64,000 bases of DNA from an uncultured bacterium. GTDB lineage: Bacteria > Verrucomicrobiota > Verrucomicrobiia > Verrucomicrobiales > DEV007. The position numbers and the translations under genes were made by a program. The DNA lies in assembly GCA_963977015.1 (NCBI GenBank), contig CAXBMO010000002.1, positions 288,001-352,000 of the forward strand, given 5' to 3'. This document shows, one piece after another, positions 1 to 64,000 of this stretch; position 1 is the first letter of the stretch; every line of letters begins with the position of its first letter. The notes beneath the pieces were generated by a model, which was not told the origin of the DNA, ran no database searches, and saw only the letters and a list, made by a program, of their open reading frames with translations.

Positions 1-24
1 GCGCCCCTGAAAATTTCCAACTCC

Positions 25-3000
25 ATGAAAAAACTACTGATCATCTACCTCCTCGGTTGTGGAATACTCCCTCAACTCCTTTCCGCCAAAGATATCACAA
101 CGGACCAACCCGGTCAGTTTGTTCGAATTGAACTCCCCGGTAAGGGCATTCTCACGTTGGCTGAGGTCGAAATTAATGTGGGTGGAAAGAACATCGCCAA
201 TGGCGGCAAAACTTCTCAATCCAGCGTGGGATCAGGAGGCCTTCCAGAGCGTGCCATTGATGGAAATAAGGACGGGAGCTACGGCAAAAAAGGGCAAACT
301 CATACCGCTGAGCAAGACAAACCCTGGTGGGAGATTGATCTTGGAGCCGAACACCAGATCGAAAGCATCCAGATTTGGAACCGCACCGAGCTTCCCGAAC
401 GCCTGTCCGGATTCAAGCTCTCGATCCTCGATTCCGACCGAAAGCCCGTCTTCGTCAAAGAGAAGATCGAGGCCCCTCTCAATTCGATCCAAATCGATAT
501 CGGGAAGAAGGGAAAAATCGCCTACTTCGACGCGAAGGGAGGCAAGGGCAAAATCGCCAAAACCAAGCCGAAAAAGAAAAGCGCCCCAACACCTCAACTT
601 TGGGCTCTGGCCACCAACGAAGTTCCGGCAGACCATCGCGATCCTGCTGAATTTGCCTTTCAGCCGGGCGATGTCGTAACCTTGCTGGGCAACGGATTGG
701 CAGAGCGGATGCAGTACGACGGATGGATGGAGACGCTGATCCAAAGCGTTGAAAAGGACAAAAAGCTGCGCTTTCGCAATGCCGCGATTTCCGGAGATCG
801 GGTTGATAAGTTTCCTCGAAACAAGGGGTTCATGCCCGTGGACGCCTACCTCCAGCACACCAAAGCCAATGTCGTGTTTGCGTTCTTCGGCTACAACGAA
901 AGCTTCGATACCAAACCGGAGGACTACACGAAAAAGCTTGGTGATCTGGTTGCCAAAATTCGAGCAACGAAGCCAGCTGGTGCGTTCCCGCGGATTGTAC
1001 TGTTCAGTCCCATCGCCCACGAAAATCTTGGTTCGAGCAATTTCCCCGATGGAACCGCGAACAACCAACGGTTGGCGGCCATTACTGCAGCAACGAAAGC
1101 AGCTTCGGAGGAGGAGGGAGTCACCTTCGTGGACCTCTTCACCCCTTCCAAGGCACTCTACGAGGCCAATTCCGAGCCACTCACCATCAACGGGATTCAT
1201 CTTAATGAGCAGGGCAACAAGCTCATCGGCGAAGTCATCGCCAAGGCCTTGACCGGGGCCGAAGTGAAGGCCTCCGAATCGCTCGCCGCTCTGCGGGACG
1301 CGGTTCGCGACAAGGATGTGACGTGGTTCGATCGTCACCGGGCGGTTGATGGCAACGATATTTGGGGAAGCCGCTCACCCCTTCACTTTGTCGGCGAACA
1401 GACCAATGGAGATGTGCTGCGCCACGAACTGGTGATGCTGGATGTGATGACGGCCAATCGCGACGTCAAGATTTGGGCGCGGGCGAAGGGCGGAGATCAC
1501 GATGTGCTGGATGAAAACGTTCCTGCTCCTCTTGAGGTGATCTCCAACGTTGGCGGGAAGGGCAACATGTCGAACGCGACGAAGGAGGGGAACGTGAACT
1601 ACCTCAGCGCGGAAGACAGCATCGCGACGATGGATGTGCCGGATGAGTTTCAGCTCAACGTTTTTGCCGATGAATCGCAGTTTCCTGATTTGGTGAATCC
1701 CGTGCAAATGCAGGTGGATGGCAAAGGGCGCCTCTGGGTCGCAGCCTGGCCGACCTATCCCAAGCAAAAGCCGATTCGCAACGTCAACGACAGTCTCCTC
1801 ATTTTTGAAGATACCGACAAGGACGGAAAAGCCGACAAAGTCACCAAATTTGCCGAAGTGCCGAACCCGCTCGGCTTCGAGTTCTGGGGCGGAGGAGTCA
1901 TCGTCTCCAGTCAACCGAACCTAGTCTTCCTGAAAGATACCGATGGCGACGACATCGCGGATGAGCGCATCAAAATTTTGCACGGGGTGGGTTCTGCGGA
2001 TACGCACCACGCATGCAACAACCTCATTTACGGGCCTGACGGCGGCATCTACTGGCAATCCGGGATCTTCCTGCACAACAACTTTGAGCACCCCTGGGGC
2101 CCTTCCCTCAGCACGGGCAGCAGCGCGATGTATCGTTTTGATCCTCGCCGTTTCACCATTGCCCAACACGGCAGCAACAGCCCCAACCCTCACGGCATCT
2201 CATTTGACTATTGGGGCTACCACTACGCGACGGATGGAACCGGAGGACGAGCCTACCAGGTTCGCCCAGAAGGCAGCGGTTGGAAGATGCATCCTCTTCT
2301 TGATAAGGAAGTGCGTCCCGTTCCTGCGAGCGAAATTCTCTCCAGCGCTCATTTTCCGGAGGAGATGCAGCAGGACTTTCTCATCTGTAACTCGATCGGC
2401 TTTCTTGGCCTCAAGCAATACCGTCTTGATCGCGGAGGCGAAGGGTCCGAACGCCCTGTCGGTGAAGTCTGGGGCGAGCCCTCCGGTGCAGAGTTGACGG
2501 TCAGCCTTGATGGCAAGGAAAGCACCTCTCGCGGACTTCTCCTCAGCGGAGACAAGAACTTTCGCCCGACCGATGCCATTGTCGGCGAAGACGGCGCGCT
2601 CTATGTTTCCGACTGGGCAAACGTGATCATCGGGCACATGCAGCACAATATCCGTGACCCCAATCGTGACGACCAGCACGGCCGCGTCATTCGCATCAGC
2701 CACAAGACCCGCCCTCTCCAGGAGCCGGTCAAAATTGCAGGTGCCTCACTCGATGAATTGATGGTGAACCTCGAACATCCGATTGACGGCGTTCGCCACC
2801 GAACTCGCGTTGAGCTGAGTGCCCGCGACTCGGAAGAAGTCATTGCCGCCTGCCAGAAGTGGATGGCGCAGTGGGACAAGAAGAATCCCGACCACGCCCA
2901 TCACCTTCTCGAAGCCTTGTGGCTTCATCAGGCTCACAACGTTCGCGATTCCCAGCTCTTGACCGCTGTTCTGAAGTCGCCGGTGCCCCATGCCCGTGTC

Positions 3001-3492
3001 GCGGCCCAAACCGTCCAGCACCACTGGTATGCGGCTGATCCCGCCAAAGGAGGCGGCTCAGTCGACCAGCAACAACACGAAGAAGCGGCGAAGAAGTCCG
3101 GCATCATTGCCGATTCAGCTGACCTCACGGAGATCCGGATTGCGACTCTGGTCGAAAAAATGAGCTACGATACCAAAGAACTCACGATCAAGGCTGGAAA
3201 GAAGATCCGGCTGACGTTCGCCAACCCGGACTTCATGCCGCACAACCTGCTCGTGGTTCAGCCGGGATCATCCACTGAAGTTGGAACCGCCGCGATGGCT
3301 TTGGGTGCGGAGGGCTTTGCCAAGCAATTCCGTCCGGACAGTGACAAGATCATCGCCGGCACCAAGATGCTCGATAACGGCCAGGAAGAGACCATCGAAT
3401 TCTATGCTCCGGAGAAACCTGGAAACTACGAGTTCGTCTGCACCTTCCCCGGCCACTTCATGCTGATGAAGGGCATCCTGAAGGTCAAATAA
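25..3492 (+). CDS. Secreted multidomain protein: F5/8-type (fucolectin-like) domain, SGNH-like domain, PVC-type dehydrogenase beta-propeller, HEAT-like region and C-terminal azurin/cupredoxin
   Basis: Signal peptide; RAIDGN...THT...PWWEIDLG (F5/8 type); [28 protein letters not shown] and [19 protein letters not shown] (PVC dehydrogenase); MPHN...[10 protein letters not shown] (type-1 copper ligands). Confidence 0.8.
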
Positions 3493-3517
3493 CCGGAAGC
3501 CAGGATCCTTTTCCCGT

Positions 3518-3566
3518 TGGCCCCTTGTTGTGTGCGATCAACCGCCGCGACAAGGGGCCATTTTTT
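3518..3566 (+). terminator. Intrinsic terminator between convergent genes
   Basis: TGGCCCCTTG...CAAGGGGCCA stem followed by TTTTTT. Confidence 0.8.
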
Positions 3567-3583
3567 GCCGGTAACCCATTGCC

Positions 3584-4324
3584 TCAGCGAACCTGGGCAT
3601 GCATGCCGGCTTCATGGAGAGCTTTCATGACATCGGCCTGACTGACCTCGCCTTTCACGATGACCTCTCGCGCTCCACGCTCCAGACCTTCGATCTCTTT
3701 GAGCCCTTCCACGTCCTCGAGGACCTCTTCCACTTCATCGACGCATTTCCCGCAATACAGGGGAAGCCTGGAAACGGTGAGGGATTCCTTTTTCTCGTCC
3801 GAATACTTCTTGTTGTCGGCAAAGGCCTCTATGCTGGGCTTTCCGTAAAACCCACGTTGCATCACATATCCCATGGCGGTCTTCACCAATTCTCCGGATT
3901 CCGCTTCGATCGTAATCTTGTCGCGTCCGGTCGAAATCTCGACTCCCGCCAAGCTCCCGAGCGAACCTTCAATCGCGTTGGTGCACCCCTCGCAGACCAT
4001 GTGAACGCCGGATAAAACCAACTTTGTCTCTCCTTCCGGGATTTCCATCGCGACAGCCTCTCCGCTGCCGCCAGCTGGGCTCGGGGCTCCCGCTTTCTCC
4101 TTCTGCCACTCGGCAATGAACTGCTTGTCAGCATCCGTCAGCATGGCAATCGGCAGTTCCAGAGAGGAACCGTTGGACCTCATGATGAGAATTTTTTCGC
4201 CGTTTATTCGGGTCAACTCACCTTCCAGAGTCTTGCCGGTGGAGGCTTGGGTCCAAGTGCGGGCTAGGGAAACAGAGAGACTCAGGGAGAGTCCCACGAC
4301 GATCAAAACTAGGGCTTTTTTCAC
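3584..4324 (-). CDS. Secreted SHD1-domain protein with two heavy-metal-associated (HMA)-like domains
   Basis: Signal peptide; RTWTQASTGKTLEGEL...LTDADKQFI (SHD1-like); two CxxC motifs (HMVCEGC, LYCGKC). Confidence 0.7.
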   Translation of the reverse strand: MKKALVLIVVGLSLSLSVSLARTWTQASTGKTLEGELTRINGEKILIMRSNGSSLELPIAMLTDADKQFIAEWQKEKAGAPSPAGGSGEAVAMEIPEGETKLVLSGVHMVCEGCTNAIEGSLGSLAGVEISTGRDKITIEAESGELVKTAMGYVMQRGFYGKPSIEAFADNKKYSDEKKESLTVSRLPLYCGKCVDEVEEVLEDVEGLKEIEGLERGAREVIVKGEVSQADVMKALHEAGMHAQVR

Positions 4325-4390
4325 GATGGGTTAGAGCTGGGGTTTGCAATCAACTCTCAGTTAAACACGGCCAACCCGGCGAAGGAATTC

Positions 4391-6067
4391 CTATTTTTTC
4401 GTCAGTTGAAAGGGAGAATCGTGTGAGTGGTATTCGTAGAGCACGATTTTCTCATGAGGTTTCGTTCCCTTCTCGGTCGTCTGCTCCTTCACGTAGACCA
4501 TTTGCATCGCCACAATTCGCTCTGATTCATCGTGCGTCTCATTCCATTGCTTCATCAGCCATGGGACCAGGAACTTGCGATGATCCTTGTGCTTTTTGAG
4601 CCGCAGATTCATCAGATATTTGCGCCACCGCTGATTCTTGTAGGTCTTGCTCACCAAATCCGGTTTTCGCCACGTCACTCGTTCGCGGGTTCTCAGATCG
4701 ACCACTTCTCCGCTGATTTTCCGAGCCGTGAAGACATACCAACCGTCATCAAGCATTGGTTTCGGCGAGAACATGGACCAGTATTGCCTCAGTCCCGTGA
4801 CTTCGCCGATCCAGTTCAGACTCCTCGGGAAATAGGTCACATAGCGATCGAAATCCGCCGCGCGCACGTTCCAGGCGAGCACGTAGACAAAGAAAAACGC
4901 CGCGAAGGCCGAGTGGAGAACTGTCCGCACATTCGCGACCGGAATGCCCACAACGGGAACCAGCTTCTCGCGATCTTCGCTCCAACGCGGCCGAACCGGC
5001 TTGGCGCCCAAACGCAAAACCGCCAGTCCGCGGGAAATTTGGACGCTCCAGCGCAGCAAGACCTCGAATCTTGCCACCAGGGATCGCAACCAACCCAAAC
5101 TCTTGGGAATGAGTCGGTTCCAGAACAATGCTGGCAGGAAAAGCAGCCAAATCGCCGCACAGGTCCACTGAAAAAGCCCGAGATCCATGGTCAGCCGAAT
5201 CCCCAGCCAGTGAAAAGCCACAAACGTCGCAACCGTTCCGATTCGGAACCATGCATTCTTCCAGGGAATAAAGGCAACCAGCGGCCCGAAAGCTTCGAGG
5301 AAATACGTCACCATGCTCAGCGAGCGATGAAGCCACTCATGATGAAGAATCCACTTTCCGAGCGGGGTCGCAAATTGATCGACATTGAGCGCGTAATAAA
5401 TCCCCAACCCATCCCGCCACCAAATCGGATCACTTTTCAGGCCGGCAGTGAACCAGTACATGAATGCCACCTGAAAGAGAATTGCCGCCGACGCAATCGA
5501 GACGACTTGATCGGGATTTCGCATTGAAACTCCAACCGGAGGGGCCCATTCGCGATTTCTGCTGTCGAGCGACCAACGAAGCCCCAGCGGCAGAAAAAGC
5601 GCCCAAAAATGCATCACCCGAAGGAGGGCGTCGCCTCCCTGGAGAATGTATGGATTGCGATTTTGGAGCGAGCACAACAGGAAGAAAGAGACCAAGGCCG
5701 CGGTTTTGGTGCGATATCCGAGCGTCATACAGGCAGCCGCGATTCCCGCCACAACAAAGAGCAGGAGTTGGAAAATTGCGCCACCACTCATGAGGTGAAC
5801 GCTGTAGAGCCAGTTGCTGCGTTGAAAATCCGCCAACAGGTCAGCTCTCGGCAAAACCCCTGCATCGGTATAGAACACTCCCAGGTCCGCCGAGCGGACG
5901 AAGAGATCAACCAGCAAGATCAGACCGAGGCAGATCCGAAAGAGAGCGACCGAGCGAAGGTCAATTCCAAACAAGTCCCGGACCCAAACCGGAGTCGTCG
6001 AGATGCCTGATGGTTGGAAGAAACGAAGTATTTCACGAGGAAATCGCATTCTGGAATTTCGCTCCAT
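4391..6067 (-). CDS. HTTM-domain membrane protein
   Basis: DLRSVALFRI, YTDAGVLPR, LQNRNP..LQGGD, RWSLD, Q.WSMFSP motifs; multiple TM helices. Confidence 0.75.
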   Translation of the reverse strand: MERNSRMRFPREILRFFQPSGISTTPVWVRDLFGIDLRSVALFRICLGLILLVDLFVRSADLGVFYTDAGVLPRADLLADFQRSNWLYSVHLMSGGAIFQLLLFVVAGIAAACMTLGYRTKTAALVSFFLLCSLQNRNPYILQGGDALLRVMHFWALFLPLGLRWSLDSRNREWAPPVGVSMRNPDQVVSIASAAILFQVAFMYWFTAGLKSDPIWWRDGLGIYYALNVDQFATPLGKWILHHEWLHRSLSMVTYFLEAFGPLVAFIPWKNAWFRIGTVATFVAFHWLGIRLTMDLGLFQWTCAAIWLLFLPALFWNRLIPKSLGWLRSLVARFEVLLRWSVQISRGLAVLRLGAKPVRPRWSEDREKLVPVVGIPVANVRTVLHSAFAAFFFVYVLAWNVRAADFDRYVTYFPRSLNWIGEVTGLRQYWSMFSPKPMLDDGWYVFTARKISGEVVDLRTRERVTWRKPDLVSKTYKNQRWRKYLMNLRLKKHKDHRKFLVPWLMKQWNETHDESERIVAMQMVYVKEQTTEKGTKPHEKIVLYEYHSHDSPFQLTKK

Positions 6068-6221
6068 TTAATTAATTTATCAAAAATATTATGATTACTA
6101 AATTAAATGTGTAGAATTATGGCTCCTGAAAGACTCGATCACTCAAATTCGTGATTGGTGGGGAAACCTATTGATGTCGGATCTGCGGCTTTCGCAAATC
6201 GGGTCAAAACATCCAAGTCTG

Positions 6222-7628
6222 ATGAACATAACGCACACCACGGAGGAGGGATTGAATCTTCCTTCCACTCGTCGCAACTTCCTGAGAAATTCTTCTCTTG
6301 GGTTTGGCTCACTAGCTCTTTCCGGGCTTTTGGGACAACAGCAAGCCAAGGCGTCGCTTTACCAGTCCCCGTTTGCTCCCAAGCGGGCTCATCACGCCCC
6401 GAAGGCGAAGCGAATCATCTTCCTGTGCATGAAAGGCGGTCCATCGCACATGGACATGTTCGACTACAAACCCCGACTCCAGGCTGACGACAACAAGCCG
6501 GTCAACAAAGACGGCAAGACGCGCTATCGCGGCTCCCTCTGGAATTTTTCGCAGCACGGACAGAGTGGCATGTGGTTCAGCGAACTACTTCCGAACCTCG
6601 CGACCCAGGCGGATCAACTCTGCATGTTGAACGGGATGGTCTCGGAAAATCCCGAACACGCTCAGGCACTGGATTTGCTCCATACCGGCAGTTTTCAGTT
6701 CGCCCGCCCGTCCATGGGCTCCTGGGTGCTCTACGGCCTGGGCTCCATGAACCAGGATCTCCCAGGATTCGTGACGATCAACCCACCAAGTGCATTGGGC
6801 GGCTCGAAATATTACGGCAACGCCTTTTTGCCGGCCGCTTATCAGGGAACGCCAATTGGTGGAGACAACAAGGCTCTCGCCAACGTGCAGGTCAGCAATC
6901 TTGAAAACCATCGCCTCAATCGGAAGCAGCAGCGTCAAAAGCTGGATGCGCTCCAGGCATTGAATCGCCAGCTTCTTGAAAAACGTGGTCAATCCTCGCA
7001 GCTCGAAGGCGTGATCGAGTCCTTCGAACTTGCGTTCCGGATGCAGAACGTTCTTCCCGAAGTCATGGACATTTCCGGTGAATCGGAGGCGACCAAGAAA
7101 CTCTACGGAATGGATCAGCCGGCATCGAAGAACTTTGGTCATCAGTGCCTGTTGGCCCGACGCATGGCCGAAGCCGATGTGCGATTCATCCAACTGACCG
7201 ATGATGGCTGGGATCACCACGGCGGCTTGGCCAATGGCCTTCCCCGTCGCTGCGCGTCAATCGACAAACCGATTGCCGGGCTCCTCACGGACCTTCGCCA
7301 ACGCGGATTGCTGGAGGACACCTTGATCGTCTGGGGCGGCGAGTTTGGACGGACGCCAGATGATGGAACGCGGGACGGGCGGGGTCACAACGCCACCGGA
7401 TTCACCATGTTCATGGCGGGTGCCGGCGTGAAACACGGCTTTAAGTATGGAAAGACCGACGCTCACGGCCGCAAGGCTGTCGAGGGTCAAATCGGGATTC
7501 ACGATCTCCACGCCACGATGTTGCACCTGCTCGGGCTCGATCACGAGCAACTGACGTATCCATGGGCGGGTCGCGATTTCCGCCTGACCGACGTTCATGG
7601 CCGCGTGGTTCGCGAAATTCTGGCCTAA
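6222..7628 (+). CDS. DUF1501 family protein with Tat-type signal (ORF open from 6171)
   Basis: TRRNFL; GGPSHMDMFDYKP; WGGEFGRTP; GRDFRLTDVHG. Confidence 0.9.
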   Translation: MNITHTTEEGLNLPSTRRNFLRNSSLGFGSLALSGLLGQQQAKASLYQSPFAPKRAHHAPKAKRIIFLCMKGGPSHMDMFDYKPRLQADDNKPVNKDGKTRYRGSLWNFSQHGQSGMWFSELLPNLATQADQLCMLNGMVSENPEHAQALDLLHTGSFQFARPSMGSWVLYGLGSMNQDLPGFVTINPPSALGGSKYYGNAFLPAAYQGTPIGGDNKALANVQVSNLENHRLNRKQQRQKLDALQALNRQLLEKRGQSSQLEGVIESFELAFRMQNVLPEVMDISGESEATKKLYGMDQPASKNFGHQCLLARRMAEADVRFIQLTDDGWDHHGGLANGLPRRCASIDKPIAGLLTDLRQRGLLEDTLIVWGGEFGRTPDDGTRDGRGHNATGFTMFMAGAGVKHGFKYGKTDAHGRKAVEGQIGIHDLHATMLHLLGLDHEQLTYPWAGRDFRLTDVHGRVVREILA

Positions 7629-8968
7629 CCGGAGCGGACCAGACAGGTCACCAATTGTGGAAAGATGATCACCAGGGTCAACGCGATCACCTGGATGATG
7701 ATGAATGGGATCACGCCGCGATAAATATCCGTCGTCTTGATTTCCGGCGGACAAACTCCCTTGAGGTAAAAGAGCGAAAAACCGAACGGCGGAGTCAGGA
7801 ACGACATCTGCAGATTCATCGCAATCATCACTCCGAACCAGGCGGGAGTAATGGCAAAATCGCCCAGCATCTCGCCAATAAACACATTGGCAATGAGGGG
7901 AACGACGATGAAGGAGATCTCAAAAAAGTCGATGAAGAAGCCCAGCAGGAAAATCGCCAGATTGGCGATGATCAGCGCTCCGATGATTCCGCCGGGCAGG
8001 TTCATCAGAACGTCCTCAATCCACCGGTCTCCACCATAGAGTTTGAAGACGAGAACGAACGTCGTGGAACCGATCAGCAGGAACATCACCATTGAAGTGA
8101 GCTTCATCGTGGCGAGCATGGTGTCGTTCAGGGCCATTCGGCTGAATCGCTTGTTCACCAACGCCAATCCCATGGCACCAACGGCGCCGAGGGCTCCAGC
8201 TTCCGTTGGGGTCGCGATTCCGGCAAAGATGGAACCGAGAACGATGATGATCAGCACCAGCGGTGGGAGCAAAACCAGGAGTGTCCTCCTGACCAATTGT
8301 GCCCCGGTCAGGTCTCGCTCCTCCTTTGGAATCGCAGGCGCAAAATTGGGCTTTACGATGCTCACCCCCAAAACATAAAGCCCAAACATCCCCGCCAACA
8401 TGATCCCCGGGATCAAGGCCCCTCGAAAAAGATCGCCAACGGAGGTTCCCAATTGTTGGGCCAAAACAATCAAAACGACACTGGGCGGGATAATTTGCCC
8501 AAGGGTTCCCGATGCGGCAATCACGCCGGTCGCCAATCCCTTGTTGTACTTGTAACGCAGCATGATCGGCAGCGAAATCATGCCCATCGCGACAACCGAT
8601 GCGCCGACGACCCCGGTCGCTGCGGCGAGCAACGCGCCCACGACAACGACAGCCAACCCAACCCCTCCCCGGGTCGAGCCGAACAGCTGCCCCACCGTTT
8701 GCAACAGATCCTCCGCGAGTCGGGACTTTTCGAGCATCGTCCCCATGAAGATAAAGAAGGGCACCGCCAGGAGGATCTGGTTCTTCATGATGTCGAAGAC
8801 CCGATGGGAAATCAACTGGAGCTGGGCGGGACGAATCTCATCGATCCCCAATCCAATCATGCCGAATGCCAACGCCGTTCCCCCCAACGAGAAGGCAACC
8901 GGGTAACCCGAGAAAATCAGGCCCATGGCACAAAGAAACATGATCGGGGCAATCCATTCAGGACTCAT
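7625..8968 (-). CDS. TRAP transporter large permease (DctM family)
   Basis: GYPVAFSL, ASGTLGQIIPPS, ATPTEAGA, SFLTPPFG motifs. Confidence 0.92.
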   Translation of the reverse strand: MSPEWIAPIMFLCAMGLIFSGYPVAFSLGGTALAFGMIGLGIDEIRPAQLQLISHRVFDIMKNQILLAVPFFIFMGTMLEKSRLAEDLLQTVGQLFGSTRGGVGLAVVVVGALLAAATGVVGASVVAMGMISLPIMLRYKYNKGLATGVIAASGTLGQIIPPSVVLIVLAQQLGTSVGDLFRGALIPGIMLAGMFGLYVLGVSIVKPNFAPAIPKEERDLTGAQLVRRTLLVLLPPLVLIIIVLGSIFAGIATPTEAGALGAVGAMGLALVNKRFSRMALNDTMLATMKLTSMVMFLLIGSTTFVLVFKLYGGDRWIEDVLMNLPGGIIGALIIANLAIFLLGFFIDFFEISFIVVPLIANVFIGEMLGDFAITPAWFGVMIAMNLQMSFLTPPFGFSLFYLKGVCPPEIKTTDIYRGVIPFIIIQVIALTLVIIFPQLVTCLVRSG

Positions 8969-9519
8969 GAAATCACCTCCCCCAGAGCTTCAGACTCCTG
9001 CTCGCCGGAAACGAGAGCGAGCCCGTTTTTGATCACTTCCGAAATTCCCTGCAGCATCAGCAAGAGAAAGGCGACCGGCAGCATCGTGATGATGGTATAA
9101 ACCGGCAATCCACCGGGATCGGGCGATTGTTCGAGCTCCCGCCACGAACCGATGAATTTGGGCCAGCAAACCCAAAGCATGAACAGGCAAAACGGGATCA
9201 GAAACACGACGTGCCCAACCAGATTCACCCACAAGCGCTTTCGAAGGCTCAACCGGTCGTACAACACGTCGACGCGGACATGTGAATTCTGCTGAAGGGT
9301 GTAGGCAGCTCCCAGGAGAAAAATGGTGGCGAAGAGATGCCACTGAAGCTCAATGATCGTGTTGGAACTGAGTTCCAGTTGAAACACCTTCCCGAGTGAG
9401 CGCAGGACCGCATTCACCGCTCCAATGATGACGACGGCGAGCGTCAGCCAGGCCATGCCAATTCCAACCTTCCGGCTCAGCTGATCGATAAGGTTACTGA
9501 TGGTTCGAAGGATGCCCAT
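8965..9519 (-). CDS. TRAP transporter small permease (DctQ family)
   Basis: ELQWHLF, HVRVDVLY, SPDPGGLP; 4 TM helices; 4-bp overlap with the large permease. Confidence 0.9.
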   Translation of the reverse strand: MGILRTISNLIDQLSRKVGIGMAWLTLAVVIIGAVNAVLRSLGKVFQLELSSNTIIELQWHLFATIFLLGAAYTLQQNSHVRVDVLYDRLSLRKRLWVNLVGHVVFLIPFCLFMLWVCWPKFIGSWRELEQSPDPGGLPVYTIITMLPVAFLLLMLQGISEVIKNGLALVSGEQESEALGEVIS

Positions 9520-9622
9520 GGCGGTTTGGGCGCATTGTCAGATGGCGATAACAGGGAATCAACTGCCAATTCGATCTTGCGCTGATCGACAATTTGCCGC
9601 AGGAACGTAAGATTCCGTTCCC

Positions 9623-12241
9623 ATGCCGAAAATCCCTCAACTTGTAGTCCTCATCCTGGTCGGATTGCTCCCCATCGGTTTGCAGGCCGCCCCCAGCGCG
9701 GAGATCAAGGTTAGAGCAACGTCTTACTACCTGGGGAGTCCCTTCAACTTCTACGTTCAAGTCAATGGCGTGAAGAGCGCCCCGCAGCCGGATTTGCTGG
9801 AAACCGACGCGCTCCAGATTCGCTATGTTGGCGCGGCTCCAAGCTCGAGAAACGGCATCGATTCGTTCACCTTCACCTACGAGGCGATTCCGCTGAAATC
9901 GGGTAGAGTCAACATCCCCGGTGGATTGGTTAGTGTTGGCAGTCAGGATGTTCCTTTTACGTTTTCCGAGATTGAGGTGAAGCTCCCCAAGCCCACCGAC
10001 GAGATGGAGCTGACGGTCGAACTTTCCAAAACCGAGTGTTACGTCGGCGAGCCGGTTACCCTGACGTTTCACTGGACCACCAATCTCTCCCTCAACGGCG
10101 TCAAGGCCGCGGACATCCGCATTCCCGCTCTCACCGACTACCAGTTTCGGGTTCGACCTCCCGTTGGCGAGTTCGACCCTAACGCGGATAATGCGATCGG
10201 CTTGCCGGTTTCCAACGAGCGGGTCATCGCACAGTACGAAGAGACGAATCGCAACCAAAAGCCCGCAGTTCGATTGACCTTCCAAAAAATCATCATCCCC
10301 ACCAAGAGCGGCGACCTCCCCCTCCTCATCAAACCTCCAACTCTGATGTGCTCGTTTGTTGAGCCTCGCGACGGCCGCTTCAAGGGCACGCGCTATCCCA
10401 GCTACTTCAACAATGAATTTTTTGATGAAGACGTTACCGGTAGTTATCAGCGTCTCATGGTTCAGGGACAGCCCACGATGCTTCAAGTCAAGCCGCTCCC
10501 CATCGAGGGAAAACCCTCCAATTTCAGCGGAATCATTGGCTCCTTCACGCTGGATGCCCAAGCCGATCCGTTGGTGGTCGAGGTGAATGAACCAATCACG
10601 TTGTCACTCGAAGCCAAAGGCCATCCCTATCCGCATCTTCTTGAACTGCCGCCCTTTTCCTCGCAGTCGGCCTTAACCCGAAGTTTTGCGATGCCGGCAG
10701 AACAGTCCAGACCCCGGCTCGTTGACGGCATCGCCTCCTTCAGCCAAACGCTTCGTCCGCTTCGGGAAAATGTCACCGCGATCCCCGCGTTGGAATTCAG
10801 CTTTTTTGATCCGGAAATCGGCAACTATGGAGTTGCGCGAACCGCCCCCATTTCCCTGACCGTTTCCCCGGTCACGGCGGTCAATATTCTGGATGCGGAA
10901 TTCAGCGATGGTTCGGCGCTCAAAAATGTGGTGGAGCCCCAACCCGGCGGCATTTTTGCGAACTACAGCGGCCCGGAACTTCTCATCAACCGAAAACCGG
11001 AAACCTGGGCCGCCAACGCCTTTGGCTGGGTTCTGGCCTGGATCCTCCCTCCCCTTCTCTTTGGCGCCTTGTGGTATGCGACGAAGAATCTCCGGCTCGC
11101 ACGCCACAACCCGGACCTGGCGAAGAAACGAAGAGCCTTCAGCCGCTTTCGCTTCTCACTCTGGAAACTCGGACCTGATCCGGACCCCAACGATTTGAGC
11201 CGGGCGCTGAAGAGCTACCTGGAGGAACGCTTTGATGTTCCCCACTTCGAAAGCGGCGCGAGAGAACTGAGAACCATCGCGGAACAAGTAAAGGTCGATC
11301 AACATGAAGCCGACATTCTCATCGGCCTGATCGATAGTTCTTCAGCAAGCGGTTACTCCAAGCATGACGTTGAGCCTCCTGCCGTTGGGCGCGAAGGGCT
11401 TCTGCAACTGGTGCGCAGGTTGGAAGTGCAGGCCGGTCGCGCCGCCGTTGTTGTCGTTGTTGTCGTTCTGGCCATGCTGACGGCAACGCAGGCGTTCGGT
11501 GAAAATGCTCCCGATACGTTGGCGGAAGCGGAGGAGTTTTTTGCGAAGGCCAATGAAACCGCGCTTGTTGATCCCGGCAAGGCGCAGAAGTTCTATGCCC
11601 TGGCCGCCGAGCGGTTTGAGAGTCTGCGAACCGACTTTCAGATTGAGAACGGAGAACTCTACGCAAATCTGGCGAACACCCACTTCCTGGCTGGCGACAT
11701 TGGGCGTTCGATTCTCAATCTTCGTCGCGCAGAGCGATTCCGTCCCAATGATTCCCAACTCGCCGAATCGCTTCACTATGTGCGAACGCAGCGAGTGGAT
11801 ATCTTTCCCGAGAAAACGACTTCACTCTTGGTTAGACGCCTCTTCTTCTGGCATTTCCTGTTCGAGCCGCGAACGCAGGTAAAAATTGTGGCTTTTCTCT
11901 TCGCGGGAATGTGGCTGGTCCTCGGCATTCACCTTCTGCGGCCGATCAATAACCGCTGGCAAATCATCGCGGGACTTGGAGGTGTGGCTGCGGTCTTGCT
12001 CATCTCACTTCTCATCCATGCCGGCCATGATCACCGTCGTGATGCGGTCATTGTTGAAGCTGAAGTCGTCGCGCGAAAAGGTGACTCCTTCGTCTATGAC
12101 CCAGCCTTTACCAATTCCCTCCATTCGGGGACGGAAGTCCGCATCCTGGAGCAACGCCGCGATTGGCTGCACGTCAGGACTCCGAACCAGAGCGACGGCT
12201 GGATTCCCGCGAGTAGCGCAGAACGGGTGCTCCCAAATTGA
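9623..12241 (+). CDS. BatD-like protein fused to a BatE-like TPR/SH3 region
   Basis: Signal peptide; YVGEPVTLT, VKPLP.EGKPSNFSG, FFDPE.G.Y; C-terminal TPR (LYANLANTHF...RRAERF) and SH3-like LHSGTEVRILEQRRDWL...GWIP. Confidence 0.75.
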   Translation: MPKIPQLVVLILVGLLPIGLQAAPSAEIKVRATSYYLGSPFNFYVQVNGVKSAPQPDLLETDALQIRYVGAAPSSRNGIDSFTFTYEAIPLKSGRVNIPGGLVSVGSQDVPFTFSEIEVKLPKPTDEMELTVELSKTECYVGEPVTLTFHWTTNLSLNGVKAADIRIPALTDYQFRVRPPVGEFDPNADNAIGLPVSNERVIAQYEETNRNQKPAVRLTFQKIIIPTKSGDLPLLIKPPTLMCSFVEPRDGRFKGTRYPSYFNNEFFDEDVTGSYQRLMVQGQPTMLQVKPLPIEGKPSNFSGIIGSFTLDAQADPLVVEVNEPITLSLEAKGHPYPHLLELPPFSSQSALTRSFAMPAEQSRPRLVDGIASFSQTLRPLRENVTAIPALEFSFFDPEIGNYGVARTAPISLTVSPVTAVNILDAEFSDGSALKNVVEPQPGGIFANYSGPELLINRKPETWAANAFGWVLAWILPPLLFGALWYATKNLRLARHNPDLAKKRRAFSRFRFSLWKLGPDPDPNDLSRALKSYLEERFDVPHFESGARELRTIAEQVKVDQHEADILIGLIDSSSASGYSKHDVEPPAVGREGLLQLVRRLEVQAGRAAVVVVVVVLAMLTATQAFGENAPDTLAEAEEFFAKANETALVDPGKAQKFYALAAERFESLRTDFQIENGELYANLANTHFLAGDIGRSILNLRRAERFRPNDSQLAESLHYVRTQRVDIFPEKTTSLLVRRLFFWHFLFEPRTQVKIVAFLFAGMWLVLGIHLLRPINNRWQIIAGLGGVAAVLLISLLIHAGHDHRRDAVIVEAEVVARKGDSFVYDPAFTNSLHSGTEVRILEQRRDWLHVRTPNQSDGWIPASSAERVLPN

Positions 12242-12249
12242 TCTGAACC

Positions 12250-15200
12250 TCAACGGTCGAAAGCCAGCCGCAAGTCTCTTTCCGAATTCGAGTCGGCACT
12301 CAAACGTGAGGCGCTCAATCGCTCCTTCAACGAAGCGGCACGGTTCCGGATGTCATCCAGGTAAGCGACACTGTCAATCGGGCCACCCTTCTTCCATGGC
12401 TCCGCCAGCCGCTCGTAAACTCCATTGACGGTTGCCGCCTGGGCTTCACCAATGGCAACGCTATCCAAAAGAAGATACTCGCAAATAAAGAGCAACACCT
12501 GCCGGTCATCCCTGGTGATGGTTTCAAACTCTTCCCGTGCCTCGATAATGCGAAACAATGATTGGATCTCACCACCCGGCTTCGAAAACGCGGAGGCAGT
12601 TTGGAAATAGAGCGAATTCGGCATGTCTGCGACCATTCCCCGAGGATCCAACTCCCGCTTCGACATCATTTCGGCAGTCCAGAGCAAGCGATACTGGTAT
12701 CCCAAATAAAACCGGTTCATCGGATGATTCTCCTGGTCCCAACCAAGAAACTCCGCATTGGAAATCGCGGCCTCGAGTTCGATGCTTGCCCGCTTCAGGT
12801 CTCCGGAAATGAATAGGTGATAGTCCGCACGGCGCTCATGAAAGTTCGGAAGCGACTCACGCCAGGCGACACTGCCCAGATATCGTTTCTCTTGAGCGTT
12901 GGTCGACATGTGAATGGCCTTCGTCAAAGCCCGGTCCGCATTGTAGGCATTCCCTGAATAGTGCGCCGCCAGTGCCTGTAGCAAATGGCAACGGATATAT
13001 TCCTGGCAGACTTCCAGGTAGATCCCTTCACCTTCGTTTTCCCGCTCGGAATCGGGATCCGCATTCAAGTTCGAAAGCTGCGCCACGGTATCAATCAACT
13101 CGCGAATCCTGATGGAGTTCGCCGACATTTCCTCGCTCTTCCGCAACTCCCAATTCTCCAGATAATAGTGGGCTTTGAACTGGTTGATGACGGCGGCCAG
13201 CAGGTGATTCCCGGCACTCAACGTCACATCCCGTTCCACGATCAGTTCCTGAAACGAGACCGCTTCAAAGCACTGCCGCAAGAGGGACATCGCCGAGTCA
13301 AAATCGTCCACTGCAGAATTGGGATCCTTATCAACCAGGGAGTTCTCGGAGGCATTGCTATCGAATTTCGACCGGGTTTTGCATTCACCACGAAAAGCCA
13401 GGACGTAGGCATGCAGAAAGCGAAACTCTCGAACGTAGTCCAACGCCTCGACCGCAGAGAAGAGAGGATCCAGGCAGACATCGAACTTGCGCCGGTAGTA
13501 ATAAAGGCGCGCCCAATCCGAATAGCACAATCCTCGCAACCCCGTCAAAATCCGGGAATTGTCCCTCCCCTGCTTTTCCTCTTTCCGGTACAATTCGGTT
13601 GCCGTCCGAAAGGCAAAAATGGCTCGATCGTAATCATTTTCGCGTCCATCAAAGGCAGAAAGCGCGGTTTGGTACTTGCTTTGAAACTCAGAATCCGTCG
13701 CGCCTTCGTCGGGTGAGGGCTTGAGGCTCGTCAACAGATTCGCGATCAGATGCCAATCGGTCGCCCGGATCTGTTTGCCCTTTTTCTCAATGAGATCCGT
13801 AATAATATCATAGCAGGCACTCCTCCCCTTCTCTTTGTCGTAACTCTTCCGGTCATCCATCAAGGCACCCAGTTCCTGCAGTTGCCGGGCCATTTCTCCA
13901 TCTTCCGGAAGCCATTTCTCTTGCAGAGTTCGATAAAATTCCGGAGCTTTTTTCGAATCCAGGATCGATTGCTTCAAACCTTCAATCTCCTGCTTCTTCC
14001 CTTTTCTCCCGTCATAAATTGCCTTCCGTATTTCCGGGGTAAACCAGGGAGAAACCTCAAACCACCACGATTGGCCGTCGAGAGCCGGAGCCAGACTAAC
14101 GAACAAAGCCTGTTGCCGTTGAATCGGCTGCCGAATGGTTTGATCGAACAGCGAGAAACTCGCCAAAACGACGAGAACAAGCATCGCCGCCAACATCGCC
14201 AACCGATAGCGGGTGCGCAGCCGCGGCATCACTTCGAAAACTGATTCCGAGCGATCCTGAATCATCACCCGCGCGCCCTTCATCTGCTCAACCTTGAAAC
14301 GGCGATTCCACTCTCCAACATGGGTTCTCGCAGCTCCGGACAACCGGATGGCGCCAACCAATTCGGGATCGGGGAGAAACTCCAACGTTTCGCTCACCGC
14401 GGATCCCTCCGGCGGACCATTCTCTTTGTCGTTGATCAACCCAAAATGGACAGCGCCACCACATTTCCCCCCCGTTGCACGAAACACATCAATCACAAAA
14501 CCGACACCGTCTTCCACGCGATCAAAAGCAAAGATCCGCGTGGTCCGAGCTTCTTCCTTCGGCAGCGTGGCCTCCTTTCCGTTGTCCAACTCAAGCGCTT
14601 CCTGAATCGCGTCGCTGAAGCGCTGGATGGACTCCCCGTTGCTAACTGCCGCCAACGCTGCCGGCTTGAGGTGATTCTGGCCTTTTCCAAGACGAGGCAG
14701 CCGTGGTTCAACGCCGGGCGGACAGTATTCCCAAACCTCCACTTCTTTGACGATTCCCTTCAGGCTGTAGGATTTGTGCCGAAACACCTTTCCATAGACT
14801 TTGGGGTCACCAAGATCATCTTCGATGAGATGCGCGACAGATGGCGATAGAATGATCTGGTTGTCCTGAGACAAGTCGTTCAAGCGATGAACGCGGTCGA
14901 CAAAGCTCCCCTGGAGTCGCCCGGATGCGTTGCGCCGCACCTTCCCGCTGTCGATGGAGAGATGATAGCGAACTTGAGGGTAATCGTAGCCCTCAGGCGC
15001 CTCGATGTCATATTTGGGGTCGAGCAGCTCCGTCGCCCATTGCCGCGCGGAATGCGGATCCTCGAACGACAGGAAACAAGCGTCACCTGTCTGATCGACA
15101 ATCTTGCCCTTGTACTTCTTGGCAAGCGCATTGGTGTGCGCACGAAAGGGAACCAGGATTTGGCGTTCGTAATTTTCGAGCCGCTCTTCGGGACTACTGC

Positions 15201-15831
15201 CCATCAGCGGCTTGAGGTCGGTGGAATGCAGAATGTCGATCACGACAAGACTCAGCCGAACGATCTCACCGGCATCTTCCTGCGATTGCCCTACGTGTTG
15301 CGTGGAACGAAGCTCAAAAATCCGAGTCGGTTTACGCTCCTTCAGCAGTTGTTGGCGTCCCAGGAAGAGAATCTCCAACTCCCCCATTTCGGCGGATGCC
15401 AGGCTTTCCGCCACGTCCTCTTCAATGTAAATCTGGTTCGGCCCGGCTTTGGCCGCAAGCGCATCGGCATGGGGCACTCCTCGGAATTCGTCTTCGTTAT
15501 CTCTTCCCGCCGTGGTGGATATGCCGATGTAAAAATTGATTGGCTCAGTCGCCCCCTCGGGAACAACCTGGAGGCCACTCTTCCCGTTCCCGATCAGAAT
15601 TCGGGAAAAATTGAGGAGATTTTTGACCTCGGAAATTTCAACGACGAACGGACTTTCGCGGTTGGCCAGGGTGGCTTTGGATTCGGCGGAACAGAATTTC
15701 TGCAGTTGCTCCGAAACCTCCAGAATGACCTGCTCGCGATACGAATCCGCCTCCTTCGTCCTACCTCGTCGGTTTCGCAGGATTTCGGCATCGGCGATAT
15801 CGATTACGACGACGAAATTCTTATGGGCCAT
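12250..15831 (-). CDS. Membrane-anchored class III nucleotide cyclase-family protein: three cyclase-like domains, one TM helix, large helical/TPR-like C-terminus
   Basis: Central domain LVVIDILHST...TGDACF...GSFVDRVHRL...QIILS...LKGI; flanking degenerate copies; TM LAMLAAMLVLVVLASFSLF. Confidence 0.75.
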   Translation of the reverse strand: MAHKNFVVVIDIADAEILRNRRGRTKEADSYREQVILEVSEQLQKFCSAESKATLANRESPFVVEISEVKNLLNFSRILIGNGKSGLQVVPEGATEPINFYIGISTTAGRDNEDEFRGVPHADALAAKAGPNQIYIEEDVAESLASAEMGELEILFLGRQQLLKERKPTRIFELRSTQHVGQSQEDAGEIVRLSLVVIDILHSTDLKPLMGSSPEERLENYERQILVPFRAHTNALAKKYKGKIVDQTGDACFLSFEDPHSARQWATELLDPKYDIEAPEGYDYPQVRYHLSIDSGKVRRNASGRLQGSFVDRVHRLNDLSQDNQIILSPSVAHLIEDDLGDPKVYGKVFRHKSYSLKGIVKEVEVWEYCPPGVEPRLPRLGKGQNHLKPAALAAVSNGESIQRFSDAIQEALELDNGKEATLPKEEARTTRIFAFDRVEDGVGFVIDVFRATGGKCGGAVHFGLINDKENGPPEGSAVSETLEFLPDPELVGAIRLSGAARTHVGEWNRRFKVEQMKGARVMIQDRSESVFEVMPRLRTRYRLAMLAAMLVLVVLASFSLFDQTIRQPIQRQQALFVSLAPALDGQSWWFEVSPWFTPEIRKAIYDGRKGKKQEIEGLKQSILDSKKAPEFYRTLQEKWLPEDGEMARQLQELGALMDDRKSYDKEKGRSACYDIITDLIEKKGKQIRATDWHLIANLLTSLKPSPDEGATDSEFQSKYQTALSAFDGRENDYDRAIFAFRTATELYRKEEKQGRDNSRILTGLRGLCYSDWARLYYYRRKFDVCLDPLFSAVEALDYVREFRFLHAYVLAFRGECKTRSKFDSNASENSLVDKDPNSAVDDFDSAMSLLRQCFEAVSFQELIVERDVTLSAGNHLLAAVINQFKAHYYLENWELRKSEEMSANSIRIRELIDTVAQLSNLNADPDSERENEGEGIYLEVCQEYIRCHLLQALAAHYSGNAYNADRALTKAIHMSTNAQEKRYLGSVAWRESLPNFHERRADYHLFISGDLKRASIELEAAISNAEFLGWDQENHPMNRFYLGYQYRLLWTAEMMSKRELDPRGMVADMPNSLYFQTASAFSKPGGEIQSLFRIIEAREEFETITRDDRQVLLFICEYLLLDSVAIGEAQAATVNGVYERLAEPWKKGGPIDSVAYLDDIRNRAASLKERLSASRLSADSNSERDLRLAFDR

Positions 15832-15895
15832 TGGTGGGAATCATAGTTTGCCTCCCCTGATGGTTGCAACCGAAAAGCCGGAACTTCACACTTCT

Positions 15896-15932
15896 AAAAA
15901 AGGAAGAAGCCCGGCCTATCCGACCGGGCTTC
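15896..15932 (-). terminator. Probable intrinsic terminator of the DUF547 gene
   Basis: GAAGCCCGG/CCGGGCTTC stem, then TTCCTTTTT on the minus strand. Confidence 0.55.
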
Positions 15933-15954
15933 CGCCATAACAGCACACACAAAG

Positions 15955-16686
15955 CTACTTCGCTTCATTTCGACTCCAGTTGTACTTCTGAAATTCAATC
16001 GTTGTGTCTTTTTTCAGCGGATTTTTCCGAAATTCGTTCAAAAAGCCCTTCACGTCGCCGTCGTTGAAGTCTTCCGCGAACCAGTCAAAGATCTGCGAAA
16101 CACGCGCCACCTTGCCACCATCCGCGAGGGTCACGCCCTCGGGATTGTCGTTCACGTAATCCAAGGTCAAAGCCTGCAAATCAGCCTCCAGCGTTGCCTC
16201 CGCGAACGCGCGATCCAAGAGCGGTGGACAACTCGCACTGGCACAATTCAAGGCAAAGTGAACGCGCGGTTCGTTGAATTCCGGCCGAATGATTCCGTGC
16301 TCAAGATGATTGAAGCTCATCTTTTTCCCCGCCACTTCGATGATGTCGGAACCAAAGAAGCGATTTCGCTTCAGGAAATTGTCGTTGTTGTAGGGGTGCC
16401 GCTCCAGAAAATGAAAAACCGTCCACGCATTGTAGGCGTTGATGTAGAAGGCGAGCTTCTCGTCCTCACTGAGCCCCGAAAGCGACTGCGCCGCGATTCC
16501 GTCCACGACCGATTTCAGCTTGGCCATATCGGCAGAATCTTTGTGCCATTCGTTGTATTTCACCCCGTCAGGAGTCACGTATTTCCCCAGCAACTCGCTG
16601 TATTGACCGACCCAATTTCCAGAGTCGGCTTGAAGATTTGAGCCAAGGGCAAAGACAGAAGTCAGAAGGATCAGGAAGGTTTTCAT
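15955..16686 (-). CDS. DUF547 family secreted protein
   Basis: LAFYINAYNA, EPRVHFALNCASASCPPL, SQIFDWF; start chosen at MKTFLILL (signal peptide). Confidence 0.9.
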   Translation of the reverse strand: MKTFLILLTSVFALGSNLQADSGNWVGQYSELLGKYVTPDGVKYNEWHKDSADMAKLKSVVDGIAAQSLSGLSEDEKLAFYINAYNAWTVFHFLERHPYNNDNFLKRNRFFGSDIIEVAGKKMSFNHLEHGIIRPEFNEPRVHFALNCASASCPPLLDRAFAEATLEADLQALTLDYVNDNPEGVTLADGGKVARVSQIFDWFAEDFNDGDVKGFLNEFRKNPLKKDTTIEFQKYNWSRNEAK

Positions 16687-16756
16687 ATTACTAAGGGATT
16701 CGTTGATGGATCTATTGGATAGACCGCGGGCATGTTCAGATCTTACAAAAGCCGTT

Positions 16757-18322
16757 CTATTCCTCAACATCCCAATCATTGGAGCGGAGTTGTTGCCGCA
16801 GTTTGCGACGATCAGCCCGATGCTGGATTTGGCGATGTTGTTTCGGGGTCAGGATTTCATCATCGCGGCCCAAGCTGCGCCCCGCCATCACTGATCCCAG
16901 CGGCTCAATTTGAGCCACGACGTCCGCGAGCCCAAACTGGTCAATCTGGGCACGAACCTGCTCGGCCGGCTTGTAGCCAATCGGGCTCTCAGAAATATCC
17001 GCCTTGCCCAAGTACCAACGCACTTCAATGTCCTTGGTCGAATTCTTGAGTTCCTGCTCCAACGCGTCCGAGTCAAAACTTCCGTCCTTTCGCCGAAACT
17101 GCCGCACCAGAGCCCGACGCGAAAGATTTCGCCCGGCCCCATGCGGAGCAAAGGAAAGATAGTCAGGATTGTCGCGCCCCAGCACCATCAAAATCGGGCT
17201 TGCCATGTTCAGCGGGATCAATCCGAGAAGCGGTCGCCCCTTTGCATCATTCCAAGCTGGCGTTGCGCCTTTGCCGTGCAAAAAGAGGTCGCCACGTTTC
17301 CAGACGAAATTGTGTTCGTTCCCAAACGCGGTGATGGATTTGGCGTTTGCTTCTTCCAGAAACCGATGATGGATGGCCTCGTGATTGGCCTTGGTCCAGC
17401 GCCCCACATACTGCAGCGCCGCCCAATAGTCCGCTCCCTTTTCGCTGTCCATGCTCAGCCAGGCCGCCGCATCCGGAACTCCGGCTGCGATTTTGGCGGT
17501 TTCCTTAATCGCGGCCTGCATTCCCCGCTTGAAGACGTGAGCCCCCAGTCCACGCGAACCATGATGGCTCACCAACACTCTCAATTCCTGCTCCTGATCA
17601 CGCTCGCGAATGGATCGGACCAATTCCCGGTAACCGGCAGCCTCCAGCCGTTGCAGGCATTCCTCCGCAAACGCAACGGTTCCCAGGAATGCAAAATGGT
17701 TTCCGTCCCCCTGATCTGCCATGTGCGCCCGAGCATGGTCTTGAAGCCCGGAAAGAAACGGATTCGTCCAAACCGGCTCATCATTGACGGGACTCGAAAC
17801 CCGATCCGCACCGACTCTTCCACCGGGACCAAATCGCGTGCTGTCAACGAGCGCATCCAGCATTGCATCGCATTCGCCTCCACCGGAAAAGAAGGTCGCA
17901 TGCATTGAGCAACAGATGTCCGAACCGTGTCCGCCGGGCAAAATCGCATTTTTCGCGGCAATCGCGCCCCCAACCGGAATATGGGCCGGAGCATTTCCGG
18001 CGGGGCAGGCGTCGGGCATGATGGCCCCGGCTTCCACAACCGGACACGCCATCAGCTCCCTCATGTATCGACGAACCAATTTCAGGTTCTTCTCGTCAAC
18101 GGGATTGGTTGCTTCGATCGCTTCACGAAAGGGCAGCGGTTTCTCCCTCATGACCATGCGCGTATCCGGCTTCGGAAAGCGTCGTTCCAAAAGCTTCACC
18201 AGGTATTTGGGATCGCTGATCCCTTTGTCGTTGAGTTCTGTTGCCTCTCTCAGAATTTGCTCCAGCACTTCCGAGTCATCCGGCCATCCCGCCTCAACGA
18301 GTTCTTGCTGCGTTAGGGGCAC
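16757..18322 (-). CDS. rtcB: RtcB family RNA ligase (GTG start inferred; ORF open from 18514)
   Basis: MPDAC, DICC, GDGNHF, HHGSRG, NEHN, HGKGA, PHGAGR motifs. Confidence 0.85.
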   Translation of the reverse strand: MPLTQQELVEAGWPDDSEVLEQILREATELNDKGISDPKYLVKLLERRFPKPDTRMVMREKPLPFREAIEATNPVDEKNLKLVRRYMRELMACPVVEAGAIMPDACPAGNAPAHIPVGGAIAAKNAILPGGHGSDICCSMHATFFSGGGECDAMLDALVDSTRFGPGGRVGADRVSSPVNDEPVWTNPFLSGLQDHARAHMADQGDGNHFAFLGTVAFAEECLQRLEAAGYRELVRSIRERDQEQELRVLVSHHGSRGLGAHVFKRGMQAAIKETAKIAAGVPDAAAWLSMDSEKGADYWAALQYVGRWTKANHEAIHHRFLEEANAKSITAFGNEHNFVWKRGDLFLHGKGATPAWNDAKGRPLLGLIPLNMASPILMVLGRDNPDYLSFAPHGAGRNLSRRALVRQFRRKDGSFDSDALEQELKNSTKDIEVRWYLGKADISESPIGYKPAEQVRAQIDQFGLADVVAQIEPLGSVMAGRSLGRDDEILTPKQHRQIQHRADRRKLRQQLRSNDWDVEE

Positions 18323-18568
18323 CTTCCACAATCCCCCGAATTTCGACGACCCGCAACCTGGATGCTCCAAGGAGCGTTGGAAAATGATGACGGACGCGCA
18401 AGTTGTTCCTCCATTTTGAAGATTGGCTTCGCATGATCTTGAGATGCGGCGCTTTTCCCGACTGGAAATGCTGTTCGGGGCTTTGTGAGGCTCATCGCCG
18501 CCCCGAGCCATCATTCCCAGTCGACAAAATCACTCACAGCGCGTCTCGACCTCATTTTCAAACGCGCC

Positions 18569-19993
18569 CTAAAGATCGTTGTCGCGAACTTCGGCCAGCT
18601 TATTGGTTAGCTTTCCCCGAAGGCGTTTCAATTCCGTTTGAGAGCCGGGATCATCAACCAGATTCGTGAACTGCTTGGGATCCTTCCTCATGTCAAACAA
18701 CTCCGCACCTCCCGAGCCGTCTTCCTTGTATTGAATATAGGCCCAGTCTTTCTCCCGGAGCAGAAACCCCTTGCGACTCGGAGCGACACTGAAGGCTGCG
18801 TCTCTCACTTCAAAGCCCGGATCATCCAGCATTCTGGAGATGTCTTTGCCTTGCAGGCGATCCGGAACCTCGAGCCCGCACAGACTTGCGAGCGTCGGAT
18901 AGAGATCGAGCAACTCGACCAAGGAATCACAAACCGCCGGTTTCTTTCCAGGCACGCTGATGATGAGGGGAACGCCGGCCGACTCATCCCGCAGACTCAC
19001 CTTGGCCCAGAAATCGTGCTCTCCCAGATGATAGCCATGATCACTGGTAAAAATGACGATCGTCTCATCTTCCATGCCACTCTTGGCAAGAGCCTCCATC
19101 ACCTTGCCGACCTGGGCATCCATGAACTCCACCGAGGCATAGTATCCACCCACCGCTTTCTTCTGGCGCCTCACATTCATCTTCATATTGACGCTGGTTT
19201 TGTAGTTGATCCCGGGTTTCGGAATATCATCCCAATCGCCTTCCCGCTTTTCAGGCAGGACCATTTTGTCGTAGGGAAGAAACGGAGCGTAGTAGGGCTT
19301 TGGAGCGACAAACGGAACGTGAGGTCGAACAAATCCAACTCCTAACCAGAAAGCACGGTCGCGAAACGCTCCGATCAACTGACTGGCCTTGGCCGCTGTC
19401 TTGCCGTCAGAATGGACCAGGTCGTCGCCATCCGCCTCAACCACGACAAAGGTGTTCCCTCCCACAACCGGCTTTTTTCCATCTGGATTACCTTCCAAGG
19501 TCTCACCGGGCCCGGGCGCTTTCCATTCCGGACCGGGACTGTTGTATTTCTCGTTCCATGAGGCAGGATCGTCAGCGCCATCGCCGCCACCCTCGATTCC
19601 GCCGGGAACCCCCATGTGATAGATCTTGCTGACCCGGGCCGCATGATAGCCGTGGTTCATGAAATGTTGCGACCAGGTTGCTCGCTCCCCGAGCTTTGGT
19701 CGCGGGTTGGTATATCCCAAGGTTCCGGTTGCATGGGGGTAATAGCCTGACATGAAGGAGGCTCGAGACGGTCCACAATACGTTCCCTGGCAATAGGCCT
19801 GGGTGAACCGTGTTCCCTTTGCGGCGATCGCATCGATATTGGGCGTCTGGCAGACCGTATTCCCATAACAGGACAAGGCTGTTGAGGTCAGATCATCCGA
19901 GATGATGAAAAGCACATTAAACCTCGCCTTCTCCTCCGCGGTGAGGGGCGCCAGAAATCCAAAAATCGCACCAAGGTAGATGGAAAGTCTCAT
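18569..19993 (-). CDS. Formylglycine-dependent sulfatase (iduronate-2-sulfatase-like)
   Basis: NVLFIISDDL, CGPSRAS (CxPxR), GFVRPHVPF, SDHGYHLGEH. Confidence 0.92.
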   Translation of the reverse strand: MRLSIYLGAIFGFLAPLTAEEKARFNVLFIISDDLTSTALSCYGNTVCQTPNIDAIAAKGTRFTQAYCQGTYCGPSRASFMSGYYPHATGTLGYTNPRPKLGERATWSQHFMNHGYHAARVSKIYHMGVPGGIEGGGDGADDPASWNEKYNSPGPEWKAPGPGETLEGNPDGKKPVVGGNTFVVVEADGDDLVHSDGKTAAKASQLIGAFRDRAFWLGVGFVRPHVPFVAPKPYYAPFLPYDKMVLPEKREGDWDDIPKPGINYKTSVNMKMNVRRQKKAVGGYYASVEFMDAQVGKVMEALAKSGMEDETIVIFTSDHGYHLGEHDFWAKVSLRDESAGVPLIISVPGKKPAVCDSLVELLDLYPTLASLCGLEVPDRLQGKDISRMLDDPGFEVRDAAFSVAPSRKGFLLREKDWAYIQYKEDGSGGAELFDMRKDPKQFTNLVDDPGSQTELKRLRGKLTNKLAEVRDNDL

Positions 19994-20055
19994 TGCGCAG
20001 GACACGTTGGGCGCTGAAGCATCTTTCAAGAGGCCACAGTGCCTTTTCGATGCCC

Positions 20056-22029
20056 TTATGCAACCCGTTGAACATTTGCGCCCTCAGGATCACCTTCTCC
20101 CAAAATGGAAATGGCTGCCTGGGTGATCTCATCAGGGCCAATGGAGGTCATACACCGAAAATCAAGCGGGCAGCGTCGCAGGAAACACGGGCTACACTCG
20201 ACATGACGGCGAATGACTTTGTGGCCGTGACCAAGCGGAGACGTCAGGCTTGGTTCCGTGGATCCAAAGATGGCGACGGTCTTGACGCCCAGCAACGCCG
20301 CCAGGTGCATGGTTCCTGTGTCGTTGGTGATGAGTAGGTGGCAATTCCGGAGTTCTTCCATCAACTCACCGATCGAGGTTTGGCCCACTTTGTTGCTCAG
20401 CTCCACTTCGCATTTTTGCTGGAAATAGTAGGACATTTCATACTCGGCGGGCGCACCATAAATACTCCAATCGACTTTCCCCCGTAGCCGGTCGTCGATC
20501 TCTTCAACCGCCTTCGCAAAGCGTTCGGTGGGATAGCGCTTCGCTTCTCCATAGACGGCCCCAGGACAAATACCAATGCGCCAGCGTCCGCTGAATTCCG
20601 GTTCGTTGTCCCGCATGGCATAAAGATCCGGATCGGTCTGATCCGCCCCAACGTAATGGGCGATTCGCATGTAGCGCCAAGCATGATGCTCGGGCGGCCC
20701 GGGGATTCTTCGCTCGGGGACCACTTGATCCAGGTAGCGCCCCCGACTGTGGCCCTTGTAGCCAACCACATGGGGCACACCTGCAAATTTCATCTCCAAC
20801 GCGGAGCGCAACGAATTTGGAAACACGATCCCGACATCAAACGGCTCCCACATATGGAGCAGGCTCTTGACCTTCAACAACGAAACCCGCCGGGGAACAC
20901 TAATGACCTGATCCACATGTCGAACCGCATTCCACAAATCGGCCGTTCCGTCCGTGCAGAGAACCGTGACGTGAGCGTCAGGCCTTCCGTTTTTGATCGC
21001 CCTGACGGTCGGAACCGACATGCAGGAATCGCCAAGCGGGTTGGGGGCACGGATGAGTATCCGAAAGGGTTTGAGATCCTTTTCGACATCAAAGTTCGGA
21101 GGAAAATCGATTCCACGCCGATAGCCACTCAGCAAAAACTCCGGATTGGGAGTTTTCCAGCGATCATGAACCCAGAACCACTCCTCTGGAGCACGACGAA
21201 TCAGCTGCTCCATCGAGTAATTGAGCTGCGCGGTAATCTGGCCACTGTCCAGCTCGGCTCCATTCTCATCGGTCATCCGAATGGGATCACCATAAACGAC
21301 TCGCCATTTCGCGATGCCATCGGGATACAAACAAACCGGAACAATTGGTGCGCCTGTGCGAATCGAGAACAACGCTGCCAAATTACTGGTGGACGCCAAC
21401 CGGCCAAAGAAAGGGCACCACAATCCCCTTCCGCCTGCGTTTTGATCGATCAAAATTCCAAGCCCACCTCCTTCACGAAGATGCTTCATCGGCCCATAAA
21501 ACCCTTTCTTGCGATCAAATAGGGTCAGTCCATCCTGCGCTCGAGACTCCAGAACGTGCTTGTTGATGAATGGATTGGAAAGCGCCTGATAAAGAGATGC
21601 GCGTTTCACACCGGGCCCCAGAGAAGCGATCTGGCTCAGCAATTCCCAAGCCCCCATGTGGGAAATCGCTACGATTGCCCCCTTGTTCTCCTCAAAAATG
21701 CTCAGGAGGATCTGCTGACTTTCATACCTGACCCGCTTCTCAATCGCAGCAGGCCGCATCAACGACAATTTAACACTCGTGAACAGATTCCTCCCGAGGG
21801 CGCAAAAGTGGCGATGGGCAATTCTACGGCATTCGGAAGCCCCCATTTCATCACCAAGCGCGATGAGAAGGTTCCGCCGAACAATCTTACGATACCCGGG
21901 AAGAAACCAGTAGGCCCACCAGCCGATGAATCCGCCAAAGATCCAGCAGAACCAAAGAGGAACGAAAACCAGGACGGATTCTACCGACCTGAGAAGGAGG
22001 TAAACGAGGTAATGGAGGATTCGCGCCAT
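20056..22029 (-). CDS. Fusion of a lipid A acyltransferase (LpxL/HtrB-like) and a heptosyltransferase II (WaaF-like, GT9)
   Basis: N-half HMGAWE, LIDQ, PFFG, PEEWFWVHDRWK; C-half RAPNPLGD, PGAVYGEAKRYP, TNDTGTMHLAA, CSPCFLRRCP. Confidence 0.88.
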   Translation of the reverse strand: MARILHYLVYLLLRSVESVLVFVPLWFCWIFGGFIGWWAYWFLPGYRKIVRRNLLIALGDEMGASECRRIAHRHFCALGRNLFTSVKLSLMRPAAIEKRVRYESQQILLSIFEENKGAIVAISHMGAWELLSQIASLGPGVKRASLYQALSNPFINKHVLESRAQDGLTLFDRKKGFYGPMKHLREGGGLGILIDQNAGGRGLWCPFFGRLASTSNLAALFSIRTGAPIVPVCLYPDGIAKWRVVYGDPIRMTDENGAELDSGQITAQLNYSMEQLIRRAPEEWFWVHDRWKTPNPEFLLSGYRRGIDFPPNFDVEKDLKPFRILIRAPNPLGDSCMSVPTVRAIKNGRPDAHVTVLCTDGTADLWNAVRHVDQVISVPRRVSLLKVKSLLHMWEPFDVGIVFPNSLRSALEMKFAGVPHVVGYKGHSRGRYLDQVVPERRIPGPPEHHAWRYMRIAHYVGADQTDPDLYAMRDNEPEFSGRWRIGICPGAVYGEAKRYPTERFAKAVEEIDDRLRGKVDWSIYGAPAEYEMSYYFQQKCEVELSNKVGQTSIGELMEELRNCHLLITNDTGTMHLAALLGVKTVAIFGSTEPSLTSPLGHGHKVIRRHVECSPCFLRRCPLDFRCMTSIGPDEITQAAISILGEGDPEGANVQRVA

Positions 22030-22095
22030 GAATTTCGGACTATGGTACGAACTTCCCTAACTTGGAAAGCTGAATCCTGCGACTTCCTCTGAAAG

Positions 22096-22656
22096 CTATT
22101 CTTGGGGCGACTTGTTCTCTGTAGCCGCAGAATCTGCAGAAGCAGCATCCGGCTCAGTTGGCTCGACCTCAGTCTCCGGGTCTGGAGTTGCGGCTTCCTC
22201 TGCAGCTTCAGGCTCGGCTGGTGATTCCGGCGCTTTTTCTGCGGGAGCCTCAGCGGCGGCGTCGCTGTCGGGTGTTGTTTCCACCGTTTCAGGGGTGGTC
22301 GCAGTATCCGGCAAGGAAGGAACAGCTGGCATCGTTTCAGGAGCAAGATCGATATTCGGCAGAGCCGGCTCCCCGGGAACAACCGCCGCCGGCTGGATTT
22401 CTGGGAGAATGTTGCGATTTTGCTGCGCTTTAATCACGGCGAGTAAAACTGCGAGCACGAAAAAGCAGATTGCCAAAAAGCGAGTCCCCTTCTGCAACAC
22501 ATCAGTTGTTTGCGCTCCAAAACTCTCAGACATCATTCCTGACGCAAAGGCGGCGCCAAGTCCTTCTTGCTTTGGCCGCTGCATCATAACCAGCAGGACG
22601 AGCAAAAGACAGACCACGACGTGGAGAAAAAGCAGGATATTGAAAAGGATGCTCAT
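22096..22656 (-). CDS. secG: Preprotein translocase subunit SecG with acidic Pro/Ala-rich tail
   Basis: Two TM helices around MQRPKQEGLGAAF. Confidence 0.9.
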   Translation of the reverse strand: MSILFNILLFLHVVVCLLLVLLVMMQRPKQEGLGAAFASGMMSESFGAQTTDVLQKGTRFLAICFFVLAVLLAVIKAQQNRNILPEIQPAAVVPGEPALPNIDLAPETMPAVPSLPDTATTPETVETTPDSDAAAEAPAEKAPESPAEPEAAEEAATPDPETEVEPTEPDAASADSAATENKSPQE

Positions 22657-23056
22657 AATCGGGCGGCCACTCTATACCGGGCGGGGTATTTGTAAAGCGG
22701 TTCGCCAAGGGTTGATCACGGTGAGAAATCAAGCCCTGGGAATTCGCCGAAACTCAGGCGACTCCCAACCACGCTGAAGACTCGAGAAAATTGATCGGCG
22801 TGATGGCAAAATCACCATGAACAGATGACACAATGAGAATTAAATTAAGGAATTCTTGAATATCTGAGTCCTAACGATAGTCGAAAATCCTGTAATGTGC
22901 TTTTGAATCGAAAGATCCGGACTCTCAAATTTGACAATTTATCGCATTTGAAAGTTAAATTTTATAAAACACACCTTGATTCCGATTCTTTTTTTACATA
23001 AGCTCGCCTTACGACAGCAACTTGACCTGAAAATTATAAAAATTATAAACCAAAGC

Positions 23057-23085
23057 TTGTAAAATATGTCTGGGGCATCTAAAAT
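23057..23085 (+). promoter_or_regulatory. sigma70-type promoter upstream of the MarR gene
   Basis: TTGTAA-17nt-TAAAAT; a second candidate TTGACC-16nt-TATAAA at 23022-23049. Confidence 0.55.
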
Positions 23086-23133
23086 ATTAGCTCCAGCATA
23101 ATTCTAAACTTAACACATCGGAGGTTCCCCGTT

Positions 23134-23595
23134 ATGCAGGTAGTGAACGAACAAGAAACAAACCCAACATCAGAAGCCGGCCGTTTAGCTGACTTTATCA
23201 TGTTTACCCAACGGTCCTTTCTCCTCGATCTCTCGAAGGAGTTAAATAAGGGCAATATATCCTATGCGCAGTTTTTCTTGCTCGGATATCTCGCCAAAGA
23301 GGACTATTTGACGATGACTGACATCTCCAAAAAAATGGGTCACTCCACAGCAGCCGCTACTGGATTGGTCGATCGATTGGAAAAACTCGGCTACGTTCAA
23401 CGGCTTCACGCTGCTGACGATCGCCGCAAAGTCATGGTTCAGATAACCCGCAAGGGTCTCGACTTGGTCAACAGAATGCGTGACGGCATCGCCGAAGACA
23501 TCGCAGAACTGATGGCTAATCTCGATAAGGGTAGCAGTGAAGGCTCTAACCCTCTTACCGAGATCAGCAACTTTCTGATGCGCGACCGCGGCTAA
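23134..23595 (+). CDS. MarR family transcriptional regulator
   Basis: TGLVDRLEKLGYVQR...DDRRKVMVQITRKG; GGAGG Shine-Dalgarno upstream. Confidence 0.92.
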   Translation: MQVVNEQETNPTSEAGRLADFIMFTQRSFLLDLSKELNKGNISYAQFFLLGYLAKEDYLTMTDISKKMGHSTAAATGLVDRLEKLGYVQRLHAADDRRKVMVQITRKGLDLVNRMRDGIAEDIAELMANLDKGSSEGSNPLTEISNFLMRDRG

Positions 23596-23682
23596 CCCCG
23601 CCCCTGCGTCTCGCACTAAAGGCTGCTTTTCCCCCTTAGTACCTCAACTCGATTCTAGCCCTTATTGGGCTAGGCCCCAAAT

Positions 23683-23719
23683 TGCTCCCGCCTCGCATCG
23701 CGAACGGGAGCATTTTTTT
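23683..23719 (+). terminator. Intrinsic terminator after the MarR gene
   Basis: TGCTCCCG...CGGGAGCA followed by TTTTTTT. Confidence 0.85.
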
Positions 23720-23773
23720 GTTCGGAAACTGAACCAACCACGGGAGAATTGTTCTCACTCTGATACTTCACCC

Positions 23774-26719
23774 ATGCAATTCCTCAATCCATGGCTCGCG
23801 TTCGGCCTTTTGGCGGTTTCGATCCCCATCATTATCCATATTCTCACGAGGCAAACCGGCAAAACAGTAGATTGGGGTGCCATTTTGTTTCTGCGGGATT
23901 CGATGGTGATTCGCAACCGGAGAATCCGGCTCGAGGAAGCGCTCTTGATGGCCGCCCGTTGCCTCCTCCTGGCACTGCTTGCCATGGCATTGGCCCGCCC
24001 CTTCATTCCACCGGGCTCCAATACACCGTGGTTCGCGGTTCTCCCGCTCTTTTTCTTCGGCGTGGTTTGCCTGGGAATTGGCGTCGTCCTTTGGGATTTG
24101 GTGAAGTGGCGTTGGATTCTGCTCCTGTCTGGCACAGCAGCGCTGCTTCTGTGTGTCACCCTGGTCTGGTTTGAGAAAGTCTTCAATCTCAGCCGATTCA
24201 GCAAAGGAGGACGTCAGGACATCGCCTTGATTGTCGATGCCTCGACTTCGATGGCGCTCAATTATGACGGTCAGAGCAATTTCCAGCGCGGTCTGGATGA
24301 AGTCCGCACGATCGTGAAACGCAGCCCTCGAGGAAACTCGTTCAGCCTCATCCTCGGCGGCCCCACTCCTTCCGCTCGAATTCTGACGCCAACTTCAGAT
24401 CGCGAGTTTATTCTTCAACAACTGGATGACATCAAACCGCTCGAAGGTGGCATGGCGGCCTACGATTGCCTGACCCTGGCTTCGCTGGGGCTGGCACAAG
24501 GGAGCAATCCGGCAAAGCAGATCGTCGTGATTACCGACGGCCAGAATGTCGGTTGGGAAACCAACAAACCCGGGCGGTGGGCCTTTTTGAAGGATGCATT
24601 TGAGAATCTTCCATCTACTCCGCAGGTGATCGTCCGCGAAATGCCTCTCCCTTCGCACTTCCGCAACGTCTCCCTCGCTGACATTTCCTTCTCGCGCGAC
24701 ATTGTTGGGGTCGATCGTCCCGTCAAAATTTCCGTCACGATCGAAAACACCGGCACGGAGGCGGTTTCGCCGCGGCAAGTTGAGCTTGAGGTGGATGGAA
24801 AGAACCTGGTCGACCAAACGCTGGGCCAAATGATGCCGGGCAGTAAGGAGACGCTCCACTTTACCCATCAGTTTGAATACCCGGGAGCCCACGAGATTCG
24901 TTCCCAGGTGTTCGTCGATGACGAAATTGAGCAGGACAACACCTCGACCAGCGCTCTCAACATTGTTCGGAAACTTCGGGTTCTTTTGGTGGATGGAAAC
25001 GCCGGTGCTCGCTTCTTTGACCGGGCTACCTCCTTCGCCGCGCTGGCCCTTGCGCCGGGAACCACAATCACCGCACCTGGCGCCGATCCCAACAGTGAGG
25101 AAACCATGCGTTTCCTGGTCGATCCCGAGATGGTTTCCGCGATCGATCTGACACAAATGCCTTCCCTCACCCAGTATGACGCGGTGATCCTGGCAGACAT
25201 CCCGCGAATGCCGCGGGAAGTTGCGGAAGGGCTGGAACTTTTCGTCAATCAAGGCGGTGGGTTGCTCATTGCGGCGGGTCCACGCGCTTCGAGCGAATTC
25301 TACAATTCCTGGGTTTCCAGTGACGGCCTCCCCGTCATGCCGGCACGATTGGTGGAACCGGTTGTCCCCAATCCAAACACCGATCCCATCACGGCTTCAC
25401 TTGAGACGTTTCGCCATCCCTCCGTTCGCGTGGTCGCCAATCGCAGAGAAAGTGATCTCGAGACCGGAAGTTTTGCCCACTACTGGAAGTTGAAAGAGAA
25501 TACGGGCATCGATGCGATCGTCGGAGGTCGCCTCAACAATGGAGATCCCTATCTCACCGCTCGTAAGCTCGGCCTTGGAAATCTCGTGCTGCTAGGCTCC
25601 TCTCTGGATCTGAGATCCGGCAATCTCCCAAGTCGCCAGGCTTTCGTGCCCTTCATTCACGAACTCGTCTATTTCCTGGCGAACCCTGGCAATTTTAATC
25701 TCAACCTCGCACCAAAATGGGAACTCGCCCTCCATCTGGCGGGCAACGAACACGCCTTTTCAGGCCATGGGCTGCGCGGAGAATATTTCGCCAACCGAGG
25801 CGATCGTGAACCCAAAGTCACGCGGATTGATCCTGCGATTCAGTTCAACTGGCGCGGCGGGAGCCCGGCATCCGGGATTCCCCAGGACAACTTCAAGATC
25901 CGGTGGACGGGCAGAATCCAGGCTCCCCGCTCGGCAAAGTACAAATTCAGGGCCGAGGCCGACGACTTCCTCACCGTTTACATCGACGGGCGGGATGTGC
26001 TCCGCGCCGAATATGGAAAGTCGCCTCGCGTTCGCGAAGTCTGGCTCGATGCCAATCGCCTGCACGACATCCGGATTGAGTTTCAGGAAGGCACCAGCAA
26101 CGCCCAGGCCGTCCTCTATTGGGAATGCAAAGATCTCCAACGCCAGATCGTTCCGACGTCTGCCTTCCGCTCAGTAACCGGTTCGGAAGAAGACGTCATT
26201 GCCACCTACCGCGTCACCGGTCCCAGCGGCGAAAAACGAGTCGCCAAGATCGAGGCAACGGCCGGAGGAGCCGTCGCGAAAATCCAGGGAGATGTCGCGG
26301 CGGGAACCTACCAGATTCACATTCCTGATGATCAGCGCGAGAAGTTCAACGAATTGCTGGGCGACGACCGGGACACGATCCCGTTTACGGTGAAACGCGA
26401 CCCCGCCGAAAGCCGGCTTCAGCCCCTCACCAACGCAGATAAGGAATTTCTCGCCAACTACGTGGGATTGGTCGAGCCGCAGACTCCCGAGGACGTCATC
26501 TCGATTTTGAACGGAAAGTCTTTTGGAGAGGAGTTGTGGAAGTATCTCGCCCTCGCGGCCCTTTTCTTCCTGCTCCTGGAGGTGGGTTTGTCACGCTGGA
26601 TTGCGACGTCCCGGCAAATGGCGCAGGATCAACGGATCAAGTTCGATACAACGGAAGCCCCAGGGAATGGGTTTGAGAAGCAACTCAAGCAGGTCAAAAA
26701 GAAGGCAGCCGCTGCCTAA
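23774..26719 (+). CDS. BatA-domain/vWA membrane protein with CARDB-like and PA14 domains
   Basis: MQFLNP..PIIIHIL; MIDAS motif DASTSM and ITDGQ; GLRGEYF...IDPAIQFNW...NFKIRWTG (PA14); C-terminal ELWKYL TM. Confidence 0.85.
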   Translation: MQFLNPWLAFGLLAVSIPIIIHILTRQTGKTVDWGAILFLRDSMVIRNRRIRLEEALLMAARCLLLALLAMALARPFIPPGSNTPWFAVLPLFFFGVVCLGIGVVLWDLVKWRWILLLSGTAALLLCVTLVWFEKVFNLSRFSKGGRQDIALIVDASTSMALNYDGQSNFQRGLDEVRTIVKRSPRGNSFSLILGGPTPSARILTPTSDREFILQQLDDIKPLEGGMAAYDCLTLASLGLAQGSNPAKQIVVITDGQNVGWETNKPGRWAFLKDAFENLPSTPQVIVREMPLPSHFRNVSLADISFSRDIVGVDRPVKISVTIENTGTEAVSPRQVELEVDGKNLVDQTLGQMMPGSKETLHFTHQFEYPGAHEIRSQVFVDDEIEQDNTSTSALNIVRKLRVLLVDGNAGARFFDRATSFAALALAPGTTITAPGADPNSEETMRFLVDPEMVSAIDLTQMPSLTQYDAVILADIPRMPREVAEGLELFVNQGGGLLIAAGPRASSEFYNSWVSSDGLPVMPARLVEPVVPNPNTDPITASLETFRHPSVRVVANRRESDLETGSFAHYWKLKENTGIDAIVGGRLNNGDPYLTARKLGLGNLVLLGSSLDLRSGNLPSRQAFVPFIHELVYFLANPGNFNLNLAPKWELALHLAGNEHAFSGHGLRGEYFANRGDREPKVTRIDPAIQFNWRGGSPASGIPQDNFKIRWTGRIQAPRSAKYKFRAEADDFLTVYIDGRDVLRAEYGKSPRVREVWLDANRLHDIRIEFQEGTSNAQAVLYWECKDLQRQIVPTSAFRSVTGSEEDVIATYRVTGPSGEKRVAKIEATAGGAVAKIQGDVAAGTYQIHIPDDQREKFNELLGDDRDTIPFTVKRDPAESRLQPLTNADKEFLANYVGLVEPQTPEDVISILNGKSFGEELWKYLALAALFFLLLEVGLSRWIATSRQMAQDQRIKFDTTEAPGNGFEKQLKQVKKKAAAA

Positions 26720-26791
26720 CAGCAGAACGTCTCGCCAGAGAAGATTCAGAAGAGTAAACGGTCAATATTTTTAAAATATCAACTTTTGCTG

Positions 26792-26819
26792 TTGAACTGT
26801 TCAAAAGAACACTTACAAT
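26792..26819 (+). promoter_or_regulatory. sigma70-type promoter of a small, apparently leaderless ORF
   Basis: TTGAAC(26792-97)-16nt-TACAAT(26814-19); ATG begins at 26826. Confidence 0.7.
26798..26811. promoter_or_regulatory. LexA (SOS) box 1, Verrucomicrobia type
   Basis: TGTTC-AAAA-GAACA, a perfect match to TGTTC-N4-GAACA, lying between the -35 and -10 elements. Confidence 0.8.
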
Positions 26820-26832
26820 GTTCTCATGAACA
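26819..26832. promoter_or_regulatory. LexA (SOS) box 2, Verrucomicrobia type
   Basis: TGTTC-TCAT-GAACA, a perfect match overlapping the predicted +1 and the ATG. Confidence 0.8.
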
Positions 26833-26993
26833 GCACTTCGTCCCAACAGATACCTCAAGTGTCCGATCGAATCCAGTCACTTTTTCAGGACGCCAAACGC
26901 TATCGGAACGCTCGAAAGGTGAGGCAGCGCAATGAGCAGCCCCTCAGTTGCGAGCAACAGCTTCAACTGACTCTGAAGGCGTCGTCAAACTAA
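26826..26993 (+). CDS. Unannotated 55-aa protein, probably SOS-regulated
   Basis: Translated by hand: MNSTSSQQIPQVSDRIQSLFQDAKRYRNARKVRQRNEQPLSCEQQLQLTLKASSN; own promoter and downstream hairpin; below the ORF-track length cutoff. Confidence 0.65.
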   Translation: MNSTSSQQIPQVSDRIQSLFQDAKRYRNARKVRQRNEQPLSCEQQLQLTLKASSN

Positions 26994-27066
26994 GCAATTT
27001 CAAGAATTTCCAGGGTAGAACCGGTGCGTGGTTCTTGGTGTGTCCTGGGTAGAGCAAACAACTGTG

Positions 27067-27130
27067 ATCGCCCGTTTTCCTGAACTCCTTTTTCTTCATT
27101 GGAGGAGTTTGGGAGACGGGCGATTTCCTT
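27067..27130 (+). terminator. Long hairpin, probably terminating the small-ORF transcript (possibly bidirectional)
   Basis: ATCGCCCGTTTTCCTGAACTCCT pairs with AGGAGTTTGGGAGACGGGCGAT, with G-U pairs on the + strand. Confidence 0.65.
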
Positions 27131-27146
27131 GTCCCATGAGCCGCCG

Positions 27147-27818
27147 CTAATCGCAGTTCAAAAGTTCGTCCCAAGCATGGATGATGCGCTCCTCTTTAAC
27201 CAAGATGTGCTCGCACATCCGTTTTTGGGCGAGATCAGAGTCCCGTGCCGCAATCGCGTCCACGATTTCCAGATGTTCGCGAGAGATGTCCTCCGGATTG
27301 GTGCAGGAATGGAGATCGATTCCGTAGAAATAGGGCTGATTGTCCTGATCCAACGTCGTCACGACGATTTTTTCGAGAATCTCATTTTGAGCCGCCCGCG
27401 CGATGAGGTGATGAAATTCCCGGTTCACCCGAATGCATTCCAGAGCATCCACTTCCGGATCATCATGTTCAGGAACAAACGGAGCTGCAATTCTGAGCTT
27501 CTCGATATCCTTGAGCGTTGCCCGCTGAGCTGCCAATCCAGCAATCTGGCCTTCCACCAATCTTCGCGCTTCGCAAACCACCTTGAATCGGTCCAACGTC
27601 AACTCGGGAACGCGATAGCCCTTGTTTGGAATCTGATCCAGAATATGCTCGTGAGCCAGGCGGGTCAGAGCTTCGCGAAGGCTGGCCCGGGAGACGTTCA
27701 ACTCTTCACAAATCGTCTTTTCGATAAGACGTTCCCCCGGTTTAAAGTCACAGGTCAGGACACGCTGACGAATTACATCTGCAATTTGGTCGGTAATTTT
27801 GATGGGACGGATAGACAT
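27147..27818 (-). CDS. GntR (FadR/FCD) family regulator
   Basis: PGERLIE...LNVSRASLREAL; NREFHHLI; EHLEIVDAI. Confidence 0.92.
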   Translation of the reverse strand: MSIRPIKITDQIADVIRQRVLTCDFKPGERLIEKTICEELNVSRASLREALTRLAHEHILDQIPNKGYRVPELTLDRFKVVCEARRLVEGQIAGLAAQRATLKDIEKLRIAAPFVPEHDDPEVDALECIRVNREFHHLIARAAQNEILEKIVVTTLDQDNQPYFYGIDLHSCTNPEDISREHLEIVDAIAARDSDLAQKRMCEHILVKEERIIHAWDELLNCD

Positions 27819-27822
27819 TACA

Positions 27823-27845
27823 TTTTGTCAGATAGTCTGACAAAA
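27823..27845. promoter_or_regulatory. Palindromic operator, probably bound by the adjacent GntR
   Basis: Perfect TTTTGTCAGA-TAG-TCTGACAAAA, 4 nt upstream of the gntR ATG, in the divergent gntR/phoD spacer. Confidence 0.7.
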
Positions 27846-27939
27846 CTACCATCTTCAAACACCACGCTGCCGTCAAGTCACCTTTCGCTTCTGTTTTTTT
27901 GGGTAGACTTTCGGCTCAGCCTTGTTCAGTTGAGATCCC

Positions 27940-29790
27940 ATGTTTGCAAAACCCCTCTCGCTGTTGATCCTCGCTGCAGGATTGCTTCCTCTTTCGTCGT
28001 CAGCCCAGGATCTCGCGCCGACGGATGTGCGCCTCACACATGGGCCGATCCTCGGACGCCCGGCACATGACTCGATGAGCCTCTGGGTTCGCACCCAAAA
28101 AGCCGGCGCGATCCGGGTCTTTTACGGAACCGACGAAAAGAACCTCGATCAAGTCAGCGAGACGATCGAAACCTCGGTGGAAGACGACAACACCGGCATC
28201 ATTACGATCGGCAACCTGGCTCCTGACACCCGTTACTTTTATCGCGTTGATGACCATCAGGAATCGGGATCGTTTCGAACCTTGCCGCGAGCAGAAGACT
28301 ATCAGAACGCGGAATATAACCCTGACGGACTCTTCAATCTCCGGTTCGAGTTTGCCTGTGGAAACAATCAAAGTGCGGGAGGCAACAGCGTCGGCCCAAC
28401 GGTTCCGGTTTTCGATACCCTGAACGAGCAGGTTCGTGATTCGATCCATTTTGCGATTCTCAACGGAGACTGGCTCTACGAAGTTCAGCGCGACCATTCT
28501 CCGAAAAGCTGGCTTCAAAGCGTTGGCCTCGAACCCGACCAAAAACCTCGGGTGGTCGAAATGATGCCGACGGTGGTTGGTGTTTGGGAGAACTACAAAA
28601 CCTATCTCTCGCGCGGACGGAACCTGAGCGAGTGGCATCGCAACATCCCGTCCTATTACACCTACGATGATCACGAGACGATCAATGACATCTATGGCAC
28701 CGCTGAGACCGGCTATGTCAATCGCCGGGCCGTCTTTCGCGATATCGGCGTCGAGGCCTGGTATGATTACCTCGCCTGGGCAAACCCTCAGGCGCATGAG
28801 GCTCCCATCCACTACGGGAAAGCCGTGTTGAAGGCGGCAAGCGACATCCTGACGGACAACGATGCGGACTTCACGAAATTGAATCTCGAGGATCACGCAA
28901 ACCTCCACGTTCATTGGGGAACGCCGACTGCGGGAGTGCCGGATGCGGCGCTCGATTCCGAGCCTGGGGATCCCAATGCCAAAGTCTATCGCATCGAAGA
29001 AGTCATCAACGCCAACCAGGTTCGAATTCATCCTCCCGCCGTCGCAGATACGACCTCGGCTTACTCGATTGGGCGCCGTTGTTATGGCAAAAAATCGATT
29101 GGAAACTGCGACTTCTTCTTCGTCGACACCCGCAGTCATCGCGACCTTCACGATGTCGACAATCCGGCGAAACCTGGAGCTTCGATGCTCGGCAAACAGC
29201 AACTCAAGTGGCTCAAAACCGGGATTACGGAAAGCAGCGCCGACTTCATCTTCGTCGTATCAAGCGTGAATTTCATGGTTCCCCACGTCGGAAGCGGCGG
29301 AGGAGATGACAAGCAGCTCACGGTCAAAAAAGACGATGCCTGGACCGTGTTTCTTGAAGAACGGGAAGAGCTCATCGAATTCTGGGACAAGTTGGAACAA
29401 CCGGTTTTTGTCCTCACCGCCGATTTGCACAACAGCTACTCGATCAAGATTACCGACAATGTCTGGGAGTTTGCGAGTGGCCCTCACAACAGCATCAACC
29501 ACTCCCCTCAGGACGACGAGGGCAATCGACCAGCAAACGGCAAATTCAAATACGGCCCCCGCGAATGCGATATCCGCTGGTCAAGCTATGTGCTGAACGA
29601 CATCCCCCGCGCGGAGCGTACCTACCCTCATTATTGTGTCGTTCAGGTCAACAACGTCTTCAACAATCCAGTCAAGTTTGGCGATGAACGCTGGGTCGCA
29701 TTTCCGCACCCTCAGGTCATCTTCCAGTTCTTTGATGGATTAACCGGTGAACTCCGATACAGCGAAACCATCCTCAAGGGAATGGAGTAA
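27940..29790 (+). CDS. PhoD-like metallophosphoesterase
   Basis: Signal peptide; THGPILG; NGDWLY; YDDHE; DTRSHR; MLGKQQLKWL; TADLH. Confidence 0.85.
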   Translation: MFAKPLSLLILAAGLLPLSSSAQDLAPTDVRLTHGPILGRPAHDSMSLWVRTQKAGAIRVFYGTDEKNLDQVSETIETSVEDDNTGIITIGNLAPDTRYFYRVDDHQESGSFRTLPRAEDYQNAEYNPDGLFNLRFEFACGNNQSAGGNSVGPTVPVFDTLNEQVRDSIHFAILNGDWLYEVQRDHSPKSWLQSVGLEPDQKPRVVEMMPTVVGVWENYKTYLSRGRNLSEWHRNIPSYYTYDDHETINDIYGTAETGYVNRRAVFRDIGVEAWYDYLAWANPQAHEAPIHYGKAVLKAASDILTDNDADFTKLNLEDHANLHVHWGTPTAGVPDAALDSEPGDPNAKVYRIEEVINANQVRIHPPAVADTTSAYSIGRRCYGKKSIGNCDFFFVDTRSHRDLHDVDNPAKPGASMLGKQQLKWLKTGITESSADFIFVVSSVNFMVPHVGSGGGDDKQLTVKKDDAWTVFLEEREELIEFWDKLEQPVFVLTADLHNSYSIKITDNVWEFASGPHNSINHSPQDDEGNRPANGKFKYGPRECDIRWSSYVLNDIPRAERTYPHYCVVQVNNVFNNPVKFGDERWVAFPHPQVIFQFFDGLTGELRYSETILKGME

Positions 29791-29798
29791 CGCGACCC

Positions 29799-30788
29799 TT
29801 ACCGATCGCGCTCCCAAAGCGCCCGTTCCGTCGATACCATCAGCGCCATCGCGCCCCCCCGCTGATCCCGTCCATTGATGGCGCGACGCTGGAAGTAGGC
29901 TTCCAGGCTTTTCTGTTTTCCGGTCGATTCACAAACATTGGTGAGGGATTCCCCATCGAGCGCGATCCGGGTTTTGATCGCATTCCATGCCCGGTCGACA
30001 ATCGGCTCATAGGTAGCGCGATCGAGCCAGCCATTGCGCAACCCATGCAGCATCGCGTAGGTGATCATGCAGGTCCCGGTGAATTCCGCATAGCTCTCGG
30101 GATGGTCGATCACTTGATGCCACATCCCTTCCGCATCCTGGTGCTTTGCCAAAGCGGCCAGATGATCCTGGAGACTGGTGAGAATTTCGGCTCGTCCCTC
30201 AAAGTCTCCGGGGACATAATCCAACGCCCAAGCCAAACCCAACGCCGGAAACCCGTTCCCACGTCCCCAGGCCGCTTCATCAAGTGGAGAGTGCCGGTAA
30301 ATGCCATCCTCACGCAGGCAGAGCCGCTTCATTTCCTGGAGAAGAGAAAGACAATCGTCAAACTTCCCGGCGGCGGCAAGGGTCGGACATCCCATAAAAA
30401 CGCCGTCACTCATCTGGTTGTGATTGGGAATCTTGGATGCGGCATGGGCCACGCGACCCTTCATTCCCAGTTCCGCGAAAATCAGATGCCCGGCCACGAC
30501 CGATCCCCCCAGGTTTTTGGCCTGCGGTGCCTTTTCGGCTAGCTCCCGAACCTCCGTGGCGAGAGTTTGGTCTTCGGTGAGACCCGCCAAACGGTATTTC
30601 CCCACCAACTGCAACGCCGGAATGTAGGAGATCTGATTGAAGCTCTGCCCGTAGGCGTTGCTTAGCTGGATGGCCAATTCCTGCGGATGCCGATTGAGCC
30701 GTTTCTCCAGATCAGACTGCGCATCGACTTCAGCGCGCGCTGAAATTCCCAAAACCGACAGAGCCAAAAACACAAATAGGGGTTTCAT
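29799..30788 (-). CDS. GH88/GH105-like unsaturated glycuronyl hydrolase
   Basis: SDGVFM, WGRGNG, GMWHQVID, EFTGTCM. Confidence 0.8.
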   Translation of the reverse strand: MKPLFVFLALSVLGISARAEVDAQSDLEKRLNRHPQELAIQLSNAYGQSFNQISYIPALQLVGKYRLAGLTEDQTLATEVRELAEKAPQAKNLGGSVVAGHLIFAELGMKGRVAHAASKIPNHNQMSDGVFMGCPTLAAAGKFDDCLSLLQEMKRLCLREDGIYRHSPLDEAAWGRGNGFPALGLAWALDYVPGDFEGRAEILTSLQDHLAALAKHQDAEGMWHQVIDHPESYAEFTGTCMITYAMLHGLRNGWLDRATYEPIVDRAWNAIKTRIALDGESLTNVCESTGKQKSLEAYFQRRAINGRDQRGGAMALMVSTERALWERDR

Positions 30789-30798
30789 CGCAGGATTC

Positions 30799-31581
30799 TC
30801 AGCCAACCGCGTCCCGGATCAACTCCAAAATTGGCTCACGCAATGCCGCGTTCGTTCCAAGTGCTTCGGGCTTGTCGATTCGTTCGTTCCCGTGCCAATC
30901 CCCAAAATACCCACCAGCCTCGCGGAGAATCGGAAGAAACGGTGCGCAATCCCAGATGTTCATAATCGGGTCCAGCATGGCTTCCACTCTCCCCGTGGCG
31001 ACTAACGCGTATCCGTAGGCATCGCACCAGCCTGCGTTGTAGTAACTGGCCGCCTGCAACCGCTGCCACGCCTCACCTTTGCCGTTCTCAGCAAAAGCGG
31101 CGGTGTCGGCATGAGCCACAAAAGCACGATCCAGCTGATCCTGCTGCGAAACCCGGCAGGGGCTTCCATTCCAGTGGCACCCCATTCCCGTTGCCGCCGA
31201 AACCATCTCGTCCAGCCCTGGAAAATAGACCGCACCAACCTGACTTTCCCCCTCGATCTCGAGTCCAACGAGAACCGCATACATGGGCACTCCACAGATG
31301 AAGGACTTGGTTCCGTCAATCGGATCGATGATCCAACGGTGCGAGGCGCCGGAGTTGGTCTCGCCAAATTCTTCCCCTAAAATCGCGTGGGATGGATAGG
31401 ATGCACCAATCCGTTCCCGAATCAGCTTCTCAGCTTCCTTATCCGCAATCGTCACCGGAGAATCGTCAGACTTGAATTCCGCTTTCACCGCCTTTTGAAA
31501 GTAGTTGAGCGTCAATTGACCGGCATCGCGGGCGATGCTTCGAGCAAAATCGAGGAGTTCAGAAAGTGATTCGGCAGCCAT
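30799..31581 (-). CDS. Inositol monophosphatase family, histidinol-phosphatase HisN-like
   Basis: KSDDSPVTIAD, GEEFG, WIIDPIDGTKSF, WDCAP. Confidence 0.85.
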   Translation of the reverse strand: MAAESLSELLDFARSIARDAGQLTLNYFQKAVKAEFKSDDSPVTIADKEAEKLIRERIGASYPSHAILGEEFGETNSGASHRWIIDPIDGTKSFICGVPMYAVLVGLEIEGESQVGAVYFPGLDEMVSAATGMGCHWNGSPCRVSQQDQLDRAFVAHADTAAFAENGKGEAWQRLQAASYYNAGWCDAYGYALVATGRVEAMLDPIMNIWDCAPFLPILREAGGYFGDWHGNERIDKPEALGTNAALREPILELIRDAVG

Positions 31582-31747
31582 TTGCTTTTTCCTCTCAACC
31601 ACATTCTTCTCAATGACAAGATGAAGCTGCTCCTGGCTTTCTTTCTCCGGGGTTTTGAGTCGTAGCCAGCAGCAAGCCGTTCCTGTCTGCAGTCTTCGCT
31701 AGGCCTTGCGAAGCTCTTCCGAATGGCGTTCTGTGGCCCCTCCTGAC

Positions 31748-33874
31748 ATGAGCACCACCCCATTCAGCCTCGATCTTGTCATCGCGGATCTTCCCGGAGT
31801 TCCCGACAAGCAGCTAAAGGCCCTGAAGAAGTTGAAAATCGCCACCCTGGGCGACGTCGTTGCTCACTATCCCCGCCGCTATGAAGATCGCCGGGAATTC
31901 GATCAATGGCCCATGGCGGCTCTTGACGAAGCCGTTTGCATTCACGGAGTTGTGACCGACACGCAAACCAAGCGATTCGGGGGAGGGCCACGCCAAAGCT
32001 ACTACGAAGTGGCGTTCGAGCCCGAGGAGGACATTGCCCTGGCCCAGCCCATTTACCTTCGTTGGTTTGGAATGTCGTTCATGCGAAACGTGATCGCTGC
32101 GGGGCATGAACTCGTTATCTACGGTCAGCCCAAGGCGATGAAAGGGCGGCTTGTCATCAGCCATCCCGACTACGAAATCATCGAGCCCGGAGGCGATTCC
32201 GCGGCGCACATGGGCCGAATTACACCGATTTATCCAGCCACGAGCGGCCTGCAGCAGCGTTTTCTCCGCAGCTGGGCTTATCGCGCCATCTCGCGATTGG
32301 ATGAGCTGGCCGAGACGGAAACGCACTCGCCAATCGACACCGTATTGCCAACTTCCGCACTTGATGCCATCGATCCGGGTTTCGCGCCTCCCGACAGGCT
32401 GTGGGCTCTCAAGCAGGTCCACTTCCCAGATTCCATGGCCGACATGGAACGTGCCCGCGAATACCTTGCCCTGGAAGAATTTGTCGCGATGCAGATCCAG
32501 ATTCTGCGCCGGAAACAGGCGATTGAAGCGGAATTGGGCGAGCCCCACTGTGGCGAGGGTCATCTCTTCAACGATTTCCTGGAATTGCTTCCCTTCGACC
32601 TGACTGGAGCGCAAAAACGCACCATTGGCGAAATTCGCGCAGACATGGAGGCCCACCGCCCCATGAATCGCCTCCTGCAAGGTGATGTTGGCGCAGGAAA
32701 AACCATGGTGGCTTTCGCTGCGATGCTTTTTGCGGTCGAAGCCGGATTTCAGGCTGCGATGATGGCTCCCACTCAGATTCTTGCTGAGCAACACTTCCTC
32801 GGGTTCCAGAAGTTCGCCCAAAAGCTGGATCTCAAAATCAGTCTGCGAACCGGAAGCAAAAGCGATGCGAATTTCGCTGGAGGTGAGCTCTTTGGGGAGG
32901 CCAGACCGGACATCATCGTTGGAACCCACGCCCTGATTCACGACAAGGTAAAATTCGAAAATCTGGGGCTGGTCGTCGTCGATGAGCAACACAAATTCGG
33001 GGTCGCCCAACGCAGCAAATTGGCCGCTCAGGGTTCCAATCCGGATGTGCTCGTGATGACCGCCACTCCGATTCCGCGAACGCTCACGATGACCGCCTAT
33101 GGCGATCTGGATGTCTCCATTCTCGACGAACTCCCCGCCAACCGGGGTGAAATCATCACCGGAGTTCGGGAAACCACAAAAACTCAGCAAGCGGCGTCCT
33201 TCCTGATGCAGCACCTGGATGCGGGCCGCCAAGCCTACATCGTTTATCCGCTGGTGGAACAGAGCGACAAGCTGAAGTCGCAAGCTGCAACTGTGGAATT
33301 TGAGGCGTGGCAAAGGCGGCTTTCAAAATACAACTGCGCCCTGTTGCACGGAAAGATTCCCCCGGAAGAAAAGGAGTCGATCATGGCCGACTTCCGCGAT
33401 GGAAAGACCGACGTTTTGGTCGCAACCACGGTCATCGAAGTCGGGGTCGATGTGCCCAATGCGAACATCATGCTGATCTACAGCGCCGAACGCTTTGGGC
33501 TGGCCCAGCTGCACCAGCTACGTGGCCGGGTCGGCCGAGGCGAGCACAAGAGCTACTGCGTGCTCATGGTGGATCCCAAGAACGCAGAAGCCAAGGAACG
33601 CCTGAAGATCATGGAACAAACTCGGGACGGCTTCAAAATTGCCGAGGAAGATCTCAAGATTCGGGGTCCAGGGGACATCCTGGGAACCAAGCAGGCAGGG
33701 CTGCCGGATCTTCGATTTGCCGAGAAATTGGGAGACGCCAAATTCGTCCAGAAATCCCGCGATATTGCCCAGCACATCCTGGATCATGATTCGGAACTGG
33801 CGAGCCCGGAGAACTGGCCTCTCCGTGCGGTGATTCAAAGCGCCAAGTTTGAAAAAGCGGCGCAAAATGCCTGA
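31748..33874 (+). CDS. recG: ATP-dependent DNA helicase RecG
   Basis: MNRLLQGDVGAGKT, DEQHKFG, MTATPIPRTL, LAQLHQLRGRVGRG. Confidence 0.97.
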   Translation: MSTTPFSLDLVIADLPGVPDKQLKALKKLKIATLGDVVAHYPRRYEDRREFDQWPMAALDEAVCIHGVVTDTQTKRFGGGPRQSYYEVAFEPEEDIALAQPIYLRWFGMSFMRNVIAAGHELVIYGQPKAMKGRLVISHPDYEIIEPGGDSAAHMGRITPIYPATSGLQQRFLRSWAYRAISRLDELAETETHSPIDTVLPTSALDAIDPGFAPPDRLWALKQVHFPDSMADMERAREYLALEEFVAMQIQILRRKQAIEAELGEPHCGEGHLFNDFLELLPFDLTGAQKRTIGEIRADMEAHRPMNRLLQGDVGAGKTMVAFAAMLFAVEAGFQAAMMAPTQILAEQHFLGFQKFAQKLDLKISLRTGSKSDANFAGGELFGEARPDIIVGTHALIHDKVKFENLGLVVVDEQHKFGVAQRSKLAAQGSNPDVLVMTATPIPRTLTMTAYGDLDVSILDELPANRGEIITGVRETTKTQQAASFLMQHLDAGRQAYIVYPLVEQSDKLKSQAATVEFEAWQRRLSKYNCALLHGKIPPEEKESIMADFRDGKTDVLVATTVIEVGVDVPNANIMLIYSAERFGLAQLHQLRGRVGRGEHKSYCVLMVDPKNAEAKERLKIMEQTRDGFKIAEEDLKIRGPGDILGTKQAGLPDLRFAEKLGDAKFVQKSRDIAQHILDHDSELASPENWPLRAVIQSAKFEKAAQNA

Positions 33875-33883
33875 CGCAGACGG

Positions 33884-34201
33884 TCAGGAGTATTTCACAT
33901 CCTTACCCGGCTCCATCTCATAGAGTAGCTCCTGGGTCGATGTGGTATAAGGCTTCACAACCTCTTCCTTAAACTTGATGTAGATCGGATCGTCCTGATA
34001 CATCTCCATTTTGTCGAGTGACTCAAAATCGATTGCCACGTAAAATGGCCACATCGTATCCTCGGTAATCCGCTTTCCGGAACTGATATTCAGCACCTCG
34101 GGAATTTTCAGGAGCTGACTGCGACTTGAACGAATCATGTCCTCAAGTTGCTCGTCCGAGACGTCGGGCTTCAGCTTGTAGAGTGCGATGTAATGGACCA
34201 T
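33884..34201 (-). CDS. Dabb (stress-responsive A/B barrel) protein
   Basis: MVHYIALYKLK...IPEV...YQDDPIY. Confidence 0.75.
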   Translation of the reverse strand: MVHYIALYKLKPDVSDEQLEDMIRSSRSQLLKIPEVLNISSGKRITEDTMWPFYVAIDFESLDKMEMYQDDPIYIKFKEEVVKPYTTSTQELLYEMEPGKDVKYS

Positions 34202-34283
34202 GGGAAGTAGGCGAACACCAAGAAGGTTAGCAGTCTTCGTCGCCGCCCATTTAGTGCCCTATTTCAGTCTCTTTTGCAATCCG

Positions 34284-34658
34284 TTAGTTATCCCATCGAA
34301 GCGCACCTTTTTTGAGCGCATAGATGTAGGCTACGAATAAAATTCCCACAAAACTGAGCATGCTCCAAAACATCGTTAATCCGTGCTCACCAATCATGCT
34401 GGTGAAGTTGACCGCCCAGGGATACATGAAAACGACTTCGATATCGAAAATCACGAACAGCATCGCCACGAGGTAGAATTTTACGCTGAAGCGGGGCTGA
34501 CCGTCGCCAACGGGAAGCATCCCGCACTCATACGCGCTATCCTTGACCACATTCTTTCGACCACTCCGCCCGAGAACCACACTCGAAATGAGGATCGCGA
34601 CTGCCAATCCGGTCGCGACGAGGATTTGGAGCAAAACGGGCAAGTAATCCTGGATCAT
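34284..34658 (-). CDS. nuoA: NADH-quinone oxidoreductase subunit A
   Basis: YECG, FSVKFYLVAMLFVIFDIEVVFMYPWA, KKGAL.W. Confidence 0.95.
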   Translation of the reverse strand: MIQDYLPVLLQILVATGLAVAILISSVVLGRSGRKNVVKDSAYECGMLPVGDGQPRFSVKFYLVAMLFVIFDIEVVFMYPWAVNFTSMIGEHGLTMFWSMLSFVGILFVAYIYALKKGALRWDN

Positions 34659-34880
34659 AAAGCTGAATGAGAATGGTTCGGCGCGAGACGCCATGCCCGG
34701 AAAAGTGACAAGCGGTGCAACGCAGCTTTGACTGCATTACACCGCTTGTTGTCGAAGACAAGAAAAAGATTGGTGGGTTTTTCGAGAAGAAAAATTAAAC
34801 CAAAATTCTTCCTTCTTTAATCTTCACCCGGCTTTCGCTCGGGCGTTAACATTCATTAGACTTGGTGATTAGGATGCGCG

Positions 34881-35219
34881 TTACTTTGCAGCGGCGGCAG
34901 CCGCAGCAGCAGCAGCTTTAGCAGCGGCTGCAGCAACAAATGCGCTTGATGCTTCCTCGAGACGCTCGAGTCCACGGTATTGCTTACCCTCTTTTTCAAC
35001 CAGGCCCCGAGTGCACAGATTCTGGAGCTTTTCATACGCCCGGAGTCGAAGCATCTCTTCGCCTCCGCTCACCGCATTCCGTTTCTTGAGGTTCTCATAA
35101 ACTTCCTCAAACAGATCGTTAAACGCGAACTGTTTGGGTGCTGATAAGACTGCCACAAGTTCATCCGTCACATGATCCGGAACACGACGAGAGAATCTAG
35201 TTCTTCTTGTAGTAGACAT
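34881..35219 (-). CDS. Small hypothetical protein with poly-Ala/Lys tail
   Basis: 112-aa ORF; basic N-terminus, LRAYEKLQNL..RGLVEK core, AAAAAKAAAAAAAAAK tail. Confidence 0.7.
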   Translation of the reverse strand: MSTTRRTRFSRRVPDHVTDELVAVLSAPKQFAFNDLFEEVYENLKKRNAVSGGEEMLRLRAYEKLQNLCTRGLVEKEGKQYRGLERLEEASSAFVAAAAAKAAAAAAAAAAK

Positions 35220-35507
35220 AGTGCACTGAGTTTAGCACTGATCGGTAGTCTTTGCGAAGTCTTTTCGATACCGCTCGCCCATTTGTGTCTCATCGCTGAG
35301 ACCTGTTCCAGAATCAGACAAAACGTGTTGACAATGGGTGCTTTTTGCCGTTTTCAGGGATTGTTTTCTTGAGACGGAGAACCTTGTTCTTTTTTTGTTC
35401 AAAAAAGCGATTTTTCCGCCTTTTTTGCCCCTGATCGACCGTGATGCGTCCATGAGTTCGAGCTTTATTTTTTTTGCTCGGGCGAGCTCCTCAAAATGAG
35501 AATGTCA

Positions 35508-36446
35508 TCACGAACCGGCCTCCCCATAAATCTGGGCAATTTCCACGAAAATCGCCTCCAGTTTTTCATAGTAGTCGGCCTCGCTTAACTCGTCGCGATT
35601 CTCACGCAATTTTTCGGCTTCCACCTCCAATTCATTGCGCCGCGCCCGTGCTTCGGCCGAAAGCTGGCGATCCAACTCTCCCGGCACCAGGTGAAGGTTG
35701 CGGGAACGTTGACCATCGGGAATCGCCTCTTCACCAACGTTCTTCGCAACGCGCATCCCATCAAACCAGTCCGCGCGAATCCCCTTGCCATCGCCGTTAT
35801 CGTCAATCAAAGCCTGCTCAGTGGCAAGCCGACGCTCTTTCTCATAAAACTCCGCCGTATGGCTTGAAGCCAGCAGAAAGGCCTCCAGAACCGAAATCTG
35901 GCCGTCCTTGTTCAAATCCGCGAGATTGGATTGGAGAGACTTCGCCAAATACTTCCCGAATCTTGTGATATTGACCTCCGCCCCGCTCTTCGTTGCCGTG
36001 ATCACGGTTCGATTCGGCCCCTTGAGCGCCGGGATGAAGGGCGCGCTGGCCGACGCCGTATTGATGAATACCAATTCGCCGCTTGTCCATCCCTCGAACC
36101 ACTCTCCCAGTTCGCTTGCCGACACATCGTCCCCTTCCAGATTGAATTTGGCGCTCCGGCCATCAAAGGTCCCGTGCCCAATCAGGACCACCCACAGCTC
36201 CTGGGGCTTCGCCTCGACCTGTCTTTCAATCTCAGACTTGAGCCGCTCTCGACTATCGATCAACGTCGTGCTCACATCCCCGGCACGCTCCGCGGCCTGA
36301 GCCCACTGCGTCGCCGCCTCCGCAAAGGGAACCGCAAACTCCAGCGAGCCCTCCGCGCCGATCACAATCAACAACTCGCGATCCCTGGCCAGGCCCCAAC
36401 CTGGGACCATCACGACCGCCAAAGATGCTAGCAGGAGTCGAACCAT
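35508..36446 (-). CDS. Secreted hypothetical protein, caspase/C13-like fold suspected
   Basis: Signal peptide; LIGHGTFDG; FINTASAS; ADLNKDGQISVLEAF. Confidence 0.6.
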   Translation of the reverse strand: MVRLLLASLAVVMVPGWGLARDRELLIVIGAEGSLEFAVPFAEAATQWAQAAERAGDVSTTLIDSRERLKSEIERQVEAKPQELWVVLIGHGTFDGRSAKFNLEGDDVSASELGEWFEGWTSGELVFINTASASAPFIPALKGPNRTVITATKSGAEVNITRFGKYLAKSLQSNLADLNKDGQISVLEAFLLASSHTAEFYEKERRLATEQALIDDNGDGKGIRADWFDGMRVAKNVGEEAIPDGQRSRNLHLVPGELDRQLSAEARARRNELEVEAEKLRENRDELSEADYYEKLEAIFVEIAQIYGEAGS

Positions 36447-36471
36447 CTGAGAATTCTTGATACCGCGCGGC

Positions 36472-37257
36472 TCAACGTTCCGCAATCGTATGCTTATGGA
36501 TAAACTCTACAATGGGGGTGGGATCTTCCAAACTATGCGGATGGTGGCCTACTCCGGGCTTGTGGATCACCTTGATACTTCCACCAAGCGCGAGGTAACG
36601 CGCTTCCACAATCGCCGTGTTCTCCGCCACCGGCACCACGTCATCCGCATCGCCAACCACGTGCAGCAACGGAATCCCGGCCTTCGCCAGGGGTTCCAGC
36701 CGGTCGATCGGGTTGCCGCGATAGGCCAGCGCCTCTTCTTCCGTAAAACCATATGCGGCGAGACATTCCTTCCAGGCGCCCTCGCTCCCCTTCCCTTCGC
36801 CTTTTCCGCCGGGCCAACTCTTGAAGTCACAAACCGGCGCATCTCCATAGATGCAGCTCACCTTCTCCGGATTCTGCGCCGCCCAGTTGTAGATGATCAA
36901 TCCACCTCGACTCATGCCCTCCAGTGCGACCTTGCCCCACAGGCGATATTTCCCGGTCATCTCCGCGTAAAACGCATCCCAATGCGCAACGGCCTCCGGG
37001 CTCCCGAACAGGCCGCCGACATCACAGTAGGCCACGTGGAAGCCGCGCTCCAACAAGGCAATATCCGCCTGCGGTTCGTGACCAAAAAAGCGCGCGCGCC
37101 ACACCCACAAACGCCCGGCGTTCGCTTCCTTCGGCTCGACGAGAATGCACTTGCGCCCATCGACCTCGAAATCGGTCCGGGTAAAGCCGTGAAAGTCTGC
37201 GGCATGGCTCGTAAGGGCTGCAAACGCGGTAATGAGGATGATGAAGGGTCGGATCAT
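36472..37257 (-). CDS. Secreted alpha/beta hydrolase
   Basis: GMSRGG nucleophile elbow, [13 protein letters not shown]. Confidence 0.85.
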
Positions 37258-38276
37258 GAAGAAAACTGAAGGTGGATTTTGGTAAAGTTGCCGGGATTTT
37301 GATGCCAGTCCTCCAAAGCCGCGCCGGCTTCGTCCAGACTGACTTCTCGATTCACGACTTCGTGAAGCGGAAACTTTCCAGCTTCCAAATATTGAATCAC
37401 AGCCGCGAAATCGTCCGGCATCGCATTCCGCGACCCTAGAATATCCAACTCTTTCTGCACGAAAAATTTCGTTTCGTACTCCACCGGCGCCTTGGCGTAG
37501 CCGATGTAGACGACCCGACCGGCGAAACTCACCTCCTCCACCGCGCTTCGGAACGTCTGCGGAGCCCCCACCGCCTCAATCGTCACTTCCGGCCCTTCTC
37601 CGCCGGTCAACTCCGCCAACTTCTCGTGCAAATCCTCCTCCGCGCCATTGATCGTGATGTCCGCACCGCAGTTCCGCGCCAGCTCCAGCTTCCGATCATC
37701 GAGGTCCACGGCAATCACCCGCGCCGAACGCGTCGCCGCTCCCGCAATCGCGCCCAAACCGATCGCGCCCGCCCCAAACACCAGCACCGTGTCCGCCTCG
37801 GTCACCCGGCCCCGGCTCACCGCGTGAAACCCCACCGTGAGCGGCTCCACCAATGCCATCTCAGAGAGCGAGAGGGTCGCCGACGTCAGCAACTTCTCCT
37901 GCGGCACGGCAAAGAACTCGCTCATCGCCCCATCGCGCTGCACCCCCATCGTCTCATTGTTGCGACAGCAGTTGAACCGCCCCTGACGGCACGCCGCACA
38001 AGCCCCACACGCCGTGTAGGGCGACACCAGAACCTGTTGCCCGATTCTCCATTCCGCCCCTACGCCCTCGCCCAGCTCCACAATCGTCGCGCCCACCTCA
38101 TGGCCGGGAATCCGCGGATAACTCACCAGCGGATTCGCCCCGCGATACGTGCTCAAATCCGACCCGCAAAAGCCGATTCGCTCGATCCTCAACAGCACCT
38201 CACCAGGCTTCACCACCGGATCCGCCACCTCCGTGATTCGCGATCTCCCCGGCTCCGTAATTTGAAAAGCTCTCAC
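37254..38276 (-). CDS. Zinc-binding alcohol/sugar-acid dehydrogenase
   Basis: [30 protein letters not shown]. Confidence 0.92.
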
Positions 38277-38330
38277 CCTCCAGTCATCCCAGACAATTGC
38301 CAACTTCGCAAGTTGCAGCTAGCTCTCCCC

Positions 38331-38804
38331 ATGATCCGCCCCGCCACCCCCGACGACATTCCCGCCATTCACGCGCTCCTGCTCGAATTGGCCGAGTTCG
38401 AAAAGATCACGGAATGGGTCGAAGCCACCGAGGAGTCCACCCGCAACGCCCTGTTTGGCGAACAGCCTACCGCAGAAGCCCTCGTTGCCGAAATCGACGG
38501 TCAAATCATCGCAACCGCCATCTTCTTTCAGAACTACTCCACCTTCGTCGGTCGTCCCGGCCTCTATCTCGAAGACATCTACGTCCAGCCCGCCCATCGC
38601 AGCAGCGGCATCGGTCGAGCCCTGCTCCGGGAACTGGCAATCCTCGCCCACGAACGGGGCTGTGGTCGCATGGAATGGACCGTGCTCGACTGGAACCAGC
38701 GCGCTATAGACTTTTACGAGAAACTCGGCGCCGAAATCATGACCGACTGGCGCCTCGTGCGGCTTCATCGCGACGGAATCGCCCGATTAGCTGATGAATC
38801 GTGA
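38331..38804 (+). CDS. GNAT N-acetyltransferase (diamine acetyltransferase-like)
   Basis: IRPATPDD, YSTFVGRPGLYLEDIYV, RSSGIG, WTVLDWNQRAIDFY; real start at ATG 38331 inside the ORF listed from 37626. Confidence 0.9.
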   Translation: MIRPATPDDIPAIHALLLELAEFEKITEWVEATEESTRNALFGEQPTAEALVAEIDGQIIATAIFFQNYSTFVGRPGLYLEDIYVQPAHRSSGIGRALLRELAILAHERGCGRMEWTVLDWNQRAIDFYEKLGAEIMTDWRLVRLHRDGIARLADES

Positions 38805-38825
38805 GCGGGTGACTTGGTGAAGGCC

Positions 38826-39545
38826 TCAAATTCCGCCGAAACGGCGCTGGCGCTTGGCAAACTCCTCCAACGCGGCTTGGAGGTCGTCCTTCCGGAAATC
38901 GGGCCAGAATTTCTTGGTGATGACAATCTCGGCATAGCTGAGTTGCCAGAGAAGGAAGTTGGAGAGGCGCATTTCGCCCGAGGTGCGGATCATGAGGTCC
39001 GGGTCCGGGTAATAGCGGGTATAGAGGTGTTTGCTGAAGAGGTCGGGATCGAGCATGCCGATGTCGGCATGGCCTTCTTCGATGTGGCGGTAGAGGCTCT
39101 TGATGCCGTCGATGATCTCTTCGCGCCCGCCGTAGCTGAGGGCGAGGACGAGGGTGAGCCCGGTGTTCTCAGAGGTGGCGTCGATGGCGCCGTGAAGGGC
39201 TTTTTGGCAGTTGGCGGGTAGGTCGTTGAGCCGCCCGATGGCCTGGAGGCGGATGTTTTGCTGCTGGAGCTCCTTGCCTTTCTCCTTGAGAAAGCGCTCG
39301 AGTAACTTCATGAGGGCGTCGATTTCGTGCTTGGGGCGGGTCCAGTTCTCAGAGCTGAACGCGTAAAGGGTGAGGAACTCGACACCGAGGACGTTGCAGG
39401 CTTCGACAATCTCGCGGACCGATTCGGCACCGGCGCGGTGGCCCTCGCTCCGAGGTAAACCGCGCTCCTTGGCCCATCGGCCGTTCCCGTCCATGATGAC
39501 GGCGATGTGTCGGGGGATGCTGGAAGAAGAAGCTTCGTTGGGCAT
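38826..39545 (-). CDS. uppS: Undecaprenyl diphosphate synthase
   Basis: PRHIAVIMDGNGRWA, YAFSSENW, IRTSGEMRLSNFLLWQ. Confidence 0.95.
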   Translation of the reverse strand: MPNEASSSSIPRHIAVIMDGNGRWAKERGLPRSEGHRAGAESVREIVEACNVLGVEFLTLYAFSSENWTRPKHEIDALMKLLERFLKEKGKELQQQNIRLQAIGRLNDLPANCQKALHGAIDATSENTGLTLVLALSYGGREEIIDGIKSLYRHIEEGHADIGMLDPDLFSKHLYTRYYPDPDLMIRTSGEMRLSNFLLWQLSYAEIVITKKFWPDFRKDDLQAALEEFAKRQRRFGGI

Positions 39546-39717
39546 GGAAAGGTTGCAGATAACCGAGAACTCTCGTTCCGACAAGGATGGATCGCCGGAG
39601 AGGTTGGAGGAAATGCTGATGGAGAAGGACACGGAGTGGTGAGCCCCCACCTGACGAGCAGTTCCTCTAACACCACCAAATTCTGAAATCTTCTCCCCCC
39701 ATTTTCGTCCAATCACC

Positions 39718-41100
39718 ATGCTCCAGGCAGACAAACTCCAACAGGACCCCCGCGTGGTTGCCGCCAAACAAACCCTTTTGGAAGCGGTGCGCGAACATTC
39801 AACGGCGATTACCGGCCCGAAGCCGCCCGATCCGAAACACACGGCGCAATTCAGGGCTCAGTCCGAGGAATCCAACGATGTTCGCGGTCGCGGCTTGGCA
39901 TTGCCGTATCTCGCAAGCGGAATCGGCAATGGCGCGTGGGTGGAACTGACCGATGGAAGCGTGAAGCTGGATTTCATCAGCGGAATCGGGGTCCACATTC
40001 TCGGCCACAGCCATCCATTGATCGTGGAATCGGGGATCGATGCAGCGCTGACCGACACCGTGATGCAGGGCAATCTGCAAATGGCCTACGATTCGATCGA
40101 GTTGGGCCGGCTCTTGCTCGATTTGGCGAACCAAAACGGTGCGGCGCTCGGTCATTGCTTTCTATCCACCAGTGGAGCGATGGCGAACGAAAATGCGCTG
40201 AAGGTGGCGTTCCAGAACAAGGCCCCGGCCTCCCGCGTCCTGGCCTTTGAGGGCGCGTTTGCCGGTCGATCCATGGCGACCTGCCAGATCACGGCCCGTG
40301 CCGCCTATCGCAAGGGGCTCCCCGTGACGTTGAACGTGGATCGCGTCCCGTATTTCGACCATCAGGCCCCAAAGGGAAGCACCAAAGCTGCGTTGGACGC
40401 GATCGAGAAGCATCTCGCGGCGTTTCCCGGCGAACACGCGCTGATGGTGGTGGAACCGATTCTGGGCGAGGGAGGCTTTTATCCCGGCAGTTCGACGTTT
40501 TTCGAGGCCATCATGACGCGATTGCACGATGCCGGCGTTCTCATCTTCATGGATGAGGTGCAATCCTTCGGACGAACCTCAATGCCCTTCGCCTTTCAAC
40601 ACTTTGGGCTCGACCGCTTCGCCGACATCGTCAGTATCGGAAAAATGACTCAGGTTTGTGCCACGCTGTATCGCCCGGAATTGAATCCCGACCCGGCGCT
40701 CCTCAGCCAGACCTTCACCGCCAGCACCTCGGCGATTCGCGCCGCGCTCGCCATCTTGAACGAGTTCCAGAACGGCGACTACTTCGGACCGGAAGGGAAG
40801 ATCCTGCGGCTCGGGAGTCACTTCGCCAAGCGCCTGGGCGAGCTCGCTGAGAAACATCCCGACCTTCTCGAAGGCCCCTTTGGGCTTGGCGGCATGGTCG
40901 GCATGACCCCGTTCGGCGGCGATCCGAAAAAGGCGATGCCCTTCGTAAAACAGTTGTTCACCAATGGCCTGATGGGCTTCCCGGCAGGCAAGGAACCAGC
41001 CCGGGTTCGCTTCCTCCTTCCCTATGGCGCGATTGACGAGCAGGAAATCGACGTCGCGGTTGGCTTGATCGAGAAAACCCTGATCGAGTTTCAATCATGA
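39718..41100 (+). CDS. Class III PLP aminotransferase (AstC/ArgD-like by context)
   Basis: SGAMANENALK, VEPILGEGG, DEVQSFGRT, SIGK. Confidence 0.85.
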   Translation: MLQADKLQQDPRVVAAKQTLLEAVREHSTAITGPKPPDPKHTAQFRAQSEESNDVRGRGLALPYLASGIGNGAWVELTDGSVKLDFISGIGVHILGHSHPLIVESGIDAALTDTVMQGNLQMAYDSIELGRLLLDLANQNGAALGHCFLSTSGAMANENALKVAFQNKAPASRVLAFEGAFAGRSMATCQITARAAYRKGLPVTLNVDRVPYFDHQAPKGSTKAALDAIEKHLAAFPGEHALMVVEPILGEGGFYPGSSTFFEAIMTRLHDAGVLIFMDEVQSFGRTSMPFAFQHFGLDRFADIVSIGKMTQVCATLYRPELNPDPALLSQTFTASTSAIRAALAILNEFQNGDYFGPEGKILRLGSHFAKRLGELAEKHPDLLEGPFGLGGMVGMTPFGGDPKKAMPFVKQLFTNGLMGFPAGKEPARVRFLLPYGAIDEQEIDVAVGLIEKTLIEFQS

Positions 41101-42131
41101 TTCCCCGCATTCGTCCCGTTCGCCTTGACGATTTGGACCCGCTGTTCGCGCTGGCACAACAAACGGGGTTCGGTCTCACCACGTTACCCCCGGAGCACAA
41201 GCTCCTGCAGCGTCGCATCAAGGAGTCGATCCAGGCTTTCGGACAATTGGTCCGGAAACCAACCGGCCAGACCTATCTCTTCGTTCTCGAAGTGGACGGC
41301 AAAGTCGCGGGAACGACCGGGATCGCGTCGAAAACCGGCGGGTTCGAACCGTTTTACACCTACCAGCTCGACTCCGAGCACTTTGAGTCGAAGACGCTCG
41401 GCGTGGCCCACGATGTCCAGGTTCTCAAACCGGTCGCGGAACACAGCGGCCCGGGCGAAGTCGGCAGCCTCTTCCTCGCACCGTCATCTCAAGGGCTCGG
41501 ACTTGGCGGATTGCTCTCGCGCTGTCGTTTTCTCTTCATGGCGGAGCATCCCCGCTTCTTCGAGAAAACGATCGTCGCCGAGCTGCGCGGCGTGATTGAC
41601 GAACACGGCTGTTCGCCATTCTGGGATGCGATCGGCGCCCACTTTTACGGCGTTGATTTTCAACGGGCGGATTTCCAAGTGTTGCGCGGCAAGGAATTCA
41701 TCGCCGAACTGATGCCGCGCCACCCGATCTATGTCCCCACCCTGCCGAAGGCCGCGCAAGAAGTGATTGGCCAGGTTCATCCCAACACGCTCCCGGCGCT
41801 GAAGATGCTGGAGCGCGAAGGCTTCAAGCCCAACGGCCAGATCGACATCTTCGAAGCGGGGCCGACGGTCTGTTGCGAACGCGAACAAATCCTGACCGTG
41901 CGGAATTCCCGCGTCGCCGAGCTTTCCAAAATCGCCAACCCGGCTGAATCCGCGCCCAAGGCGATCCTCTGCAACACAGAGATGGAGTTTCGGGCCTGCT
42001 ACGGCACCATCGAAGAACTCGCACCAGACCAGATTCGAGTCAGCCCCGAAGTCGCGGAAGCGCTCGAAACTGAGGTTGGCGATCAAATTCGCTTCGCCAT
42101 CCCTCCACCCAAACCTCCTCATGCCAGCTAA
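41097..42131 (+). CDS. astA: Arginine N-succinyltransferase
   Basis: GLTTLP, SLFL, LLSRCRFLFMA, AELRGV..SPFW, IDIFEAGP. Confidence 0.9.
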   Translation: MIPRIRPVRLDDLDPLFALAQQTGFGLTTLPPEHKLLQRRIKESIQAFGQLVRKPTGQTYLFVLEVDGKVAGTTGIASKTGGFEPFYTYQLDSEHFESKTLGVAHDVQVLKPVAEHSGPGEVGSLFLAPSSQGLGLGGLLSRCRFLFMAEHPRFFEKTIVAELRGVIDEHGCSPFWDAIGAHFYGVDFQRADFQVLRGKEFIAELMPRHPIYVPTLPKAAQEVIGQVHPNTLPALKMLEREGFKPNGQIDIFEAGPTVCCEREQILTVRNSRVAELSKIANPAESAPKAILCNTEMEFRACYGTIEELAPDQIRVSPEVAEALETEVGDQIRFAIPPPKPPHAS

Positions 42132-43530
42132 ACGCCCCACCTTTCAATCCCGGAATCCCGCCAATGGTGAATTGCTCTGGGAAGGTCCCTCCGCGAATCA
42201 AGCTGAGATCGATGCAGCGGTTCGCGCCGCCCGCTCCGCCTTGCCGGAATCTTCGGTCGATCAACGCCGCGAGGCCGTTCAAGCTTTCGCTGCTGAGCTG
42301 GAATCCCGTCGCGAAGCCTTCGTTGACGCCATTTCCAATGAAACCGGCAAACCCCGCTGGGAATCGCAAACCGAGGTTGGCGCGATGCTCGGCAAGATCC
42401 GTTTCAGCATCCAGGCCCACCAAGAGCGACAAACTCCCCAACTGAACGAGACCAGTGCGACGCGCTACAAACCTCATGGGGTTGCCGCCGTCCTCGGCCC
42501 GTTCAACCTGCCTGGTCATCTGCCCAATGCGCACATCGCCCCCGCCCTTCTCGCCGGAAACAGTGTCGTCTTCAAACCCAGTGAACAAACGCCACTCGTA
42601 GGCCAACTCCTCGCCGAAACCTGGCACGCCTGCGGGCTCGGCGACGCCTTCCACTGCGTCCAGGGAGAACTGGAAACCGGCAAAGCCCTCGTCGCCCATC
42701 CCGGCATCGACGCCATTTTCTTCACCGGCAGCTTCGCGGGAGGTCGCGCCATCGCCAAGTCGCGCATCGACAGTCCCGGCGTCATCGTCGCTCTCGAAAT
42801 GGGCGGAAACAATCCGCTCGTAGTCTGGGATCCCTGTGAAATCGATGCCGCCGTCTACAACATCATCGTCAGCGCCTTTATCACTGCGGGTCAGCGTTGC
42901 GTTTGCGCAAGGCGCCTGATCTTGCCGGAGGGATCGTTCGGCGATCGCATCCTGGATCGACTCATCGAAGTCTCCAGCCATCTCCGCATCGGCCCGCCCT
43001 CGCTCGATCCCGAGCCGTTTTACGGCCCCGTCATCTCCGCTCACGCCGCCAGCCAGGTCCTTCGGTCGCGCGACGAGCTTCTCGACCTCGGCGCCTCATC
43101 CCTGTTGGATATGGCCCGCGAATCCGACGAATCCGCCCTCCTCACGCCCGGTATCCTCGACGTCACCGGGGTTCCCGATCTCCCCGACCAGGAAATCTTC
43201 GGCCCGCTTCTCCAAGTCATCCGCGTTCCCGATTTCGAAACGGCAATCGAAGTAGCCAACCACACCGCTTACGGGCTCAGTTCCGGACTGCTCTGCGAAG
43301 ACCGTGAACGCTGGGATTTGTTTTTTCAGCACGCCCGCGCCGGAATTGTGAACTGGAACCGCCCCATCACCGGAGCGAGCGGCGCCCAACCGTTCGGCGG
43401 CATCGGCCAAAGCGGCAATCATCGTCCCAGCGGCTATTTTGCGATTGATTATTGCGCGTTTCCGGTTGCTTCAACCTTCGGTTCATCGCTTGATCTCCCT
43501 GATGCGCTTGCACCCGGCATTTGCCTCTAA
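42121..43530 (+). CDS. astD: Succinylglutamate-semialdehyde dehydrogenase
   Basis: GPFNLPGHLPNAHI, ALEMGGNNP, ITAGQRC, SGNHRPS. Confidence 0.88.
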   Translation: MPAKRPTFQSRNPANGELLWEGPSANQAEIDAAVRAARSALPESSVDQRREAVQAFAAELESRREAFVDAISNETGKPRWESQTEVGAMLGKIRFSIQAHQERQTPQLNETSATRYKPHGVAAVLGPFNLPGHLPNAHIAPALLAGNSVVFKPSEQTPLVGQLLAETWHACGLGDAFHCVQGELETGKALVAHPGIDAIFFTGSFAGGRAIAKSRIDSPGVIVALEMGGNNPLVVWDPCEIDAAVYNIIVSAFITAGQRCVCARRLILPEGSFGDRILDRLIEVSSHLRIGPPSLDPEPFYGPVISAHAASQVLRSRDELLDLGASSLLDMARESDESALLTPGILDVTGVPDLPDQEIFGPLLQVIRVPDFETAIEVANHTAYGLSSGLLCEDRERWDLFFQHARAGIVNWNRPITGASGAQPFGGIGQSGNHRPSGYFAIDYCAFPVASTFGSSLDLPDALAPGICL

Positions 43531-43532
43531 TC

Positions 43533-44486
43533 ATGGCTTCATCCTCAAAAATTGAAGATCAACTCTCGGCGCTCAAGGAATCGAACGAACAGGACCGTGA
43601 TTCCCAAATTGCGACAGCTCTCTCGACACGCAGCAATGTGGTTATTTCGCAAGCGGCCCAACTTGCGGCCCATCACCGGTGCCATGCATCCATCCCGCAT
43701 CTCGTCGCTGCGTTTCAGCGATTGATGCTGCCCGATCCCGTGAAACGAGACAAAGGTTGCCTTGGCAAAATCGCGATTATCAATGCGCTCTTTGATTTGG
43801 ATTTCGCCGATGAAGAATTCTATGGCGAGGCTCTCCGTTATGAACAGTTTGAGGCCGTCTGGGGCGGGAAGGAAGATGTCGCATCTGAAATTCGCGCCAC
43901 GGCGGCTCTCGGGTTTGCCGCCTCCAATCCATGGCGGGCGATTTTTCGCCTGATCGAAGCTCTCAACGATCCCGACGCGCAAGTCAGGGTTGCTGCGGCG
44001 AAAGCGATTGGCTCGCTCGGGACCGACGCGGCAGAGGCGGTTCTTCGCCAAAAGGCGCTTGCGGGTGACACGGTTCCTGACGTTGTCGGTGAATGCTTCA
44101 CGGCATTGCTCGATTCCTACGCGGATGGTTCACCCGAATTTGTGGCTGGATTCCTCAACGACGAGCAGGGAATGATCCGTGACCTCGCGGCGTTTGCGCT
44201 GGGAAGTTCCAAGATTCCATCTGCGATCGATGAACTCAAACGGTGTTGGGATGAGGCGGCGTTTCGCCCGGACTTGCAGGGAACACTAATTCAAGGCCTT
44301 GCCCTCGCCTGCACGGAACATGCGTTCCAGGCGCTTTTCGAAATCATGGCTCACGATAGCGACAGCGAGAAGCAAGTCATCCGAGCCTTGGCAATCTATC
44401 GCCATGACGATCGAATTCGTCAGGATGTCGAATCGCGGGTTTCCCCAAACTCCCGTGCCGTTTTCGACGAGGAATGGGCGGACTAA
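43533..44486 (+). CDS. HEAT-repeat protein
   Basis: Repeated LxDxxxxVRxxAAxALG units. Confidence 0.75.
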   Translation: MASSSKIEDQLSALKESNEQDRDSQIATALSTRSNVVISQAAQLAAHHRCHASIPHLVAAFQRLMLPDPVKRDKGCLGKIAIINALFDLDFADEEFYGEALRYEQFEAVWGGKEDVASEIRATAALGFAASNPWRAIFRLIEALNDPDAQVRVAAAKAIGSLGTDAAEAVLRQKALAGDTVPDVVGECFTALLDSYADGSPEFVAGFLNDEQGMIRDLAAFALGSSKIPSAIDELKRCWDEAAFRPDLQGTLIQGLALACTEHAFQALFEIMAHDSDSEKQVIRALAIYRHDDRIRQDVESRVSPNSRAVFDEEWAD

Positions 44487-46492
44487 CCACCTGCGGCGAG
44501 CATCTCCCGCATTCTCTCGAAATATCCGGCAGCGACTTCTTCGGTGGCGGGTTCTTCGGCGAGTTCATCAAAGTTGATGATATCGAGAAACTCTTCATCC
44601 AATTCCTTAATGAAGGAGCTCGGCATGCACGTTACCTCATCCCCATAACGCTTCCTCGCGTGACAGAATGTCAGAGTCATCTTCTCTTTCGCCCGCGTGA
44701 TTCCGACATAGAGAAGCCGCCTCTCCTCATCCTTGGTGCCTTCTTCGATTGAGCGCGTGTGAGGAAGAATGCCTTCCTCCATGCCCACCAGATAGACGAG
44801 CGGAAATTCCAATCCCTTGGCCGCGTGAAGGGTGATCAGGCAGACGCCTTTTTTCTTGCTAATATCGTCATCATCCCGGTCTGACATCAGCGCAATGTCA
44901 TGGAGAAACCCTTGGAGACCTTTTTCCTTTTTCGCGCTTTTCGCCCGGTGGTCATACATGGTGTCGATAAATTCCCTCGCCCCGTTCTCACGCTTGTTGG
45001 CCTCTTCCTCGCCCTTGCAGTTGCGACGCATGTATTCAAAGAACTCAATATCTTTGAGCAACTCTCCGGTCATCGTCGCGTAGTCAGCGGACGGCGTCCT
45101 GGCAACCGCCCCATATTCGGACATCAGTTTGACAAACTTCCCGATACTTTCCCGGCTTTTGGTCGTTCGATCCTGAAGAAACTCTTCGTGCTGGAGAGTT
45201 TCCCAGACACTGATCTCCTTTTCGATGCTGAAATCCGTGGCGGCGCTAATTGCCGATTCCCCAATCCCACGAGGAGGATTGTTGATGACCCGCAACATAC
45301 TCAGGTCATCCTTGGGATTGGCCAACGCGGAGAGATAGGAAATAATATCCTTCACTTCACGCCGATCAAAGAAACTCATTCCTCCCACGACTCGATAGGG
45401 AATTTCTTCGCTCCGGAGTGCATGCTCCAAAAGGCGCGACTGGGCATTCGTCCGAAAGAGAATGGCGAAGTCCTCCCATTCCCGCTTCTCGGCTTTGGCT
45501 TGGGAATAGATCTCGTTGACGATGAGTTCGGCCTCTTCCTCGGCATTGGGCATTCCTATCAAACGAACCAGATCCTGACTTTCCTTACTGCACCACAAGG
45601 TCTTCTCACGACGGTTGGCATTATTCTTAATAATACTGTTCGCGAGCTTCAGGATCGGCTGCGTGCACCGATAGTTCTCTTCGAGCTTGATCACTTTCGG
45701 ATTGGGAAAGAAGCGCTCAAAGTCGAGAATATTGGAGATGTCAGCGCCCCGCCATCCATAGATGCTCTGATCGTCATCCCCCACCACACAAACATTGTGA
45801 TCCTTGCCTGCCAGCGTCTTCATCAGCCGCATTTGCAGACTGTTGGTGTCCTGAAACTCATCCACCATGATATAGGGAAACTGTCGCTGCCAGTATTCGC
45901 GAACATCTGCCTCGTTTTCCAGCAGCTCGACCGCGAGGATGAGAAGGTCATCAAAATCAACGGAGTTGAGTTTCTTCAGTTCCTCTTGATACGAATGGGT
46001 AACCTCTACAATAAGATCCTGCGAATTGTTGGAAACCGGCGTCCCACTGTTCTTCCACTTTCCAATCAAGGAGAGCGCGACGTTCGCTTCCAGCCCGGAA
46101 TCCTTGCCTCCTTTTCGGGCAATAATTTTTCGGACCAATCCCATCTGATCGGATCCTGAATAGATGCCGAAATTTTTCTTATATCCCAGGCGATCAATGT
46201 TGCGGCGGAGAATCTTGACGCAAAGTGAGTGGAACGTGGAAACCGTCACCGCCTTGGCGGCGCTCTTGGAGATCAACTCACTGACCCGCTCCCGCATCTC
46301 CGAAGCGGCCTTGTTTGTGAACGTCACCGCCAGAATATTTTCCGGACGAATATTCTCCGAAATCATGTAGGCGATCCGCATCGTGATGACGCGGGTTTTG
46401 CCCGTTCCAGCACCCGCAAGGATGAGAACAGGCCCATGAATTTGGCGCACGGCGGCGCGTTGAGGTTCGTTAAGACTATTAAGTCCCTTCAT
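44483..46492 (-). CDS. UvrD/Rep/PcrA family helicase
   Basis: AGAGTGKT, DEFQDT, GDDDQSIYGWRGA, TLHAAKGLEF, EERRLLYVGITRA. Confidence 0.95.
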   Translation of the reverse strand: MKGLNSLNEPQRAAVRQIHGPVLILAGAGTGKTRVITMRIAYMISENIRPENILAVTFTNKAASEMRERVSELISKSAAKAVTVSTFHSLCVKILRRNIDRLGYKKNFGIYSGSDQMGLVRKIIARKGGKDSGLEANVALSLIGKWKNSGTPVSNNSQDLIVEVTHSYQEELKKLNSVDFDDLLILAVELLENEADVREYWQRQFPYIMVDEFQDTNSLQMRLMKTLAGKDHNVCVVGDDDQSIYGWRGADISNILDFERFFPNPKVIKLEENYRCTQPILKLANSIIKNNANRREKTLWCSKESQDLVRLIGMPNAEEEAELIVNEIYSQAKAEKREWEDFAILFRTNAQSRLLEHALRSEEIPYRVVGGMSFFDRREVKDIISYLSALANPKDDLSMLRVINNPPRGIGESAISAATDFSIEKEISVWETLQHEEFLQDRTTKSRESIGKFVKLMSEYGAVARTPSADYATMTGELLKDIEFFEYMRRNCKGEEEANKRENGAREFIDTMYDHRAKSAKKEKGLQGFLHDIALMSDRDDDDISKKKGVCLITLHAAKGLEFPLVYLVGMEEGILPHTRSIEEGTKDEERRLLYVGITRAKEKMTLTFCHARKRYGDEVTCMPSSFIKELDEEFLDIINFDELAEEPATEEVAAGYFERMREMLAAGG

Positions 46493-46525
46493 ACTATCCA
46501 GAGAAATGTTGAATCCGTTATGGTA

Positions 46526-47011
46526 TTAGCGAAAGAATCGGAAGCTAAACGGATAGGGCATGAACTTGCCTTCGTTGGCACGGACGGAGGCGACAACGGC
46601 CATGACGATGGAAAAAATACCGGCGGCCACACTAAGAGCCACACTAACCCCACAAGTGATCGGCATGGCCAGTGCTCCAATCCACGCGAGGATTGACATC
46701 GTGAGTTGGAAGTTGATCGACTCTTTGCCATGAGCATCCACCCATGGGCTTTCCTGGCGTTTGAGGAGCCAGGGGATGAGAGGACCAACAATGTTCAAAA
46801 TGCTGGGTCCAATCAGATTGGACAGCGCAGCGAGATGGCAAAACATTCCCCACGTCCGGTCTTCACCTTCAGAAAGCTTCCCGCTGCCCAAAGCTGGTTG
46901 ATCCGGCCGCGACGAGAATCGCCCGGAGTTCCGCTCAATCCAGTCCGGTCCGGCGGTTCCTTCAACGGGTTGGGGTGATTCCTGGGAATCGGGCTTATGC
47001 TCATCTTCCAT
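46526..47011 (-). CDS. DUF4870 membrane protein
   Basis: WGMFCHL, HGKESINFQ, YPFSFRF. Confidence 0.85.
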   Translation of the reverse strand: MEDEHKPDSQESPQPVEGTAGPDWIERNSGRFSSRPDQPALGSGKLSEGEDRTWGMFCHLAALSNLIGPSILNIVGPLIPWLLKRQESPWVDAHGKESINFQLTMSILAWIGALAMPITCGVSVALSVAAGIFSIVMAVVASVRANEGKFMPYPFSFRFFR

Positions 47012-47072
47012 GGCCGCTACCAACGTTGAAAATTGGTGGCTGTGCAAGGGTTTAGCCTGATTTGAAGTCAAT

Positions 47073-48140
47073 TCACGACTTGTTCACAAGTTTCTCGCCG
47101 AACTCTCCAATCACTTGCGGATAAAGCCGGTGCTCGACTTCCTGAATCCGTTCATGAAGCGATTCCGGAGTGTCGCCGGGCAGAATCGCGACCGGCCCCT
47201 GGGCAAGAATCGGCCCGGTATCCACGCCGCAATCCACGATGTGAATGGTGCACCCGCTTTGCGGTACGCCGGCGGCGAGGGCTTGCTGGCAAGCATCTCT
47301 TCCCGGAAACGCGGGCAACAAGGACGGGTGAATGTTGAGAATCCGCCCTTCAAACTCCGCCAAAAGCGGCGCTTCGAGAATTCGCATGAAGCCGGCCAAG
47401 GCGATCAAATCCACGTTTTCAGCCTTGAGCCGGTCGATCATCTCTTTTTGTGCCGCGATGCTCAATTTGGCGCGCCTGTCTCCGGGATGAATCGCCAATG
47501 CGTTGATTCCCAGCTTCTTAGCACGCTCGAGAATGGCTGCGTCTTCAACGTCGGAGATGACGAGACGAATTTCCGCATCCAACTCCCCCCTCTCGACGGC
47601 TTCCGCGATCGCTTCGAAATTGGTGCCATCTCCGGAACCGAGGACTGCAATCCTGAGCTTCGCCGGTCCGGTTTGCAGCTTGGTCAGGGTTGCGCTGGTC
47701 GATTTTCCCGCAACGAGGGACAAAATCGCAATTTCTGCGTCAACGCGCTCCAGAGCGCCCCGTTCTTCCGGATTGAGCGATTCGACCGTGTAGTCCCCGC
47801 CTTTCGTGTAAATGTGCGGGCGAATCGTCTCGATGAGGCCGGTTACGCGGGGGTCATCGAAGACCACGACCCGATCGACAAACTCGAGCGCGGTGAGAAT
47901 TTCGGCACGGTCCTCGGCATTGTTGATGGGGCGGCCCTCCCCTTTGAGGGCGCGAACCGACGCATCTCCGTTGAGGGCCACGATCAGCGCGTCGCCCAAT
48001 TCCCGCGCCTCCCGGAGGTAGCGAACGTGACCAACATGAAGGAGGTCGAAGCATCCATTGGTGAAAACCAGCTTTTTACCGGCAGCTTCCAGTTCATCGC
48101 GCCAGGCCGCGGCTTCTTCGGGAGTAGTGAGGTGAGACAT
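47073..48140 (-). CDS. purN: Fusion of heptose-1-phosphate adenylyltransferase (RfaE2/HldC-like) and phosphoribosylglycinamide formyltransferase
   Basis: N-half TNGCFDLLHVGH, KGGDY, GKSTS; C-half GSGDGTN, LAGFMRIL, NIHPSLLP, DTGPI. Confidence 0.88.
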   Translation of the reverse strand: MSHLTTPEEAAAWRDELEAAGKKLVFTNGCFDLLHVGHVRYLREARELGDALIVALNGDASVRALKGEGRPINNAEDRAEILTALEFVDRVVVFDDPRVTGLIETIRPHIYTKGGDYTVESLNPEERGALERVDAEIAILSLVAGKSTSATLTKLQTGPAKLRIAVLGSGDGTNFEAIAEAVERGELDAEIRLVISDVEDAAILERAKKLGINALAIHPGDRRAKLSIAAQKEMIDRLKAENVDLIALAGFMRILEAPLLAEFEGRILNIHPSLLPAFPGRDACQQALAAGVPQSGCTIHIVDCGVDTGPILAQGPVAILPGDTPESLHERIQEVEHRLYPQVIGEFGEKLVNKS

Positions 48141-48190
48141 TCGACACAAAGCTAGACAAGCTAAAAATCCTGCGCAACCGTCCGCGCGAT

Positions 48191-49519
48191 ATGAAATCCC
48201 TCCAGTCTTTCTTTTTCATGGGCTTGGCGCTCTTGTTGCCGGCATCAGGCAGCAATTGGCCCCATTTTGCCGGGCCAGATCGTCTCGCAATTTCGTCGGA
48301 GAAAGGCCTGAACCTCGACTGGGGAAAGGACGGGCCTCCGATCTTGTGGAGTCTCGATCTGGATGAGGGTTTCGGTGGCGCGGCCATCGTGGGAGAAGAG
48401 GTTTTCTTCCTCGATCGCATCCTGGGAGAAACTGACCAGTTGCGCTGCGTCTCGTTGAAGGACGGAAGCGAGATCTGGACGTTCGAGTATGAGCACGCCG
48501 GCCGTTTGCCGCACCCCGGCAGCCGTGGAGTCCCCACGGTTGAAGAAGAGGCTGTCTATTTCACGAGCGGGATGAGCCATGTGCATCGAATCAACCGCAA
48601 AACGCACCAGGCAGACTGGACGATCAACATCGCGGAAGAATACGGGGCAACTCCTCCCAAATGGGGTTGGGCGCAGTCACCTCTCGTTGTCGGAAACGTG
48701 CTGATCGCAGCTCCGATGAGTCCAACGGTCGGGTTGGTCGGACTCGACAAAGTCACCGGTGAGGAAGTCTGGCGCACTGAGCCAATTGGAGACAGCCACT
48801 CCACTCCAACCGTGCTCACCCTCGATGGAGTCGAGCAGGTCATCTTCATTTCCCGTTTGATTGGAGAAGACACCGGCGTGGTGATGAGCGTGGAGCCAAA
48901 GTCCGGGAACGTGCTTTGGAAGACCAATGAGTATTTCAACAAGATCCCGATTCCATTCGCCACCAAGATTGACGAAGAGCGCGTTTACATGACGGGCGGT
49001 TACGGGTGCGGATCCTGCATGCTCCAGGTCAAGCATCGCGACCAATCCTGGCAGGTCAGCAAGCTTTGGGATATCGAGCAAGGCACGCAAATGCATCCCC
49101 CGTTCCTGATCGATGGATACCTCTACTTTCTGGCGAACGAGAACGCGAATCACAAAGGTGAATTGCGAAAGACCGGAGGATTGGCTTGCATGAATTTGGA
49201 CGGAAAGATCGTTTGGAACAGTGGGGACAAGCCTTTCATGGGCCGCGGCGCGAGCCTCCTGGTCGATGGGAAAATCCTGATCCAGGACGGCGAAACCGGC
49301 TACCTCCGCGTGATTGAACCCAGCCCCGAAGGCTACAAGGAATTGGCCGAAGCCGATATCTTCAACAAGCGCGAGGAAGTTGACGAGCAAATCGCTGCCC
49401 AAGAAGGAAAGAAGACGATCAAGCTGCCCGATTTTCGACTCTGGTCACCGATGGCCCTCAGCGAGGGACGCCTGATCATGCGCGGTCAGAAGGAAATGAA
49501 GTGTGTCGACCTGCGCTGA
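48191..49519 (+). CDS. Secreted PQQ-like beta-propeller repeat protein
   Basis: Signal peptide, NWPHFAGP, repeated G..VW motifs, WSPMALSEGRL. Confidence 0.85.
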   Translation: MKSLQSFFFMGLALLLPASGSNWPHFAGPDRLAISSEKGLNLDWGKDGPPILWSLDLDEGFGGAAIVGEEVFFLDRILGETDQLRCVSLKDGSEIWTFEYEHAGRLPHPGSRGVPTVEEEAVYFTSGMSHVHRINRKTHQADWTINIAEEYGATPPKWGWAQSPLVVGNVLIAAPMSPTVGLVGLDKVTGEEVWRTEPIGDSHSTPTVLTLDGVEQVIFISRLIGEDTGVVMSVEPKSGNVLWKTNEYFNKIPIPFATKIDEERVYMTGGYGCGSCMLQVKHRDQSWQVSKLWDIEQGTQMHPPFLIDGYLYFLANENANHKGELRKTGGLACMNLDGKIVWNSGDKPFMGRGASLLVDGKILIQDGETGYLRVIEPSPEGYKELAEADIFNKREEVDEQIAAQEGKKTIKLPDFRLWSPMALSEGRLIMRGQKEMKCVDLR

Positions 49520-49531
49520 CACCGCGTCCAT

Positions 49532-50149
49532 TTACGCCACAAGTTCAGCCGGCAGGGCTGATTCCAGGGTAATGCTGAACGTGGTTCCTTCGCCGGGATA
49601 GCTTTCAACGGCAATAGCTCCGCCGTGAAGCCCAATGATGTTTCGGATCGAGAACAGATTTGCCTGGGCAATCGCTTCGCCGTTTTTTCCTTCGATAAAA
49701 CGCTTTCCGGGGCGAAAAATCGACATCAACTGATCGTGGGGAATCCCGCGACCGTTATCAATAATATCGAGCCGCGTGTGGGCTGCGCCCTCGGCTTGGC
49801 AACGGATGCAGACGTGACCATTCAATCGCGGAACGGCTTCGATCGCCCGGCTGATCAGACTGAGGAGGACGGTGCGAATTTCGTTTCGATCGCAGTACCA
49901 TTCGGCGAGCGGCTCGAGCTCAACCCATACCTTGATCTCAGGCGAGCGATGCTGGAGAACCGCGAGGACATCTTCGACAAGTTCGACCAAAGAACACCGG
50001 CCGTAGTGGCCGTCCCCGGCTTCAGCGTCGTTTTCTGCCGACGGAACGTCATTGCTCTCTGCAAGCTCAGCTTGGAGGATGCTGGCAGCAATCGGATTGA
50101 TGAAATCCGTTACATCCGGCTCAGGATCAAACGGTAGAGGCTCAGTCAT
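49532..50149 (-). CDS. Stand-alone degenerate HATPase_c-like protein
   Basis: G1 DNGRGI, F box IFRP, HGG.I.VES.PGEGTTF; N box and G2 degenerate; no HisKA domain. Confidence 0.7.
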   Translation of the reverse strand: MTEPLPFDPEPDVTDFINPIAASILQAELAESNDVPSAENDAEAGDGHYGRCSLVELVEDVLAVLQHRSPEIKVWVELEPLAEWYCDRNEIRTVLLSLISRAIEAVPRLNGHVCIRCQAEGAAHTRLDIIDNGRGIPHDQLMSIFRPGKRFIEGKNGEAIAQANLFSIRNIIGLHGGAIAVESYPGEGTTFSITLESALPAELVA

Positions 50150-50182
50150 AATTTATGGAAATTATGACATTTATAAATTACT

Positions 50183-50899
50183 TCAACTACTTAGTCCGAC
50201 TCGGGGAGTGAAATCAAAAGAAAACCAGACATTGGCGCCCCAACCTTTGAGCCGGTCAGCACCAATTTGGCCGTGATTTGCCCGCACCGTTTCCTTTGTC
50301 GCGACAAGTCCTGGCCGAACCAACAATTTTCCATTCGAGTCAATCAAACGCCCAGGAGTCGGCCCAAAAACCGTGATCAACTCTTCCGCTGAACCGTTGA
50401 ACGCCAATTCCAGGATTGAGGCACCATCCTCTCCGCGTGCCCCTTGTATTCGAATGATCCCTCCCCCATCAGGAACAGAACTGGCTGCGTAGCCAATCAA
50501 ACTTGTTAAGATCCCTTCAAGGACAATCGGCTCAACCCTCCACTCCATTTCCGAAGTCAGGCTGACAGAAAGCTGAATTCCCTCGATCCTTGCTTGAAGC
50601 AATTGAAGCGCTTCTTCAACAAGGTCATTCACGACAACAGGCTCAGGCAAGGAAACGTCTTCACTTTGAAGGCCCCGTTGCCTCGGATGTCGGTATTCGT
50701 TCCCCTCAACCTCCACCCCGGTAAAATCTGGCCCAATTTCGTCGATGAATTCGGCGGCGATTGGATTGATCCACGCGCTTTGCCCATTTTCAGGAAGTTG
50801 AGAACGCAAGTCTTCGGCAATCGTAGGCCTGTTCGAACTTCGGTATTCCCGAGCCCGGCCAACGAATCCCTGAAGGAATTGCTTGCGAGAGAACGACAT
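50183..50899 (-). CDS. Stand-alone, highly degenerate HATPase_c-like protein
   Basis: VNDLVEEAL.LL, ILTSLI..A, GL..TKETVRANHGQI; shares INPIAA with its neighbour. Confidence 0.55.
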   Translation of the reverse strand: MSFSRKQFLQGFVGRAREYRSSNRPTIAEDLRSQLPENGQSAWINPIAAEFIDEIGPDFTGVEVEGNEYRHPRQRGLQSEDVSLPEPVVVNDLVEEALQLLQARIEGIQLSVSLTSEMEWRVEPIVLEGILTSLIGYAASSVPDGGGIIRIQGARGEDGASILELAFNGSAEELITVFGPTPGRLIDSNGKLLVRPGLVATKETVRANHGQIGADRLKGWGANVWFSFDFTPRVGLSS

Positions 50900-50954
50900 G
50901 GATAATCCCTCAACTAATTAGGATTTCCTGACATTATGCTGTCGAATAGCATTG

Positions 50955-51791
50955 TCAACTCGATCGAGTCTCACAAAACGCGATCCAAAGTTCCTCGCCA
51001 AACTCTGCTCTTAAATCCGCCTCCAAGCTCTCAATTCCCGCTTCGGGCTGGAGAACCGCAAACGTAGTCGATCCAGATCCCGACATCAACGCACCCTCGA
51101 CTTCCGGCCGGTCTTGAAGCCAGCCTTTCAAATCCGCCAAAACCAGATACTTCTCAAAGACCGGTCGTTCCAGACTGTTCTGCATCTCCCCCCAGGCCTG
51201 GCCCTGAGGTTCGTATCTCACTCCTGGAATTTCCTGAGACTCCTTCCAGCGCTGGTATGCCCAAGGTGTCGGCACACCAAACTGCGGTTTGATGAGCATC
51301 AGCGATAGCGTTTGGGCAAACTCAACCGGCTCCACGAATTCGCCCCGTCCGCGGCAATCACAGACACTGTCGTAGAGAAAAAACGGGATATCGGAGCCAA
51401 TCTCAGCAGCGAGCGCTCGCAAATCTTCCCGGTCGAGCCCCATTTCAAACAACTCATTGAGCCCCTGAAGCGTGGACGCAGCGTCACTGCTTCCCCCGGC
51501 AAGCCCAGCACCATGGGGAATGCGCTTGTCCAAATGAATGGAGACATTCAATGAAGTTCCGGTGTGCTTCTCCAACTGTCGAACGGACTTCACCACCAAA
51601 TTGGATTCGTCGTTCGGCAACCCCTCATCGGTGCAGGTAAATTCGAGCCCGCCTTCGTCTCGGCGTTCGAAATGCAACTCATCGCACAGGGTCAACGGAG
51701 CCATTCGGGTTTCGATTTCGTGGAAGCCGTCTTCCCGTTTTCGAACGACCCGAAGCGAAAGGTTTACTTTGGCTGGAGCAGAAACAATCAT
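50955..51791 (-). CDS. ispE: 4-diphosphocytidyl-2-C-methyl-D-erythritol kinase
   Basis: APAKVNL, KRIPHGAGLAGGSSDAA, GSDIPFF, MSGSGST. Confidence 0.96.
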   Translation of the reverse strand: MIVSAPAKVNLSLRVVRKREDGFHEIETRMAPLTLCDELHFERRDEGGLEFTCTDEGLPNDESNLVVKSVRQLEKHTGTSLNVSIHLDKRIPHGAGLAGGSSDAASTLQGLNELFEMGLDREDLRALAAEIGSDIPFFLYDSVCDCRGRGEFVEPVEFAQTLSLMLIKPQFGVPTPWAYQRWKESQEIPGVRYEPQGQAWGEMQNSLERPVFEKYLVLADLKGWLQDRPEVEGALMSGSGSTTFAVLQPEAGIESLEADLRAEFGEELWIAFCETRSS

Positions 51792-52462
51792 GATGCGCCT
51801 TCCCAACCAGCCAGCGCCAGCATTCTTCCGGTATGGCCCTTCTCAAGGCGATAGGAGTAAAAGCGCGAAAGATCACTCGACGTGCAAACTCCGGAATCGC
51901 TGTATTGCGAAACAGGAACGCCGGAATCCAAAATCTGCTCGCGAATTTGGGATGCAAAATCGATCTCGTAGGCCGGAGGACGAATGCAGGGACTCAATGC
52001 GACGTGGAGATTCTCGGGTTTCGATCCATACCTTTCTCGCATCAGACCTATGGCTCGAGAAACGATTCCAAGTTCGGTCCCTTTCTTGCCGGAGTGAACA
52101 ACGCTGAGGGCGTGGTTCGCTGGATCAACAATCCAGACCGCTCCGCAATCGGCAACATAGATACCGAGCGTAACGCCTCTCAGATTCGTCATCAAACCGT
52201 CCACTCCCTCGATGCATCGGGACGTTGGCTCGGTGACTTCAAAGATTTCATTCCCATGAACCTGGGTGCTGGTAATGAGCGGCCAATCGCCCATCCCCAA
52301 TTCGCGGCGAGCATTCTGGTGACTGGCCTCCAGTCGTGACAAGACCAGTTCCTTGTCCGGAGAATCCACATCAACCCCTGGCGAACGCAGCAGAAACCCG
52401 TGTTTCAAGCTGGGAATGTCACTGAGAGCCGAAATCTTCTCGATGGGAGCCGCAAGAGCCAT
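51788..52462 (-). CDS. YfiH/PgeF (DUF152) family protein
   Basis: QVHG, ADC, HSG, CT, FYSYR...GRM. Confidence 0.88.
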   Translation of the reverse strand: MALAAPIEKISALSDIPSLKHGFLLRSPGVDVDSPDKELVLSRLEASHQNARRELGMGDWPLITSTQVHGNEIFEVTEPTSRCIEGVDGLMTNLRGVTLGIYVADCGAVWIVDPANHALSVVHSGKKGTELGIVSRAIGLMRERYGSKPENLHVALSPCIRPPAYEIDFASQIREQILDSGVPVSQYSDSGVCTSSDLSRFYSYRLEKGHTGRMLALAGWEGAS

Positions 52463-52521
52463 TCGCTAACGTGGGTAGAAATGCGGTCTCCGCAAACGAC
52501 TTCCTGACAGAATGCAAAAAC

Positions 52522-54192
52522 CTAACGCAACGCCAATTTGACTAAAGCCTGTCGTGCCATCACCAACGGATTGTCCTTCACATATTCCCCGGTCTCCAGA
52601 TTGATGAATGCCCCCGGATAGATCTTGTTCATTCGGCGAATCGCAGCATCCGCATACTTGATGGCAGCATCGGTCCCGTCACGCTTGGCAATGGCAAAGG
52701 TCACATACTGGTGCGCTTCGCTCCAATGCTGCCCGAGGCGGTTGGTCTCGTATTGGCGATAGGGATGTTGGCTGTTGTATTCGAAGCTGGCGCGAACTGA
52801 CTTCTCAACCTCGATCATCATCTTCATGACCTCATCCCAATCCCCTCTGCGAAAGGCTTCCAGTTGGAGAAGACTCACCGCACGAACGTCACTGGGATAC
52901 TGCTCGACATTGTTCACCAGGAGATTGTCAACGTCACTCCAGAGGTAGGAGCGCTGCTGACACAGCGACACAAACGTGACAAGCACGATGGCGACGGCTG
53001 CCATTCCATAAACGTTCTTCTTGGACCAAATCCAGGTCAGGCCAATTCCCATGAGCAGGCCGATCCACGGCAAGGCCGGATAAACACGGTATTCGACCAT
53101 CAATTCACGAACGACATAGCCAAAACGCATCGCCAATGGCGCCAACGCCAGGGCGAGAAGCATGCCCACGATACGGTGCCGAGTGAACAGCGTGAGCCAG
53201 GCAGAAGCTGCAAACACGCCAACGGTCGCGATGGTTCCCAACACCGCGGCGGTGTCTCTACCACTGACGGTCCAAGGCACCCAGTGGTCTGCTGCCAGGT
53301 TCACTGGAAAAATGATTCGGGCGAGATAGGCCCAGAAAAGTCGCCCCTGAGTCAGCGCATGAATTCCCCAGTTGTGCTGAAGACTGAGACCAAAGTGCTT
53401 GTCCCAAAATGCGGTAAACGCGGCGGCGATGATCAAGAGAACCGAACCGCAACCAATCAGGTAAAGCCGCATCCGGGGCTCGAGCTGCTTCCATTGCAGT
53501 TTCCGAATCGCAACAAAGGAAAGCGTAGCCGCACAAACAACCGCCACATTTGCCACGGCGTGGATCAAACCAGGATTCTTGGAAATCGCGGCCCCGGCGA
53601 TTGCTCCGGTCGTGATCAATGCCCATTTGACGTTCGGCTGTTTGATGAAGCGGAACATCGACCATGCGGTGATCACGCTGAAGAGCGTAACGAGATCGAT
53701 CATGAGGCATCGAGCGTAATGAACCGGCTCAGCACCAATCGGATGACAGGCGAAGATCAACGCACCAAGCAGCGCGGCGCGCTTGCGCTCCTTCGAATCG
53801 GCAAGAAACTCGCTGCGCTCAAAAATGTCCTTTCCGCAGAAGAAAACCAGGGACGCAATTCCCAGATGTACCGTGAGATTAAGGGCGTGGAAAAGCGGTG
53901 CGTATGCTTCCAGATCCAGAGATTGACCTGTGGGATGAATGAACTGAATGAAGCTGTAGAGCAACGACCAAATGAGATAGGGAAGCCAACGCCAGTCCTG
54001 GCCCGTCCAAGTTCCTTCAAGCACATATTCCGACTTCAAAATGTGCCCTCCGTCATCCATGAAGAATTCTGCAGCCAGCGCCCAGGGGTGAGCAATCAAG
54101 GCCACGCAAAGAATCAACGCATAGGGGAACCAGGCAGTTCGAGCGTACTCGCGAATCTTGACTGAGAATTTGGACAGTGAATTGATGGACAT
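52522..54192 (-). CDS. Polytopic membrane protein, TMTC-like GT-C glycosyltransferase family
   Basis: FFMDD after TM1, FHALNL.VH, FACHP..AEPVHY, EYRVYP. Confidence 0.65.
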   Translation of the reverse strand: MSINSLSKFSVKIREYARTAWFPYALILCVALIAHPWALAAEFFMDDGGHILKSEYVLEGTWTGQDWRWLPYLIWSLLYSFIQFIHPTGQSLDLEAYAPLFHALNLTVHLGIASLVFFCGKDIFERSEFLADSKERKRAALLGALIFACHPIGAEPVHYARCLMIDLVTLFSVITAWSMFRFIKQPNVKWALITTGAIAGAAISKNPGLIHAVANVAVVCAATLSFVAIRKLQWKQLEPRMRLYLIGCGSVLLIIAAAFTAFWDKHFGLSLQHNWGIHALTQGRLFWAYLARIIFPVNLAADHWVPWTVSGRDTAAVLGTIATVGVFAASAWLTLFTRHRIVGMLLALALAPLAMRFGYVVRELMVEYRVYPALPWIGLLMGIGLTWIWSKKNVYGMAAVAIVLVTFVSLCQQRSYLWSDVDNLLVNNVEQYPSDVRAVSLLQLEAFRRGDWDEVMKMMIEVEKSVRASFEYNSQHPYRQYETNRLGQHWSEAHQYVTFAIAKRDGTDAAIKYADAAIRRMNKIYPGAFINLETGEYVKDNPLVMARQALVKLALR

Positions 54193-54341
54193 GAGATAGG
54201 GAGAATTGGATCACTAAAATATTAGAGTTTCCATAATACTCAAATGTTTTAACCTTTTCTTCCTAAATGCCCGCCACGCGCAAATCGATGCTCCTTCGGA
54301 ATTCAGGTTGACCCTTGATCACTCCCGAGTTGTTTCCGCCT

Positions 54342-55898
54342 ATGCAAAAACCCGCGACCTTACTGGTGCTGGCAATGGCGCTCGCGTTTACCGCAAGCAC
54401 CCATGCCGAACTTCGCCTTCCGTCAATTTTTGGAGAGAACATGGTCCTCCAGCGTGACATTCCGCTCAAGATTTGGGGCTGGGATAATCCCGGGCAAAGC
54501 GTGACCGTGACGATTGGGGAGCAAACAGCCCAAGGCAAGGCAGGCGAAGACGGGCGATGGGAAGTGAAACTTTCCCCACTCCAAGTGACACAGAAAGCAC
54601 TTGAGATGAACGTTCAGGGCTCGAGCGCGAAAACGCTCGGCAACATTCTGGTCGGGGAAGTCTGGGTCTGCTCAGGCCAATCCAACATGCAGTGGGCGGT
54701 TTCAAGCTCGGATGACGCCGACTTGGAAACCTTGACCGCCAAGTTCCCCAATATTCGACTCATCTCCATTCCACTGGTTGGGACTCAGGAACCGCAGTAC
54801 GATTTTCAAGGTCAATGGCTGGCCTGTTCACCGGAAACCGTGCGCGATTTCAGTGCCGTTGGTTATTTTTTCGGCAGGACTCTTCATCAGGCGCTGGATG
54901 TTCCCATTGGATTGATCGATAACGCGTGGGGCGGATCAGCTGCGGAAGCATGGGTTCGTCGCGAAGTCCTGGAAGCGGATGACGCGTATTCGGACTACCT
55001 GGCAATCTGGGAATCCAAAGAGGCGAACGTTGATGCAAACATGGCACGATGGGAAAAGGCGATGGCGGCTTGGAAAACGAAGGCCGCCGAAGCAAAAGCA
55101 GCGGGGAAAAATCCGCCACGCGCGCCTCGCAGCCCCGAACAAGAGTTGAAAGGCCAGCATCGTCCGGGCAATCTTCACAACGGGGTCCTCCTGCCGATCA
55201 TCGGCTATGGCATTCGCGGAGCGATTTGGTATCAGGGAGAAAACAACTCGGGAAGAGCCTACAACTACCGGTCACTCTTTCCTCTCATGATCAGCCAATG
55301 GCGCGAACTGTGGAACCAAGGTGACTTTCCGTTTTATTGGGTGCAACTGGCCGACTTCATGAACGAGCAACCCGCCCCAACAGCAAGCGCCTGGGCCGAA
55401 CTCCGCGAGGCTCAGACCATGACGCTCAGCCTCCCGAACACCGGTCAGGCTGTCATCTGCGATCTGGGAGAAGCCCACGATATCCACCCCAAGGATAAGC
55501 AAAATGTCGCAAAGCGGCTCGCGCGACATGCCTTGGCAAAAGACTACGGCATCGAGATCGTCGCTGAAAGCCCCCGCTACGCTTCCCACAAGGTTCAAGG
55601 GAACAAAGTGATCGTTGAGATCGATCACTTTGGCGCCGGGTTGGACACCTTCGATGTGCGAACACCACACGGGTTCGCGATCGCCGGTGAAGATCAACAA
55701 TTCGTCTGGGCCGATGCAAAAATCGTTGGCAACAACATCGAAGTCTCGAGCCCTGAAATCACCGCTCCCGTGGCGGTGCGGTATGCCTGGGCGGACAATC
55801 CCGTTGCCAATGTTCAAAATCGAGCAGGTCTCCCCCTCACTCCGTTTCGGACGGATGACTGGGAAATGGTGACGAATCCCAAGAATAGCTCCGACTAA
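54342..55898 (+). CDS. Sialate O-acetylesterase family protein
   Basis: [32 protein letters not shown]. Confidence 0.92.
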
Positions 55899-55906
55899 TC
55901 CCCTTT

Positions 55907-56191
55907 ATGGAACTGAGCGAACTTCGTGAAAAAGCGTGGGTCGGAGATGCGGTTTTGGCACTCTACTCTCGAGAATGGATTTTGAGAGAGAAGGGCCGCA
56001 TGGATGGACCGTTGCAAACGCTCATGACCTCCAACGATTTCCTGGCAACGATCGGCAATCCAACCCAGGTCGAGGCTTCGATTGGAATGGTCTATGAAAA
56101 AGAGGGGCTCAGTTCAGCCTTCACCTGGATCGAGCGCGAAATTCTGCCTTCCTTTCTGGCGCAACAGCGAAAACGCGCCCGTGGGCGTTAG
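55907..56191 (+). CDS. Minimal RNase III-like domain protein (94 aa)
   Basis: AWVGDAVLAL, SNDFL and VEASIG resemble RNase III signature blocks. Confidence 0.65.
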   Translation: MELSELREKAWVGDAVLALYSREWILREKGRMDGPLQTLMTSNDFLATIGNPTQVEASIGMVYEKEGLSSAFTWIEREILPSFLAQQRKRARGR

Positions 56192-56357
56192 ATTGCGTCT
56201 ATCGGCCAGCGAGAAAGCATGAAAGTTCACAATTGCAGCATCCGACTAATGAAAAAGTCGTGGTGAATTACGTCCATTTTCAGAGACAAACTGAGTCCGA
56301 AACAAACTTCGGGCTTCACGACGATCATCCATCTGAACAAACTCAGACCCACCCATC

Positions 56358-56852
56358 ATGAAACGAACCTTAAAATTGCTATCTGCCTTCGCCATTGCAG
56401 GAGCGTTATTCCTTGGCTCAGCCTCTGCGGACTCCTCCAAAGTTGCTGAAGCCCTCAATGGCAAACTCGTAAAAATCGAAGGTGATTCGGCAGTCGAAGC
56501 AACCTTGAGCGGAGATCCCGAATACTACGTTTTCTATCATTCGGCCTCCTGGTGAGGCGGCTGCAAACCCGTGACTGCACAGTTGGTGCAGCTCTACAAT
56601 GAAGCCGGCGAAGAGAGAAAATACGAGATCGTGTTGTTTGGCTACGACAGTGATCAAAACTCGCTCGAAAACTACCTGAAGAAATCCAAGATGGCCTTTC
56701 CCGCCGTCAACAAAGCGGACATGGAAAAAGTGGCAGAGTTGGCCAAACTGGGAGAAACTGGATTCATTCCAAACGTCGTTTTGGTCAAACCTGATGGAAC
56801 CATGGTCGACAACGACCGCGACAAGGTTTTTGATATTTTAAAGAACCTGTAG
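56358..56852 (+). CDS. Secreted thioredoxin-fold (tryparedoxin/nucleoredoxin-like) selenoprotein, UxxC, 164 aa
   Basis: ORFs 56358-56555 and 56571-56852 share one frame; TGA at 56553-55 gives YHSASW-U-GGC-KP; downstream cis-Pro motif GFIP. Confidence 0.8.
56575..56591 (+). promoter_or_regulatory. Putative bacterial SECIS hairpin
   Basis: CTGCAC-AGTTG-GTGCAG; 25 nt between the UGA and the loop; G at loop position 2. Confidence 0.6.
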
Positions 56853-56876
56853 CCCGACCAATCTTTTCTTACCCTG

Positions 56877-56914
56877 AGCCCGCTTCGCGCATTCCTGCGG
56901 AGCGGGCTTTTTTT
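56877..56914 (+). terminator. Intrinsic terminator after the selenoprotein gene
   Basis: AGCCCGCTTCGC...GCGGAGCGGGCT followed by a T run. Confidence 0.85.
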
Positions 56915-56947
56915 GTCGGTTCTCTCAGACTTGATGTGGATTTTTGA

Positions 56948-57090
56948 TCAGCTTGTGAGACTCACCCCGAACCTGGTAGACGGTGGTGAAGCGCAGCGGA
57001 ACCACCAAACCGCCGTTGAGAGAATGATGCACTCCGAAGGTGCGCACGAGCTCTCAACCCCGGGATTCAACGGGTGACGAGTCAGGCTGA
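56948..57090. repeat. Structured intergenic element (REP-like or ncRNA candidate)
   Basis: Imperfect terminal inverted repeats enclosing two internal hairpins. Confidence 0.45.
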
Positions 57091-57216
57091 ACCTTTGTTG
57101 AAGGACTACCTCGCGCCTGGCCCCCAATTGGACCTCACCTGAAGGAACACCACTCCCGGGATTCTCGCCTCGGAGAACACCCAACGAAACGAGGACGGAG
57201 AAGACGCCCACTCCCA

Positions 57217-57252
57217 ATAAAAGAGAAGGACCGGGGTTTCCCCCGGCCCTTC
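57217..57252 (-). terminator. Intrinsic terminator of amt
   Basis: Minus strand GAAGGGCCGGGG-GAAA-CCCCGGTCCTTC-TCTTTTAT. Confidence 0.8.
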
Positions 57253-57316
57253 CAACCACGTTTCGGATTCCATGCGCCGCATCATTGCGGGCAGGAAATG
57301 ATTTAATGAGCTTCAG

Positions 57317-58666
57317 TTAGGAATCGTAGGAGGCAACCATGTCGCCATAAGCTGGCGCACCGTGCTCACCGATATCCAAACCTTCTTCCTCTTCTTCTTC
57401 GCTAACGCGGACGCCCATTACAACTTTGAGCAGGCCGAAGACGATCATCGAGAAGACGAATGCCCATGCAGAGTAAGTAAGCGTGCCAATCAACTGAGTG
57501 ATCACATTTGGCTCTCCGAAGATGCCAACTGCGAGCGTTCCCCAGATACCGCAAACGCCGTGAACGGAGATTGCACCAACCGGATCGTCGATCTTGATTT
57601 TGTCGAAGAACAGGATGGCGAAGACCACCAAAGCACCTGCGACGAGTCCGATGATAACTGCGGAAGCGATTCCAACAGAATCGGCACCAGCCGTGATACC
57701 GACCAAACCGGCCAAGATACCGTTCAGGGCCATCGAAAGGTCAGGCTTACGAAGGAAAATTGATGAAGTAAGGATTGAGGACAAAGCACCGGCCGAAGCA
57801 GCAAGAGCCGTTGTCACACAAACGTAGGAAACAAGAACCGGATCAGCATTCAGAACAGATCCGCCGTTGAATCCGAACCAGCCGAGCCAGAGGAGAAACA
57901 CCCCGATGGTTGCCAATGGCATGCTGGATCCAAGAATTGGTTTGATTCCACTGTCCGTGTATTTGCCCTTCCGTGCTCCCAAGAGGAGAACACATGCAAG
58001 TGCAGCAAATCCACCGAAGGCGTGCACGATTGAGGAACCGGCGAAATCGTAGAAGCCCATTCCGTCGAGGAAACCACCACCCCACTTCCAAGAACCGGAA
58101 ATTGGGTATGCGATAGCAACCAGGAGGGTTGCGAAGATCATGAAGCTGGGGAGCTTGACGCGCTCAGCAACAGCTCCGGAAACGATCGTCGCCGCCGTAG
58201 CTGCGAACATCGACTGGAAGAGGAAATCCGCCCAAGTCGTCATATCAAGCCCATACTCTCCAGGAGTCGTAATGCTTGTATCCTCAAGTGAGGACATTCC
58301 GGGAATGAAAGGACCAGCGAATCCGAAGATTCCTGCAGAGTCTTCTCCGAATCCTGGATACATCATGTTAAATCCACAAATCCAATAGGTCATAATACCC
58401 ATGGAGATGATGAACACGTTCTTGAAGAGGATGTTGACCGTATTTTTTGAGCGAGTCAGGCCAGACTCGAGAGTAGAAAAGCCGAGGTGCATGGTGAAAA
58501 CCAGAAACGCGGCAATCAAGATCCACAGGTTGTCAGTCACGAAGACTGCTTCCCCGCGGGGGTAGGCATCAACTGCTTCCTCAGCCATCAGGGAAAGACT
58601 GCTAGCGAAAAAGACGCCAGCAAGCGTGCCCAGGCTCAAGAGAAGCTTATTTGGTGATAGGTTCAT
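57317..58666 (-). CDS. amt: Ammonium transporter (Amt family)
   Basis: FAATAATIVSGAVAER, DFAGSSIVH, WFGFNGGS, DDPVGAISVHG (twin His intact). Confidence 0.95.
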   Translation of the reverse strand: MNLSPNKLLLSLGTLAGVFFASSLSLMAEEAVDAYPRGEAVFVTDNLWILIAAFLVFTMHLGFSTLESGLTRSKNTVNILFKNVFIISMGIMTYWICGFNMMYPGFGEDSAGIFGFAGPFIPGMSSLEDTSITTPGEYGLDMTTWADFLFQSMFAATAATIVSGAVAERVKLPSFMIFATLLVAIAYPISGSWKWGGGFLDGMGFYDFAGSSIVHAFGGFAALACVLLLGARKGKYTDSGIKPILGSSMPLATIGVFLLWLGWFGFNGGSVLNADPVLVSYVCVTTALAASAGALSSILTSSIFLRKPDLSMALNGILAGLVGITAGADSVGIASAVIIGLVAGALVVFAILFFDKIKIDDPVGAISVHGVCGIWGTLAVGIFGEPNVITQLIGTLTYSAWAFVFSMIVFGLLKVVMGVRVSEEEEEEGLDIGEHGAPAYGDMVASYDS

Positions 58667-58773
58667 AAGGTAGGTTAGTGTTGTTTCGTTTGAAGAATCC
58701 AACGAGGGGGAGCCTCGCTGGAGCTCGGAAGGTTTACTCACTTAAGCAAACCAACTCGTGGCAAGAGAGCTAA

Positions 58774-58789
58774 AGCATTGTCCGTGCCA
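58774..58789 (-). promoter_or_regulatory. sigma54 (-24/-12) promoter of amt
   Basis: Minus strand TGGCAC-GGACA-ATGCT (GG-N10-GC). Confidence 0.75.
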
Positions 58790-58840
58790 AGTTTTGAAAA
58801 ACACCGTAAAACCGCAAAAACCTTTCCTATCACGCCTCCC

Positions 58841-58862
58841 CAGTGTCAGCTTTTGAACACTG
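58841..58862. promoter_or_regulatory. Candidate enhancer (UAS) for a sigma54 activator
   Basis: CAGTGT-N10-ACACTG inverted repeat about 50-70 bp upstream of the -24 element. Confidence 0.5.
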
Positions 58863-58881
58863 TTAATTACCAGGGCTCTCC

Positions 58882-60087
58882 CTAGCCCCTTCGAATCTCC
58901 GAACCTTTGAAGTAGATTCGAATTCGGTAAACGGTGTTAGGACGAAACCCAATCTCACCCGTCTTCAAATCGACGCGATCCGGCACGCGATTCAGTTGTT
59001 TATCAACTACCGCGTGGAATCCGCGCTCAGAAAAAATGTCGATCAACATGGCGAGAGCGAGCGGATTGGAAAGCACCTCATCCTCCGTATTGACGACGGC
59101 GCGCCCTGAAATGGCATGCCGCTCTACGATTGGCATAAATCGCTCACCCACCAAATCGACGACCTGTTGAAAAAGCTCGCAGTGGTCTCGTGCGTAGGAA
59201 TCCATACGCTTCACCAATTCCTGACGGGCATGCACAACAATCTCGCTGGCGAGTGGGATTCCCCGGACGACCTCAAACGTGCTGGGCTCCAGTTCGAGCG
59301 AACTCTGGTAAGTCAACTCCTGAAGAATATTCTCCTCCACCTCCTCAATCGAGCCCTGGGCATTCACCAGGTGATAGAAAAAGATCTCTTTGAGAGACTG
59401 GAGCGCATCCCAGGTCTTCTCCTTAAATACCCGGTATCGATGTTGAGCCGCCTTGACGTCCAGATCGGTCGCCCGGAGCTCCAACTTCTCGCCCAGCCCG
59501 GTCAGCTCCACTTCCTCGTTGTGCCGCTGGATCTCCTTTCCACGGCTCAACTGACGTTCCACACTGGTCTTCTCATCCACAAAAAGGACCATGACATGGA
59601 TCGTCGGACGTCGAAACTGGCCCGCTTGCGGCGTATTCTTGTGTTCGCGATGCAGCCCGCCGATCTTGGCGACCAACAGCTTCATGCACTCCACCTGAAT
59701 CTTGGTGCGCGGAAACCCATCAAGCACCGCTCCGTCGCGGAATTCCGGTTGGAGCATCTTGCGAAACAGGATCCCAATCACTTCGCGATCGCCCACCATC
59801 TGCCCGCGATCCTTGAGGTCTTTGGCCTCCTCACTGTTGAGCAGAGAACTGACGATAATGGGCCGGCAGGTCAGCCCTCGCGCTTTCAGAATGAACTCGG
59901 TGTTGGTGCCCTTTCCGGAGCCCGGCGCGCCTCCAAGGAGAATGATTTCTTTGGGAAAGCGCAGACTCTCGTGTCCCACCTCGTCTTCCAGCGCGTCCCA
60001 AGCCGCATCAAAAATCAGTTTGGCATCCTTGATCTCAACATCTTGGATCGGAACAGAATTTTGAGAAGGTGCCTGGGGCTCAGTCAT
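58882..60087 (-). CDS. Adenylate kinase-like nucleoside monophosphate kinase with C-terminal extension
   Basis: GGAPGSGKGT P-loop, LDGFPRT..Q; 401 aa. Confidence 0.8.
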   Translation of the reverse strand: MTEPQAPSQNSVPIQDVEIKDAKLIFDAAWDALEDEVGHESLRFPKEIILLGGAPGSGKGTNTEFILKARGLTCRPIIVSSLLNSEEAKDLKDRGQMVGDREVIGILFRKMLQPEFRDGAVLDGFPRTKIQVECMKLLVAKIGGLHREHKNTPQAGQFRRPTIHVMVLFVDEKTSVERQLSRGKEIQRHNEEVELTGLGEKLELRATDLDVKAAQHRYRVFKEKTWDALQSLKEIFFYHLVNAQGSIEEVEENILQELTYQSSLELEPSTFEVVRGIPLASEIVVHARQELVKRMDSYARDHCELFQQVVDLVGERFMPIVERHAISGRAVVNTEDEVLSNPLALAMLIDIFSERGFHAVVDKQLNRVPDRVDLKTGEIGFRPNTVYRIRIYFKGSEIRRG

Positions 60088-60262
60088 GATGGATCACACG
60101 ATTAGGCGTTCTCACAGGCGGCTTGTCAAGAATCCATCCACGGGACGAAGACCCCGGATGGAAAAGAGGTCTTCCGAATCGTAGTCGGCAAACTGGCGGA
60201 GCTTCCAATCTCAGCCACAAATTGCGATCTCGTAGCATCATTTTCTCTCTGAGATAACCACA

Positions 60263-60278
60263 TGGCATCATCCTTGCT
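60263..60278 (+). promoter_or_regulatory. sigma54 (-24/-12) promoter upstream of the large surface protein
   Basis: TGGCAT-CATCC-TTGCT. Confidence 0.7.
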
Positions 60279-60327
60279 TAGGCCGGAACCGCTAACACAG
60301 CAGCTCTTCTACCACCTTCCCTAAGAC

Positions 60328-63300
60328 ATGCACACAGAACCTAGGCTCGTCCGATTTATCAGACGTCTCCACCGCCGTGCCGATGCGCAAACGGCAACCG
60401 AACGCCGGCTCCATTTCGAAAGTCTCGAAGCCCGCATCCTCTATTCTGCCGCTCCAGTTGAAGGCGGCGAAGCTCAAACACCTTCCCCGATCGAAGAAGG
60501 AGAACCGATCGCCGACCACGTTGCCTCTTCGTTTTCCGAGTCGGTTCATCCAGAGTTGGAGCTACCGAACGCTCCTTCCACGACTGACGACGTTGCGGAA
60601 ATCCCCGCCGAACCTGAAATCACGGATGAATCCCAGTTTTTTAGCATCGGACCGGATTCTATAGTGATCGGGGCGGACGATGCGGAAGAACCGGCTGAGT
60701 TGTTTTACAGCTTGTCACCGGAACACGAAACCACGGTCCTAACCCAGGAGCAGGTTGAGGATTTGGCCGCAGCAGCTGCCGAACGCTGGGGCAAGACCGG
60801 CCTCACGGCCGAGCAATCCACCGCACTTGCCAACGTGACTTACCAGCTTGCAGATCTCTCCGGCAACTTCCTTGGCGCGATGGAGGGCGACGTTATCACC
60901 ATCGATCTGGATGCCGCAGGCCGGGACTGGTTCGTCGATGCAACGCCACTGGAGGATGAGGAGTTTGTCTCCTCGCCGGATTCGCCGACGCGGTTGATCG
61001 CGGAAATGGACAGTGCGGCTGATAACAAAGTGGACTTGCTGTCCATTTTGTTACACGAACAGGGCCATATCTTGGGCCTGGACGATATTTCGGCCAGCGT
61101 TAATTCGGGAGACGTGATGAATCAGTGGTTCGTCGAAAGCGAGCGGAGAGTCGCAACGGACGGACAGGCCGAAGGCGCGGTCGCCGGGAGTCTGGAAGGC
61201 GTTCACCATGCCTCACTGGCGGGCGATATCGCGTTTGTCGGATACAATGCAGATGGAGACAAGGACTTTGCGATTGTGGCACTAAGTGATATCGCAGCGA
61301 ACAGCATCATTTATTTTACCGACAACGAACCGAGTGAATCCGGAGGATTAATCGACACCAATGAAGGCGTTTTAACCTGGAATTCCGGGGAGAGCGTCCT
61401 TTCCGCCGGGACGGTGGTGATTTTCACGGACCTGGACAACGATAGCAATCCAAACTTTGGCGCAAGCATTGGGGACTTAGCGCGAACGTCGGGTAATTTC
61501 AATCCTGCGGTGGGTGGTGACGGTATTTATGCTTATTTGGGCACTGACAACGTGAACCCAACCACGTTTCTTGCCGCCATTGCAAATGACGACTTTGGTT
61601 CTGCCGAAACCGGCACTCCGGCGAACGCAGGGCTTTCAAAAGGAACGACGGCTGTTGAGTTTAATACCACCAATCACGATGGAGGGGTCTACACTGGCCC
61701 GCGTTCCGGCAAAGCCAGCTTTTCAGAATACCTGGCGGAGATTGGCGATCCCACAAACTGGTCGACCAATTCGAGCGATGGAGAAACGTTGCTTCCTTTT
61801 TCCACCACCTCGTTCACTGTAACCTCATCCCCACCCACCACGGTCTACGTCAAGAATACCTGGACGGAGCAGAGCGACATCACCGATGGAGACGGCGATC
61901 TGGAAGCCGCAGGCACGCAGACGGCAACGTTTGGAACCAATGCGTTCGGGGATCTCGCCACGGCGATCGCCAATTTGGATACGACTCAGCCAGTCACGTT
62001 AATTGTGAATGCGGGGACTTATGGGGATCTGGATCTGAGTGGTCTCACCAACAACGTCACCGTGAAGATCGTTGAAGACCAAGCCGCAGGAAGTGCATCC
62101 ACTACGATCGGAGAGCTTACCGGCTCCAACAATGTCACTCTGGAACTTGGCAACATCGATGGGACCCACACAACGGCGACAAGCCTAACCGTGGCCAGCG
62201 GAAATTTCGAGGGAGTCATCAGCGGCGACGGTGGATTGGTGAAAACAGGCACCGGCACATTGACGCTCGGTGGAGCCAACAGCTACGCGGGCACGACGAC
62301 AATTGCGGCGGGAAGACTCTCCGCAACCAATTCCGGAGCACTTGGCACAAGTTCGGTGGCGCTGGATGGAGGAATCCTGAGAACCAACGTAAGCCTTACC
62401 AACGACATCAGCCTGGACGATGTGACCACGTCGTTTTCCAATACGATTGAGGTAGACGGGAACTACCACATTCTCAGCGGGAAGATATCTGGCGCAGGAG
62501 GACTCACGGTGGGTGAGGTTGGAGGTGGGGCCGACGGATTGGCGTTGTCCAATTCGGCGAATGATTTCCAGGGCGATGTCTCCTTCACCGGTGATAACGT
62601 CTATCTGAGGCTCGATGCCGACGAGGTCATCACGGATACCGCTACCATCTATCTCAACGGTAACGCGCTCAAGCTCCAGGGCGAAAACCGGACGGAAACC
62701 ATCGCGGGACTCAGTGGCGACGGACGGATCTTTGCTTCCAATTCCGGAAATGGCCCCACGCTACGGGTCGGGGCCGGGGATGCCACGAGTGAATTTTCAG
62801 GGCAATTCGGTGGCGGCGGCGGAGCCAATGATAAGAACATCAATCTCGAAAAGATCGGCAGTGGAACATTGACGCTCTCTGGAAGTAATTCCAACTATAC
62901 CGGAACCACGACCATTACTGCGGGCAGGCTCTTCACCACCGATTCCGCAGCGCTTGGGGCAAGCTCCTTGGTTATGAATGGTGGAATCTTGAAGACCAAT
63001 GTGAGTCTCGCCAACGACATTAGCCTGGATGATGTGACCACAACGACGTCCAACGCGATTGAAGTCGATGGTAACTACCATGTTCTGAGTGGAAAGATTG
63101 CGGGAGCCGGAGGGCTGACGGTGGATGAAGTCGGCGGGGGCAGCGACGGCTTGGCGTTGTCCAACTCGGCCAACGACTTTCAGGGGGACGTTACGATAAC
63201 GGGAACCAGTGTATTTTTGCGACTCGATGCTAACGAAGTTATTCCTGACACAGCAAGCGTTTTTGTGGGTGCCGGTGGCAACCTAAGGATCGAAGGGGAT

Positions 63301-64000
63301 GGTCGGACGGAAACAATCGCAGGCCTCAACGGCAGCGGTCGGATATTCGCCTCCAGCCCAACCATCGAATCCATGCTGATCGTTGGATCTGGCAACGCTA
63401 CTAGCGAATTTTCCGGCTATATTGGCGGGGGAAATGCCAACAACAAGAACATCAGCCTGGAAAAGATCGGCGATGGAACGTTGACGCTATCAGCCTCGAA
63501 TTCGAACTACACAGGCTCGACAACGGTCTCTTCGGGAACTTTGCTGGTGACCGGAGATAGCTCGAGCACGACCGGTCAGGTAACGGTGAACGCCAACGCC
63601 ACACTGGGTGGAACGGGCACCGTTGGGGGTGACGTCACCATCGACGACGATGGAATTCTTGCCCCGGGCGTGAGCGGCGCGGGTACGTTGACAGTTGGCA
63701 ACTTGATCCTCAATGGCGATCTCCAAACCCAGATCAACGGCGTCGATACGGCTGGAACGGACTACGATCAATTGATCGTGGATGGCACCGTCACTCTGGG
63801 CGCTACCGCGGCCTTGGTTGCCAGTGGAAGCACCAGTTCGAATGGCACGATCACAATCCTCTCGAATGATTCAACCGACGCCATCGGAGGGAGCGCAGCC
63901 TTCAGCAACTTCGCCGAAGGCGATACGGTGACGGTCAATGGAAAGAATTTTTTCATCACCTATGCGGGGGACACCGACAGCAACGACGTTGTCCTAACCC
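60328..64000 (+). CDS. Very large extracellular protein (partial): LEPR-XLL-type N-terminus, HExGH domain, autotransporter-associated beta-strand repeats
   Basis: ORF from ATG 60328 with no stop seen before the window end, so it is absent from the ORF track; FESLEARILYSA; LLHEQGHILGL; GGLVKTGTGTLTLGGANSYAGTTTI-type repeats. Confidence 0.85.
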   Translation, partial: MHTEPRLVRFIRRLHRRADAQTATERRLHFESLEARILYSAAPVEGGEAQTPSPIEEGEPIADHVASSFSESVHPELELPNAPSTTDDVAEIPAEPEITDESQFFSIGPDSIVIGADDAEEPAELFYSLSPEHETTVLTQEQVEDLAAAAAERWGKTGLTAEQSTALANVTYQLADLSGNFLGAMEGDVITIDLDAAGRDWFVDATPLEDEEFVSSPDSPTRLIAEMDSAADNKVDLLSILLHEQGHILGLDDISASVNSGDVMNQWFVESERRVATDGQAEGAVAGSLEGVHHASLAGDIAFVGYNADGDKDFAIVALSDIAANSIIYFTDNEPSESGGLIDTNEGVLTWNSGESVLSAGTVVIFTDLDNDSNPNFGASIGDLARTSGNFNPAVGGDGIYAYLGTDNVNPTTFLAAIANDDFGSAETGTPANAGLSKGTTAVEFNTTNHDGGVYTGPRSGKASFSEYLAEIGDPTNWSTNSSDGETLLPFSTTSFTVTSSPPTTVYVKNTWTEQSDITDGDGDLEAAGTQTATFGTNAFGDLATAIANLDTTQPVTLIVNAGTYGDLDLSGLTNNVTVKIVEDQAAGSASTTIGELTGSNNVTLELGNIDGTHTTATSLTVASGNFEGVISGDGGLVKTGTGTLTLGGANSYAGTTTIAAGRLSATNSGALGTSSVALDGGILRTNVSLTNDISLDDVTTSFSNTIEVDGNYHILSGKISGAGGLTVGEVGGGADGLALSNSANDFQGDVSFTGDNVYLRLDADEVITDTATIYLNGNALKLQGENRTETIAGLSGDGRIFASNSGNGPTLRVGAGDATSEFSGQFGGGGGANDKNINLEKIGSGTLTLSGSNSNYTGTTTITAGRLFTTDSAALGASSLVMNGGILKTNVSLANDISLDDVTTTTSNAIEVDGNYHVLSGKIAGAGGLTVDEVGGGSDGLALSNSANDFQGDVTITGTSVFLRLDANEVIPDTASVFVGAGGNLRIEGDGRTETIAGLNGSGRIFASSPTIESMLIVGSGNATSEFSGYIGGGNANNKNISLEKIGDGTLTLSASNSNYTGSTTVSSGTLLVTGDSSSTTGQVTVNANATLGGTGTVGGDVTIDDDGILAPGVSGAGTLTVGNLILNGDLQTQINGVDTAGTDYDQLIVDGTVTLGATAALVASGSTSSNGTITILSNDSTDAIGGSAAFSNFAEGDTVTVNGKNFFITYAGDTDSNDVVLT
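62240..63540 (+). repeat. Intragenic tandem duplication, period 612 nt (204 aa)
   Basis: AACGACAT.AGCCTGGA.GATGTGACC at 62401 and 63013; AAGAACATCA..CT.GAAAAGATCGGC at 62833 and 63445. Confidence 0.85.

Follow-up and report, generated by a model that had tools for sequence, protein, structure and literature searches.

A candidate LexA-controlled microprotein family of Verrucomicrobiales with a predicted DnaN clamp-binding motif

A leaderless reading frame of 55 codons, lying under two perfect LexA boxes in the window (the whole 64-kb stretch of DNA analysed here), is almost certainly a real gene and very probably repressed by LexA. As established from its sequence, it encodes a basic, non-membrane peptide of 55 residues, whose tail carries a beta-clamp-binding motif; judging from this motif and a complex model, the peptide quite likely binds the pocket of the DnaN clamp. 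Together with its relatives it forms an unnamed LexA-boxed microprotein family whose sole constant is the clamp motif, pointing to a small SOS effector with a new target. That it serves as a stand-alone late-SOS clamp ligand, mainly a competitor or brake, is a reading to which we give about even chances. The features of the locus are as follows (window coordinates).

23774-26719, + strand: upstream neighbour, a BatA/VWA/PA14 gene
26792..26797, + strand: -35 hexamer TTGAAC, from a sigma70-like promoter scan
26798..26811, strandless: LexA box 1, perfect, inside the promoter spacer, from a palindrome search
26814..26819, + strand: -10 hexamer TACAAT, from the promoter scan, conserved in the genus
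26819..26832, strandless: LexA box 2, perfect, 21 bp past box 1, from the palindrome search
26826..26993, + strand: leaderless 55-codon ORF, ATG at 26826, TAA ending at 26993, single copy in the genome
26850..26933, + strand: predicted amphipathic cationic helix, residues 9-36, from AlphaFold2, hydrophobic moment and alignment
26958..26975, + strand: predicted hexameric beta-clamp-binding motif QLQLTL, residues 45-50, from alignment and complex model
27010..27048, + strand: 3' untranslated element with a short stem, conserved in 4/4 genus genomes
27066..27125, + strand: long hairpin, fold z = -6.5, the small gene's probable terminator
27147-27818, - strand: convergent neighbour, a GntR/FCD gene

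Re-reading the sequence placed the promoter, both boxes, the ATG, the 55-codon frame and the hairpin where an earlier note on this DNA had put them, including the distance of 6 nt between the end of TACAAT (26819) and the ATG (26826). That note had also seen no Shine-Dalgarno sequence, and we found no such word either at the locus or in 59/59 relatives tested. The sigma70-like promoter is the sole match in 26600-27300 (shuffles gave 0.3 ± 0.5), and a TTG-led hexamer is retained at the -35 place in the promoters of peptide families A, which includes the window peptide, and B. Box 2 overlaps the -10 hexamer and the start, its right half-site supplying the Met-Asn codons. The gene stands alone: its neighbours are unrelated large genes that differ between genera, and gntR was seen beside it in 3 genus genomes only.

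The frame evolves as a protein-coding sequence. Relative to the closest relative, changes at codon positions 1, 2 and 3 number 6, 2 and 30; synonymous changes have reached saturation. Of 27 pairs, dN/dS was computable for 17 and never exceeded 0.24. The 55-codon frame is open in 15/15 genes, the other five in 0-3. Selection thus acts at the level of the protein, as the proposal of a microprotein had it. The earlier note reckoned with an sRNA in case the boxes were conserved and the frame was not; what we find is conservation of frame, start, boxes and leaderless layout alike.

The note's author could not place the peptide in a family, and searches of Pfam, NCBIfam, PHROGs and PDB left it without a match above cut-off. 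Rfam returned nothing above threshold and one sub-threshold microRNA-hairpin match. Protein searches yielded 21 and 8 homologues of 46-93 residues; since the 8-protein search had no length limit, we can say that no fused form was seen. All named homologues are labelled 'hypothetical' and derive from Verrucomicrobiales or soil metagenome. The exact 55-residue protein is absent from a 15-billion-protein collection and present letter for letter in the ESM Atlas, where the best feature score was 0.83, below the useful mark, with nothing usable for P0071.

Downstream, the hairpin described in the earlier note is real (27066-27125, z = -6.5). It is kept in 4/4 genus genomes, one of them with different neighbours, and 10 of its 28 predicted pairs show compensatory changes among these four. 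It is the probable terminator of the small gene and may double as that of the convergent gntR. Between stop codon and terminator, the four genus genomes preserve the 27010-27048 element better than their synonymous sites, which might point to a regulatory site or to a piece of a 3'-derived RNA.

We then considered the boxes. Erill et al. 2016 reportedly gave TGTTC-N4-GAACA as the LexA motif of Verrucomicrobia, and their regulon has the same box and the same core targets as the window genome. The two palindromes at the locus are perfect, as had been claimed, and are the sole perfect ones in the 64-kb window. Over the 6.89 Mb genome, 8 perfect boxes were observed and 6.8 are expected by chance, so that the count by itself proves nothing. 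The chance of two perfect boxes within 30 bp, however, is about 2e-4, and the window locus is the sole site in the genome with two. Perfect boxes also lie 19-33 nt upstream of lexA (PF01726, E 2e-20; box 27 nt ahead of the start), imuA-imuB and an splB-like radical-SAM gene, the names imuA, imuB and splB-like having been assigned by reading the sequences. Of the remaining three, one falls in a spacer on the rpoA side, another inside a transporter gene and the third in a spacer of the rRNA region; those before rpoA (C13:124228) and in the rRNA region (C33:1686) may be chance.

The earlier note had proposed confirming lexA and looking for the motif at recA and lexA. The lexA gene is present with a perfect box in its own promoter; recA of the window genome has a 2-mismatch box, as does dnaE2; a topoisomerase-like gene has a box with 1 mismatch. 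The units imuA-imuB (C8:231490-233706) and dnaE2 (C17:67592-70774) are two, each boxed separately. Genomes elsewhere in the order carry this box ahead of lexA, recA, dinB, dnaE2, imuA and ssb. Because the boxes sit at lexA, imuAB and other SOS genes, we take TGTTC-N4-GAACA to act as the LexA operator.

The association of the box with the small gene extends to its relatives. A box with ≤1 mismatch lies at -80..+10 in 57/59 relatives as against 0/169 control windows, and one with ≤2 mismatches in 59/59 as against 3/169; the 15 family A genes among these relatives were found via the protein alone. All 15 of the latter have a box within 80 nt (10 of them perfect), and 13 have two. In family C the box lies within 80 nt in 28/28 genes, 27 of them at ≤1 mismatch, with the start taken as the ATG nearest the boxes. 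The box spans the ATG in 7/15 family A and 16/16 family B genes.

Two other boxed arrangements came to light. In several family genomes a transposase-like gene with a zinc-finger start has a perfect LexA box directly ahead of its ATG (L189, L190, L193, L197, L209, L210, L212, L222, L230), which suggests SOS-controlled mobile elements. In Stappia (L120, L129, L134, L142, L148), a look-alike double palindrome with the ATG inside precedes a DeoR-type regulator gene and is probably that regulator's own operator, not a LexA site.

To define the distribution of family A, we searched 134 genomes of the window's own taxonomic family with a 24-sequence profile, counting matches at E ≤3e-14 and leaving out 11 at E ≥1.5e-4. 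Clear matches occur in 15/134 genomes from 7 genera. We also scanned GTDB genomes at the DNA level only, for two boxes with an ATG within the second, which gave 42 loci. All 17 Verrucomicrobia-labelled loci encode a 50-59-residue ORF with the motif, as against 0 of the 25 others; of 20,000 genome positions drawn at random, 3 were followed by an ORF of this kind. Four of the 17 are family A. The other 13 constitute family B, whose bodies are not alignable to the window peptide and whose members end in QQEFxF; it is found in 16/134 genomes of the taxonomic family, none of them with a clear family A match. The profiles of A and B align only at the motif (hhalign probability 0.4%). The same large gene lies directly downstream of two A genes, of 7/7 B loci tested and of one further gene, and since both families sit directly upstream of it, we regard A and B as positional orthologues. 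Upstream of homologues of this syntenic gene, a perfect box is present in 3 of 40 regions, and in all three a new motif ORF follows it; the other 37 have no box at ≤1 mismatch, many probably belonging to a paralogue. In one family B subgroup (L116, L117, L132, L152) a run of cysteines precedes the helix, possibly for metal or redox sensing.

Searching 401 genomes of the order for a pattern of box plus -10 hexamer produced 118 rows, and we read 90 loci covering 99 of them: 6 lead into a short motif ORF, 4 of these new. Two pattern loci seeded family C, which matches 69/117 genomes of taxonomic family f5 at E ≤0.05. Of 30 loci read, 28 are 57-92-residue ORFs with QLE[LF]x[LF]; 41 weaker places were left out. 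The alignment of A with C extends across 47 columns at 85% probability (E 6e-6); that of B with C is weak (47%). Family C comprises 82 database proteins, including WP_184340549.1 of Prosthecobacter vanneervenii, annotated 'hypothetical'. In the window's own taxonomic family, such genes occur in at least 37/134 genomes, 15 of them with A, 16 with B and 6 with single finds; a joint A+C profile on 95 family genomes added one member (L364 of G007) among 15 weak matches read.

Elsewhere the yield was low, and such patchy occurrence is a point against the reading as a clamp ligand. The family's largest genus (g2) gave 0/58 genomes with profiles A2 and A6, and in the 5 genomes of taxonomic family f2 no such gene was seen beside perfect boxes (35/39 sites read). 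Beyond the own family, profile A1 matched nothing better than noise in 401 genomes of the phylum (best E 0.002; 0/29 non-self loci with the anatomy), and profile A9 yielded, on 251 genomes of the class, three clear matches, all in f5, with seven weak ones left out. Viral contigs gave 10 pattern matches and 0 confirmed; searches there, outside the order and in g2 and f2 would miss divergent forms. Of 58 candidates on metagenome contigs one was confirmed (L156), with a protein identical to the window's. Among sequencing runs, none of RNA was listed as containing the gene, an outcome that speaks neither for nor against its expression.

The peptide itself is simple in build. AlphaFold2 predicts a single helix at residues 9-36 (mean pLDDT 73.9) and an extended tail; the hydrophobic moment of the helix is 0.52. 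In an alignment of 27 sequences, conservation falls into two blocks. One is a helix face (R15, L19, F20, A23), in which L19, F20 and A23 are invariant; the other is Q45-L50, in which Q45 and L48 are invariant and L50 is present in at least 90%. The earlier note had drawn an analogy with small LexA-repressed toxins and division inhibitors. Our results lend it no support as regards a membrane toxin or division inhibitor: no transmembrane segment is found, the maximal 19-residue hydropathy being 0.79 in A (27 homologues), 1.01 in C and 1.57 in B, and the invariant clamp motif points to replication, not to the membrane or the divisome.

The tail matches the hexapeptide clamp motif (bioRxiv 10.64898/2026.05.27.728225; PMC3716654, in the portions of both available), which the accessible text of the former gives as Q-aliphatic-x-L-x-L for Pol IV and Hda. 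The motif falls outside the predicted helix and occurs in 27/27 family A members, 0-7 residues from the C-terminus. In the form Q[LMQ][EQ][LF]x[LFI] it is found in 68/68 aligned members of families A, B and C, a count that for C is partly circular because the search profile was motif-dominated. Among the long ORFs of the window genome, 9 of 9,944 end in a clamp motif by our first pattern; MutS, RNase HII and the SplB-like protein are among the nine. The last residues of DinB read QLELEI, and ImuB carries QFQLF. We also came across two related ORFs of 150-180 residues ending in the clamp-type motif QLELRF, with no box evident upstream (C2:379130-379675, +; C5:243390-243848, -), and a leucine-dehydrogenase-like ORF (C1:563299-564525, +) ending in the clamp motif QLDLF, unexpected for a metabolic enzyme.

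Three other assignments for the peptide were considered and rejected. One made it the supplier of a motif missing from ImuB, which however has QFQLF. Another took IQSLF for a second clamp motif, but its position 1 is not Gln and the complex model does not place it. The third was that of a RecA-NT motif protein: this motif is a helix ending in a conserved glycine and followed by a strand, according to the available part of PMC6511836, and our alignment is without the glycine and gave no DUF4113 match and no match to the genome's own RecA or ImuB.

To examine how the tail might meet its target, we modelled the peptide (27-row alignment) with the genome's own DnaN (29 rows). The model scored 0.77 versus 0.01 for the best control, a pass that may reflect memory of solved complexes; the score mark is reached by 116/157 solved and 2/215 mismatched pairs, an approximate calibration given that our own alignments were supplied. 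Runs share at least 78% of contacts, and the partner pLDDT is no lower than 55. In the model DnaN is contacted by residues 41-53 alone, which leaves residues 1-40 free. The modelled DnaN side comprises 171-176, 239-246, 276-279, 317-319, 343-345 and 357-365, at the pocket of domains II and III, going by the residue mapping to the E. coli clamp. Q45 is placed on the C-terminal strand of DnaN and L48 inside the pocket, an arrangement described for two clamp subsites in the accessible part of PMC3716654. Since many clamp-peptide complexes are solved, the model speaks for likeness and not for binding, and its score carries no information on affinity. Some clamps, such as that of B. subtilis in the available text of bioRxiv 10.64898/2026.05.27.728225, hold hexapeptide motifs 10-20-fold less tightly.

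Two observations concern DnaN itself. Position 174 of DnaN (C1:143840-144934, L079), inside the pocket, is Arg in 90% or more of the 29 sequences from the phylum and His in two solved clamps, a difference that counts, like the weaker hold on hexapeptides, against the clamp reading. In the model this Arg abuts motif position 3, and position 3 is Glu in most family members. A second clamp-like ORF on contig C14 (L078:238-1785, -; 515 residues, PF00712 E 7e-8) has a long basic tail and possibly lies on a mobile element.

These results allow a mechanism to be sketched. With the boxes spaced by 21 bp, a LexA dimer on each would together cover the spacer, the -10 hexamer and the start, so that the leaderless mRNA would be made only after strong LexA cleavage; double-operator repression of this kind would give late and strong induction. 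The QLxLxL tail would then occupy the clamp pocket, which is common to Pol III, DinB, ImuB and MutS. Because the peptide has no catalytic domain, it would work by occupancy of the pocket, in competition with Pol III, translesion polymerases and repair factors. The last step is the least certain: the peptide might slow or displace the replicative polymerase, or ration access to the clamp among polymerases during damage. Its fast-evolving amphipathic helix may provide a second grip, on DNA, on itself or on a partner. Fork slowing and the ranking of polymerases on the clamp during damage are explained mostly by competition between polymerases. A precedent for such slowing is Pol II, which slows forks in vitro via clamp competition, according to the accessible part of PMC12448304.

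In family A the helix face with L19, F20 and A23 does not vary, which hints at a specific second partner and would suit an adaptor as well as a competitor. The tail of an adaptor would grip the clamp while its helix brings to the fork a factor for repair, translesion synthesis or proteolysis, which would agree with the two-module build, the separate conservation of the helix face in the 27 sequences and a complex model that leaves residues 1-40 free. We nevertheless hold this to be unlikely, if worth serious attention, as the helix is not kept across positional orthologues (the A and B profiles align at only 0.4% probability), the obvious clients own motifs (QFQLF in ImuB, QLELEI in DinB) and no linkage to repair genes appeared among the neighbours scanned. 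The cationic amphipathic helix could alternatively, by virtue of its physical character, tether the peptide to the inner membrane or DNA, either sequestering clamps away from forks or pinning them. All three groups do have a basic amphipathic segment, of unrelated sequence, with median moments of 0.48-0.53 versus a background median of 0.35 and a net charge of +5 to +6. Among windows from ordinary proteins, however, such moments rank at about the 90-95th percentile; they beat shuffles in 21/27 A, 2/13 B and 11/28 C members, and family A helices are low in mean hydrophobicity (0.2), so we consider a tether improbable.

The clamp motif is short, and its likeness could be accidental in a LexA-controlled microprotein with another target, for instance a LexA co-repressor, a RecA modulator or a division inhibitor. 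Small SOS proteins of such kinds are known, among them the co-repressors GIL01 gp7 and DdrR in the portions of the literature available. Yet the motif is the sole feature kept across bodies that cannot be aligned, the glycine and strand of RecA-NT as well as profile matches to the own RecA or ImuB were not found, and the peptide has no transmembrane segment; another target thus seems to us distinctly unlikely, slightly less so than a tether. Finally, conservation of the 3' element and hairpin in the genus would agree with a functional RNA, and the look-alike palindromes ahead of DeoR-type genes in Stappia with boxes of another regulator, such as the neighbouring GntR or one of DeoR/GlpR type. 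Against an RNA stand saturated synonymous sites with residues kept, the absence of a special fold in the 5' part of the coding RNA (z 0.69) and of an Rfam match above threshold; against another regulator, gntR adjoins in only 3 genus genomes and the box tracks lexA, recA and imuA. We regard both as very improbable.

On the preferred reading, that of a clamp ligand, the LexA-boxed clamp-motif microproteins are possibly a new class. To our knowledge, the known SOS checkpoint proteins act on cell division. A bolder version, to which we give somewhat less than even chances, is that an overlooked class of bacterial LexA-controlled stand-alone clamp microproteins serves as a replication checkpoint, a counterpart of p21, with the three Verrucomicrobiales groups as members; the bodies would evolve so fast that only operator and clamp motif identify them. 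In the literature within our scope, which leaves most subscription papers and Erill 2016 outside, we found nothing on the family or on a LexA-controlled stand-alone clamp peptide. If true, a damage-induced peptide dedicated to the clamp pocket would add a further level of control, and fork slowing and polymerase ranking could be studied through one small gene; Prosthecobacter vanneervenii (WP_184340549.1) offers a cultured host for the related group. The combination of operator, motif and synteny finds such genes where sequence search fails, and the family would be a source of natural ligands for this pocket, which is under study as a target of antibacterials.

Among known systems, the closest in motif are E. 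coli Pol IV (QLVLGL), Hda (QLSLPL) and Pol III alpha with its C-terminal motif, which, in the portions of the sources available, have motifs of the same class at or near the C-terminus. Their pocket is the one predicted for the peptide, and Pol IV is SOS-induced too; these clients, however, are enzymes or large regulators, whereas in the microprotein, a peptide of 46-92 residues, the motif is nearly the whole conserved content and there is no catalytic domain. SulA, YneA, SosA, SidA, TisB and DinQ are likewise small, tightly LexA-repressed and stand-alone, but they target division or the membrane, in contrast to a peptide with a clamp motif and no transmembrane segment. SocB of Caulobacter SocAB and RipA of pneumococcal RipAB act via the hydrophobic pocket of DnaN, according to the accessible parts of PMC12795458 and PMC9690074. 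Family searches and description set the microprotein apart from both: they belong to toxin-antitoxin pairs, and no conserved antitoxin-like gene was seen beside the microprotein, whose neighbours are unrelated large genes differing among genera, a comparison that would miss an RNA antitoxin; SocB triggers SOS, whereas the microprotein would be an SOS output via its LexA boxes. The nearest functional parallels may be the damage-induced p21 and the archaeal TIP, which belong to other domains of life and use the PIP motif, so that homology is not expected. As the available part of PMC6204406 describes them, p21 of eukaryotes and TIP of Thermococcus kodakarensis are small proteins with a short motif for binding the clamp, which they obstruct or change; TIP, too, combines its motif with an amphipathic helix, which follows the motif there and precedes it in the microprotein.

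Follow-up and report, generated by a model that had tools for sequence, protein, structure and literature searches.

The Microprotein Gene and Its Surroundings

The window (the whole stretch of DNA analyzed, 64,000 nt) contained an open reading frame of 55 codons plus a stop, and the product of this ORF was MNSTSSQQIPQVSDRIQSLFQDAKRYRNARKVRQRNEQPLSCEQQLQLTLKASSN. The features read at the locus are collected in Table 1. The codons cag ctt caa ctg act ctg lay in frame with the ORF and encoded QLQLTL as residues 45–50 of 55, with five residues (KASSN) between the motif and the C-terminus. This was the place at which the original prediction had put a β-clamp-type motif. The basic helix-like stretch that it had described in front of the motif was found as well: AKRYRNARKVRQR corresponded to residues 23–35 and was located inside the helix predicted for residues 9–36.

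Table 1. Features of the microprotein locus; positions are those of the window.
Feature	Position	Strand	Basis
981-aa BatA/VWA/CARDB/PA14 protein gene	23774–26719	+	
-35-like hexamer TTGAAC	26792–26797	+	promoter scan; TTGAAC or a near variant at the same place in orthologous loci
LexA box 1 TGTTCAAAAGAACA, perfect palindrome TGTTC-N4-GAACA, between -35 and -10	26798–26811	.	pattern match
-10-like hexamer TACAAT, end 6 nt before ATG	26814–26819	+	promoter scan
LexA box 2 TGTTCTCATGAACA, over the start codon (ATG AAC = Met-Asn)	26819–26832	.	pattern match
Microprotein CDS, 55 aa + stop	26826–26993	+	ORF read in the window
Predicted amphipathic, strongly basic helix (residues 9–36)	26850–26933	+	AlphaFold2 and conservation
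Variable linker (residues 37–44)	26934–26957	+	low conservation, length variation, lower pLDDT
Clamp-binding-type motif QLQLTL (residues 45–50)	26958–26975	+	conservation and predicted DnaN contacts
Short variable tail KASSN	26976–26990	+	unconserved in the alignment
GntR/FCD regulator gene	27147–27818	-	
PhoD-like phosphatase gene	27940–29790	+	

The three neighboring genes listed in Table 1 were unrelated to DNA metabolism, and they were conserved only within the genus. No partner gene was conserved across genera; the flanking ORFs were common within genera only, which indicated that the microprotein gene is a stand-alone unit. The scan downstream of the gene found no terminator. An AGAACC/GGTTCT hairpin at 27017–27035 was rejected as a terminator, since its fold equaled that of shuffled sequences (z = 0.15).

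The microprotein belonged to an unannotated family, and all of its homologs in the databases were either called "hypothetical protein" or nameless. The Pfam scan of the microprotein gave nothing above the curated cut-offs, the only match being UPF0147 (E = 0.07), and detected no Peptidase_S24 domain. The NCBIfam models likewise gave no match above the cut-off (best E = 0.089), and the PHROGs search had no match. A single match (E = 0.25) was obtained among the PDB sequences, and the top score in the ESM Atlas was 0.83, under the lead level.

LexA Operators, Promoter and Predicted Start Site

The promoter scan identified TTGAAC, a 16-nt spacer and TACAAT, which together made 9 of 12 matches. 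The perfect pattern TGTTC-N4-GAACA occurred at 8 sites in the 6.9-Mb genome, compared with 1 site for the control pattern; with one mismatch allowed, the numbers were 162 and 57, respectively. The microprotein promoter was the only place where two of the eight perfect boxes were found together. A perfect box also started 27 nt upstream of the start codon of lexA, the product of which comprised 207 aa and carried the LexA_DNA_bind (2e-20) and Peptidase_S24 (8e-23) domains in Pfam. Because the box preceded lexA itself, TGTTC-N4-GAACA was regarded as the LexA operator of this organism, following the usual argument from autoregulation. Erill et al. reportedly described the same pattern in 2016 as the LexA motif of Verrucomicrobia. 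A perfect box was also located before an imuA/imuB-like gene pair (IMS, 6e-10, for the imuB-like gene; NCBIfam ImuA, 1.8e-5, below the cut-off), and another one directly upstream of a radical-SAM gene. Two perfect boxes outside the window (C13:124228 and C33:1686 of this genome, G000) adjoined no obvious SOS gene, and no similar micro-ORF was found near them; one of the two was 175 nt upstream of a 359-aa ORF resembling rpoA.

At least one box with no more than one mismatch was present in the promoter of 14 of the 15 orthologous loci described below, and the remaining locus (G037) had boxes with two mismatches only. The label "SOS" in the original prediction was thus well founded, given the two perfect boxes at the promoter and start codon, the same box before lexA and the imuA/imuB-like genes, and these orthologous promoters. 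A box with at most one mismatch at the start-codon position was found in seven of the 15 loci (G000, G274, G275, G276, G279, G238, and G269), where the Met-Asn start is explained by box 2 containing the first codons (ATG AAC A..). Asn2 was present in 22 of 23 members across the whole family, so box 2 cannot be the only reason for this residue.

The -10-like hexamer ended exactly 6 nt before the ATG in seven of the 15 orthologous loci; in the other eight, the best -10-like hexamer, which was often weak, ended 5–14 nt before it. None of the 15 loci had a Shine-Dalgarno-like word in the region from -20 to -4. The microprotein mRNA is probably leaderless and would start at or next to A26826, a prediction that follows from the promoter geometry with a -10-like hexamer ending 6 nt before the ATG. 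The presence of two operators, one of which covers the start of transcription and translation, suggests tight repression of a product that would be costly when made. Doubly boxed SOS genes are a precedent for such tight repression.

Other LexA-Type Boxes in the Family

The promoter pattern TTGAAC-N0-2-TGTTC-N4-GAAC was also used for the detection of diverged orthologs. It gave no further micro-ORFs, and it was found instead at lexA, at IS200-like transposase genes and at a non-coding stretch in genus g2. At four loci (L126, L128, L130, and L131; genomes G153, G218, G220, and G197), a TTGAAC promoter containing a LexA-type box (TTGAACAATGTTCTTGCGAACA) was located before multi-copy genes for IS200-like Y1 transposases (Pfam Y1_Tnp, 4e-15), and further copies of this transposase box were found in G170 and G125. 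This arrangement suggests that expression of these transposases is SOS-controlled in the family.

In genus g2, the promoter-plus-box pattern occurred in 21 of 58 genomes (loci L118–L125, L129, and L132–L138). At most of the g2 loci read, it was followed by about 70 nt of conserved sequence (…GAACATTAGTTAAAATTCACCGTGCGCAAGTAGAAAAGG…). This stretch had no micro-ORF with an ATG start and a clamp motif at its end, and two loci had a non-conserved ATG frame at the box. The conserved g2 stretch may correspond to a long leader or to a small RNA under SOS control.

Orthologs, Selection and Distribution

A six-frame search of the order (201 genomes) with the single protein gave marginal E-values only. 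The four best non-self matches (2.3e-4 to 0.028) proved to be real small ORFs, the promoter and operators of which were arranged as at the microprotein locus; the remaining matches were noise. A profile was built from these first small ORFs and used to search 134 genomes of the same family. Intact orthologs of 46–60 aa (E ≤ 6.6e-6) were identified in 15 of the 134 genomes of this one verrucomicrobial family, and they belonged to the genera g1 (all four genomes, including G000), g7 (six of six), g12, g17, g48, g53, and g57. Fourteen genomes with weak matches (E = 0.0057–0.047), which were partial or contained stops, were left out of this count. In a sample of 401 genomes from the phylum, with up to 16 candidates scored per genome, the only convincing match was in G000; eight non-self matches (E = 0.0012–0.0093) were short or partial. 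A full HMMER pass over 1.84 billion representatives returned nine matches. Eight of them were true members; the ninth was dismissed as a spurious match to a coiled-coil repeat protein of 850 aa. The names of the homologs in the databases placed the microprotein family in Verrucomicrobiales/Verrucomicrobiaceae. The family is, as far as the genomes searched indicate, small and young, and its narrow distribution suggests that the role of the microprotein is dispensable for most relatives.

The comparison between G000 and G274 revealed 29.5 synonymous and 8.5 non-synonymous differences (36.3 and 128.7 sites, respectively). The dN/dS values were 0.05, 0.13, 0.21, and 0.53 in four of 11 pairs, and dS was saturated in the other seven. 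The summed variability was 17.4, 14.3, and 27.2 at the first, second and third codon positions, so the third was the most variable. The Leu codons of the motif changed among the orthologs while the Leu residues stayed.

Conservation of the C-Terminal Motif

QLxLxL is the hexameric form of the clamp-binding motif, and QLQLTL fits this consensus of β-clamp-interacting proteins. The host has clients with peptides of this type. Its DinB/Pol IV ended in ...GEQLELEI (motif QLELEI), its RNase HII had QLSLPF close to the C-terminus, and QFQLF was found at residue 347 of its ImuB-like protein, roughly the clamp-motif position of mycobacterial ImuB. The microprotein carries the same kind of peptide as the clamp clients of its own lineage, and the most common motif forms of its family, given below, match these clients too. 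The known examples cited with the original prediction were correct according to excerpts of the sources, namely 346-QLVLGL-351 in Escherichia coli Pol IV (PMC11160790) and 6-QLSLPL-11 in Hda (PMC5397184). The pentapeptide clamp-binding consensus is given as QL[SD]LF in an excerpt of PMC9690074.

An alignment was made of 23 distinct family members, 15 from the genomes and eight from the protein database. All 23 possessed Q-[LM]-x-L-x-[LI] close to their C-terminus. QLELGL and QLELPL were the forms in two additional representatives, which came from the HMMER pass. Conservation among homologs had been named as a check in the original prediction, and the motif was kept in 25 of 25 members. The invariant columns among the 23 members were M1, L19, F20, A23, Q45, and L48. 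L50 was found in 22 members (one Ile) and L46 in 19 (four Met), and R15, S18, R30, and R33 in the helix were near-invariant. The flanking positions drifted, with Q44 in seven and T49 in 10 of the 23. The most common forms of the motif were QLELGL (eight members), QLELEL (three), and QLELPL (three); each of the forms QLQLTL, QLQLSL, QMQLSL, QMQLGL, QLELQL, QLELDL, QLELGI, QMELEL, and QMELPL was found in a single member. The tail beyond the motif had 0–7 residues and was unconserved.

A caution attached to the original prediction, that so short a motif could occur by chance, was right for a lone match. In a crude collection of 5084 long ORFs from this genome, QLxLxL occurred 73 times, and one of these 73 matches was among the 15 C-terminal residues. 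When the pattern was relaxed to Q[LM]xLx[LIF], there were 166 occurrences in the same ORFs. Seven of them were among the 15 C-terminal residues, and the ORFs concerned included the DinB/Pol IV homolog and RNase HII. A single match is therefore not significant, and the motif stands above chance because it is conserved while the neighboring positions vary. These counts would agree with the explanation that a chance ORF with a chance motif happens to lie beside real LexA boxes that regulate something else, since a lone QLxLxL is to be expected. However, there were 15 intact orthologs with mostly synonymous divergence, and the motif was kept throughout the family. This explanation was refuted as far as sequence data go, and the probability that we leave to it is close to nil. 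The sequence and its comparison with relatives show the ORF, the operators, the protein-level selection and the motif conservation. We consider it highly probable that this is a real, LexA-controlled and translated microprotein with a selected C-terminal motif.

Two paralogs of 181 and 152 aa were found elsewhere in the genome (C2:379130–379675, plus strand, and C5:243390–243848, minus strand; outside the window). Both ended in RQLELRFMN, in which QLELRF is clamp-motif-like and was noted 4–5 residues from the end. Neither belonged to a Pfam or NCBIfam family. The PHROGs search gave nothing for the 152-aa protein and only weak matches for the 181-aa protein (best E = 0.0028, HNH endonuclease family). 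These two proteins are further candidate clamp binders.

Predicted Structure of the Microprotein

The AlphaFold2 model, based on the 23-row alignment, had a mean pLDDT of 73.9 and contained one helix at residues 9–36, with block pLDDT values of 88 and 92 for residues 11–30. The tail was mostly non-helical, with a four-residue turn at 42–45 and block pLDDT values of 60–66 (66 for residues 41–50). In this predicted model, the motif was located in a flexible, exposed terminal segment, as is usual for clamp-binding motifs. The hydrophobic positions 12, 16, 19, 23, and 26, as read from the alignment, showed a heptad-like 4-3-4-3 spacing. The net charge ranged from +1 to +9 across the family.

The model also bears on the explanation that the microprotein is a classical SOS inhibitor of cell division, of the SulA, YneA, SidA, or SosA type, in which the clamp-like motif would be irrelevant. 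Small lineage-specific proteins under LexA control are usually of this kind. However, no hydrophobic run of a length sufficient for a membrane span was seen when the sequence was read by eye, and the model consisted of an amphipathic basic helix and a tail. Neither Pfam nor NCBIfam assigned the protein to a SulA family, and a division inhibitor would leave the invariant motif unexplained. A division inhibitor is accordingly very improbable in our judgment.

The near-invariant S18-L19-F20 in the helix (window positions 26877–26885) are identical to the last three residues of QL[SD]LF. They could represent a second, degenerate clamp contact or a part of a dimer interface.

Predicted Complex with DnaN

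The canonical DnaN of the genome (C1:143840–144934; TIGR00663, 357 bits) was aligned with 26 relatives and folded together with the microprotein alignment. The prediction of the complex with the cognate DnaN, another check that had been proposed together with the motif, gave a score of 0.75 (runs 0.77, 0.75, and 0.74), whereas the best of three controls had a score of 0.00. The control in which DnaN was swapped for an unrelated protein scored 0.00. Of 80 solved complexes, 58 attained the mark of the complex tool, as did 2 of 110 mismatched pairs; these counts hold only roughly here because our own alignments were used. The agreement of contacts between runs was at least 78%, and the partner pLDDT was at least 55.

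The predicted interface was formed by residues 41–53 of the microprotein and residues 171, 173–176, 239–243, 245–246, 277–279, 317, 319, 343, 345, 357, and 359–365 of DnaN. The contacts with the lowest error were those of Q45, L46, and L48 to the DnaN cleft. The DnaN residues presumably correspond to T172, G174–L177, P242, V247, N320, S346, V360, and M362–L366 of E. coli, which form the cleft between domains II and III. The helix was placed without confidence in the predicted complex. Clamp-peptide complexes are common among the structures solved so far, and the docking score may therefore partly reflect memory of this class of motif. The model supports the binding in silico, and we consider it likely that the motif binds DnaN.

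The C-terminal motif might instead be a degron or serve a partner other than DnaN, such as a protease adaptor or another SOS protein, and the likeness to clamp-binding peptides would then be convergent. Short Leu-rich linear peptides fit many hydrophobic grooves, and the evidence for DnaN was obtained in silico. Against this, each position of the motif fitted the clamp consensus, the Q and the alternation of L and M among them, and the motif also matched the terminus of the host Pol IV, QLELEI. A variable tail of 0–7 residues argues against a strict C-terminal degron, and the control with an unrelated protein in place of DnaN scored 0.00. A partner other than DnaN is thus considered quite improbable.

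A second, divergent DnaN-like ORF of 515 aa was found on contig C14 of the genome (L070:1111–2658, minus strand; outside the window). It scored 79.5 bits with TIGR00663, below the cut-off, and it comprised the N-terminal and central DNA_pol3_beta domains of Pfam and a long C-terminal extension. This ORF adjoins another one with a weak TraI_2 match and is therefore probably located on a mobile element.

Comparison with Known Systems

The clamp-binding motif is common to the microprotein and to Pol IV and Hda of E. coli, and the host Pol IV also ends with such a motif. The difference is that the motif of Pol IV and Hda sits on an enzyme or an AAA+ domain, whereas that of the microprotein sits on a basic helix of 28 residues only. 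The whole 55-aa protein seems to exist for its motif.

UmuD is a protein with the S24-peptidase fold and about 139 aa, which works together with UmuC, and UmuD2C slows replication before translesion synthesis. The likeness of the microprotein to this DNA-damage checkpoint of E. coli is a slowdown of replication after damage, which for the microprotein is a proposal. Unlike UmuD, the microprotein has no Pfam domain and no partner gene.

SocB of the Caulobacter SocAB system and RipA of the Streptococcus pneumoniae RipAB system target the hydrophobic pocket of DnaN and perturb replication, and suppressor mutations are located in this pocket, according to excerpts of PMC12795458 and PMC9690074. 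SocB is reported in the same excerpts to bind the pocket through the usual clamp-binding motif (PMC12795458, PMC9690074). Both proteins are toxins of toxin-antitoxin pairs that are restrained by their antitoxin, and their action triggers the SOS response or competence. The restraint by the antitoxin involves ClpXP. In contrast, the microprotein is predicted to be controlled by LexA at the level of transcription and has no conserved neighbor. No cognate antitoxin gene was found adjacent to it; the flanking ORFs differed between genera, and the gene had its own promoter.

The small protein p21(CIP1) is induced by DNA damage, and its C-terminal PIP box, which has basic flanks, blocks the docking pocket of PCNA and inhibits replication. 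The PIP box has the motif Qxx[I/L]xxFF (excerpt of PMC9690074). The likeness of p21-PCNA to the microprotein and DnaN is an analogy only, as the domain of life, the clamp and the motif are different and there is no homology.

DinI, SulA, YneA, and SidA are small, often lineage-specific and LexA-repressed proteins, each of which binds a single target. In these cases, the targets are RecA or the division machinery. To our knowledge, no dedicated clamp binder has been described among the small SOS effectors. The literature search, in which few subscription journals were represented, found clamp-targeting toxins, UmuD, polymerases and Hda; a clamp-binding microprotein that stands alone and is regulated by LexA did not appear in it. 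The microprotein would combine an interaction module and a regulon that are both known, in a form that is new, minimal and free-standing.

Proposed Role of the Microprotein

The original prediction of a damage-induced DnaN-binding peptide was supported to the extent that computation allows. The best-supported reading is that the microprotein is a LexA-gated ligand of the clamp cleft. In undamaged cells, LexA bound to two operators, one between the -35 and -10 hexamers and the other over the start codon, would shut the promoter tightly. DNA damage would lead to the cleavage of LexA, and the microprotein would then be made. Its tail (residues about 41–53, with the core QLQLTL) would enter the hydrophobic cleft of DnaN between domains II and III. 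This cleft is shared by Pol III, Pol IV, ImuB, RNase HII and the clamp loader, with which the microprotein would compete. An occupied pocket would slow or pause replication, reshape the exchange of polymerases, or do both, until repair is done.

By analogy, the microprotein might cause replication to pause, as has been proposed for UmuD2C and as the toxins SocB and RipA do. It might also change which polymerase occupies the clamp, for which the gatekeeping of clamp access by epsilon offers a comparison (excerpt of PMC11160790). A mechanism of this sort, in which the microprotein acts as a competitor or brake and which is counted here together with the control of polymerase traffic, is moderately favored.

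A pure competitor needs no invariant L19/F20/A23 face, which is a hint of a second function. This face, the heptad-like spacing and the strong positive charge suggest that the protein dimerizes (two tails for two clefts), contacts DNA or has another partner. The main rival to the ligand that competes for the cleft is accordingly a clamp-tethered adaptor or bivalent variant. In this case, the microprotein would not be an inhibitor; its motif would anchor it on clamps that stay behind at gaps or stalled forks, and its helix would recruit a second partner (e.g., the ImuA-ImuB-DnaE2 mutasome or RecA), grip DNA, or dimerize and so bridge both clefts. The invariant L19, F20, and A23 and the near-invariant R15, S18, R30, and R33 on a confidently predicted helix agree with an adaptor, as do the heptad-like 4-3-4-3 hydrophobic positions and the net charge of +1 to +9, and the DnaN docking result serves it equally well. 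However, no partner was encoded nearby, the neighborhood being conserved only within genera, and the predicted complex gave no confident placement of the helix. An adaptor is rather unlikely in our view.

The competitor reading can also be put in a more specific form as a bacterial counterpart of p21-PCNA, which we put forward tentatively and with some doubt. A leaderless, LexA-gated microprotein would dimerize through its heptad-like helix and plug both DnaN clefts. It would be a dedicated SOS checkpoint, or it would control whether Pol IV and the ImuB-DnaE2 mutasome gain access, and it would do so with no enzymatic domain, antitoxin or partner gene.

Clamp-binding motifs have so far been known as appendages of enzymes and a few toxins. 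If the proposed role is true, a free-standing, LexA-gated motif peptide would represent an SOS effector of a new type, which acts on the hub of the replisome and not on RecA, division or repair chemistry. It would also be a natural, evolved ligand of the clamp cleft, which is pursued as an antibacterial target (excerpt of PMC9690074). In addition, the locus shows that unannotated microproteins can be spotted through LexA boxes. By prediction, it also provides a clean example of a stress gene that has a leaderless transcript and an operator within its first codons. If its proposed role holds, the microprotein would offer a simple and genetically tractable handle on how replication is paused or re-routed in bacteria after DNA damage.
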